From contig CM074515.1 of the NCBI GenBank assembly GCA_037379345.1, positions 5,270,001 to 5,334,000 on the forward strand: a DNA stretch of 64,000 nucleotides, in the 5' to 3' direction. Under the pieces are notes generated by a model. The model saw nothing but the letters and a program-made list of their open reading frames with translations, had not been told where the DNA came from and ran no database searches. The translations under genes were made by a program, and so were the position numbers. This document shows, in pieces, positions 1 through 64,000 of this stretch. The number at the start of each line of letters is the position of its first letter. The stretch's first letter is position 1. Source of the DNA: Perna viridis (Eukaryota).

Positions 1-31
1 GTGTTTTAATGCCAACCAAAACACGATTACA
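1..31 (+). repeat. 3' end of the 5' LTR
   Basis: GTGTTTTAATGCCAACCAAAACACGATTACA is an exact copy of 6313-6343, ends in CA and is followed 3 nt later by the PBS. Confidence 0.93.
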
Positions 32-34
32 GAA

Positions 35-48
35 TGGCGCCCAACGTG
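35..48 (+). promoter_or_regulatory. Primer binding site complementary to the 3' end of tRNA-Lys(CUU)
   Basis: TGGCGCCCAACGTG matches the first 14 nt of the classical Lys1,2 PBS TGGCGCCCAACGTGGGGC and sits just after the LTR. Confidence 0.9.
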
Positions 49-122
49 ATTTTGTTTTCATCGTAACGAAGTTCGATAGTTTGTGTATTGATTGACTAGT
101 CTACCTGTCTACATTTACCTGT

Positions 123-261
123 GGGAATTCCCTATTCAGTGTTTGAGTTCTATTTCGTAAGTGACGTCACACAGACTGAATCGTCAAAGATAGTGATACG
201 TATCTGAACATAAAACATTTCTACGTCATATCGAACAATGATTTTGTCAACTTCCGGAAGT
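123..261. promoter_or_regulatory. Cluster of palindromic TF-site consensus motifs in the Gypsy leader (NF-kB, CRE, double ETS)
   Basis: GGGAATTCCC at 123-132, GTGACGTCAC at 161-170, ACTTCCGGAAGT at 250-261. Function untested. Confidence 0.5.
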
Positions 262-586
262 GTCAGTATCGAGGACGACGGAAAAGCAGCAATTTTCTAG
301 AATATCAACGGGATAAAAGTGTGCATTGGTAACTATCATAAGTTATTCATTCTATGTTTATATGTTGCATGTACTGTTTTGTCATACTGTACTTTGTCAA
401 TGTGTATGAGTTAAAAAAAAATTCATTGAAAACTTGTTAGAATAACTTAGAATTTTTTTTTGCAATTTGTTTTGTTTTTCTTTTGGTTAACATCAAGTGA
501 TCAAAGTGGTGTCACACTTTTCAGTTACGTGAACCCGTTGCTCACTTTTAATAGAGTGATGAGTATAAAGCACATTATTTTGTTGA

Positions 587-3500
587 GTGCTAGCTTGTAT
601 GTTGTATCGTATGTTGAACTTTGCATACACCCTATCACAAGGATTTAAACCGCCAGAAGCCTATGGAGCAGGGCCGCCACTAGGCTTGAACAACTCAACG
701 ACAGGTCTTACACAAGAAAAGGAAAAGACCGTACCACTTGGATTATTTGGACAACCGACAGAGACTGAAGTAAAGCTTAATGGACAACTTGTTAAGACAC
801 TACTAGATACTGGATCTACTGTATCAGCCATCAGTAATAGTTATTACAACACCCATATGAAGGCAACTAAACTTCAGAACATCAGCAGTTTGTTAGATAT
901 AGAATGTGCCGAAGGACAACAGCTACCGTATAGTGGATTTATAGAGGCAGAATTACAGCTTTTGAATCAGAACACCAACTACCCATGTGTACTACTTGTG
1001 GTACCTGACAGCCATTACAATGCACATGTACCTCTTCTACTTGGCACCAACATACTGCAGGTAATCCATGACAACATCAAAGAACATCATGGACAACGAT
1101 TTCTACAGTCCTGCGATATAACAACACCATGGTATCTGATCTTCCGATCAATTACACTTAGAGAAAGAGAATTGACACGCAACAACAACACCTTAGCGGT
1201 AGTGAAGAACGCTTCAATAACTCCTATTACCATCAAACCAAATACCAGTACACAGTTTCCTGCGTTCATTGATAAACAGATACCATATGGTCCAACTCCA
1301 GCCATGCTACATTCATCTGAACGTCAACCTAATTGGAAAGACTTAGAAGTGGAACCAGGTCTTATTGATTATCAATATGGCAGCACAAGAACCATCTTCA
1401 TACAGATTGCCAATGTGACAACTAGAACTATCACGATTCCACCGAAAGCAATTTTATGTGAATTACACCCAGTGTCTATCGAATACCAGAAAGATGTTTC
1501 AGCAGCTTCATCAATACCTGTTCTTGACCAAGTGAAGATAACCGAAAGCGACTTAACAGAAGATCAACTTCATGCAGGAGTTAACCTCATCAAGAAGTAT
1601 GAAGACATATTTGCCAAAGATGATAGAGATATTGGACATACTTCAGTGAAACACCGTATTGATCTTCATGATGACAAACCCTTTAAACAGAGGTATCGAC
1701 GAATACCAGCCACCATGTACGACGAGGTTAAGGAACATCTACGTCAACTTCTGAAAGCGGGAACTATTAGAACATCACACAGCCCGTGGGCATCTAATGT
1801 GGTACTTGTAAGGAAGAAAAGTGGAAAGCTTCGTCTTTGTGTAGACTACCGGCAACTGAACTTGACTACCAGGAAAGACAGCTATAGTTTACCAAGAATT
1901 GAAGAACTACTTGATTGCCTTGCTGGAAGTACTTTCTTCAGTACCATAGATTTGAAAAGTGGATACCACCAGATAGAAATCCTAGAAGAACACAAGGAAC
2001 GTACTGCCTTTACTGTTGGGCCGTTAGGATTCTATGAGTATAATAGAATGCCCTTTGGACTCACCAACTCCCCAGCAACATTCCAGAGAATGATGGAAGA
2101 GTGCTTGTCAGATATGAACCTTCGAATCTGTTGCATCTTTATCGATGATATAATCATCTTTGGACGATCTTACGAAGAGCAACTAGAAAACCTTCAACGT
2201 GTGTTCCAACGTCTCAGAGAAGCCAACCTGAAGCTTGCTCCTGACAAGTGTTCCTTTTTCAAACGCAAGGTCACTTATGTTGGACATGTAGTATCAGCTG
2301 AAGGGATAGAAATAGACCCAGAGAAGACATCCAAGGTTCACGACTGGCCGAAACCAACCAATCCTGAAGACATCAGACGATTTCTTGGCTTTGTTGGATA
2401 TTACCGCCGATTTATCAAAGGATTTTCCAAGATCAGCCAACCTTTGAGTGAGTTGATGCCGACACCAGGAACCAAGAAGTCCAAGGCAAAACAGCAGAAA
2501 CCATGGAATTGGGGTACTGAGCAAGACAAAGCGTTTGAGAAGCTCAAACATCACATGTTGACTGCACCAATACTTGGATATGCCATCAGCGACAGCCCAT
2601 ACGAACTTCATACAGACGCTTCTGGATTTGCTCTAGGGGCTGTTTTATACCAAAAACAGGAAGGTGTGAAGAGAGTGATAAGCTACGCTAGCAGGGGACT
2701 CACCAAAGCAGAGCGACGATACCCGCCACACAAATTAGAGTTCTTAGCGTTAAAGTGGGCAGTCTGCGACAAATTTAAAGAGTACCTTTGGGGCAGCAAG
2801 TTCACCGTCTTGACAGACAATAACCCCATGACGTATGTGCTGACAACAGCAAAGCTCGATGCTACTGGACACAGATGGCTGGCATCATTATCATCTTTTG
2901 ACTTCCAGATTCATTACCGTCCAGGCAGGAATAATGCAGATGCAGATGGACTTAGTAGGATACCACAGCAATTAGAAGGCACAGATTCTGACAAACGAGA
3001 GGTCATCTCTATCGAGTCTGTTCAGACCATTTGCAACTCCAACCTTCCCAGAGCATACATCGAGAGTTTGGCTGTCAACCCAGATGCACTACCTTCGCTG
3101 GAAGAAGAACTAACTGATGATGACATCATAAATTGGGCAGCTGTACAGTCAAAGGATCCAGTCATTCTACCATTTGTGAAGTATGTCACAGAAGGACGCA
3201 AACCTACATCAGATGAAGTTGGACCTACACCACTTTTGCGCCAGTTTGCTCACCTTGCTGTTAAGAACGGCGTGCTTTACAGAGATGTCATGATTGGAGA
3301 CGACAGGAAATCTCAGCTGGTACTACCATCTGCACATGTTAGTGTTATACTTGAATCACTCCACGACGACATGGGCCATCCAGGCAAGGACAGGACGATG
3401 TCGCTGGTCCGTGACAGATTTTACTGGCCTGGTATGGATAAGGATGTGGAGAATTGGATACAACAGTGCGGAAGATGCATAAGACGAAAAACACCTACCA

Positions 3501-4969
3501 ATCAGAGAGCTCCACTCGTCAGCATTACGACACAGTTTCCCCTTCAGCTGGTGTGCATGGATTACTTAAAGCTAGAGCGTTCCAAAGAAGGATTCCAGGA
3601 CGTTTTGGTTATCACGGATCATTTCACCAGATACGCTCAAGCAATCCCAACGAAGAATCAGACTGCTCGAACAACAGCACAAGTTCTTTTTGACAATTTC
3701 ATCCTACATTATGGTATTCCTGAGAAGATCCACTCTGACCAAGGCGGATGCTTCGAAAGTAACATCATCAAAGAACTTAGTCGTCTGATTGGAATGAAGA
3801 AATCCAGAACAACAGCATACCATCCGATGGGGAATGGGATGTGCGAGCGCTTCAATCGTACCCTCATCAACATGCTCGGAACATTGGAACAACATCAGAA
3901 GTCTAATTGGAAGGCGTATATATCACCTTTAGTTCACGCCTACAACTGCACACAACATGAGACCACTGGAGTTTCACCATACTTCTTGATGTTCGGGAGG
4001 AATCCTAGACTTCCAATCGACCTAGCATTTGGCTTGCGGAAGGAAACCAAGTTGCCAACCATGAAGTATGTGAAAGATCTACGTGACAGGTTATCACACG
4101 CTTACCAACTTGCAGCTGAAGCATCCAAGAAAGCTCAAGCCACACAGAAAAGGAACTACGATCAACGTGTCAGAGGTGCAGCCATCCAGAAAGGAGACAG
4201 AGTCCTTGTCAAGATAGTTGTATTTGACGGAAGGCACAAATTAGCAGATAAATGGGAGGATGTGCCATATGTGGTGTTAGACCAGCCAAATCCAGACATT
4301 TCTGTGTTTGAAGTCATCAGAGAGGACAGAGAAGGATGTGTAAAGAGACTCAACAGGAACTTACTGTTGCCTGTTGGATTTATTAGACCATCAGTAGACG
4401 ATTCATCAGTACAGACACAAAAGACTAGACCACAACCGAAACCCAGGACACGTAAACAGACAACAGCTGAGAGACATGACACTGCAGATAAGTCTTCAGA
4501 TGAATCTTCGGACGAGTCTTTTGACAGTTTTGAAGTGTTTCACCATGCACTGGATACAGAAGACGGTGAATCCACACTCACTGAGGAATCTACTGTAGAT
4601 GAGCCAGTCCAAAATGTTTCAATTCAGTCTGGGGACGCCCATGCTGAAACGGAGGTAGTAGTTGATGATGCTGATCCACAGCAGAACACACCTGTTGATG
4701 TCGAGCATACTGAAACACCAGATACACCTCCAGTACCTGCCAGGAGATCTATGAGGGACAGACGACCACCTGCGTGGATATCTTCTGGGCAGTACGATAT
4801 GTCAGCTGTTGGGACTGTTCGTCCTGTACCACCTAGACAAACTCAGTCAACATCAGAGTGGCAGCAGAAGGCTGAATTTCTCACCAACTTAGCATCAACA
4901 CCTTTATTTAAAAGTTTACAGAAAGAGACAGCTTTAGCCATTTTGGATGCAGTTAATAGCCACCACTAG
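587..4969 (+). CDS. pol: Gypsy Pol polyprotein (protease, RT, RNase H, integrase); first in-frame ATG at 599
   Basis: LLDTGS protease; RT motifs LCVDYRQLN, MPFGL, FIDDI; RNase H HTDAS...LEFLA...TDN; integrase H-x4-H...C-x2-C, MDY/HSDQG/ERFN and a GPY/F-like KWEDVPY. 1460 codons with no stop. Confidence 0.97.
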   Translation: MLACMLYRMLNFAYTLSQGFKPPEAYGAGPPLGLNNSTTGLTQEKEKTVPLGLFGQPTETEVKLNGQLVKTLLDTGSTVSAISNSYYNTHMKATKLQNISSLLDIECAEGQQLPYSGFIEAELQLLNQNTNYPCVLLVVPDSHYNAHVPLLLGTNILQVIHDNIKEHHGQRFLQSCDITTPWYLIFRSITLRERELTRNNNTLAVVKNASITPITIKPNTSTQFPAFIDKQIPYGPTPAMLHSSERQPNWKDLEVEPGLIDYQYGSTRTIFIQIANVTTRTITIPPKAILCELHPVSIEYQKDVSAASSIPVLDQVKITESDLTEDQLHAGVNLIKKYEDIFAKDDRDIGHTSVKHRIDLHDDKPFKQRYRRIPATMYDEVKEHLRQLLKAGTIRTSHSPWASNVVLVRKKSGKLRLCVDYRQLNLTTRKDSYSLPRIEELLDCLAGSTFFSTIDLKSGYHQIEILEEHKERTAFTVGPLGFYEYNRMPFGLTNSPATFQRMMEECLSDMNLRICCIFIDDIIIFGRSYEEQLENLQRVFQRLREANLKLAPDKCSFFKRKVTYVGHVVSAEGIEIDPEKTSKVHDWPKPTNPEDIRRFLGFVGYYRRFIKGFSKISQPLSELMPTPGTKKSKAKQQKPWNWGTEQDKAFEKLKHHMLTAPILGYAISDSPYELHTDASGFALGAVLYQKQEGVKRVISYASRGLTKAERRYPPHKLEFLALKWAVCDKFKEYLWGSKFTVLTDNNPMTYVLTTAKLDATGHRWLASLSSFDFQIHYRPGRNNADADGLSRIPQQLEGTDSDKREVISIESVQTICNSNLPRAYIESLAVNPDALPSLEEELTDDDIINWAAVQSKDPVILPFVKYVTEGRKPTSDEVGPTPLLRQFAHLAVKNGVLYRDVMIGDDRKSQLVLPSAHVSVILESLHDDMGHPGKDRTMSLVRDRFYWPGMDKDVENWIQQCGRCIRRKTPTNQRAPLVSITTQFPLQLVCMDYLKLERSKEGFQDVLVITDHFTRYAQAIPTKNQTARTTAQVLFDNFILHYGIPEKIHSDQGGCFESNIIKELSRLIGMKKSRTTAYHPMGNGMCERFNRTLINMLGTLEQHQKSNWKAYISPLVHAYNCTQHETTGVSPYFLMFGRNPRLPIDLAFGLRKETKLPTMKYVKDLRDRLSHAYQLAAEASKKAQATQKRNYDQRVRGAAIQKGDRVLVKIVVFDGRHKLADKWEDVPYVVLDQPNPDISVFEVIREDREGCVKRLNRNLLLPVGFIRPSVDDSSVQTQKTRPQPKPRTRKQTTAERHDTADKSSDESSDESFDSFEVFHHALDTEDGESTLTEESTVDEPVQNVSIQSGDAHAETEVVVDDADPQQNTPVDVEHTETPDTPPVPARRSMRDRRPPAWISSGQYDMSAVGTVRPVPPRQTQSTSEWQQKAEFLTNLASTPLFKSLQKETALAILDAVNSHH
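644..687 (+). promoter_or_regulatory. -1 programmed ribosomal frameshift signal (gag-pol junction remnant)
   Basis: Slippery heptamer T TTA AAC (644-650), 6-nt spacer, then stem AAGCCTA (657-663) / TAGGCTT (681-687) extended by TGG/CCA. The 0-frame stops at TAG 681-683; the -1 frame is pol. Confidence 0.85.
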
Positions 4970-5002
4970 TGTGAGTGAATGACGGGACGTCATTCTGCGC
5001 CT

Positions 5003-5010
5003 GGGGGGAG
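5003..5010 (+). other. Polypurine tract
   Basis: GGGGGGAG lies immediately before the TG start of the 3' LTR. Confidence 0.85.
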
Positions 5011-6343
5011 TGTGTGGTATAGCTGTATTTTTATCAATTTGTATTTGTGAACAATGTATTATTGTTAGTTGTCATGTATCCCTGTATGTGATTTATTTGT
5101 GTGATTTGTATTCAATTAAAGTTAGTTTTATCAATTTCATTGCTTGAAATTGTAATTTTATATATTACTCCTTTACAGTACATTTGTAGTCTGCTATATC
5201 CTTATTACTCAGATATTCCTACTCCTTCCTTGTTTCTTATTGGTTGGTTTATCTTTTGGCGGGAACTTGTGATTGTGGGTAGTTGACTCTAGGTTTTGAA
5301 GGCGTGAAGAAGCCATTTTTTGTCTAGTGCAAAATCTTATATTTACCTGGATTGTCTATCTGTGATAAAGCCGATCTTAATTTGAGGTTTGTTTCCTATT
5401 AATAATTTAGTACTTATAACATTCAATTCTTTAAATCCGGAGAATAAATGATCTTTATGCAGTAAATTGGTGATTGAGTTTGAATGCTTTGTATGATTGA
5501 TTAGAGTGTTTTGAAAATCTTAAATAAACTTTAGATTTAAACAGTTTCAACTAAATAACTTTATTGTAACAGTAAGATTTGCATAAAACTGATTAAAAAC
5601 ATTTAAATAACTTAAATGCATAATTTCATATGGATTTAGCATAATTCTGATAAAATGTATGAGTGAGTGATAAATCATTTCAATCTGAATAAATTTAATA
5701 CTGCTCAGTTCTGGTAAAAATGTGAATGGAAGGGAGATAACTATTTTTACTATATTGATTCAGTAGTTCATATGACCTGAATATTTATGGGTATAAATAT
5801 TGGTACTTCAGGTGTATATTATAGTGATGTCCTGAAACTGAAGGCCATAGGAAACACAGCCTTTACACAAACATGTGAGGTATGTTATGCTTATGCGTTG
5901 TTTAACATGTTGTCTGCTCTATTTGTTACTGCAGAAAAACGTATGTCTGTCTGTATTTACATATTACTATTTTCAATTATTTGGTCAATTCACAGATTAA
6001 TATCTGTGAGATTGATTTATATGTGTAGTTAACAAATGCATATAATACATGATATTATTTACATGATCTATACATTTTGAATAAGAGTTTAAAATGGGAT
6101 ATTTATGTACGAAAGACATATTCGTAATTAGTTTTAGATTATAAGGAAAATATTGTTATTTTTCCTATTTTTGATCACCTTGAACATTTTATAATTCGCA
6201 TATTGATCATACCATGTATTTACAATGGTTATTTATTATTACAGGGTATTTTTCATTGTTTCCTATATTACGATGATTAATAAACAATACTAGAACTTGC
6301 AACCTGGGATTTGTGTTTTAATGCCAACCAAAACACGATTACA
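5011..6343 (+). repeat. 3' LTR (~1.33 kb, TG...CA; start could be 5013)
   Basis: Starts after the PPT; the last 31 nt are identical to the window start. Confidence 0.9.
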
Positions 6344-6379
6344 AATAAACCAAAAGAACACATTATACATAGTCACATG

Positions 6380-8290
6380 ACTTAGGGTTAGGGTTGATGA
6401 GGTGTAACGGTTTACATACAAAAGACAAGTCTAAAGAAAGTTAGGGTTTGCAATAGAAAAATTGTCAGAGCAAAAGTGAAGATTAGACCTAAAAAACAAA
6501 CTACAAATAGTCACAGTTTAAAGCTAGATAATGTGTTAGGATAGGGTTATGATAAAGTTGGTGTTGAGTAAACATAGAAAAGACCGGGCTAAAGTGAGTT
6601 AGCGTAAAAGTTAGGATAAGTGTTATAGTGAGGGTTATAAGTCACGGGTTAGGGTAAGATTTAGTGTTAGATCTCGGGTAAGTTCTTAGATACGGTTAGA
6701 TCTAGGATTAGGGCTTCAGTTGATTACATTTAAATCTATAGTTCGGTATAGGGTTATGTCTACGCTTACGATTATGTGTAGGGTTGGGACCAGGTCTTAG
6801 TATTTGTCTAGGGATAAGGTTATGTCTAGGATTAGGATTAGGTCTAGAGATAGGTCTAGGTTAGGTTTCGGTTAAAGTTAGATCTAGACTTGGGTCTACG
6901 ACAAGGGTTCAGTTTATGGTAAAGTGTTGGGTTAGGCTTAGGTTTATGTTTAAGGTTGGGGTAATATGCTGATGTTTGTCCTGGATTATTATTAAATTCG
7001 GATTAGGGTTAGGGGTTAGGGTTAATGGTAAGTGGGGTTAGCGTTAGGTTAGTAGTAAGGGTTAGGATTAAGTGTATAGTTAAATGTTTGATAAAGTATA
7101 GGGTTACACATATTGTTATGTATAGTGTTAAGGTCAGGTTAAGGTTAGAGTTTCAGATAAGATCTAGTGTCAAGAAAATTGTAAGAGTCAACCGTTAGTT
7201 ATAGGCTCAGGTCAATGACAAGAGTTTAGTTTATGTTTAAGTGTTGGGTTAGGCTTAGGGTTGTGTTTAAGGTTGGGGTTTGATGCTGATGTTTGTCTAT
7301 GGTTATGGTTAAGTTAGGGTGAGGGTTAGGATTAGATCTAGAGATAGGTCTAGGTTAGGTTTCGGTTAAAGTTAGATCTAGGGTTAGTGTTTGGAATAGA
7401 CTTAAAGAGTTTGTATTAAGGTGAAAGATACTGTCATGATAAAGTTATAACTAGGGTTAGGGTCTGAATTGCAGATAAGGTCTAGTACCAAGACAGTTGC
7501 TAGAGTCAACCCTTAGATTAAGGATCAGGTCTAAGGTAAGAGTTAAGTTTATGGTCATTTGTACATTTACGCCTAAGGTTATGTTTAAGGTTGAGGTCGG
7601 ATGTTGCCCTTTGTCTAGGGTTATGGTTTAGTCTAGAATTAGGTCTATGTCAGGTCTTAGACTTTATGAAAGTCACACATAGAGTTTGTTATGGGGATTG
7701 GGGTCAGATCTCGATCGTTACTTGTTTGGGTTCGGGGTTATGACTTGGGTCAGTGTTAGATTTAGATAGCTAGCGTGCGGGTCAAAGAACTATGGTTAGA
7801 GTTTCTGATGAGGTCCAGTGTCAAGAAATTTGTTAGAGTTAAACGTTAGATCTAGGTTTGGGTTAGGATTAGCTGTATGATTAAGTAAAGGGTTAGGCTT
7901 AGGTTTATATTTAGGGTTGGGGTCAAGCCATGTTATTTGTCTAGGGTTAGGTTTAGGGCTATGACCAATAAATGTGAGAAATAGTTTATCGATTAAGTCA
8001 CGGTTTGAGAAGGAGATACACTTTGAGGTCGAATAAAGTTAGTTGAAAGAAAATGGTTAAGGATATATTTACAGTTGAGTCTTCAAAACTGCTCAGGATT
8101 ACTTGTGTCTATCGCAGGTTTTGTATTGGTTGAGGCTTAGTGTTAGACCTTTGTGTTATGGATGTTATTGTTAAAGAAATAACCATCTAGTGTTAAACCT
8201 CGTGTCAGGTTAGAAGTTTAGAGTTAAAGATAGAAATAGTTTAGGTTAGGAGGAGTGAAGGGTAAATTGTAGGTGATTAGAATCAGTAGA
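6380..8290 (+). repeat. Degenerate (TTAGGG)n-derived array with a ~320-bp higher-order period
   Basis: Dense TTAGGG/TTAGGA/TCTAGG hexamers. Longer blocks recur near 6901/7218/7538/7866 and 7141/7462/7791. Confidence 0.8.
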
Positions 8291-8565
8291 GTAGAGACAA
8301 GAGTCGTTAGAGTCGTTAGTCGTTAGCGTAGGGGTTAAGAATCAAGAATCGTTAGAGTCCGAAGTAAAAGTCAAGAGTCATTAGAGTCGGGGGTACGAGT
8401 CAAAAGCCAAAGTAAAGAGTCGGTAGAGTGAAGAGTCAGAGTGAAGAGTCGTTAGAGTCGGGATAGGAGTCAAGAGCCGGAGTCAAGAGTCGTTAGAGTC
8501 GGAGTCGGAGTCGTTAGAGTTAAAAGTCGGAGTTAGAGTCAAGAGTCGGGTAAGAGTCAACAGTC
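8290..8565 (+). repeat. GAG-centred hexamer/nonamer array (AGAGTC, GGAGTC, TTAGAGTCG)
   Basis: Many AGAGTC/GGAGTC units are directly visible. Confidence 0.85.
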
Positions 8566-8746
8566 AAAATTAAGGGGTCAAAAGAAAGAAAATAAAGAAC
8601 CAAACATAGCCTCAAAAGGTGGGGTTAGAGTATGGAAGGAATATTAACAAGAAGACTTCCAAAAATAGTCTTAAAAGTAAAAGTAAAAACAAAAATGTTT
8701 ATCATTTTGTTCTCAGTTGTCGAAGAAGAAGGTCGTCGTTTACAAG

Positions 8747-9893
8747 ATGTCCACGACTTGTCTATAATGCAAGATGGTCTTTACAAGAAGGTATAATATG
8801 AAACGTCATTTTAGGAAAACTCATGTATACCAAGCTTTAATTGATGTACCCCTTCGGAGAGAAACCAGGTATTCTAATTCTAGACCATCGCAAGGATCAC
8901 TGCGTCCATCACGCTACAAGAATCATGCAGACAGACCAATGCAGTCCACATACGCATCCTGTCCAGCAACAGACAACCTTAGAAAGACAGAATCGATGCA
9001 AACTGGTTTATCGGACTACGGTACTTTAATGACAGAACTACACCAATATGCTTTGAGAAAAGAAAAAAACCAAGATACTTTGATGAATGGACTACGCCAA
9101 GACCCTTATACTTCGATGGAAGGGCTACGCCAATAGATCCAGGATGAAACTCAAGAAAGCTTGCCCAAGGACCAAGCTGACGAAAACTTTTTCATACACC
9201 CGACAGATGATCCCCTTGTTTTCGACGTACCCAAAGGATACTTGGACGACCATTTCATGCCGTGGGCCCATCCCTTTACCAGTGTCATAGCAGGACCCAC
9301 CGGAAGTTGAAAAAACAATGTTTGTACGTCGATTCGTACAAAACTTGAAACACATGATGATGCCTAGACCCGATCGAATGACGTGGTGCTACGACGTGTA
9401 CCAGACCATTTATGGAACCATGGAGAATGTCGACTTTGTACAAGGACTCCCCGACCTTGACACCTTGGATCCCAGAGAGAGACACTTACTTATTCTAGAC
9501 AATATGATGAATTCGGTCACCGAATCTATCTCTCATCTCTTCACGAAATATTCTCACCATAAAAATATAAGTGTCATTTTGCTGGTTCAGAATCTGTTCA
9601 ACAAAAACAAGTATCACAGAACCATCAGTCTGAATGCCCATTACCTGGTTCATATTAAAAATACCAGAGACATATCACAGGCTATGACCATGGCCCAACA
9701 AATGTTCTCAAAAAAGACAAACTACTTCATGAAATCGTACGAGTATGCCACTGCCAAACCCCACGGATATTTATTGATCGACATGGAACAGGGCACTCCC
9801 AACAACTTGAGATTGAGAAGAAACATTTTCCCATGGGATATTCAGGATGTGTTCTTGGAGATGCAAAAGGATGTGTGGTCACTTCGTGAATGA
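8747..9893 (+). pseudogene. Polinton/adintovirus-type A32/FtsK-like DNA-packaging ATPase with an N-terminal C2H2 zinc finger, disrupted
   Basis: HPFTSVIAGPTGS[G]KT Walker A, broken by TGA and a +1 frameshift at 9308-9317; HLLILDNMM Walker B; FTKYSHHKNISVILLVQNLF; RTISLNAHY. The same frame upstream carries C-L-*-C-KMVF-TRRYNMKRH-FRKTH, with stops at 8765 and 9134. Confidence 0.88.
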
Positions 9894-21110: not shown

Positions 21111-24100
21111 CATATTCTGTGGTTGTGTTGTCAGCAAAAAGTAACTGATTGCTGTTATTAAATTGGTGTTTTCAAAATGGGTGCAAATTGTGCATCAAAA
21201 GTGCCTTGTTTATCTCCCATAAAAAATTGTGTTCAGTATGATTTGTATGCCCATAAATATGGTAGTCAACTCTTCTCTAGGAAGAGTTTGTTTCACAAAT
21301 TCTTGAAATAGTGTCCTAATAGCTTAAACCCATGCCAGTTGCAGTCTTTAGAGTTTTCAAACAGTTTGGTATTTACAAACAAACATTAAAGTACAATGTA
21401 AACAAAAAAAAGCAAACTGTAGAAAAGGTGTCAGTGATTATTTTTATTTAGTTACTATTGAATGTCCTTTACTAGTTGTAAGACTGAACTGTCTCAATAT
21501 GATTGGTGCTTGAAAAAACATATTAGGCCATAAAAAATGATATCTGCTTATGGTTTCCCAATCAACCTCATTATTATCCCAACATTAAGTCAATTTATCT
21601 GCAGCCTGAAAGTGAAAAAAAATTTATAATCAGTAATATCCTTCAATGAATGAAAGTACATTGCAGCTTAGACATTCAAACATTTGAGTAGACTAGACAT
21701 TGTCAAAGTGTTATTGGTCTCCATTGGTAAACAGAAAGTCAACTTACCACTGAAATCTAGTAAATGTTGTCATATGGAGAGTAATGTTTTTATGACAGTG
21801 ATTCCTAATGGTCTAAAAATAAACAGTGAGGTATAGGAGCAGTACCTCAGGAGAGTGGACCATAAAATTGTATTCCAAGACAATTTGTTGAAGTAAAAGT
21901 GAAAAAAATTTTGCCACCATTAAGTGGTAGGGTATCACTCAATGTCCAATTTTTATATTCATTGTTAGTAAAATTAAAGTTATGATTTGTTTACATGCTT
22001 CTTCTCACTAAGCTGTTTAAATTAAGAAAACTAAGAATTTAAAGACATCAATTTTACAATTATTTTTCAATGTGCCTCATTTCTTCAACAGTGATATGGT
22101 TTTGCCCAGGATATAGGATAAATTTGCCAAGGAATTGATCCATGCTAATTCCCCACAAGATGTTGCACATTCACATCATTTCAACAATGAGAAATATATA
22201 GTCAAAACATATGGATCTTCGTAACTGTCAATAGTTCAGATTTTACATATTGTAGGAGTGCATATGATTTAAGTAACATCTGGAAAATTTATAATAAATA
22301 AGATCCTCAATTATATTTTACCTACCATTAAATATCTGGGGTTTTTTTTCACAACATTCTCTTTTATTAATAAATTATGTGAGATTATTTCATACAGATA
22401 TTTCATGTATTAAACCTTATCCAGGACTTTGACTATACATTGTATTATTTTGGACATTATTCAATTTATTTCGGTAAAATTTGAAACCTATTGAAGAGAA
22501 ACAGCCTTATTTTGGAGGAAATATAAGGCAAACAATATCATAGTTGACTTATGTCACTGTATTTTTATTGGCTATTGTTTTGTTACGGTCCTACCCTCCT
22601 GCCTGACTAATTGGATTCTGCTTCCTGTTTTTTATTGGTAAATGGTAAAATTATAACTTTATATTGCCATACCAACTCACGGGTAAGGGGAAGGTTTATG
22701 TATGCTATAGGAAAAATGCTATGTTATTGTCCTTACTATGACCCTCATGCATGTAGAATAGATCTAGGTCATATTCACCATATCATAAACCCATTGATCA
22801 TGGTGATTGATTTATTATTGAGTATTATTGATTATTTATTACATAGAACTTATAATTCATGTTAATGACAAGATATTTATTATTTTTTTATGGACAGATC
22901 CTATATCTTTGTATCTCACCAAGTTAATGTTCCTTTCCTTTTTAGACTGCACAGGTTTGTTCTAGTCAATGAGCAAACATAATGAGATGACAAATACAAA
23001 GCATTAAATTACTAGGATTATCTTTTTCCTATTGTTAATTTTTGATAAGGTAAAGGGCAAAACAACAACATTTTAATTAAGACCTTATAGAATAATTTAT
23101 CACCTTGAAAAAAGCTATTTATGAACCAATAATGTTGTGTAATTGTTGTATCAGAATAACAAAAGTATAGAATTGCTGGTTTATTGTGACAGGATAGGGT
23201 CAAATTCAATTTAATCAGTTTCTGGACAGAACTTATTTTACTTGTAAACCTAAAGTGCTTTGTTAGGATGTTGTTGAGTACATGTCTATTTTTGTTAACA
23301 TGCTTTATCAAGGTTAAAGGTTAATGATGTCAGTAAACAGGATATAGTTGTCTGATCTTTTATGATTCTGATCAACTTTTTCTTGGAATTCCTGGACAAG
23401 ATCCTGTGTATGGAATACTGTGAAAGTACTTTAAGGCACGAACCATTTTCTTATGGTGGGGTGGGGGGGGGGGTGCCTTGGATTTCTTAATTTCAAAATA
23501 TTTTTTTTTTCAGACCAAAATAAAATTGGATTTTTTTTTTACCCTTTCAGCAAATATTTTTTTTTTTTTTTAATTTCCTGAAATGTATGCTATTTGATCT
23601 CTGCAAGAGCAATATCCCAGCGTATGCTTATAGGAAAAATGCATATTATAAAGCACATGGTTCAAGGTGATATTTTATTACGGTAATATAAAACATAATT
23701 TTGTCTATAGCCTTTTCTTGGTTTTGGTGAGCATAGTTTCTGTAGGCCAGTTCCTGCACTATGGTACTCCCTTAGACCATCATAGAGATACATGTACCAA
23801 GATCCTTGAATTTTCATGTTGCAATTAAAATGTCCTCCATTTCCGTATGTTATCACAAGCAAGGAATACCTGAAAAAATCATACGTAAATACATACTCAA
23901 ACATCTTTTTGCATTATTTTTGTTTTGTTTCAGAGAATATCAGGTTTGAACAGTGACAACAAATGATCCCTAGAGATTTTTTGTGTCAATAATAATAGTT
24001 CTATAATGCAAATTACACCATAATATATGTATACATGAATGAGTATAAAGTGATATTAATAAAACATAGGTAAAAGCTACGTGACAATCATCTTAGCTAA

Positions 24101-25849
24101 ACTTAACTTTTTAAGATAATAAAGCTGAACATATAATTATGAAGAAAAAATCACTGAAAGGTCTGGCGTTTCAGTTAGAGAAATGGGGATTGTAAGAAAA
24201 ACACAAAAAAAACAAGAAAAAAGTAGAGAAGAGGAAAGCTCGAGCAGTTTTAAAATGTGGTAGATCAGAAAAACAAAACAAAGTTCAAACAGACAATATT
24301 TCCCGCTTTCTAGTAAAAAAACCAACAGATAAAGAAAATGTTAAAAAAAATGTTTATGTTCCGCCATTGTCTCGCATTGCTTGGAAGACTATGTTTTAGA
24401 CATTTACAATATTTTCCTTCATTTCTAATCAAAATCACATGTTGTGATCTACTTTTTTGTTTTTTCTTTTGAAATATTAAAGTGTTATGTATTTCTTTCA
24501 GTTTTGTGTTCAGTTCATTTCCAATCATTAAATCTATGATACAATAATTCAGTATATTACAAAGGCTATGTGCAAAAAAAAAAAAATAGAAAATAATCAA
24601 GAGATTACAAATCCAAGGTATAAAAAAAATGGAAATTGGGAATATGTCAAGGAGACAACCACTCAACCAGGAATGGAAAATCAACAGCCTAAGACGACCT
24701 ATATATCTTCAATAAACGGTAGCCTGCAAATTAGATAAAGCAACCAACATGCATATACACAAATGCATATAAAGCACACAAAAAACTAAAATCAACAAAG
24801 AACTAAAAAACATGAGTAACATGGATCCCTATAAAATAAACTAAAAAAAGTTAACGCATGGTAAATTTATTAACTGTAATTAATGCACTGAACACACTTC
24901 TTCTTCTTCATCTTCTTTTTCATTTTCTTCTTCCTCCTCTTCTTTTTATTCAGATTTTTCAAAACATTTTATTTTTTTGTTTTGAAAATTCTGAATTATT
25001 TTATTTTTTTCAGCTCTTTTCAAAATATTTTTATTTTTTTTAATCAAAATTGAATTAATATTTTTTTTGAAAAAAATCCCAGACATATCATTGCCACCTT
25101 TTAATGTTAAATGAAATTTTAAATTCTATTAAAGTCTGTTTGAGTTCTAAATTCAGACACTCAGAGATTTATTTTCAAAATTTTAACTCAATTATTAAAT
25201 GAGTTTGCCATAAGGCTTATTGTTAAAAAAATTACTGGATAATGTGACCCTCAGCTGATGCAAATAAAAATAAGCCACAACAAAGCTATATAACTTTTTA
25301 AATATAATTACAGAATCAAAACCTGTTTTCTTTATGTGAGCCTATCTTTTTCTAATTTCCTTTATAACATTTTTATGCAAAAGAAAATTGGAAAAATTAA
25401 GATCATGACAACATGTATATAAAAATATTGCATTGTTCAGAATTTATTATTATAAAATAAAATATGTTAACATTTCAGTAATAAGGAAACAATGACCTCT
25501 GATCACTTAAAGACATCACTTGCTTTCCATGCTTTCTATGAGTGAATTCTGGGATGATGAAATGCTTTTCTGTTAAGCAGTGTGGGTATAGATAAATAAT
25601 CCAGTAAACTGTGTTGTGTTTGTTTTGTAGTCAATCCATCGTTTGGATTTTGTATTCAAATTTGAAGAAAAAATTAGTGAAATTCAAGTGGCCATTTTTC
25701 CATTTTTGATTCACTTAAACATGTTTTTGAAAGGATAAAAAAAAGCCCCCCCCCCCACTAGTATTTTAAAAGAAAATAGGGAAATTATTCTACACATTTT
25801 GAACTATTTTAAAGCAGAATCTAACAGAGGTGCTGCTTTTAATTTTTTT

Positions 25850-26170
25850 ATGATTATGTCAAAAGAACACATCATTGCTCCTGGGTTAAGATGAATCCAA
25901 CTGCAACCTACAAATGGCAAACATTGAATTTGACAAAAATAGGAAGTTCCCTATGGGCAGAGGGCAAGGTTTTGTTGTCTCATATGCAGGATATAAAGAA
26001 GTGTTCTTGAACCAGTTTTTAAGGAAATTAGGGCTAACAGACATGATTATCACACTGAGATGAACTCAATAATATTTGAAACATGGATTAATGAAAAATT
26101 GATTCCAAATTATCTCCATAAAGTCTTATTGTTATGGACAATTTATCATATTGCCAACCTTGCATTTACA
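25850..26170 (+). pseudogene. Tc1/mariner (IS630-like DDE) transposase fragment
   Basis: Broken reading DES...GRGQGFVVSYAG...DYHTEMNSIIFETWINEKLIPN...LIVMDN-SY, typical of DDE_3 transposases. Confidence 0.65.
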
Positions 26171-26782
26171 AAAGAAACCCTTTTATGTGGTATCACTTTA
26201 GGGGTGTGGTTGTTTAATGTAAATGGACTTGAGGTAGAGGAATATTAGACTCTTATCTATAAATTTATGAAGAAAAAATGATGATAGAAAATCCTCATAT
26301 CTGTGTATCTGTGGTTTTAGATGTCACAAATAAAATCCAGAAATCATTAAAAAATATATTATCTTCATCTTTGTTTGTTTGTTTGTTTTTTTTTTCAATT
26401 CTACCTTAGAACCTTTCTCGTTGGGTATTGCAAAACTTCATGAAAAATGATTAGTGGTGGATCAACATTCAACACCACTTTGTATCTGGCAAGTAGGATA
26501 CTGTTTTAAAAGTGCTTTTTCGCAAATTTCATATTTTATTTATTTTCAGAAAGTACCAGTAGGAACAAATCTGGCAAATTTACCATGTAGCATGATTTGA
26601 TACTTTGACATTCACCTAAAATAATATGAAAAAAAGTTCAACAAGAGCAGCTAGTCAGCTGACATTTTTAGGAGTTACATATATATAGGTTCAGGTAAAT
26701 TGTAGACATAGTCCTCAGGTATATAGTACATGAAGACTTACGATATTGTTATTCCTTACTTTAGAATACTATACTGACAGAA

Positions 26783-26930
26783 ATGGAACCTTCAGTAAAA
26801 CGTCTAAAGAACTGGCATCCAGTACCAATATCTGAGATGGCACAAAATGCATTCAATCCTATCAGGAGTATAGTTGATGGAATGAAGATTACACCACATC
26901 CAAAGAAACAGATGATTGCTTTATCTATAG
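26783..26930 (+). CDS. TAT: TAT coding exon 1
   Basis: [49 protein letters not shown](G); donor GTAAGC. Confidence 0.9.
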
Positions 26931-29900
26931 GTAAGCTTAATTTAATGGCACAAATCGAATGACAAAATTCCTGATAGAAATGTACACTGGCTTCAATTTA
27001 TTGATTTAAGCTGAACAATGTTACAGCTTGTACACCATGAAATAATAAAATACTTTAAAGAATGCAATACATTTCAATTTTATTTAATTTTTTATAAACA
27101 CAAATAAAATTCCTTCCATATATATATATATATATATATATTGCATCATGATCTTAGGTAAACATTAGATAGATGTTTGACAACCAGTTACATGTAACAA
27201 TTATGTTTACGAAGTATTTACATGTTCAATTTTGATGGACAGTTCCAGGTTTTCTATATATCAAGGATTGGAATCTCACGCAATTTTACATAGCCTGATA
27301 ATAAATATGTTGTGTGAGGCGATGTACAGCAAAACTACCCATGATGCATTTCATTGATGCTGAGTTTGCCCTGTTTTTATTTGACCAACTGTTGATATTA
27401 AATATGGCGGCTGGAGTCATTCCCCCGAGAAAGGTATTCCCTCCAAAATTGAAATTCCAACTCCTTCAAAATCCGAACGATCATCTTAAAATTTGTTTTT
27501 AACAAACAAAAAATGGTCTGAGTGTTTATATAAGGATGTTTATAGCTATAGCTTTCCCTGCTTTTGTGATATCAATGTTTTATATGACCTAATTTTGACT
27601 TCAATAGCAGTATAGGTGGCAAGTAGCTGTGTCGAGTATTCCGAAATCTTGCCACGTGAGATATTGCAATAAATTACAAGATGCGAATCCTTCTGTATTT
27701 AACTCCTTGGTCAGATCAATTTGTGCCATTTACCTTTAAGCAGACTAAGTTTGTCAATGATTGTTGAAGATAGTCAAGTTTTAAATACTTCAACACAAGT
27801 TAGTTAGGAGAACCTTACTTCTAAGTACGGTTGCTCAAAACATGGAATGGATAGGAATTTGAAATTTAGGTTGAATGCTGGGTATCATTTACAATGTTAT
27901 TTTGTGAAATATTCAACATATATGTAAAAACTGGATTTTTATATTGTTTACATTTTAGCATTGCATTTTTTAACCATACAAAAAAGCATTGGTAAACTAT
28001 TTTTCACTTGTGGCCATATTTTTTTTTATTTTGTAGTATTTTTCACATTAGCAACTTTGAAATCTTTCTGTCTTTGATTTTTTTACTACAGGTGATCCAA
28101 CAGTATTTGGTAACCTCCCATGTCCAGAAGAAATGGATGATGCAATTATTGATAAAATTCGATCTCACAAATATAACGGATACAATCCCTCTATTGGTAA
28201 GGTTGTGCCCCTCTATAGGTGAGGATGTGCCTCTTTATAGGTAAGACTGTGCCCCTCTATAGATAAGGTTATGCCCCTCTATAGGTAAGATTGTGTCCCT
28301 CTAAAGGTAAGGTTGTGCCCCTTTACAGATAAGGTTGTGTCCCTTTATAGATATAATTCTCCCCTTTATAGTGAAGGTTGTGTCCCTCTGTAGGTAAGGT
28401 TGTGCCCCTTTATAGGTAAGGTTGTGTCCCTCTAAAGGTATGGTTGTGCCCCTCTATATGTAAGGTTGTGCCCCTTTATAGGTAAGGTTGTGTCCTTTAT
28501 AAATGTCTGCTCTCAAACAGTACCTTTAGGCTTTCTAGGAAATCTGTTTCTAGTTTTGATTTGTCGTAGCTTAATTGCCAAAATAAGAAATCATTTCACC
28601 CCATATCTCTTGTTTTTTTTTTAAATATATGTATTTTTTTCCTCGGAACTCAGGTATATCTACCACCAATCAAAAACTGCTCAGTTATGGTCTCAGTGCT
28701 TTGAAGCAACACATTTATATTGAGATGTTTCAATCATTTAAGAAATAGATCTAGAACATCCTTGGTTTTATTAACTTCCTTTGTTGATCGAATCAACATT
28801 CGTTAGATATGAACAAACAAATTAAATATAACTGAAATTTTGTGAATAAGTTGAAATGTTAACATTCCTCTTGTTGTTCATCAAAGTAAATATACTCATA
28901 AAATGTTAACTAGAAATGTATATGTCATTATTTACATGTAAAATTAGTACATCAAAGTATTTGCTTGCACATAAAAAATTGCCAAGGGTCGTGACACCAA
29001 TTTATCACTACTGTTTATCTACATGCATCATAGTTTTAATAGCATTTTGGTTGGCTGAACCTTTCTTTCTTTCTGTATATCTAGGGCCTTACATTTTGGT
29101 TGGCTGAACCTTTCTTTCTTTCTGTATATCTAGGGGCCTTACTCCAACCTTTTTCTGACATGTCAAGTAATTATTTCAGGGTATGAAGAATCCAGAAAGG
29201 CTGTAGCTGACTATACATCTGTACCCAGTGCACCAGTTACTGCTAATGTAAGTACAGTATACACTGTAACTTACAGACTTGATCTAATTTAAAGAGGAAG
29301 TCCACATTTTCAAATCCAGAATACTGTTCTTTTTTTTACCGTACGTTTACTTCCAATTTTAACAATTTCAGCTTCTTTGGTTTGCTCCATAAAACCATAT
29401 CTAAACGAAGTAGCTTTCTTTTCTTCATTGCAGTTCCATCTTTCATTGTTGTAGATTTTTTCATTCAGGGGATCTGAAGCAGTGTCATTGTATTGGTTCA
29501 AATTCATTTTGAGGGCTGAATAACCTAGAACTACCTAGAAACTACTCCATCAATTTTTACAAATTTCTGGTCTAATTCATATCCTGTGTTAAACATTTTG
29601 TTAACTCCAAACATACAGCTGTATCAGGCTTAATTGGTGTCTCCATACTTGCACCCACTCTGTTGTGGCATCAGGCTGTACCCTGCATTTTATCTGAGTA
29701 TCAAATACCAATATGATACTCAACTAATCAGTCTCCTGTAGGTGATTTTGTTGGACTGAATCTTGATCATAAGACCCTGTGTAGTGACTTAAATGAATGT
29801 ATAGACATTACATTCTTATCATCTCACGTTTGTATTTTTACAGAATGTACAGTTTGTACTAATATTTGGTTTGTTTTGTTTTTGATGTTTTTTTCAAAAG

Positions 29901-32900
29901 GCAGGTATCAAGATTGATGAATGAGTTTTTTGTTGATGGTCCACTCTACATAATCATGTATAGGAGTAAACATGTTGACAATCTCATTATATATAGGTGA
30001 ATTTATGTATAATTGTAACAAGTATTTTAGTATTATTTCCTTACCTAGTTGAAACTTTCAGAGAGTAACGTAGTAGAGAAGAACCAATAATTTTGGTTTA
30101 TCCAAAACATGTGTACAACCATTCTATTTTCATTTTCTGATTACCACATATATTTTAGGATGTAATACTGACAAATGGATGTTCCAGTGCCTTAGACATG
30201 TGCATTTCAGTATTAGCCAGTCAAGGACAGAATATACTTATCCCAAAACCTGGATTTTCTATTTATAAGACTCTTGCAGAATCTCTTGGTATCAAAGTCA
30301 AACACTATGAACTCTTGGTGTGTGTAAGGTGTTTTATGCATATTTTTGTACTTCTCATACCAATTCTTTGAAGTTACAATTTTAAAAGAGCTGTTGATAA
30401 TTTATTTGGGAGTTGTACAGACACCTTATAAAGCTTGACTCCACAAATCAGTAACTGCTATAATATACAATAGTCAATGTACACAGAAATATAGAGACAA
30501 AGACTCTTGTACGCAAATGGATCCATCCAATGCCAGATACATGTGAGTTGTCCAGAATTTTATTTGCCATATAACCTGACACTTTTCTTTAAGTTCATCC
30601 ACTTCAATTAGAAAAGCAAGCGACTAAACTCTACTAGTTTTTTTTTAAACTTTACAAGAGAATTTAAATATTGTACATATGCCAGTATTTTTTTTAGCCT
30701 GACTTATCTTGGGAGATAGATTTGAAGCATTTAGAATCTCAGATTGATGATAAAACAGCTGCTGTGATTGTAAATAGTCCTTCCAATCCCTGTGGTTCTG
30801 TCTATAGCAGGCAACATATAGAAGATATACTGGAGGTCTTAGAGAGAAACAGACTACCAGTTATTGCTGATGAAATATACGAACATTTTGTAAGTGTACA
30901 AATTAGGAAAGAATGACCTCTTGACAACAAACTATATCCTTTATTCAATTATATTGAGAAAAACATACACTGAAATGAGTGCTTAGGCACCACATTGAAA
31001 ATACAAGTGAAATGTAGGTATCTTATGACAGAAGAATTTCACAGAACAATTTCATTTGTTTTTTTGCACTAACAAAAACAAAACATCCGGAATGCTACTC
31101 TTTCAACATTCCATTCCTCAATACTCACACCTCTTACTTCTGAGTGCTGTATTGCAAACCGCAAGTTCCAGCATACTTCGACATCGGCAGAATTATTCTA
31201 AAAAATTTCCCTTTCAAAGCTTATTACACCATTTCTTTCCTTCACATGTGAGAAGGTTATCAAATTAAAGAAAAATGTATACCTGACCTGAGTAGAAAAT
31301 CCAGCAATTGTAGAAATCATTTGCAAAAGCAGTTAAAATGAATTTCACATTGGTCTTTTTGAATTAATACATCTGGTTAATTTAATTGGTACATATCTGG
31401 TTAATTGAATTGGTACATCTGGTTAACAATTATGCTACAAAATAACCACTAAACTTTGTTTGTCTAAAATATTTTGTATTATGGAAAAATAATGACCTTA
31501 TTCAAAATGGCTTATCATTTTGACAACTGTCACCTTAAAAATGTTTTCTTTGGATTTAACAAGATTCATATTGTTTTATTACTTGATCGCTGGTAGGTTA
31601 AACTTCCCTCATGTAAATTAAAGACACTTGTTAAGCATGTCTAATGCTTGAGGTTAAAATGGCACCAAGTGAGAAATATTATGTCAGGCAACCTCTAGCA
31701 TTGCCGGAGCACTGAAATGCCAGACTTAAGTTAAGAGATTAAATTATTCATGACCGATTCATAAGGTATTTAAAGGTTTAAGAAAGTTTACACCTTAAAT
31801 TCTTAGTATAACGAGAATAAGTAGGTGTAGATGTCAAAGAGACGACAACCCCACCAGGATGAAAATGTCCGCCGAAGGCCACCCATTGGTGTTCAGTGAA
31901 CAACGAGGAAACCCTCATACCACAGGACAGGCTGCAGCTGACCCCAAAACATCATTATACACAGGTACAGCAAAAGAGTTGCCCCTATATATTTAAGTAA
32001 TATAAAAATAAACTGAAGGTGAAAATGAAACAAAACATACAGAGGCCAGAAATTCTTGACTTGGGACAGGTGCAAAAAAATGTGGCATGGTTTAAGTACT
32101 TTGGCGTTATCAGAACCCTCCCCCTTTAAAATCTGTCCAATGTTGAAAAATATTACACAATTAAACACACCTAAAAATCAGTTCAGAAAGGTCTGAGTCC
32201 CTTGTTACAATGGAAATAAAGAAACTGAATATAAATTACACAAATGTACAAACTAAGTACTACTAGTGTAATAGGTATTGTAAATACCAAGATATCAGAT
32301 TCTATATGTTTATACTTCATTAGATGTTTGAAGGTTCAATCCTGCAATTACATAATATATATTTTAATATCACATAAGACAATACACAAAGACAAATAGA
32401 CATGTCACACACAGAAAACTAATGAGTCCCTGTATTACAATAATTAAACACACAGCTTAGCCATTCTACTCAAAATAATGTATCATACCAAATATAACGA
32501 GTAACTCTAATATGCACTCTCGGTATACCAAATATCAAATATGGAAACTAGAAAGCTAAATAGCTTTACTCTCAATACAAAAATATACGAAAGTTACAAG
32601 ACAAACACAAAACACTCAATTATCTGTCTATGGGATGAGGTTTCCCATCTATACATCAAAACTACATACTACTAGTATAATATTAATGTACCATATCCTA
32701 AAAATATAAAGTATAAGCATATGTGTACTTTCCATGAATAATACTAGATTTATTTCAAAACTGGCTAAACTGTCAAAAGTAAAGAAAATAGTAACAAAAT
32801 GTAAAAATAAACTAAAATGCAGAGTAGACTCAATATGCTAAATAAACAAACTAAATATCAAAAAGTACTAGCTCAAAATATAAGATTACATTGAAAGTAT

Positions 32901-35900
32901 CATTGCTATCAAAATAATTACTGATCTACTATTTCTTCAAAATACTCAAAAATACTAATCTCGCATATAAACACTCGATAGTAAAGAAATGAAAGTAAAG
33001 AAAAGATAAAAGTAAATAATAGCTACCTCAAAATCAATCTCAGAAATCCCAAATCAAATATTCATTCACTTGTACAATATACCAATATGACCACTACAAA
33101 GACAAAAACTCAACTCGAAATATGTAAAATCAGTCCCAGTTCTTCCCATGGGGGTTGAGAATCGTTGTACATCATAAGTCATACAATAAGGACACAACCA
33201 ACGTCATGCCAAAAATAGCTTTTAAATATAGTGTTTTGATTTCTATGTGAAAATCCTATGAGCAAATCAATGTTCATACCAAAGAAATGCTATCCTTAAT
33301 GATTTTATAACAATATCATAACAGTATCCCTTACAAATGAGCCTATTCAATGGTTTAGGTAACTTATTGAGTGAGTATCAAGCTTTCCATGCTTTTTGTA
33401 GAATAGTACCGTTAAAACAAAGGGTGAGATATACCCACACATATTAATCTTAACATTTCTTAAACAAGCAAATGACTCTTCCTCAGCTTGAAGAGCTCTA
33501 CAAAGGTCTCCATTGGGTTAAAGATGTACTTGTTAGAGTTATTGCCCATGAAAGGCAAATAATGATGTTTTTGCAGTTTTTAAGCCATTATCTTGAAATT
33601 TATGGTAGATAGAAAAATAACTTCTGTTGATGAAATAATCTTTACAATAAGACTAACAAAAGCCTACAAATGAAAGTTGTAGGATGTTTCCTTTTAGAGT
33701 TATTGCCCTTGAAAGTTAAAAAAAATATGCTTTCAGCAGTTTTAAGCATACATCTTGAAAACAAATAAAAGAAAGGAAAAAAATTTCAGTTGATGAAAAG
33801 ATGTGCAAGAAAAACTCCTTGTTAGAGTTGTTGCCCTTGAAAGTTAAAAAAATTGCTTTCAGGAGTTTTAAGCATACATCTTGAAAACAAATAAAAGAAA
33901 GAAAAAAAATTCAATTGATGGAAAGATGTGTAAGACAACACCTTGTTAGAGTTGTTGCCCTTGAAAAGCAAAAAGTGAACCAGTTCAGTGATGTAGGCTT
34001 TTGGGAGCCTCTGGAATTAATATTTGACATTAAATTAATGAATTTGTGATAGAAACGTGGAATAATTATATGCTTCAAAACCTAACAATATAATGATGCC
34101 AATAGGTGACTTGTTCTTTACAAGTTGAAGTAGACTCCACTAAGTTTGCTGCAAGTGCTATGGGAGAAAGTAACATGATTCAGCTATTGTTTTCTTTCAT
34201 TTTATAAATATAGGAATTCATTTATAATTTCATTAATTCTAAAATTCATCTTTTCTGATGACTTTAATCTACTTCTTGAAATGTCAACAAGAAAAAATGA
34301 CAGTTTGTTATAGTGCAACATTTTCTGGATAAATGATTATTCTTGAATTAAAAGTTTTATACTTTAGAACAGTGGTGACATATTTTTTGTTATTGTTATT
34401 TTTGTGTGTAATAATAGCCAGTACATGTACCAATTTAAACAAAACTTATAATCATTTCTATACTGGCCTAATGTTTAGTCTCTGTCTACTATCTTTAATT
34501 TATATTTAAAATTTACAGGTCTTCTCTGACTTCAAGTACCATTCCATAGCATCTGTATCTAAAACAGTACCAGTTCTATCCTGCAGTGGTCTTACTAAAA
34601 GGTAAGATTTAATCTATTCTTTGTCTGATACGTTAAAAACTTGAAAGGTAATATACTATTTTATACTGCCCTTGTTGGTGTTTGTAGTTTGTCTACAAGA
34701 AAATGGAAAGGTAACCAGAAGATTTGCCAAAGGATGATTTAACTTTTCAAATATAGTAACACACATTGTATGGCTATATTATATATGATTAGAAACATGT
34801 AATTCCCTCTAGGGAATTTCCATGGGAGTTTCTTGCCAAAGATAGACCACACCATGTGACTTAATTATCAATAGTCGACACAAAAACGGGAAAAGATCAT
34901 GTGACCAATTCTTTAACGAACCAGATCAAAGATGTTAATATGGATAGTATTGACCTATGTTTAAGGTAACCAGTCCTATTCATTGACCAAATCATACTCC
35001 TGTAAGAAAGTTTGTGTAATTCTAAGCATAATCTATGTCATACAAACAGCAAAACTAATATCGTGAAGAAATTTTACTTGGAATCATATATTCATTCTTT
35101 TTAATGAAAACAAGGTATAATCTGAATTAGAAAATATTTTGATTTAAGAAAACAATTAAGAATTATTTCATATAAATCACAACTACAAATGGAGTTAGTC
35201 ATGCCATCATGACTAAAGAAGTTAGTCTTTCTTTCCTTCTGGTATACAGTGACTAACACCCTTGTGTGGGTGAGTTTTACCAACTATCTTATTAATGTTT
35301 TTCTAAATTCAAGATGTAATTGAAAATTCAAACAATACCTTGTTGTCAATAATTACAGTAATTTTTTTGCAGTTGTATAGTGTTGTTGTTACTGTCCTTA
35401 GAAATTTGGCTTTCATGCATTAACTTAATTTAGTTAGTGGATCTTGAAAAAAATTACAACCAAGTTCCATACCTCAAAAGGAAGGTTGGTATTGGATTTG
35501 AAGGTAATAGATCTAGGAATTTGAGTTCAAAAAATGCTTGTTCAAATTAAAATAACTTAATTATAAGTATAGACCTATATCAAATGTACGACAAGGTTCC
35601 TTAACACAATGGTCAGTAGGTGCTGAAAAGGGCCAAGAAGCATTTTTTGCATTCTGGAAAATAGCTTGACTTACAGTTTATGGAACTTTATGAAAATATT
35701 TTACAATCTTCCATATGACAAAAGAACAATTTTAAGTGATTTTAGGGGGTTCCTAGCTGTGGAGGATTTAGGGCCAAAAAAATTTCGTTATTCATTTGTC
35801 TAATTGCAAATTTTATAGTCCTTTGCAAATTTTAATTCTTTTCAGAAACTGAAGTGCTGTTTTGAAATTTGATAGCAAGCCAAATTTAAAGCTGTAACAA

Positions 35901-38900
35901 GCTTTCAAGTTGTGACTTTAATTGTCCAAAGAGTTTAAGGTTAAATTAATCTCTGCTGATGTATCAAGCTTCTCTTTGCAAGGCATTTTATTTAAAGAGT
36001 CCAAATATTATAAAGCTTTAGTTGATAATAGATATTATCACATATTTTATTGAAATAAAATTGAATTTGCATATGTAATAAAAAACGTCGTTTTCTGTAT
36101 GTTATCTGCCACTAAGGCAATAACATGTTATCAGATCTCTCATAAGCTTTACTGACGTCACATCTGCACAACTGTTCGAAATGTCATCATGTCAAATGGC
36201 AATGTCACAGTCAATATGATGAAAGTTTGTCAGTTGAAATTAGGGATTTTATTTTTGTGTTCCTGCAGTAGCACAGGATTAAAAATATCAAGCAGTAAGA
36301 ACATTGGAAAATCAGTTGCTGATAAGCAATCGTCTGCGGATTTAATGGAGAGGGGTGCTGCTATTAGCATGGAGAAAACTTGAATGCAACAATAACATAA
36401 AAAATCAACAGAATAGACCACACATTTTATCCACTATTCCTTTATGATTTTTCCTTTCTTTTTAATAAACAATTTATTACTAGTATTAAAATATATGATA
36501 AACAGATTGATACAGGGCCTTTTTAATATTGTCTTTGTTATCATCCCTCAATTGATATTGTCCTTTTTGCTACAAACCTCAGGGCCAATATCAAGATCTT
36601 AAGATGAAAACAAGGGCAATATTAAAAAGGCCATGTATTAATCTAAGTATTCAGTTATATATCAATATATATCAAGCTATAATTCTATTATTGCTGTGGT
36701 AACTGGTTGGCAGACTGCATTATGACTGTGTTTCTTTAGAAGAGTGATTATTTGTTTGTGAAGCTGGTAATCAAGTTTGTTTCAAGGTGAGAAGGTCCAA
36801 AGGTCAAATAAGAATATGTTTTATCAGTTTCATTGAATAAAAGTCTCAAAGAAAAAAAAGATAAAAACAGATCAGATGGTTTCAGATTGGAATTAAAAGG
36901 CTTAAACACAGTTTTTTCCAGAATTAATCAATGAGTTAAATCAGACATTTCATAAAAAAAACAAAAGGATAAAAGGACTTCTGTCAGGTTTGTGAGTGAA
37001 TGGTCTTGTTTTAATAACCCCTGTCATTGTGACCATTCTGGCTTTTGTCAAAACAGGAAGATATTTAGACATGTAGGCATTACTCTTGATATAAAACAGT
37101 ATAATTTACATTTAGCTTCTGGTGAGAAATACACTGTCAGCTGTTTCCACAAGTAAATCTTGGTGAACAAATAAGCACTAACATGAGAAGACATTTGGGG
37201 ATGCACTTTGAACATTCATTCATTTTTTTTTTTTCATTTTCCTTTAAGAACTCATAAGATAAATGTAATTACTAAATCAATCTTTTTCATCAGATTCTTG
37301 GTCCCAGGATGGAGGTTGGGATGGATTGTTGTCCATAACCGTTCTGAAGCTTTCTCTGAGGTAAGTTCAGCTGATTTCTCCATAAGATCCTATTTTTTAT
37401 GTAGATAATGCCTCTGAAGTACTTACTTTTGAACATAGATATTTAAATGCTTTCTATGAAGTACATCATTGCAATACATACCTGTACAGTCTCTGAGATA
37501 TGTCATTACAATACGTACCTGTACAGTCTCTGAGGTACATCATTCAATACATACCTGTACAGTCTCAGAGGTACATCATTTGCAATACATACTTGTACAG
37601 ATGCGTCAGAAGTATCGCATATGATATCAATACCTTACTGTACAGTTTCTGATGTACATCATTGCATTACGTACCTGTACAGTCTCTGAGGTACGTCATT
37701 GCATGACAAATGTACCTACATGTACAGTCTCAGAGGTATGTCATTGCAATACATATCTGTACAGATGATTCTGAAGTACCTCATTGCATTACAATACACA
37801 CCTGTACACTCTCAGGTACACCGTCACATTACACACCTGTACAATCTCTGAGGTACATCATTGCAATACTTACCTGTAAAGTCTTTGAGGTTCATCATTG
37901 CAATACTTACATGTAGAGATGCTTGTTAGGTACCTAATTGCATTACAATACATACCTGTACAGTCTTTGAGGAACATCATTACATGCCTGCACAAAATCT
38001 ATAATGTACAATTTATTTTTATAATGTCCTTATATTTTCTTGTTAAGAATATACTTTTTGAGAAAAAAAACCATTTCTTTCTTTTTCAATTTTTCATACA
38101 ATAATGATTTTTATGAAAATGAAAACTCATATTAGAAATAACCAACATATTAAACCATTACTGTAATGTTAATATGATTATTTTTTGTTACTTTAATCAT
38201 TTTCTTGGGAATAACAAGGTCATTAAACAGGACATTGGAAATATAAGTGAAAGTGGTCCACTGTACTCACATTCTGAAAATTCAGCTCTAGGATGTCTTA
38301 CTTAATTTACAGGTCAAGAAAGGCTTAGTGTCTCTGTCCCAGAGAATATTGGGTCCAAACTCCCTGGTCCAATCAGCCCTAAAGGACATACTGACAAACA
38401 CACCTCAGAGCTTCTTTACAGAGACTCTAGAGTATATAGAGGACAATGCCAAACTATTCTATAAACTGTTGGTGGATATCCCTGGACTTAAACCTATCAA
38501 ACCGCAGGGAGCTATGTATATGATGGTATGTATTTTACAGTTTTTATCCAACAACAAAAAAATTGTGATCATATAATGAGATAGCACTCTCCATAATCAC
38601 ACGTTATTTGTGTGATAACTAGAATACTAGATAAAATTTTAGAACAAGGGAAGATTGGTATTAGGGACTGAAAAGGGCCAAAAACAATAATATAAGTTAA
38701 AATGCATGGGTCTGTTTAATGTTTTCTACCACAAAAGGAAGGCTTTTGATATTTTTTTCGGTTTATTATTTACTTGTTCGTTGTTACAAGGTACCAAAAC
38801 TGTATAACTTATGTGTATGGGTTTAAATGGAGTTACGTCACAAGGATCAATCAAAATTTTGGAGGTTTTTGCCATATACCAAAAGCCAACACATTCTGGT

Positions 38901-40679
38901 TTTCTGGCAATGATTTTATTTAAAGTTCTTGGAACTGTATGAAGTACTAATAGGTTCAATTCTACAGGAAGAATGTATTTGGTAGATTTAAAGGGTATAG
39001 AAATTGAGGGCCAAAAAGGGCTCTGATATTAGCAGTTTCTTCAACTCTATGACCAAATTAGCCATGACTGCTTTAATCATGCTCAGAATTGTATTGAGTA
39101 TCACAAATTAAATAAGAGCTAAATTAAGTTTGAATGTTGTGTCCATATTTATCCAACATTTCAGGGTTTCGGTCTCTTGGGTTATATGAAGCTGTGCTCA
39201 TCTTATCACTTTTGTCCCCCACCACAATGCTGAAAGGAACAAAGAAATACTGTTGTCCATCTGTATGTGCGTCCTTCACACTTGACATTGTGGACACAAC
39301 CCCTTGAGAACTGCTTAACTGATTTTGTTCAAATTTTGTAGGATTGTTAGTCATCATATGTAGTTGATCATATTTTGCTGCTGCCATTTTGATTCTACAA
39401 ATTTTACAGGAATTATGGACTTTTGCAATTCAATTTTTTTCTGGCTGTAGTGGACATGAATTTGTATTTGATTATGTTCTTGCAGTTAATAAATTTATTC
39501 ACTTGCAGAGAAGTGAAGAGTTTGGTGTGTACTTAGTTTAGTTAATTAGATTCATAGATACAAAAAAAGAGATTGTTGTTGTTCATTTCTTAATAAATTT
39601 CAATAATGAGGTAAGCTTATCACTCATTGAAAGTCAAAAACTACATATTGGCTGTAACACATTTTAAACATATTTTCCCACTTCTGATGAAAATGGATTT
39701 TGAATAGTTTAAGTTTTTTTCAAAACAGGTTGGCATTGATATTGAGAAGTTTCCTGGTATAAAGGATGATGTTGATTTTACAGAGAAGATGGTCTCTGAA
39801 CAAAGTGTATTTTGTTTACCTGCAAAGGTAAGTGGACTTAAAGTTAAACAGTTTAAAATAGATATATTCTGAAACTGGTAGAAAATATATGAAAGAGTAA
39901 TCAAGGGAACCAAGGTTATAGCGGTAATCAAAAGAATGTAATCCAGGGACAAAGACCAGACATTGAAAACAGATATACACAACAAAGAACATAAAGTAAC
40001 TAAAATCATACATACAAAGTAACAAAAGTAAATGAGCAACTTGGACTCCACTAAAAACTGAGATTTAATTGAATTTTAGAATAATTATGAAGCAGTCAAT
40101 TAAAACTTTGCATGCTGAAAAAAATAATTGTGATTTGCACAAACACTGTATTAAGAAATAGTGGAACAGTTTAAAAAAGATATATATTTCAAGGTATAAG
40201 GCAGTACAAATTTTCAATAAACCTCTGTTACTGGTACACTCCTTGAAATGTTCACGTTTCCCATTTTAGCGTTCATGCATTGTTTATCATGCTTTACACA
40301 TTTTTTGCGTTCAATTAAAACACACGATAGAAGCGTCTCATTAAAGGCACGATAGGAGCATTTGTTTAAACCCACAATAGAAGCGTTCGTTTATCATGAG
40401 TTCTGTGAGTGTTTAGCGTGCGTTTAGGTATCATGTGTGCGGAAGACCTAAACGTTTCAAGGAGTGAATATATATTTATAAATCAAATGATATATTATAT
40501 AGCTGCAATAATATGTATTCATTTTTTTTTTTATATATTTTCAGTGCTTTCAATATCCAAACTTTTTTCGTACTGTGTTGACAATACCCAAAGAAAAGGT
40601 TGAAACGGCATGTGAAAGAATCAAAGATTTCTGTGTTCAGCATTATCACGATGATAGCCTTTCAGATATATCTCGTTGA
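26783..40679 (+). CDS. TAT: Tyrosine aminotransferase (class I PLP aminotransferase), 10 coding exons, 422 aa
   Basis: Exons join in phase with GT-AG introns (1269 nt). Motifs [36 protein letters not shown]-lysine [30 protein letters not shown]. Confidence 0.96.
28092..28196 (+). CDS. TAT: TAT coding exon 2
   Basis: [35 protein letters not shown]; CAG acceptor, GTAAG donor. Confidence 0.93.
28187..28500 (+). repeat. 22-bp minisatellite built from the exon 2 end plus 5' splice site
   Basis: Unit CCCTCTATAG|GTAAGGTTGTGC, about 14 copies; the first copy is the real donor. Confidence 0.92.
29180..29247 (+). CDS. TAT: TAT coding exon 3
   Basis: [23 protein letters not shown]; phase-consistent. 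Confidence 0.9.
30159..30317 (+). CDS. TAT: TAT coding exon 4
   Basis: [53 protein letters not shown]. Confidence 0.93.
30698..30889 (+). CDS. TAT: TAT coding exon 5
   Basis: PDLSWEIDL...[11 protein letters not shown]...IADEIYEHF. Confidence 0.95.
31820..32220 (-). mobile_element. Older retroelement 3'-end-like repeat (related fragment at ~24620-24850)
   Basis: GTCAAAGAGACGACAACC...GAAGGCCACC resembles GTCAAGGAGACAACC...CCTAAGACGACC at ~24645. Family assignment is tentative. Confidence 0.4.
33480..34015 (+). mobile_element. 5'-truncated HINE-like element with a ~128-bp internal duplication
   Basis: Repeated TTAGAGTTRTTGCCCTTGAAA; 3' hairpin AGGCTTTTGGGAGCCT shared with the 42.5-46.7 kb elements. 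Confidence 0.6.
34519..34601 (+). CDS. TAT: TAT coding exon 6 (PLP lysine)
   Basis: [27 protein letters not shown](R). Confidence 0.93.
36504..36645. mobile_element. Short foldback MITE-like palindrome
   Basis: ATTGATACAGGGCCTTTTTAATATTG pairs with CAATATTAAAAAGGCCATGTATTAAT. Confidence 0.6.
37294..37360 (+). CDS. TAT: TAT coding exon 7
   Basis: [22 protein letters not shown]. Confidence 0.95.
37450..37985 (+). repeat. ~37-bp minisatellite containing an exon-7-end/donor mimic
   Basis: Unit ACCTGTACAGTCTCTGAG|GTACATCATTGCAATACAT, about 13 copies; the real junction is TCTCTGAG|GTAAG. Confidence 0.88.
38313..38525 (+). CDS. TAT: TAT coding exon 8
   Basis: [23 protein letters not shown]...PQGAMYMM. 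Confidence 0.95.
39729..39827 (+). CDS. TAT: TAT coding exon 9
   Basis: [33 protein letters not shown]. Confidence 0.94.
39892..40060 (-). mobile_element. Penelope-like 3'-end fragment in the last TAT intron
   Basis: Near-identical to 46862-47040. Confidence 0.88.
40235..40468. mobile_element. MITE with 18-bp TIRs
   Basis: TACACTCCTTGAAATGTT / AACGTTTCAAGGAGTGAA; internal AGAAGCGT repeats. Confidence 0.7.
40545..40679 (+). CDS. TAT: TAT coding exon 10 (stop TGA)
   Basis: [44 protein letters not shown]. Confidence 0.93.
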
Positions 40680-42557
40680 ACAGACTCTTTGATGGTGATG
40701 TTAAAAGTGATCGACCAATAACATTTCTCATCTTTTAAGCAGCTATGTGTTATATAAATGACCATAAAACGCTTTTATATTCTGGTGCAGCATTGTTTTA
40801 TCGGTATTTTGAGTGTCTGTTTTACACTTTTCTTCTTAGCTAAAACCAGAAAGAAAAACACACAAAAACAAATGTCAGATCCATGTAGCTTGTAGCATAA
40901 TTAAGAAGTAGTCATATTTTTCTGGTTCCACTAATTTGGTGCATTGATGTTAAGATAAAAGTATATAAAGACTGGTCTTTTTAACTTTTTTAAAGAAATT
41001 TTTTAGGCAGTTTGATTATTTGCATGGTATATTCTTACATTATCTTACAGATTAATAGTCATATTGAAGGACCATACATTTCATTGTTAAAACTGCATTT
41101 ATTTACTTAAAATCAGTGTTAACTATTTTATTTTGTAGTTTGTTTGGTTTTTTTTTGTGTTTTTTTTTGTTCTGTTTTATTAAGTACACATCTGAACTTC
41201 ATTCCAATAAGAATTCACCAATGAGGGTCGTTCAGATTTTATTTTAGCCTCTTTCGCCCTTTCTGTGTTGTTTAAATGTTAAATTAGTTAGGTTAGGAAA
41301 AGTGCTGTAGACAATCTATTTAGATCAAAAAGGAATTGTGTTTTGGTGTTTTTAGGAAGGGATCCTCCCTGCCTTCTTCAATATGAATCCAACAATCAGT
41401 CATTACAAATTGTATGTTCTTTTTCTGATTTCTTCGGAAAAAAAATTTGAAAAAAAAAAATTGTTTGGGTGTGTACATGCATTATACTGTGTGTTATTCA
41501 CTCAAAGTACAGCTATTAACTACCAATTCATATGAAATTCAGAAACTGCCCATGGTAAAGTGATTCATGGTATAGAAAACCCATGGATGAGACAATGCTT
41601 TTTTGGTCTACATATGCTATATTTTTATGTGACAATAGTCCTTTCTGTATTTAGATCTGTACTTTTGGAAAACTACACTTTAACTTCCCACTAAAATCAA
41701 TCAAATCAAACCAAATCAAGAACGATAACTCTTGCAAAGTGCTAATTTTATGTACAATGTATATAAATTTTATCTCAAAATCGCAACTCTCAAATGAAAA
41801 ACTATGACTGGTTATGTGATCTATAACAGTTTCTGAACAGAAAATAAAACTGAGTTCAGTGGGTTTTTGACATGCATGAATCACCTAATGTCTGAATTTT
41901 ATAAAGACTGCTTCTTAATACTTTCATGAATCTCATTTGATATATAATGCTAGTATTATAATTTTTCAATGTCCTGATTCAAGGACATTGGAAAATAACT
42001 GCAGACTTATGTAAGATAACAAGTGGTGCAAGTTAGTGAAAAAGTGAAGATTTCCCATCTAAAGCTGGGTTGGTTTCTACCATGTCCTGGTTATACCTAT
42101 GACAGTTTTGTCATGAAATACCCTATTTCATTATTAAATTTTCATGGAATTAGGTTGATTTATATATATTTTTTGGCGTGTAATTTTATAATAATACCAT
42201 TATTTATTCATGTTTCAGTGTTAACTGTATAATATTAATCTCATTATTTAAGGAAATTATCTTGTATGTCTTTTTAATCAGTGTGATGGTTGTTTTATAT
42301 GTAAATTTGATGAAATCCTATAAGTAATTATTTTGGTTGTGAAACTGTTGTTACCATGAAACAAAAATAAAAATCACTTTCAGTTCTAAGAGAACAGAAT
42401 AATAGGTCCATTCCTGATAACCTGTGACATTTGTCATTCAATGAATCCTAGTTGCATTGATGAAAGGATGTCATGATATAATCTAATTTCAGAAGTAACA
42501 TCCATTATGATTGGATAAAAACTTGGTTTACCATGTGATAGACCAACAGTCATAAAC

Positions 42558-44282
42558 TTTTTAGCTCACCTGGCCGAAGACCATGTGAGCTATTGCCATC
42601 AATTGGCGTCTGTTTTCGTTGTCATTGTCGTCATTAACAATTTTTCGAAACTCTTCTCCTCCGACACTACTTGACCAAATAGAACCAAACTTGGTATGAA
42701 TGTTTCGTGAGGTATCAACTTGGTATGAAGGTTCCTTGGGGTACCCTGCATTGAAATGATGTTTTTTTGATCAGTCGAAAAACATGACTGCCGTTACTAA
42801 AAATAGAACATAGTGGTCAGACAGTATTTTTTTTCTGCATATATATCCACAACCATAAGGTTTAGCCAAATTCTTACACAAGCAAATGTGTTCAGCATGA
42901 TGAGGTCTATCTGTGGTCAAAATTTCGTTTTAATCTGTTAAGCCATGTTGGAGTCATTGCCCTTTTTTTGTATTTTTTTTTTGCTGTTTTTAATGTTATT
43001 TCTTTAAAAAATCTTTGAAACTACTGGACTAATCAGAACCAAAATTGGTATGGAGGTTTCCTTAGGGTGTTTTGCATGTGTTCTGATGTAGGGATTTAGT
43101 TTATATCTTTATAACCATAAGGTTTGGTCAATTCTGACAGGGTTGAAGTATTCAGCATGATGAGATCTATCTTTGGTCCAATTTTCATTTTAAACTGTTA
43201 AGCCATATTAGAGTTATTACCCTTTTTTTTTTGTTTTTCCCCTTATTTTTATGTTATGTCTTTCAAAAATCTTCTACCCTGACACTACTTGACCAATCAG
43301 AACCAAATTTGGTATGAATGTTCCTTACTATGTTCTGCATAGAACTGATGTGGGGGCTTATGATCCGTCGAAAAACATGGCCACCATTACAATAAATAGA
43401 ATGTAGGATTCAGACAGAAGTTTTTAGCAAGTATCACCAATATCAATAGGTTTAGCCGATTTTTTCAATTGCTGAAGCCCCGTGCAGGTCAGGGCGTCAA
43501 AAGAATAGGCCTGCAGCAGCGCTAAGCTGTCGTAAAAGGCAACTAAATAGTGCTCAGAAACCTAGCCGGGGCTAGGCGGTCTGCCCACAGACCAACTGGG
43601 ATGTGTGCCCCAGATGGTTAAATGGGGTACCCCTGGCATGTTACATGCTGGTGTTGTCAGGCTATAATACGGAAAACCTGACCGCAAACCATAGTGGTGC
43701 ACCATGTTGGGAAAGATGTCGCGTTCCTCGCATGTTAAAGAACCCTGCTGTGGTCTTCGATAGGAGAAGGAACCCTTACACTCCGCCACAGGAGGCTAAA
43801 TTGCCTGACCTTACCCATCCCTCCTTTTTGCTAGTGGCAATCAAAATTTGTCAACCCTATTATCCTTGTGTCCCATCCCTTTTTTCATTTCATCATTTCA
43901 TGTTCATTTTATCATGTTCATCGTCTGAATATAGCTGAAATATTGCTGCTCGGACGTTAAACAATCAATCAATCAATCAATTGCTGAAATGATCCTCATT
44001 ATAAAGCTTACAAAAGTCTGCATTGGGTCAAAGTTGTCAGATGACTCCTTGTTAGAGTTGTTGCCCTTGAAAGGTGGAAAATGTTTTTAGTAGTTTTGAG
44101 TTAATATCTTCAGAACTATAATAGATAAAAAGTAACTCATTTGATCAAATGATCCTTATGATAAATACTACCAAATTCCTCTTTGAGTCAAATTGTCAGA
44201 CAACTTTTTATTAGAGTTATTGCTCTTGAATGGCAAAAATATTAGCAGGTGAGCAATTCAGGCTCCTGGGAGCGTTTTGTTT
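42558..44282 (+). mobile_element. Helentron-associated non-autonomous element (HINE/pearl-like), interrupted by a SINE
   Basis: 5' T-run plus subTIR GCTCACCTG, short GTC microsatellite, internal ~300-bp repeats, right subTIR CAGGTGAGC and hairpin GGCTCCTGGGAGC before a T-run. Confidence 0.8.
43477..43980 (+). mobile_element. Structured SINE-like retroposon with a Meta-domain-like core and a (CAAT)n tail
   Basis: TSD (TCAA)TTGCTGAA at 43465-43476 and 43977-43988; GCAYGTTAAAGAACC core; homologous to 63516-63993. Confidence 0.88.
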
Positions 44283-45542
44283 TATGATTTACTTGTTAAA
44301 TTTTGATATCAAAATTGAATTATACGGGATGATTGTTTTACTTTTTATGTCTACCCTATCTAAATAACTAATCATGGAGTGCATACTAAATAACCTGCTA
44401 GGCCAGGTGATTGACGTTGTTTCACATAGACATAAAAAAAAATGTAGCTGTCATTCAGTATGTTGGTTTGTTGGGGTTTAACGCCAATATTTCAGCTATA
44501 TTCAGGCGATTGTCATTCCGCAAGTAATTACTAAAATTGTTCATAAATTAGTAATTATATCTGTTATTCCGTTAGTAATTACTAAATTATGAACAATTTT
44601 ACTTGTTAAATAGATATTTACCTGAAAGCTGAGGTATGAGATTGAATCTCACATTCATGATATATGAATCAGCTGTAATTATGTTGATTGTTAAACCTTT
44701 TTGAAATAAAAAAAAAAATTAGCAATGAAATCTAGCCCAATGTGTTACTTTCATTTGTTAATCATATTTTGAATTATTAATGATTGTATGCTAATTTGTC
44801 AATTCAATCATGTCTTTTATTATTATTATTCAATTTGAGTTCAAATAAGTATGATGTTGTTTTGGATAAATACTTGTTTTGACAAAATGAAGTTGTGTTT
44901 GTTATTTGTGTTTGTGTTTGTTTTCTATATTGTTCTGTTTTGTTAAATTTAAATGAAGAATCTGACATTTCAGGATACTAACTACAATAGCCATTTCATT
45001 GAACTTGTACAGATACTTAAACATGACCTTTTTGATAATGCCTTGTAGTCAGCTCGAGATCTTGATGTAGGTGCCAAGGGCTTAAGCCAGGGGGGGACAA
45101 CATCAATCGAGAGCTGATAATCAGAAGACCAATACATGTTCTGACATTAGTGAGGCTCACAAGAGGGTGGGAAACTCTATTATTTTATTGCTTGGGGTCA
45201 GATAATATACAGAAAACAATTACTTAGCATTATGAAACGAGATGCCATACCACTTACGGAAGGCTCTGATTGATTTTGTGGGGTATGACTTTTCAGGAAT
45301 TAGGGGCTAGAAATCGGCACTTTCTTATGTCCAGACAATAACGCGAGAATAAATGAATTTTAAGGTGCCCAGCCAGCGAAATGTGGCTAAGATTAACTTT
45401 GGTTTATGACTTAAATTAAGAATTTGGGGTCAGAAACAAGCATTTCATAATGTCCGTATAATAACGAGTAAAAGTGAAAGATTATGGATTTCTTTGAAAT
45501 TGTACCACATGGTGCCATATTACCAACAAAAAGCAGTGATAG

Positions 45543-46736
45543 TTTTTTTAGCTCACCTGGCCAAAGGCCAGGTGAGCTATTGCCATCATTTGGCATCCGT
45601 CGTCGTTGTCGTCCATCGTCGTCGTTAACAATTACACAGAATTCTTCTCCTCTGAAACTACTTGACTAATTAGAACCAAACTTGGTATGAATGTTTCTTG
45701 GGGTATCCTGCATCGAACTGATGAGGGAATTTTTGATCTGTTGAAAAACATGGCCGCCTTTACTAAAAATAGAACGTAGGGGTCAGACAGTAGTTTTTCA
45801 AATATATCTCCTAAACCGTTAGGTTTCGCCAAATTCTTTGTATAGCTGACTATGACTACAAAAATCTTCAGGGATAAAAGTTGTCAGACCATTCCTTGTA
45901 AGAGTTATTGCCCTATTATAGTTAAATTCTGACATAGGTAAAAGTATTAAGCATGATGATCTCTGGTCAAATTTTGGTTTTAATCCGTTAAGCCATGTTA
46001 GAGTAATTGCCCTTTTTCAACGATTTTTGCTATTTTTAATGTTATTTCTTTAAAAAATCTTGACACTACTTGACCAATTGAAACCAAACTTGGTATGAAT
46101 GTTCCTTGGGGTATCCTGCATAGAACTGATGTTTTTTGGTTTTTTGGGGGGAGTTGTGACTTGCACTGTTTCGAAAATAGGAATAATAAAAGGGACAGAT
46201 CAACAATTTTCTAGATGTTCAAACAATAACCAGTAAGAGTGAATGCCAAAGGCCATGTGAGCTATTGCCATCACTTGGCGTCCGTCATCAACAATTTTTC
46301 AAAACTCTGCTCTTCTGACACTACTAGACTAATTTGAACCAAACTTGATATGAATGTTCCTTGGGATATTCTGCATAGAACTGAGGTGGAGATTTTTCAA
46401 ACTGTTGAAAAACATGGCCGCCATTACTAAAAATAGAACATAGGGGTCAGACAGTAATTTTTCGCATGTATCTCCAAAACCGTTAGGTTTCGCCAAATTC
46501 TTTCTATAGCTGAAATGATCTATATTATTAGGACTACAAAAATCTTCAGGGATAAAAGTTGTCAGACCATTCCTTGTAAGAGTTATTGCCCTTGAAAAGG
46601 AAAAAAATGACATTTTTTTTACAGTTTTCAGCTAATATCTTAAAAACTATGGTAGAAATTCTTCTTAAATTTACTGCCCTTGAAAGACAAAACTAAACCA
46701 GGTGAGCAATTCAGACTCCTGGGAGCCTCTTGTTTT
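45543..46736 (+). mobile_element. Second HINE-like element, with an internal restart near 46245
   Basis: TTTTAGCTCACCTGGCCAAAGGCCAGGTGAGC 5' stem-loop, (CGT)n, right end CAGGTGAGCAATTCAGACTCCTGGGAGCCTCTTGTTTT. Confidence 0.82.
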
Positions 46737-46861
46737 AAATTATTGTAAATATTGTACTGCAAGGTTTCGTATCACAAAAGGAAGGCGTTGATTGTGTTTT
46801 TCGATCTGTGACTTGAACTGTCTAGGTATTAGTGGCCAAAGGTCAAAATCTTATCCTTTGG

Positions 46862-47140
46862 AAGAGTAATCAAGGGAACCAAGGTTGTAGCGGTAATCAA
46901 AAGAATGTAATCCAGGGACAAAGACCAGACATGGAAAACAGACATACACAACAATACACAACAAAGAACATAAAGTAACTAAAATCATACATACAAAGTA
47001 ACAAAAGTAAATGAGCAACTTGGACTCCACTAAAAACTGGGAGCATGGACCAGGTGCACCGGTAGGGTAAGCGTCCTCTGCTTTTCTAGAAACACCCGCC
47101 GAGTTGCTCATAAAAAGTCAAGTCCGGGGTAGACAAACGA
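46862..47140 (-). mobile_element. Penelope-like 3'-end fragment
   Basis: Same 3' UTR; flanked by TGGAA at 46859-46863 and 47141-47145. Confidence 0.9.
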
Positions 47141-48179
47141 TGGAAAAATATAATCGCAATTCAAATTCAGAGCTTTATCAATCTTAAGTTGTGTGTCCGT
47201 ACTTTTCCAAACTGTTCGAAGTTCGACATCTACGGTCATATCAAACTGCTCCCTGCGAAATTTTATGATGATCATAACTATAGCATTTGGCACAGATGTC
47301 TTTTATTTAAGTTGAAAAGTATAGGTGTTTTAATGGTTTGAAAGGTAGATAATTACGATCTCCGGCAGTTGTTGTTGGCGAACTACATTCAATTTGTTTT
47401 AATCACCACTGGGTACCCCAAGATTCTGGCATATTTACTATTTTGCATTTACATGAATGATATCCTTCAGGAACTACACTTCAAAATTATATGCTGATGA
47501 AACATCACTATAATATTGTTGAAAAGCGTTTGGAGACTCTGCAAAAAATGCAATAAGAATGAATCCGAAAAATATTTTGTCAAAACCATGGCTGGCTAAT
47601 TTCAGTAGTAGTAAACTTAAACACTAGCCTATAGAAAATAATTGGGACTCCATCATTCACTGAATGATGTGGATAAAATAATGATTACTGAAGATGGTGA
47701 AACTCATTTAGGATTGGTTATATATTTCGACCTGAAGAGCTTTTCCAGATGAACAATTCGATGTTATTTTAAAGAAAGTGTATCCTATGTTCGATCTTTA
47801 AATATGGGGAAAATATTAAAATAAAATCTTTAAACTTTCGTTTATCAATCCGGTACGATGAATCAGGATGGGGAACCTTGCAGTCTGGCGAAAGAACAGA
47901 ATTATTTTTTCATGAAACTGTCGAATACTTAAGTACGGAGTCTTGACAGGGAGATGCAAAGAAAAAAATAATATTTTAGGCGCATATTTTTTTCTCTGTA
48001 TGTCCATATCAGAGCTCGATACAAAAGTGAGTTGCTTATATACAAATATGGTTTTTAATGTGTGCACTGAAATTTACGGAGTTTAAAATTTAGTGTAATA
48101 CAATTGCAATTCAATGATCTGCTACTAAGTATTATAATCGCCAACACTGACCTTGGTAATTGTGTATTGAAAACATATA

Positions 48180-48460
48180 TTGAAATCAAGGGAAACAGAT
48201 TGATTAGGATGGTAACCAAAAGAACATAATTCATGACTAATGACTAGACGGGGAAAATAGACACATGCAATAACTAAAATAGCATATACAAAGAAACAAA
48301 AGTGAATAAGCAATCTGGACTCAACTAAAAAACTCGGAGCATGGACGTTAGGATGACCACAAGTCGGAAAATAGCTTGCCAGACAACCTCTAGCATTGTT
48401 GGAGTACAGGTGCATCGGTCCTCTGCTTTTATAGAAACACCCGGCAAGTAGCTCATAATA
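48180..48460 (-). mobile_element. Older, diverged Penelope-like 3'-end fragment
   Basis: Degenerate match to the same 3' UTR (CTCTGCTTTTATAGAAACACCCGG...GCTCATAA). Confidence 0.7.
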
Positions 48461-48668
48461 TTGAATGGTCATGATTATTCACCATAAATAAAAGTTCTTA
48501 AGCAATTATGGTCAAAGTTCTGTTCACTTTAGTCTGTGTTGAATTTGGTAGAACACTATGGAGTAATGTGCTTAGACCATCCATTGCCCACGGATGTGGT
48601 ACATGTATATCCTTCTCTCAAGCAGGTCAAGATGCCTTGCCGAGAGGCAATTAATGAATCTTTTAGAA

Positions 48669-49266
48669 TTTTACGATAAACGTGATGACTTTTCATTCAA
48701 AATTGTCAACTTTCCTTTCATCTGTAGCAACATCCCTTCGGCTCCTGCGTATGGAGTATTCATATCACAACTCATACGTTATGCCAGAGCTTGCCGAAAC
48801 TACACAGACTTTTTGTATCGCACAAGAACACTAACAAATAGGCTTCTGGAGTAGGGTTATGTTGATACAAGATTGAAGTCATCACTACAGAAGTTTTGTG
48901 GTCGTTATCATGAACTCGTGGATCGTTATGGTGTATCCATCGGCACCACGAGAACTGATTTATTCAACGGGTCATAGTTTTCCTTCCCTCGTTTGTCTAC
49001 CCCGGACTTGACTTTTTATGAGTAACTCAGCGGGTGTTTCTAGAAAAACAGAGGACGCTTACCCTACCGGTGCACCTGGTCCATGCTCCCAGTTTTTAGT
49101 GGAGTCCGTGTTGCTCATTTACTTTTGTTACTTTGTATGTATGATTTTAGTTACTTTATGTTCTTTGTTGTGTATTGTTGTGTATGTCTGTTTTCCATGT
49201 CTGGTCTTTGTCCCTGGATTACATTCTTTTGATTACCGCTATAACCTGGTTCCCTTGATTACTCTT
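48669..49266 (+). mobile_element. Penelope-like 5'-truncated copy (RT C-terminus plus 3' UTR) with 6-bp TSD TTAGAA
   Basis: YDKRDDFSFKIVNFPFICSNIPSAPAYGVFISQLIRYARAC; TTAGAA at 48663-48668 and 49265-49270. Confidence 0.92.
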
Positions 49267-50452
49267 AGAACTAAAGTAAATATGGCTAAATCGTCCGTTC
49301 TCATAAAATTAGAGTGGGGTGTATAAACAGCAACTTAATAGTTCTAATAGATTTGCGACACTTCCTTTTAAATTATCTGGCCTTTCCTGGTTTGTTTTTA
49401 AATTGTATTTTATCATCTATTGATGATGAACATTTGCATGTGAATTTTACCTGATGCTGTTCGAGTTCGTTTTCTTATTAGTGAGCACGGCTTACCGGGT
49501 CTTATTTTGATGCGTTGAGGATTGACTTATTTAAAATCTTTTTTAACAAACGATCGTCCTTTAATCGGTCATCAATGAGTAATGAACTTATCAAATCATT
49601 ATTTATGCATCTTATTTAGAAAGACGAATTTTTTTTTAACATTCTTACTATAGTGACATTTGTTAACTAATATTAGCATTCAGTTGTATTTATACATGTA
49701 TTTTAAACCAGTCACTGAATTATTTAACCCCAATGACGGTTGCCCTCGTTGTAAAGAGGTAGTTTCCACATAAAATATAATAAGTCGAAAAGTGTCGTAA
49801 TAGCCTCAGTGATGGCTCAACTTAACGATATCTTTTCCATCCACCAAAGAATTTTTTGTTATGGATGAAATGTGCATTACATATTATTGATAATTTATCA
49901 ATCGAATGACGATGATAGGTTTGTTAAAAGTTTTTGTGGTTATGTATGTTATCGATTCATTTGTCGATATGCATGCAAGTAACAACAGCTTAGTGTGCAC
50001 AAAACAATAGTCCTTTGAGAGGTTTTTTTAGATTCTGAATTCATGACACTATCATGTATCTAAACCTATGGATGTGTGCACGTACTTACATAATGATCAC
50101 CCGGATTTTTTCTCAGTTTTGCTGTTTTGAAAGCAATCTGGCCGATTAGAATTAGTGGTTGAATGACATGCAAAATTCTCTTAGTATATTGAATTATTTC
50201 TCAAATTAGAAGATATAATTACTGTGCATATTTGAATACCAGGAGTAAAAGGAAGGTGATATACCAGGAGTATAAGGAAGTTGATACTATTTACCGTTTT
50301 TAATTCTAAGCAACAAAGTATGACTTTTAAATAATTGATTCGATTACAATTTTCCGCCAGGATTTAGTTTCATAATATATATCCGATGTCAATAAAATAT
50401 CTGGAGGATCTAGAAGGAAATATGTAAAGAACGAGCCGGGTTAGAGTGGTAT

Positions 50453-51128
50453 GTGGATTTCTACTATCCCATAGCATCAACAACGATTAGATTGTCCGCA
50501 ACAGTAGTGAAAATAGCATTAAACCAGACTTTGGATGATTTTGTTTCTGCAAGTGTTACTTCAGAAAAGGACGATAATGTCGGTTTATCAATGCATTCCG
50601 TTCTTTCTTTAAGTTCACAACAAATTTCCAATATCGAACCAGAGAATGGGTATTCTTGCCATTGTATGGATTAGCAGACGGAAATTTTTACACTATACAC
50701 GTACCAGCACTTGCCTGTATCAGTGTGGGTTTTATATCAGCAGTTGCTATTCTTGCCTATTCCTTCACTCATCAGAAAGTTACAACGTTTTTCAGTTGGA
50801 CTGCAAGTGAGAGATTCGTGGTCTATATGGCTGTATGTGACGCTTTATTTAACACGGTACATTTTAGTGATCATTTTCATATCGTGTTAACAAAGCAACA
50901 TCCAGCACCAACACTGTGTGTTCTCTATGGATTTATGTTGGCAGAGTTAATTTCAGCACAAAATTTGATGGTGAAAGTCATTGCCATTAATGTCTTTGTA
51001 ACCGTGTTCCGAAAGAAACTGAAGTTTGGTCGGTGGGACCATCGTTTACGTGTTTATAGTTTCGGACAACCTGCCATTGGTGCATTGGTTGCGGTTATCC
51101 TGGATACTCTTGGACCAAACGGATCCTT
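50453..51128 (+). pseudogene. 7TM receptor-like gene (cAMP-receptor/GCR1-like appearance), exon 1, frameshifted near 50653
   Basis: LPLYGL..GNFYTIHVPAL, FFSWTASERFVVYMAVCD, ~4 TM segments, GPNGS(F)|GTAAGT donor. The N-terminal part (50453-50652) is in a different frame. Confidence 0.7.
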
Positions 51129-51694
51129 GTAAGTTATCCTCTGTAGCTTATTTACTTTGATGTAAAAATCCCTAAAATCTATGATTTTGTGAAATTGAAG
51201 AAGACCCCGATGTAAAGAACACACGCACGATCGAGCCATATGCACGAGAAAAGACGCTTATGTATGTGAAATTTATTTAAAATGTAACAAACTTCATAAT
51301 GGAAGTGCACTGTAATCAAAAATATTATACCGTAAATCCCATTTTTACTGTAGACGGTTGATTTCTTTTTACTTTCAGCAGAAGATGCCTTAAAAAACAA
51401 AAACTTTAAAAAATTATAAAATTAAAAGCTAACCATTGTTGAATTGTGAGTTATAAACTAAGAGTCTTTCTGTAAAGATAAAAAAGAAACATGTCAAGTC
51501 ATGAATGGAATTTTTTCATATGTCGTAAAGTATCAACAGTATTTGGTAAATGCTCTTAAAAATGACAATTTTTTAACGAAAAAATAAGTTACAGCTATAG
51601 CCCTTTAGCATCCCAAAATATATCAATTAGGCAAGAAGCAATCTATGAGTAAATACATGATTGTATATTATATCTAATTAAAATTCTAGCACAC

Positions 51695-53390
51695 TTATAT
51701 AGAAAATATGGGTGACAGGAGACAACCTTGGCGTATTTCTTGCATGTTCATCGAAGGATGGTGAGAGTTTTGAATTTTGGAAGACTTGGCATTTGTTTTT
51801 TTTTGTAGGGTCCTTAGATAATCTTTACAATTTGACAGGAATTCCACAGTGTCTTTTTTTAGCGCTAATGCCTTCTTGAAGTCCACGAAGTTTATGTGGA
51901 GGACTGATTGCCATTTCATTTACTCCTCGATGATGACCCGTAATGTGGCAGTTTGCTCAATACATCATCGACCGCATCGGAATCTGAAGAGTAGCTGAAT
52001 TCCTCTCCAGTTTTTGGCAGTTGCTCTGGTCGCCCTTCTTTGGAAGCATAATGATGAAGCTTAAACTCCACTCCTCATGGATTTCCACTGTTTCCCAGAT
52101 AGCTCATGCAAGGTGCTGTAGGGCCCCGTGCAGGTCCGAGTGTCAAAAGAATATGTGAAATATTGCTGCTTGGGCGTTTAACTCCAACAATCAATCAATC
52201 ATTCGAGATGTTGTAGGTTTTTTCCGGGTTGATCTTCAAGACCTCAGGTGGAAATTTGGTTCGGTCCTGGTGTTTTTCCAGTCCTTATTTGTAAGGCTTT
52301 TATTATTTCATCCTTCGAGATTGGGCCAGTATCAACATTAAGGTCTTCTTCAGGAGGTAGATCAGGAGCATCTGATATATCTTCTCCATTTAAAAGTGGT
52401 AGATCTAGGTTTGTTATCACATTGCCATCTATGTCTTTCACTGATTTTGATGTCTTGGTCTTTCTATCTGCCAGTTGTCGTGTGATGGTGTACGCAGTTT
52501 TTGTGTCCTTTCTGCCCATTGCATTCTTAACTTTTGAAGCAAGCTTGTTGATATAGGTTCTTTTATCCTGTCTAGTCCTTTCTCTTTACTTCTTTCCTAA
52601 TGCTTATATGTTAACCATTCTTTCTGCAATCTTGTCTTGACCTGGCCAAGTTATATCTTGACAGACCTACGTTTCTCAGTTGTCTCGATTGTATCGTTAG
52701 ATAACCATGGCTTATATTCCTTCTTTGAGAGTCGAAGTTCTTCTTGGCATGTGGTGTTATATGTGGCTTTTACTCTTTCCCATTGTTTGTCTACTGCGCC
52801 TCTTCCTTTTGTTATACTTTCGCCTTCTAATCTGATCTTGTCTAGTTGCCCTGGCTTTGTTGATCTTAAATTCAGCCACCACAAGATGATGATCGAATAA
52901 TATATCAGCACCCCGAGAAGCTCTAACATCTGCCATGCTCTTCCTCCATCTCCTGGCGACTGTGATGTGGTCTATCTGGTTTCAAGTTTTCATCTCTGGA
53001 GATACCCGGGTTGTTTTGTATATATCCTTGTGAGGTAGTCGGAATGTCGTACCTCCTATGACCAGATTGTTCTGGGGACAAAAAATCTGCATTCGAAGTT
53101 CTCCATTTTCGTTGATGTTACCCATGAGTTCTCCCTGTGTTATCTTTTCAAACTTTGGCATTCATGTCACCCGTTACAATCAAGATGCTCTAAGTGTTGT
53201 TAATCCTAGGGTTGCTTGGAGCTGGTTTTAAAACTCTTCTTTGTCTTCTTTCTCTGCTACGTTGGTAGGAGCGTAGCATTGAATGAGTGTTACTTTTTTT
53301 ATATTCGACATAAATCTTGCCACGATAAATCTTTCACTCACAGGATTCCTTTCGATGAATGATGTTGAGTGAGATTTCTACCAGCTGTCT
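51695..53390 (-). mobile_element. Decayed RTE-clade non-LTR retrotransposon (APE endonuclease plus RT fragments) in the receptor intron
   Basis: Minus-strand CYAPTN, GDMNAK, NLVIGG, QIDHIT, RGAD (endonuclease); INFVDFKKA and IRQGCLLSP (RT); many stops and deletions. Confidence 0.85.
52123..52200 (+). mobile_element. Internally deleted ~80-bp copy of the structured SINE
   Basis: Exact 5' head GCCCCGTGCAGGTCCGAGTGTCAAAAGAATA joined to the 3' tail TGAAATATTGCTGCT...CAATCAATC; diverged TSD-like flanks (14/18 match). Confidence 0.8.
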
Positions 53391-53664
53391 CGTACATAAG
53401 TTCCTTGGTCTTTAACTATAGGTAGCAAAAAATAGTCAAAAAGTCTACGCAATTACCACAATGGGAAAAATGATGGTATTCTTATCTTTTCTCTATTGTG
53501 GAGATACAATACAAATTGGTTTAGTGGTAGTTCGTGTATTTTTTGCATCTTTCTAATAGTTTGTTTAACAAACTGGATCAATATAACACAAAATATTCTC
53601 TGGATATTGATATCCATTTAGTTGCTCATTATAACATTATGAATTTTTCGGCTATAAACTGTTA

Positions 53665-55007
53665 TATGGCAAGCCAAAGTGGACAAAAATCAATATTTTG
53701 TAATATTAGAAAATGACTTTGTAATATTAAAAAAAAAATCCTTTGCAATATGGCAAAATCAGTCAATTTTTAATATTACAAAAATCATAACTGGATACGA
53801 CAAATCCATTTTCTAATATTAGACAATCAATTTCCTATAATAAATAATGTTTTTAATGTTAGAAATTCAATTGAATTTTTAATATTAAAATAGTGTTTTG
53901 TGATATTAGAAATCTAATTTGTAATATTCGAAAAATGAATTTGTAGTATTAAATCATTACAAATTCCCGATTTAGGTATATCATAAAATATCACACATTT
54001 TGTAATATTACAAATTGAATTTTTAAATATTAGAAAATCAGTCACTTTTTTTAATATTACAAAATGATTTTCTAATATTAAAAAATCCTCATTGAATACG
54101 ACAAATCCATTTTCTAATATTAGAAAATAATTTTCTAATATTCAAACATATTTTTTTCAATATTCGAAGTTCATTTGAATTTATAATATTAAAAAATGAT
54201 TTCTTAATATTAAAAAAGTGTTTTGTGATATAAGAAATCTAATTTGTAATATTATAAATTCATTTTCTAATATTAGAAAATGCTCATTTTTGTCCACTTT
54301 GGCTGCCATAAAAATCAGTCACATTATTTGATATAACAAAATGATTTTCTTGTAATATAAAATCGAAATTGAATACAACAAATCTATTTTCTTATATTAG
54401 AAATTCAATTGATTTTTTAAAATAAAAAAAGAGTTTTGTGATATTAAAAAATAAATTTGTAATATTAGAAAATCATTTTTTTAATATGAGAAAACACTTA
54501 TTTTGTACTATAACAAAAAATATGTTTTTGATACACGAAAATCAGTTTTTAATATTATTAAAAAAAATCATTTTTTAATATTAGAAATTCATTTAGTAAT
54601 ATTGAAAATTCATTTTCTAATATTACAAATTTCTGATTTAGTAATATTACAAATTTCTGATTTAGTAATATTACAAATTTCTGATTTAGTAATATTACAA
54701 ATTGAATATGTAATATTAGAAAATGAATATGTAATATTAGAAAATGAATTTGTAATATTAGAAAATCACTTTGCAATATTGCAAAATCAGTCACATTTTT
54801 TAATATTACAAAATGATATTCTAATATAAAAAAATCGTTATTGAATACAACAAATCTATTTTCTAATATTAGAAATTCAATTTAATTTTAATATCAAAAA
54901 CACGATTTTAAATATTTTTGTAATATTAGAAATCAAATTTGTAATATTAAAAAATTCATTTTTTAATATTAGAAAACACTCATTTTTGTCCACTTTGGCT
55001 TGCCATA
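53665..55007. mobile_element. AT-rich foldback MITE with one left TIR and two right TIRs (54310 and 55007)
   Basis: TIR TATGGCAAGCCAAAGTGGACAAAA / TTTTGTCCACTTTGGC(T)TGCCATA; interior of ~21-bp AATATT-centred repeats. Confidence 0.85.
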
Positions 55008-55409
55008 GAATGTTTCGTGTCATACATCAATAGAATCGGAATGAAATAAGGAATTTATATGTACCTGGCAAAAAATCTTTGCTAATCTGACATTTCATTT
55101 CCTTTTTCAGCAAAATTGTGACAATACCGGCAGGCTGGTTTTTGGCAGGAACAGTGTCGGGAATTCCCCAAAGCTGCATCCTATTGGGCCGACCTAAACC
55201 CCGGACCACTACATCAATTTAAGTCATTTTAAAACAGTTTTACTGTAGAATGCAACTTAAAAAGATTTTTTAAATTTCACTTAAAACGGCCTGAACCGTC
55301 CTGCGTTGCTTATAGTAATCGGAAACCCGCGGTTAATATATCCAATAAGAAGCCTTACAAAATCGTGATGAGAGAATTCATTTTGCATATTCAAAGGATT
55401 CTGCAAACT

Positions 55410-55610
55410 TATTTGCGCAAACAATTGACTTTTGTGACAAAATTGAAATTTGTTTCACAAAATTGACTTTTGTGACACAAAAATGACTTTTGTCTCACAA
55501 TATTGATTTTTGTGACAATAAATTGAATTTTGTGACACAAAATTGAAATTTTGTAGTGCTATAAATTTTGTCAGTCTGAATTCATTTTTGTTTAACAAAA
55601 TTCACTTTTC
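55410..55610. repeat. ~20-bp tandem repeat AATTGACTTTTGTGACACAA
   Basis: Directly visible, about 7-8 degenerate units. Confidence 0.75.
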
Positions 55611-55779
55611 GACGCCCAGTACCTGTCGATAGAAGAAATGAATTTTATCGCACATATCTTAACAACCAAAGTAACCGTCGAATCAAATGGTATGTAAAAA
55701 ATTCCCGTTTTTTGATAATTATTAATAACTATATTAAACCAAAGGCTATGTGGATAATTTATTAAATTTGTGCCAAATA

Positions 55780-56255
55780 CATCCTCCCGTCAGGGTTTTG
55801 AGTCCACCCTCGCTCCCCTAAACCCTGATATCACTCATTTATATTTAGCGGGTATCGTCCAGCCAATTCGATTGGTTGCATCTCCGGGTGCGAAGCACCA
55901 ATGAAAATCGATTTAACATAAAATGTCTGTGGAAAGGTAAACAATAATACGAGGTAATGGACGATCCGATATAGTAACTGAAAGTTGTATGATGTCACAA
56001 ATGTTGCAATATGAGCAAAAATGATAACTGTAGATTCTGTTTAGAGTCTTTACTGAAATAAATGACTTTATGTGTAGCCATTTTGTAAGTTATATCGAAG
56101 AGTTTCTATTACGAGTGATTTGATTAGATTTTGGATCCGAGTTAAATTTAAGTAACTCACTAGATGGCGCTGAACGATACCCGCTAAATATGAAATGCTG
56201 ATGTCAGGGGTTTGAGGGAGCGAGGGTGGACCCAAAACCCTGACTTGGGAGGATG
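55780..56255. mobile_element. MITE with ~85-bp TIRs
   Basis: CATCCTCCCGTCAGGGTTTTGAGTCCACCCTCGCTCCC...ATATTTAGCGGGTATCGT is mirrored at 56170-56255. Confidence 0.82.
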
Positions 56256-56753
56256 GCAAAATAAAGAAATATTGTAACACTCAAACAAGCAAATCCAACA
56301 TTTTCCACTGTAAAAAGTATTATTTTTTTAACATTACATAATGGTTGGTTTAATGCGCCAAAGCCAAGAAAGATTGTGTACTTTGTGTAAGAATGGAATA
56401 GGGGATGTATATTATATTTTATTTATGTGCAATAATAGTGTAGTGACAGAATTCAAGAGCAAACTTATTCCCAAGAATGGATACATTTACATAAATGCTT
56501 ACCTATTGTCATATTGAGGTTTACAAACAACTAGCTCTTTTATATATAAAAAAAAAAAAAATCAGTCAATTATTTTGGCATGAGCATTCTTTGTCTGTTC
56601 TTTCTTGCCATGTATGATTTGTATATATGTTTGACCTCATGTTACACATATTATGTGTCTGAGTGTTATCTTTAAAAGGTTTACAAAAAGATCCATTAAA
56701 AATGAGAAATATGTTTTTTTTAAAGTTCGTTATTAAAATCTGTAGCCATTGTT

Positions 56754-57270
56754 TATGGCAAGCCAAAGTGGACACAAATCAATATTTTGTAATATTAGAA
56801 AATGAATTTCTAATATTACGAAATCATTTGTTTAATATTAGAAAAGATTGTTTAATATTATAAATTCATTTTCTAATATTACAAATTCCTGATTTAGGAA
56901 TATTATAAAACATCAGACATTTTGTAGTATTACGAATTGAATATGTAATATTAGAAAATGAATTTGTAATATTAAAAAATGACTTTGCAATATTGTAAAA
57001 TCAGTCACATTTTTAATGTTACAAAATGATTTTTTAATATTGAAAAATCGTAATTGAATACGACAAATTCATTTTCTAATATTAGAAAATCAATTTCTAA
57101 TATTAAAACGTCGCCTTTTAGTATTAAAAATTCATTCGACTTTTTAATATTAAAAAAGAGTTATGTGATATTAGAAATCTAATTTGTAATATTAGAAAAT
57201 GAATTTGTAATATTAAAAAATCATTTTTAATATTAGAAAATACTTATTTTTGTCCACTTTGGCTTCTATA
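56754..57270. mobile_element. Second copy of the AT-rich foldback MITE
   Basis: Same TIRs: TATGGCAAGCCAAAGTGGAC / GTCCACTTTGGCTTCTATA. Confidence 0.85.
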
Positions 57271-57433
57271 ATTGTTGCTTCCATTGATTTCCCTTTCACA
57301 TGAACAACAGCACAAAATAATGCAATATTAAAGTTTGAATTTTTCAATCTCAAACATTTTTATAACTACTTTGACGAATTTCAAATTTAATATAACTTTA
57401 GAATAAGAAATTATGTAATCGTTACTATTTTAG

Positions 57434-57866
57434 TTGCTACTTTAACGGCGTGAATGGACAGACTGCAAGTATATTATTCACTACAATACCGATGTTCGTT
57501 ATCCTTACGATAGTCATTATACTCTACATCTTCAGTTGGATCAGAATCTATCAAGAGACACGACAGTTAAGGAGATCGTTAGGGCCAGCAGCTAATGCCA
57601 AGACAGTTGCCCATAGGTCGGCCAGGACCATGTCACTATTTGTTACGGCATATCTTATCCAATGGTGGGCTTTAGGTCTTTATGGTATGTGGCAGCTAGT
57701 GGCTGAAGTGTCTCAATTGCTGTTTAACTTTGTAACGACATTTTCTAATATTGGCGGAATACTTAATGGGATTGTGTTCATTATTACAATGAGAAGAAAA
57801 CGTATCGATGGCAAATCTCGACAGTACGAAAAGTCGGTTAAGGACAAAGCTAATACCCAACTATAA
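57434..57866 (+). CDS. 7TM receptor-like gene, exon 2 (TM5-TM7 and stop)
   Basis: TTTTAG acceptor, in phase with the 51128 donor, giving GSF-CYFNGVNG; three TM helices; ARTMSLFVTAYLIQWW; NIGGILNGIVF. Confidence 0.8.
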
Positions 57867-58175
57867 CAACCATAGCATAAATGACCTTCAGTTTCTGACA
57901 CAATGACTCAAACAATTAGTGGCCCTTTTGACGCGTGCACCTTCTTTACTTCAAACATGTTTGATGTGTATTTCATTTTTGTTTTATGAAAGGTTGTTTG
58001 AATATTACTATTATGAAAATAATGATATGATTTTACATCTTAAAAAGTGGCGCCCTTTACCAGGTGTCTCTGAAATTCAATCTCATCAAAATTTTTATGG
58101 TTACCAAATTTCACCTATGTTCAGATATGCAAAAGTATGTTACAACTGAGTATTGAAATCGTTCAGATAACAAAA

Positions 58176-61100
58176 ATACGACTTAGATTTTGGGTATGAG
58201 AAATCCAGTTTACACTTTGTGGACCTTTTGAAAACAGAATACCAAATAAATTCAAATTTTGGAAAACATGTTAAAAAACATTGATTCTTGCCTAGTTGTC
58301 ATAGTATTTATAAGCATATTCATTAATACAACAGCACTATAACAGCACAAGGCATTTTAGAACAGCAATATGTACAAAGGTACATGTAGCAACATTTAGG
58401 AAATTGGTTGCCTCATCAATGTACCAAGTTCAATAGAACTTCTATAAATAATGTTCTGTGAAATTACACATCCATGTAAATGTTTTCAAGAACATCAATT
58501 GTGATTATTGAACTAGTGACCTCATTTGCTCATGGGATGGGTAATGAATTAGCTTTATTACTTTCATGTAACTTATTCTTTATTGGCAAAAGGGTTAACA
58601 AAGTCCTTTTATGGCTTTGGTTAGCTCACCATGACTATTGGTCAAAGTTCTATGTTGGAAATATGAAAAAAAAATGGAATTGCAAAGAAATGAATATTTT
58701 GTTTATTTAGGGGTATAAATACACCAGCAAGAGTTATGAATATTGCTTTTTGTTCCCCGCCGCAATGGGAAAGGGGACTTGAATACTGGTGTCTGTGCTT
58801 GTGTCAATCAGAACCTTGTAGATACAATACCTCAGAGATCGCTGTATGGATTTTGTTCAAACTTTGTAGGATGTGTAATCCCCATATGTAGTTAATCATA
58901 TATAACCGTCATTTTGATTCAGGAAATTTTACAGGAGTTATAGAACTTCGTTGATTTTTTACTTGGTTTACTCTAGAAACATGTTGTGGACGCAACTCCT
59001 CGGAAACTGCTGAACAGATTTTGTTCACACTGTGTAGGGTTGTTAGTCACCATGTCTAGTTGATCGTATATAACCACTATTTTGATTCAACAAATTTTAC
59101 AGGAGTTATGGGACTTGGTTGATTTTCTACTTGGTTAAGTATAAGAACACTTTGTGGACGCAACTGCTCAGAAACCACTGAATAAATTATCCACGGATTG
59201 AATTTCATATTTTTTTTGACTAGCTAAATTTAGTAAATACTGAAAGTTTACACTCACTAAATTTGAAGTTTTTTTGGTTATTTCTGGACTTTTCATACAT
59301 GACATATAGAATTCTACTAGCAAATTTTAGCAAGTGGAAATAATTTCTACTAGCAAAATTAAATTTCAATTTACATTAATCAAGTATTTCCCCTTAAAGT
59401 TTTGCTCAAAGTTTGTAGGATTGTTATTATCCATTTAGTTACTTTTGAATTTTACAGGAGGTAGGGGCTTTTAAATGTCACCCTTTTTTGCGGCTTGGTT
59501 CCATTAAGATTGACGGTTCTTTCAGCTTTTGGCCTATTATTAAAAAAAGATTTAAGAGAGAAAGGGGTTACATTTTTGATATTTTAAAACAAAAATGTTG
59601 GTGTGCTTTTCATGGATAGAGCATCTTGTTATAGTACATTTAGACGCATCCATTTAAAGTGTTGGTCTTGGTTGTGTATTTGTTCTGAGATCAAATTATT
59701 TTTTCTGTATGCTTCATGCTGACATACATTATGTGCTGTTACATCAAATTAAATGATTGCTACTTGTACATCTTAATCCTACATGTACTACATTTAGATT
59801 TTGTTTGTACACCATTTAATCCTTTAAAACTTAAGAACTTCTTTGGTGCTAATACATAATCATGTCGTGTTTTATTGTAAATTGATGAACTTTTACAATG
59901 TAATAATTATATGTTTAGTTTCCATTATTTGGTTGATTTGTCATATCCTATTATGATAACTAATCTGTCTTTTCCAAAGCTCTCCATTCAAATATGGTCC
60001 TTCTGGTCACGTCGTTACGGGAGATTTAACCATTATCGAAAACGAATCTCTACGTAATATCCTTTCTAAAGGTCCCAAGTACCGTGAACCACGCTCCATA
60101 AATTGGAATTATAACTTTAAAGTTCTTATGGATGCCGTCGAGGACTATGCAAGAAAATGGGTCAATGAGTGCCAATTTAAGTAGGTTAATGAGTGCCAAG
60201 GCTACATCAGTTTTCAAAGACCCCGATGTAGCAAAAACATTGTCTACTATACATGACAAATATGTTGTCGTACCAGCAGACAAAGCCCAAAACAACATTG
60301 TTTTTGTCTGCAAAACATTTTATATCCAATGTTTATTATCAGAGGTAGACGTAGAAAATAATAGCAGTGATAAGACCTATATTGCTACCACTCTCTCCAA
60401 AGAAGAGATTGTAGAAAACCATAAATCTGTGCTATCCACTTTTGGTCTCTCTACCAAGGACGATGATTGTGATTTACCGTCTATGTACTGGATTCCTAAA
60501 CTTCACAAGAATCCATACAAACAACGTTTCATAGCTGGATCTGCAAAATGTACCACCAAACTTCTTTCAAAACGTTTAACTTCTATACTCACAACTGTCA
60601 AAGAGGGTCTGCAGTCTTACCACAACACTTGTTACTCCCGTAGTGGTATTAATTCAATGTGGATCCTGAAAAATCCGAAAGATCTTTTGGAGACAATCAG
60701 TTCAAGACTATTATCTGAATATAATAGCATTAAAACCTATGATTTTTCAACATTGTATACTTCTATTTTCCATACTCAGTTAAAATCCCGACTTAAAAAC
60801 ATACACCGTTCTTTTTCCAAAAAGATGGTACATCTAGATACAAATATATAGTTCTTGGTAGAGATTCCTCATACTTTGTAAGAAATAATTCCAAATCATC
60901 TTCCAAATATACAGAGGAAGATGTTTACAAAATGCTGGAATTTTTATCGAAAACATATTTGTCTAGTGTTGTGGACGTGTTTTTCAACAAACGGTCGGCA
61001 TTCCAATGGGAACAAATTGTGCTCCTTTACTTGGTGACCTATTTCTTTACTCCTATGAGGCTGACTTTATAGCTGATTTGATCAAATAGAAAGAATATCG

Positions 61101-63265
61101 TTTGGCTAGATCCTTCAATCTCAGTTTCCGCTATATAGATGACGTATTATCTTTAAACAATCCTAATTTCGGGGATTTGATACAAAAGTACTTGAGATAA
61201 AGGATACTACAGACACTGTGAAGTCAGCCTCATATCTTGACCTACACTTAGAAATCGATGGTAAAGGAAAACTATTGACCAAACTTTACGACAAACGTGA
61301 TGACTTTTCATTCAGAATTGTCAACTTTCCTTTTACCTGTGGCATCATCCCTTCGGCTCCTGCGTATGGAGTGTTCATATCACAACTCATACGTTATGCC
61401 AGAGCTTGCCAAAACTACGTAGACTTTTTGTATCGCTCTAGAAGTCTAACAAATAGGCTTCTGGAACAGGGTTATGTTGCTACAAGATTGAGATTAACGG
61501 TCGTCATCATGAACTCGTGGATCGTTATGACGTATCCATCTGTACCATGAAAACTGATTTATTCAACGGGTCATAGTTATCCTTTCCTTGTTTGTCTACC
61601 CCGGACTTGACTTTTTATGAGCAACTCGGCAGGTGTTTCTAGAAAAGCAGAGGACGCTTACCCTACCGGTGCACCTGGTCCATGCTCCCAGTTTTTAGAA
61701 TAGGCCGAGCTCATTTGCTTTTGTTACTTTGTATGTATGATTTTAGTTACTTTATGTTCTTTGTTGTGTGTGTCTGTTTTCCATGTCTGGTCTTTGTCCC
61801 TGGATTGCATTCTTTTGATTACCGCTATAACCTTGGTTCCCTTCATTACTCTTCCAAGGAACAACAGTAGAAACTTTCATTAACAACGAGTATTGTTTAA
61901 AATTATATATTAAATATTTGTAGGAAGTTAAAGGCGACAAGAAATTAACTGTCATCCTGTTTGTTACATAAAAGATCTTGTTAATTTTTTTGTTAATTAC
62001 TTTAGTTACTATTAATATAACGTTAATTTTTTTTTAAGAATCTCTGGTTATTCTTGGAAGAAGAAATCTTGTTGACCTCATTACAGATATTCCTACTTAG
62101 CCTTTGTAAGTTATCTTAAATTAACTTTTTACTACACTTCTTTCAAGACTAATTTTAATTCCTCCACTCTTCACAGTGGATACTTTGTGAGTGGTCACAA
62201 TGTCCTAACAACCATGGTGTCATCATTTTATAACATGATTGTAGTTTTATCTTTTTACATGATAACATATATTTAATGATTTTTAAAGTTTAAAAGCATT
62301 TGAGGTGTATACAAAAAAAAAGTGTTGGAATGAAGCAATTTTATCTCAGTTATCTTAGTGGGTACACAGTGGAGGAAAATGGTGACTCCACTGTGAAAAT
62401 TGGAGAAATTATTTTTTTAGGTTGATGGTAGTATACATGTACATTAAGGAAATGGCTATCCAAATATTAATGTACATATTTGAATGTCAGAACAAAGCCA
62501 GATTCTCTCTGCTTTAAACAAACTTTGTATCAATTCTTTATTTGAAATTTTATTCAATTGTTTATTACTTAGGGAACAAAATGTACATAACGTAGTGGAG
62601 GTTTCAAGAACATGTCTGCTTTCTTTTGCATATTGACTGGCTATGCTGAACTTTTTTTACTGTTGGCCAATACAAGTTGAAAATGGCTTTTCTAAAAATC
62701 AGAACCAGATGTGCGGAATGGTTTTTGTAGATTATTGTACAGTTAAACCTTATTTGGTCCAGTATTCATAGAAATTTTAATGGATCAAATTCTATTCAAA
62801 AGAAGAATGTTTTGCACATTCATGTGTGTTGTAAGTTTTGTTTTACTTGGTACACACATGAATGTTATAGTTATAAGACCATGTATTTTACAAGTAAAAT
62901 ACCTACATGTAGTTAGCTGACTAGCTAGCAAAGTAATTATACCTCTGTAAACAAAGTTTTGGGAGTTATAGGTTTCAATCTGTATGTTTGTCCCTCACTC
63001 TGTTGGAAATATTCTCTAAACAGTTTGCAGCATTACTATGAAACTTTGTGGAATGTAATGTAATCACATGGAGATGTACATACTGTTGGGAATTTATGTT
63101 GAACAAAAGATGTATAAATGATGGCTGTTGAACTTAAACACTTATTCAGCAAATCTTGGTCTCATGTGTTGACTGCAATTTCTCCTGACAACTTTCAGGA
63201 TTGTTATAAAAATTAATTTTGTGTTATATTATTATATTGGGATATGCATGTTGTCAGGAATTTAT
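58176..63265 (+). repeat. Segmental duplication, copy 2 (includes a 1.9-kb PLE insertion)
   Basis: Colinear with 17529-21110. Confidence 0.93.
59978..61853 (+). mobile_element. Penelope-like element, Naiad-type (RT at C-terminus, no C-terminal GIY-YIG), 5'-truncated and disrupted
   Basis: SPFKYGPSGHVVTGDL, KGPKYREP, PADKAQNN, YWIPKLHK, YDFSTLY, GIPMGTNCAP, FRYIDDV, YDKRDDF. TSD TTCCAA at 59972-59977 and 61852-61857; empty site at ~19660. Confidence 0.92.
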
Positions 63266-63515
63266 GTTTGGACAGTGAGCGCTGGCATTTTTCAGCAAAA
63301 CCTGGTCTAATGTGTTGTCTACAACTCCTCGTTAACGACTTGCAAGATTGTATTGAAACTTGAACTTTGAACTTGAACCAATTTTCATGGATTAGGGAAA
63401 AAACACAAGTTCGTGGATTCATGAATTCATGGTTTTAAGGTTTTACATGTAGATATACACATCAGTGGAAATTCCCTCCTCATTGGGAACCAAATTTTGT
63501 GGTTTGGCATACCCA

Positions 63516-63993
63516 GATTGATTGATTGATTGATTGTTGGGGTTTAACGCCCGAGCAGCTATATTTCAGCTATATTCAGGATAAAATGAACATGAATGAT
63601 GATGAAATGAAACAAGGGATGGGACACAAGGGCACTAGAAAAAGGGGGGTTGGGTAGGGTCGGGCAATTTAGCCTCCTGTGGCGGAGCGCAGAGGTCCCT
63701 ACTTCTATCGAATACCACAACACGGTTCTTTAACGTGCGGGGAACGTAGCATCTTTCCCAACACGGTACCTCACTATGGTTTGCGATCAGGTTTTCTATA
63801 TTATAGCCTGACAATCCCAGCATGTAACACGCCAGGGGTACCCCATTCCACCTCCTGGGGCACACATCCCAGTTGCTCTGTAGACAGAGCGCCTAGCCGC
63901 CGGCTAGGTTTCTGGGCACTATTTAGTCGCCTTTTACGACAAGCTTAGCGCTGCTGCAGGCCTATTCTTTTGACACCCGGACCTGCACGGGGC
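63516..63993 (-). mobile_element. Full-length copy of the structured SINE-like retroposon
   Basis: Reverse complement of 43477-43980; TSD ATACCCA at 63509-63515 and 63994-64000; (GATT)n tail. Confidence 0.9.
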
Positions 63994-64000
63994 ATACCCA

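Follow-up and report, generated by a model that had tools for sequence, protein, structure and literature searches.

A broken zinc finger-ATPase gene beside a GAGTC array in Perna viridis: a candidate for self-recognition in a Maverick-related element

Maverick/Polinton elements (polintoviruses, adintoviruses) carry an FtsK/A32-type ATPase as one of their core genes (PMC4028283, PMC8502044). A stretch of 64,000 nucleotides from Perna viridis (GCA_037379345.1 CM074515.1:5270001-5334000, hereafter the window) contains a gene that shares this ATPase domain (PF04665) and differs in two features, an N-terminal C2H2 zinc finger and an upstream array matched to it; neither is mentioned in the accessible portions of PMC4028283 and PMC8502044. 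The main text of PMC11131425 does not contain the words 'zinc' or 'C2H2', nor the available text of PMC4028283 'finger' or 'zinc'. Searches of the open literature, at the level of main texts, turned up neither a description of a Polinton ATPase with a fused finger nor one of a matched array, and no packaging signal of a Maverick or polintovirus; supplementary gene maps, Repbase entries or subscription papers may still mention the finger.

Judged by analogy, the window system likely works most like adenovirus IVa2 on the packaging repeats. Both combine a putative packaging ATPase with a repeated cis sequence, which IVa2 binds directly, whereas binding is predicted here; IVa2 in addition needs partner proteins and recognises the invariant motif 5'-TTTGN8CG-3' close to the end of the genome (PMC12090768). 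The window system instead has a single modular C2H2 finger with an exchangeable triplet code, and its predicted site lies beside the ATPase gene. Small terminase/pac systems and PICI (SaPI) also select their own DNA by sequence, from a site located at the recogniser's gene or close to it, but their folds are unrelated, the recogniser is a separate subunit and they belong to tailed phages; a helper redirection as in PICI is hypothesised for the window element by analogy. B204 of STIV/STIV2 matches an unbroken relative of the window protein (P0015) in fold, and differs in its length of ~200 aa, its identity of 10-13% and the lack of an N-terminal C2H2 finger in the matched chains. The Ziftr genes of adomaviruses and some adintoviruses are zinc-finger regulators in the same virus consortium; these are stand-alone genes, whereas here the finger is a domain of the packaging ATPase (PMC11071296).

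The features of the window and the helices and arrays of related loci are listed in Table 1.

Table 1. Coordinates of features in the window, and finger helices and upstream arrays of related loci
Feature	Location	Strand	Details and basis
Gypsy-type retrotransposon, open pol frame of 1460 aa	pol 587-4969; LTR ends ~31 and ~6343		adjoins left side of element; apparently recent
G/T-rich strand-biased tract, degenerate GGTTAG/GGGTTA units	6344-8289	+	GC skew 0.46; grades into array
GAGT(C) word array, predicted finger target	8290-8560	+	spacers variable, mostly 6, 7, 9 and 13 bp; shuffle enrichment; covered by other copies in run X1
Finger-linker-ATPase gene, broken	8747-9893	+	frame reading; unbroken relatives 292-385 aa
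One C2H2 finger with R(-1), Y(+2), N(+3) and R(+6) in its helix; predicted GAG reader	8759-8824	+	17/26 residues as in P0030 finger; code table in PMC3607563 (Table 2)
Linker, non-conserved, predicted disordered	8825-9172	+	length and sequence variable in relatives; pLDDT <50 in P0015 model
Conserved pre-ATPase segment and A32/FtsK-type packaging ATPase domain	9173-9893	+	60% identity over 45 aa to P0030
Decayed coding-like region, same high-copy family	9893-10615	+	depth like ATPase in run X1
Second array, CACTTCCGGT units, then TGACGTCA	11983-12420	+	TRF
L054/L102, (GAG)n	-265 to -89		helix RKDNLQR
L132, (CTC)n	-349 to -145		helix RADNRVR
L067, (GGT)n	-158 to -115		helix RWDAMLR
L085, (GGT)n, inverted			helix RWDAMLR, as L067
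L153, (GCT)n	-280 to -131		helix WRHDLTR; array internal to element
L134, 20-bp array			helix RAGSKRH; code gives no triplet
L018, 20-bp array			other finger spacing; code gives no triplet
L050, no array			helix RKDAMLR; GTG still top GNN triplet, O/E 1.7
L039, no array			helix RKDVMLR; error-prone contig

The window copy of the finger-ATPase gene is a pseudogene, with two stops and one frame break. An earlier note on this DNA had placed the start codon, the finger and the N-terminus of the ATPase in one frame, and re-reading confirmed this for ATG 8747, Cys 8759, Cys 8768, His 8807, His 8822-8824 and Met 9257, with the two point stops (8765-8767 and 9134-9136) in the frame of the ATG. The break in Walker A was found as described: the frame closes at 9308-9310 (break at ~9308-9315) and the ATPase resumes in another frame, which ends with the stop at 9891-9893. 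The span of 1147 nt agrees with the ~381-codon ORF that had been proposed after repair. The finger follows the classical pattern C-x2-C-x12-H-x3-5-H with a hydrophobic core, one stop lying inside the knuckle, and the helix residues were those given before, R(-1) at 8786, N(+3) at 8795 and R(+6) at 8804. Against Pfam, the N-terminal piece (X at the stops) matched zf-C2H2 weakly (E 0.005) and the C-terminal piece Pox_A32 (E 0.003), both below the cut-off; a PDB sequence search gave no match. Both pieces, finger and ATPase, could be aligned to unbroken relatives, and the ATPase domain is up to 65% identical to relatives annotated PF04665. None of the data sets listed as containing the stretch is recorded as RNA; an RNA run contained 140 reads from both strands, none 99% alike, and is silent on expression of the window copy.

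A dense array had been reported ~180 bp upstream of the gene, and its last GAGTC ends 188 bp before the ATG. GAGTC occurs 19 times in the array (3.9 expected from 300 dinucleotide shuffles, maximum 9), and at most 3 times in every other 270-bp segment of the 64 kb. GAG alone is in mild excess (25 versus 19.9 shuffled), and the next base is T in 23 of these 25; as the triplet exceeds the shuffles only mildly, the enriched unit is the word GAGT(C). Spacings of 7, 13 and 20 bp rule out that the array is coding sequence. Copies in the same genome are known through read data alone. Four runs contained other copies of positions 8000-10700, and in run X1, which covers the array, the family reaches a high copy number (2912 contigs). 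One X1 contig bridges 8474-8823, thus array and finger are joined in another copy as well, which bears out their linkage. The Walker A break differs in other copies (8 contigs of X1, 2 of X11, 1 of X15 and 5/5 reads of X21).

The array is the end of the G/T-rich tract, which the earlier note had missed; this ~2 kb telomere-like tract contains GTTAG 37 times (10.5 shuffled) and internal duplications spaced ~320 and ~490 bp, and its left end abuts the Gypsy LTR. The array shares GTTAG with it. Arrays of this kind could be promoter microsatellites or host-factor sites, or in the window just a variant form of the GGTTAG repeats; the finger would then match them by coincidence and serve protein contacts or non-specific DNA binding. 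A random unit of 6-13 bp holds GAG or CTC 10-34% of the time, so that the window by itself says little on this point and the series across families carries the claim.

Unbroken relatives share the layout finger-linker-ATPase, and the proposed fusion in a single ORF therefore stands. Of 123 homologues examined, 100 bear Walker A, and in 14 of these the motif is preceded by a full finger; for 150 cluster representatives examined the count is 19/106. Both counts are lower bounds, since many further entries start within the finger. Among the 25 closest ATPases the fusion is found in 14. Two other arrangements were rejected: separate genes for finger and ATPase, and a host finger gene inserted by chance, as the relatives start at the same N-terminal point. 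Walker A and B motifs are present in the relatives. The architecture is already in databases, as judged from an automatically named ESM Atlas cluster of 66 members (Pox_A32 41%, zf-C2H2 39%); in the nearest Atlas cluster eukaryotes predominate, and Mollusca are the most frequent group among its few recorded members. The model of P0015 shows a confident finger helix and a confident ATPase on either side of the linker, and its best Foldseek match was the STIV B204 packaging NTPase (PDB 4KFS, 4R2H; E 6e-6). ATPases of the FtsK/A32 type form an oligomeric ring with DNA-packaging activity; the complex predicted for four copies of the P0015 ATPase scored 0.02, which carries no weight for or against a ring. 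In P0358 and P0368 the ATPase is fused in frame to a downstream conserved ORF, like the 430-520 aa forms of other clades. The polymerase ORFs of the Maverick-like loci L008 (3-4229), L072 and L036 also start with C2H2 fingers; the finger that begins pPolB in L008 and L072 is of the RxDNLxxH type.

In 39 fingers, R(+6) was invariant, R(-1) was present in 33 and D(+2) in 28 (Tyr in the window finger), and position +3 took six states (N 12, V 9, S 6, D 6, A 5, E 1). Engineered helices for GAG, GTG and GCG are RSDNLAR, RSDALTR and RSDDLQR, respectively (PMC3607563, Table 2). All four helix positions were shared in only 22 of the 69 ATPase pairs that are at least 90% identical. The ATPase domains of P0359 and P0365 are identical and their fingers 32% alike, and P0016, P0017, P0021 and P0030 carry four helices on ATPase domains that are 96-100% identical. 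Such different fingers on near-identical ATPases point to exchange of an N-terminal cassette. Judged from this sequence variation, the helix behaves as a specificity determinant.

The DNA upstream of the relatives was taken from eukaryotic contigs within prokaryotic assemblies, the closest loci being host contigs inside mussel-symbiont assemblies. Contamination of prokaryotic assemblies by animal contigs with Maverick genes was seen repeatedly (ATPase matches: G008 56, G007 11, G315 6). A pattern with R(-1), D(+2) and R(+6) fixed and +3 free gave 50 loci, of which five were finger-ATPases (L039, L050, L054, L067 and L085). Profile searches added L102, L132, L128/L133/L134/L145 and L153, and L018 came from a separate search. 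Before the finger-less families were counted, several rows were dropped: L007, whose contig begins within the gene; L102, which has a frame-shifted finger and counts with L054; L036 (the L039 locus); L011; L198 (other ATPase); and loci with <250 bp upstream. L023 was dropped as mislocated and rechecked as L173, which has no array; L129 and L131 were reassigned to the finger-less loci, the pattern match being the end of pPolB. The closest locus, L011, is chimeric on its upstream side and lacks a finger. Scans of viral contigs yielded no finger-ATPase locus and one finger-less Maverick (L024), a metagenome scan at least 4 loci, distant and finger-less among the matches listed, and the further genome samples scored (G936 excluded in one) no new finger family.

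On this DNA the helix co-varies with the adjacent repeat across families in a small set; the earlier note had proposed this test. The triplet follows position +3: N goes with GAG (window, L054, L132), A with GTG (L067/L085) and D with GCT (L153). The triplet is followed in most cases by G or T, in line with Asp(+2). Of the 9 finger families, 7 have an array in the 500-600 bp upstream of the gene; of the 27 finger-less families (53 loci) none has one (Fisher p 4e-6). Its absence at the finger-less ATPases, which mostly lie directly behind another gene, may however reflect no more than a missing promoter region. L050 and L039 are array-less despite their finger, thus the array is not obligatory. 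The true pairing of helix and array was the best of 60 permutations, and the best of 30 without the window. This set comprised the six families with a code prediction, L050 included; it leaves out L039 (V+3), L134 (H+6) and L018 (other spacing), and L085 and L102 are family duplicates. Three of the five relatives in it (L054, L067 and L050) had been found by the pattern that fixes R(-1), D(+2) and R(+6). An O/E of at least 2.3 for GAG or GTG was reached in 0/53 finger-less upstream regions and 0/101 host tiles. The GCN match is the weakest, as 13/53 finger-less regions reach O/E 2.3 (maximum 2.75 versus 3.55), and the cited code has no entry for W(-1), the residue of the L153 helix. A tree made by a quick method, with three rows short, places each of the three GAG loci in a separately supported clade of its own and L132 as the sister of L134, whose helix and array are both different.

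These data bear on the coincidental reading of the arrays. The two finger families without an array, the small sample and the presence of the RxDNLxxH type on pPolB fit a chance match; a middle base that tracks +3 in three states, the rank of the true pairing among the permutations, the empty GAG/GTG controls and sister families that change helix and array together do not, and we consider coincidence quite unlikely. Binding of the array by the finger of the same gene is predicted, and we regard it as probable. As a single finger reads only 3-4 bp, specificity would need several fingers of an oligomer. The ATPase would dock via its finger on the array before its own gene; several fingers on the predicted oligomer could then bind the dense array together and gain avidity, the flexible linker absorbing the uneven spacing. 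The docked oligomer would likely mark the DNA of the element for packaging. Finger and array together would make up a single cassette of specificity, exchangeable as a unit, at the gene's 5' end.

The finger might bind the array for a purely transcriptional purpose, the ATPase repressing or activating the promoter of its own gene, and that of a divergent neighbour, and the array taking no part in the choice of DNA for packaging. The arrays end ~50-190 bp before the ATG, directly ahead of TATA-like boxes in L054, L067, L153 and L018, which fits control of transcription at least as well as packaging, and they occur in either orientation (L067 versus L085; L132). The co-variation fits autoregulation equally well, and IVa2 also activates the major late promoter (PMC12090768). 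Autoregulation, however, leaves the lasting fusion of the finger to a motor domain unexplained, and array-bearing elements without capsid genes keep the ATPase; a need to inherit finger and site jointly would also place array and gene side by side. We take pure autoregulation to be a possible explanation, if on balance an unlikely one. We favour packaging over it because the finger remains attached to the motor; adenovirus IVa2 for its part combines the two functions (PMC12090768). Provided that the finger binds the array, packaging is somewhat more probable than not as its main purpose. For the whole reading, a decayed Maverick-related element whose finger binds the array upstream of its own gene and likely marks its own DNA for packaging, the chances appear nearly even, and we put it forward tentatively.

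Alternatively, the finger-bound array could act in the manner of iterons, in the replication, excision or nuclear tethering of the element and not in packaging. The layout, repeats ahead of the gene of their predicted binder, resembles iterons, the reduced elements have no polymerase of their own and the window family is high-copy. Nevertheless, the closest solved fold of the motor is a genome-packaging NTPase, no helicase or nuclease domain was seen, and L153 and L018 carry capsid genes; we find this use of the array very unlikely.

A finger with a sequence-readable target and a repeat that changes with it would offer a testable candidate for how Mavericks choose their own DNA, or for self-regulation of the motor gene. 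The co-variation in six families, with binding predicted, makes the system a candidate for the self-recognition of Maverick-type elements. It also provides a natural series of co-evolution between one finger and one triplet, with apparent cassette swaps on otherwise identical motors.

As to the relation to Mavericks, the packaging ATPase is present in the window, in a broken copy, and the nearest ATPase clade occurs in canonical Mavericks (L011). In L011, the closest canonical relative, integrase and capsid genes lie downstream of the ATPase. With ORFs of ten related loci, tblastn at E 1e-3 gave no match to pPolB in the window, in which the left arm is cut by the Gypsy element and the window start. 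Matches to the RVE integrase were confined to the Gypsy pol (3416-3979), the left arm lying outside view. The 54 kb downstream showed no major or minor capsid gene and no protease gene. Positions 5000-16000 contained no long inverted repeat; of the termini, a candidate subterminal array on the right was the one trace seen, the left end being outside view. As the ATPase is present and other core genes were not seen, we describe the element as Maverick-related and reduced, and do not claim membership.

In G008, the array-bearing elements of three families are likewise devoid of core genes in their surroundings; both flanks are free of them in L204, as they are in L150 combined with L206. Of the two array-less finger loci, L050 follows capsid and protease genes and L039 adjoins a polymerase-like ORF, while L153 and L018 have both an array and capsid genes. 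The finger-array cassette might be a swappable packaging address, and the reduced elements satellites that divert the capsids of helper Mavericks, an animal counterpart of PICI; we regard this as unlikely on present evidence. Such a satellite would consist of the array, the finger-ATPase and one or two other genes, would lack polymerase and capsid genes, and would bring its own address-reading motor. The system thus described hints at Maverick-dependent satellite elements in animals. In the Maverick-like L018 (247-4257), an IAP/BIR-like ORF, the finger-ATPase with its 20-bp array and a capsid gene were seen, as well as a TBP-like ORF on the opposite strand (IAP and TBP labels from reading of the translations).

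The window DNA is AT-rich. The element measures ~6 kb and comprises the tract, the GAGTC array, the finger-ATPase gene, the decayed region and the second array. The decayed region gave no Pfam match under E 0.1 in three frames and no match to Maverick core genes, and was rejected as a canonical Maverick ORF; it contains an RPRGRP stretch, which we take to be AT-hook-like. A direct duplication of ~160 bp (80% identity) lies inside the element at 10832-11255. The second array, which itself spans 11983-12390, is likely the right subterminal region of the element. Its CACTTCCGGT/TGACGTCA region is presumably similar to ETS and CRE sites of the host and to the enhancer at the left end of adenovirus, and the out-of-frame N-termini of P0005, P0312, P0320 and P0338 resemble the CACTTCCGGT unit on reading of the translations. 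Another repeat family begins at 12446; this dispersed repeat has six copies that are 88-94% alike (12446-12600, 18720, 39890, 46859, 49105 and 61709). A 168-bp satellite dimer is present at two places, 18192 and 58849.

Follow-up and report, generated by a model that had tools for sequence, protein, structure and literature searches.

A covarying double-pseudoknot RNA at the head of a Perna viridis SINE, shared with LINEs and viruses: a candidate exoribonuclease-resistant RNA

THE ELEMENT IN THE WINDOW

The window, i.e., the whole stretch of 64,000 nucleotides of Perna viridis DNA analyzed here, contains three copies of a SINE. The preliminary description had placed their starts at GCCCCGTGCAGGTC, and these starts are present at 43477 (+), 52123 (+), and 63993 (-), each with the same G. 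The features are as follows.

43465..43476, + strand: left target-site duplication (TSD), 12 bp, identical to 43977-43988
43477..43976, + strand: full-length LP-SINE copy, about 9% diverged from its nearest relatives
43477..43554, + strand: structured head (LP / Nimb-17-homology head), a double pseudoknot
43479..43494, + strand: stem A, 43479-82 with 43491-94; one pair is broken in this copy
43483 and 43484-90, + strand: stem A loop, a conserved U followed by the 5' strand of pseudoknot stem B
43502-07 and 43508-14, + strand: conserved AGAAUA linker, then the 3' strand of the 7-bp stem B
43515..43528, + strand: stem C, 43515-17 with 43526-28
43518-24, + strand: loop of stem C, holding the 5' strand of stem D (second pseudoknot)
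43530..43554, + strand: hairpin of invariant sequence, UCG-UAARAGG-CGA (with G>A here), followed by CUAA and the stem D 3' strand (43548-54)
43555..43921, + strand: body; contains TTGGGAAAG
43922..43976, + strand: 3' stem-loop followed by TTAAA and a (CAAT)n tail, resembling in build the tail of an intact APE-RT-RNase H LINE of the same genome
43977..43988, + strand: right TSD
52123..52201, + strand: internally deleted copy of 79 nt, in which head nt 1-31 run directly into the final ~46 nt, most of the structure gone
63518..63993, - strand: second near-full copy, head intact; left TSD truncated at the end of the window

Several details of this picture differ from the first account. The element had been extended to 43980, but the right TSD begins at 43977, so that the last 4 bases of that interval belong to the TSD; the 52123 copy is internally deleted; and the proposed covariation of one hairpin (GGTCTG/CAGACC versus GCTCTG/CAGAGC) is not family covariation, the GGTCTG/CAGACC variant being private to the 43477 copy (1 of the 84 copies that could be scored, out of 121 examined). 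The 63993 copy is 82% identical to the 43477 copy, and its head scores 81.6 bits with covariance model R1, from whose training set it was excluded. The 43477 head is itself degenerate, with C15>A and G66>A breaking two pairs. A related repeat near 46297-46656 does not carry the insertion. In the accessible part of the 2016 supplement to PMC4758252, TTGGGAAAG of the SINE body also occurs in oyster CORE-SINE sequences.

A FAMILY WITH A SHARP 5' BOUNDARY

The element is an ~510-nt non-autonomous, non-coding retroposon with TSDs and a (CAAT)n tail and without a tRNA head. Exact matches in the 723-Mb genome number 8,107 for an 18-nt head core and 15,238 for an 18-nt tail motif, with none for the reversed control of either; the family therefore numbers at least 8,107 copies as counted by exact head-core matches. 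The excess of tail motifs over head cores is attributable to a head-loop variant in about one-quarter of the copies, to 5' truncation, and to another family that apparently shares the last ~45 nt. The variant lies at family position 60 (window 43535), where ~25% of copies carry the loop UAUAAGG rather than UAAAAGG and form a subfamily missed by the exact core count. Hundreds of RNA reads match the SINE solely over its final ~45 nt and then run into other sequence (L018:1958-1959), which suggests a second family with the same ~45-nt tail. Median divergence from the family consensus is 4% (121 copies).

How fixed is the 5' end? Boundary statistics were taken from 80 tiles of 10 kb picked as copy-rich. 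In these tiles, 225 matches begin in the first 30 nt, 198 of them at nt 1-3; of the 265 matches that reach the tail, 123 are full length (start at nt 1-4), and 5' truncation is thus common. An exact TSD of 9-16 bp (threshold, at least 9 bp) was found for 74 of 178 head copies, and in 68 of these 74 the junction lies within 1 nt of G1. The claim of a fixed 5' end is therefore sound to about ±1 nt for full-length copies, with 5'-truncated copies also frequent, but the claim of a single invariant G is confined to the three window copies: across 182 copies the consensus base is present in only 74% at nt 1 (G) and 84% at nt 2 (C), versus at least 94% for nt 3-5. The ragged junction leans toward purines (G alone in 47 and A in 5 of the 74 TSD-resolved copies), and where an extra base precedes nt 1 it is G in 3 of 5 cases (P = 0.02, n = 5). 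The first base was also compared with subfamily; 3 of 12 columns reached P of ~0.03, which is not significant after correction.

The preliminary description had seen no clear Pol III A box and had kept a remodeled tRNA T-arm or internal promoter as an alternative. ARAGORN finds no tRNA in the window, the consensus has no B box, and the sole A-box-like match is at position 141, outside the head. None of the 182 upstream flanks contains a tRNA, a B-box match occurs in 1 of the 182, and there are no tRNA-headed longer copies among the 182. A tRNA-derived SINE (SINE2) was rejected on these grounds, and a tRNA remnant is not supported. In 23 of the 182 copies the 5' flank is common to that copy and one to three others, and we read these shared flanks as duplications or nested insertions. 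At one locus (G000:C1:9835986-9837515; L413), four SINE copies lie head-to-tail with a period of 504 bp and identical junctions; this array is a tandem duplication rather than a set of separate insertions.

THE HEAD IS A COVARYING RNA FOLD

The first ~80 nt of the SINE form a covarying RNA structure with two pseudoknots. The strand order is A5' - U - B5' - A3' - AGAAUA - B3' - C5' - D5' - C3' - NUG - UCG UAARAGG CGA - CUAA - D3', and the two pseudoknots, together with the invariant UCG-UAARAGG-CGA-CUAA core, are kept across 19 families. Two pairings proposed at the outset, the H-type pseudoknot CCCG/CGGG, whose loop GCAGGUC pairs with GGCCUGC, and the pairing GCGCTA/TAGTGC, are real and covary across families. 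The multi-way junction proposed with them is not: GCGCUA sits in the loop of a 3- to 4-bp stem that had been missed, and thus its pairing makes a second pseudoknot.

Relatives were sought with a 17-nt core pattern, which gave 122 stretches in 1 of the 64 parts of a metagenome collection (~9,300 estimated in total), 9 matches in viral contigs, and 25 in prokaryotic assemblies. Family representatives were chosen with a filter, namely, a descriptor of stems A and B. This descriptor passes 41 of 64 own-genome, 40 of 118 metagenome, and 4 of 23 prokaryotic instances; among viral instances it passes 6 of the 7 with the full core (including CTAA) and 0 of the 44 without CTAA; and it passes 82 of 2,730 shuffles. 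The passes fell into 22 clusters, of which 19 representatives were used (L047, L152, and L163 were dropped). In these 19, cognate versus non-cognate pairing was 3.00 versus 2.54 for stem A, 6.68 versus 4.21 (of 7) for stem B, 3.58 versus 1.96 for stem C, and 4.32 versus 3.23 for stem D. The observed pairing was reached by 0, 0, 0, and 3 of 20,000 permutations for A, B, C, and D, respectively, counts that are not probabilities because the rows are related. The pairing levels of stems A and B are also partly circular, since both stems are in the representative filter; those of C and D are not.

A MAFFT alignment of 20 rows gave a consistent picture, with 90.5% of cells paired and 59 double changes, a result matched by 0 of 500 shuffles; slid controls paired at 33 to 50%. 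In this alignment, changes on both sides occur in 7 of 7 pairs of stem B and 2 of 3 pairs of stem C. With the covariance model, held-out heads score 32 to 82 bits, and core-only matches in other viral contigs reach at most 29 bits. The core hairpin is a different matter. It is invariant by search design, and a relaxed scan for it in viral contigs returned 14 matches, namely, the 7 known loci and 7 without a pseudoknot (by eye); with no structured variant from that scan, the hairpin is without covariation support of its own.

Not every relative keeps the whole head. Of the 118 metagenome instances, 78 fail the stem A and B filter, many of them from families without the 5' pseudoknot. In the metagenome repeat families L095, L099, L117, L155, L160, L165, L167, and similar ones, AGAAUA and the 3' half of the head are kept and other sequence replaces the 5' pseudoknot. 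The 5' pseudoknot half of the head is not universal. Single-sequence folding without pseudoknots gives a weak signal (z of -1.1 to -2.2), and Rfam searches of the element (E ≤ 10), five viral loci (E ≤ 1), and three LINE loci returned chance-level matches or none.

LINES AND VIRUSES THAT CARRY THE HEAD

The shared sequence begins 0 to 2 nt before stem A both in the SINE family itself and in two metagenome families. In two host-like contigs of bacterial assemblies the head precedes a zinc-knuckle ORF1, and one of these contigs extends to a full two-ORF APE-RT-RNase H LINE. We take these LINEs to be of the Nimb/I group from their domain content. In P. viridis itself, the 30 of 49 matches and the 2 of 2 variant matches that were examined for a LINE with an LP head were all SINE copies. 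The ORF1 query did lead to a LINE family in the P. viridis genome (145 matches scored of 296 candidates), three copies of which are 6.05 kb long, have TSDs, and carry a 491-codon ORF1 and a 1,247-codon ORF2 with APE, RT, and RNase H domains. The tail of this LINE has a stem-loop like that of the SINE, followed by the same AACAATC repeat, with no alignable similarity beyond the repeat. From this tail architecture, we infer that the SINE is probably mobilized by the local LINE family.

The 5' end of the local LINE is a module different from the LP head (L404:701-890, G000:C8; also L406-L409 and L411). It has a C-run/G-run pairing, an 8-bp helix after GACUAA, and a loop UUGUCGU; both UUGUCGU and GACUAA are common to this module and the LP head. 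From its first base, the module fits the P1, P2, and P3 elements and the C-UAA linker of an HDV descriptor, with P1.1 absent in that register; by chance, the same descriptor also hits 3 of 7 other segments, and Rfam has no match for the module. It is possibly a sister fold of the LP head. The 5' untranslated region (UTR) downstream of the module shares short blocks with the LINE that bears the LP head, which suggests that the two 5' modules are interchangeable. A stretch similar to the local LINE module occurs in viral contig L436.

The head is also found in six contigs of five RNA viruses, and a seventh viral contig is invertebrate iridescent virus 6 (IIV-6). Of the RNA viruses, one is toti-like, three are tombus-like or similar, and the last is a contig that encodes a capsid and has a Peptidase_A21 domain; reference records exist for two of the five, Shuangao toti-like virus and Hubei tombus-like virus 21. 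In all five, the head is on the sense strand just past the last stop codon (by 7, 12, 25, 75, and 102 nt), within 3' ends of 137 to 251 nt, and one of them (contig L230) has a second, tandem copy that is cut by the contig end. In IIV-6, the head is intergenic between two same-strand ORFs, upstream of 209R. The viral heads differ from one another and from those of the retroposons in their paired strands, with pairing preserved, which argues against assembly chimeras. A search for relatives of two of the viral polymerases gave one new contig, which ends before the 3' UTR, and the phage collection gave no match to the head. Shuangao toti-like virus has a second short hairpin near its 3' end (L251:6850-6866), with a GUCGUAAAGAC loop region, that resembles a reduced copy of the core.

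We read the 25 core matches in prokaryotic contigs as host or assembly contamination, based on their contexts: in two cases a LINE ORF1 follows the match, and several matches are located at the ends of contigs or next to simple repeats. Bacterial and symbiont assemblies (L289, L295, L296, L305/L412, and others) contain animal-type retroelements with the head, including one full 6-kb LINE; these are likely host contamination.

Based on its covariation and its retention in RNA viruses, the head structure is selected at the RNA level. The set of carriers suggests that an RNA module has been exchanged among Nimb/RTE-type LINEs, SINEs, RNA viruses, and an iridovirus.

HOW MIGHT THE HEAD SET THE 5' END?

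The wider question is how promoter-less SINEs and LINEs come by full-length RNAs. The data above support one proposal of the preliminary description, namely, a SINE-like retroposon in which a structured RNA head, rather than a tRNA-derived Pol III promoter, defines the 5' end. Its further proposal, that the head is processed as a ribozyme, fares less well: the RNA-set end stands, and self-cleavage is possible but is not the best fit. What, then, might the RNA do? We tentatively favor, at somewhat less than even odds, the idea that the head fold acts as a candidate exoribonuclease-resistant RNA (xrRNA) that sets the 5' end of the SINE.

According to the accessible text of a 2021 review (PMC8374639), xrRNAs are pseudoknot-dependent 3' UTR elements, often in series, known only from viruses and not characterized in cellular retroelements. 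As far as PMC8374639 and PMC10520033 can be drawn on, the LP head is like the viral xrRNAs (flavivirus classes 1a/1b/2, Tombusviridae/Luteoviridae, and coremin) in its compact pseudoknots, in its sense-strand position at the start of the 3' UTR of positive-strand RNA and double-stranded RNA viruses, and in the tandem copy, and it differs from them in sequence, in secondary structure, and in its additional location at the 5' end of cellular retroelements. No Rfam xrRNA family matches it, and the head is unlike the coremin motif as shown in the accessible part of PMC10520033.

In the proposed mechanism, SINE copies are first transcribed within host transcripts, as reads on both strands show. After decapping or intron debranching, Xrn1/Xrn2 would degrade these RNAs 5' to 3' and stall 0 to 2 nt before stem A, leaving a stable RNA that starts at the head and would be made without a dedicated promoter. 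Judging by the shared tail architecture, the APE-RT-RNase H LINE of this genome would likely recognize the 3' stem-loop and (CAAT)n and insert the RNA by target-primed reverse transcription, the outcome of which would be the 9- to 16-bp TSDs and the sharp, slightly ragged 5' boundary seen in the genome. In viruses, the fold would be expected to leave behind a non-coding 3' RNA that is shielded from decay. We prefer this reading because an exonuclease block accounts for both the retroelement 5' boundary and the viral 3' UTR position with one activity: the five RNA viruses carry the head in a position that suits an xrRNA, one of them in tandem, and retroelement sequence begins just before stem A with two ragged bases. 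By simple reasoning, a stop of the reverse transcriptase would fall 3' of the fold and not 5' of it.

The RNA-seq data do not decide the matter. Two standard raw-read runs were mapped to the SINE, to which 7,305 and 7,683 reads map on both strands, and 199 and 316 reads cross nt 1 into dissimilar upstream flanks. Neither run shows a 5' start pile-up on the SINE (the LINE control is too shallow, at 70 to 90 reads), and the drop in first-bin depth is alike on both strands (0.58 to 0.68). Given the read-through, the lack of a pile-up, and the strand-alike drop, no discrete 5'-ended SINE RNA is seen, which counts against an exonuclease block, as do the purine-leaning junction letters, which are as expected from a reverse-transcribed cap. 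Sense reads outnumber antisense reads if the libraries are of the usual stranded type.

Could the head instead belong to an as yet undescribed class of self-cleaving ribozymes, possibly with a rearranged HDV-like fold, and cleave read-through RNA immediately 5' of stem A? We regard this as unlikely but as the first of the alternatives to be weighed. It would explain the retroelement 5' position as well as an exonuclease block does, and the double pseudoknot has invariant unpaired bases, including C-UAA just before the closing stem. In the customary naming of HDV helices, this C-UAA recalls the J4/2 strand. The local LINE, in the same slot, has the module described above, a partial fit to the HDV descriptor in which UUGUCGU and GACUAA recur as in the head, but that module lacks P1.1 in the relevant register and has no Rfam hit, and the descriptor is prone to chance hits. 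Several LINE clades use 5' ribozymes, according to the accessible text of PMC5786205. The early impression of a poor fit to HDV or hammerhead is borne out in the family consensus: the HDV descriptor has 0 hits with P1 starting in the first 40 nt, and the hammerhead core CTGANGA is absent on both strands. There is no Rfam ribozyme match, including to twister, twister-sister, pistol, and hatchet, at the thresholds given above for the element and the five viral loci. Also against cleavage, intact read-through reads are abundant, nt 1 is variable, and a cut at the head would, on reasoning, remove the 3' end of a linear RNA-virus genome. The viral ribozymes described in the accessible portion of PMC13725137 are for the most part either located in UTRs ahead of ORFs or arranged as close tandem pairs, which is unlike the position of the RNA-virus head at the start of the 3' UTR. 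An HDV-like ribozyme has been reported from Chilo iridescent virus (PMC8256844, in the part accessible) and may lie at or near the site of the IIV-6 head; the IIV-6 segment has 0 HDV-descriptor hits.

The 2016 work that described the head proposed a promoter (PMC4758252, accessible text). In that vein, the head could be an internal RNA polymerase II promoter in DNA, with the RNA fold as a second function, like Pr77 of L1Tc, and with the first G as a copied cap, a reading to which we would give a little less weight again than to a ribozyme. Cap copying by LINE reverse transcriptases is a known behavior, and the purine bias of the junction and the occasional extra G are in keeping with it, as are the mix of A and G at nt 1 in one metagenome family (A in 15 and G in 13 of 37) and the excess of sense reads, if the libraries are stranded as usual. 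A DNA promoter leaves unexplained the base-pair covariation and the retention of the head in RNA viruses without a DNA stage, and on these two grounds it would be insufficient by itself; nor is there a start pile-up in the RNA-seq data.

The least probable of the readings considered is that the fold recruits translation factors or ribosomes in the manner of a 3' cap-independent translation enhancer (CITE) and would serve viral translation, LINE ORF1, and docking of the SINE on ribosomes to capture LINE protein (3' CITEs and Alu-ribosome docking being the analogies); the 3' UTR site in tombus-like and toti-like viruses, the 5' UTR site before LINE ORF1, and the intergenic site between same-strand ORFs in IIV-6 would all suit it, but it leaves unexplained why unrelated retroelements start within 2 nt of the first stem.

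Returning to exonuclease resistance, a broader form of the proposal is that the LP head is an undescribed class of xrRNA (or a ribozyme) traded between animal retrotransposons and invertebrate viruses, which we consider a plausible possibility that falls short of an even chance.

RELATION TO KNOWN SYSTEMS

As a SINE, the element is unremarkable and belongs to a known kind. In mollusc LP-SINEs, the ~70-nt head is one that also occurs at the 5' ends of Nimb-17_LMi, I-3_DR, and RTE-9_CPB, and the authors proposed a promoter, drew a parallel with trypanosome Pr77, and called for experiments (Matetovici et al. 2016; PMC4758252, accessible text). Among the LP-SINEs and pectinoid MESC SINEs of that article, scallop copies carry, by eye, the CGTAAGAGGCGACTAA core and the same layout, and thus we assign the element as a new family of this described kind, by eye against the scallop copies and not by alignment to Sgl_LP, Hdi_LP, or Nimb-17. 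Variable-length TSDs, a tandem-repeat tail, and the lack of a 5' tRNA are traits shared with the LP-SINEs in the accessible text of PMC4758252; those tabulated there are ~255 nt long, versus ~510 nt here. The accessible text gives no structure for the head and does not mention viruses.

The HDV-like ribozymes of R2, L1Tc/Ingi (Pr77), and RTE are alike in being ~80-nt double pseudoknots exactly at a LINE 5' end with C-UAA before the last helix, but they have a nested P1/P2/P3/P1.1 arrangement, whereas the LP head consists of two tandem pseudoknots, is negative with the descriptor and Rfam, and has a first base that is not fixed. The bipartite non-autonomous LINEs (RIME, NARTc, and RTE-derived), as described in the accessible text of PMC5786205, likewise combine LINE-type 5' and 3' ends with no ORF. 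They differ in that no LINE bearing the LP head was found in the SINE's own genome and in that the SINE tail resembles the local LINE tail in structure only.

An open-literature search found the LP head only in PMC4758252 and found no report of head structure, viral occurrence, or an xrRNA at a retrotransposon 5' end; its scope excluded subscription papers, Repbase/Dfam notes, preprint supplements, and the primary papers on HDV-like ribozymes in RTE and Chilo iridescent virus. Within that scope, the LP head is apparently an undescribed, real, and widespread structured RNA shared with viruses. It has carried the label of a putative promoter since 2016, and the same covarying fold in RNA-virus 3' UTRs shows that it has an RNA-level function. 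If the head is an xrRNA, it would be the first cellular one, present in thousands of copies per genome, and would answer the question of the xrRNA review about cellular genomes; it would also be a new compact RNA-stabilizing fold and would provide a third route to a retroposon 5' end, in which host decay stalls on read-through RNA, with neither a promoter nor self-cleavage. If the head cleaves, it would be a new ribozyme class.

OTHER FEATURES OF THE WINDOW

A ~3.5-kb repeat is present in two copies of 90 to 94% identity (17529-21081 and 58176-63231), with shorter terminal pieces elsewhere; a 249-codon frame within it (60102-60848) gave no above-threshold match in Pfam. An open frame of 1,460 codons at 587-4966 (+) is, by eye, like an LTR-retrotransposon polyprotein, and a 200-codon frame at 9291-9890 (+) presumably resembles a Polinton-type packaging ATPase. 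Frames at 50578-51129 and 57402-57863 (+) are, by eye, like pieces of seven-transmembrane receptor genes.
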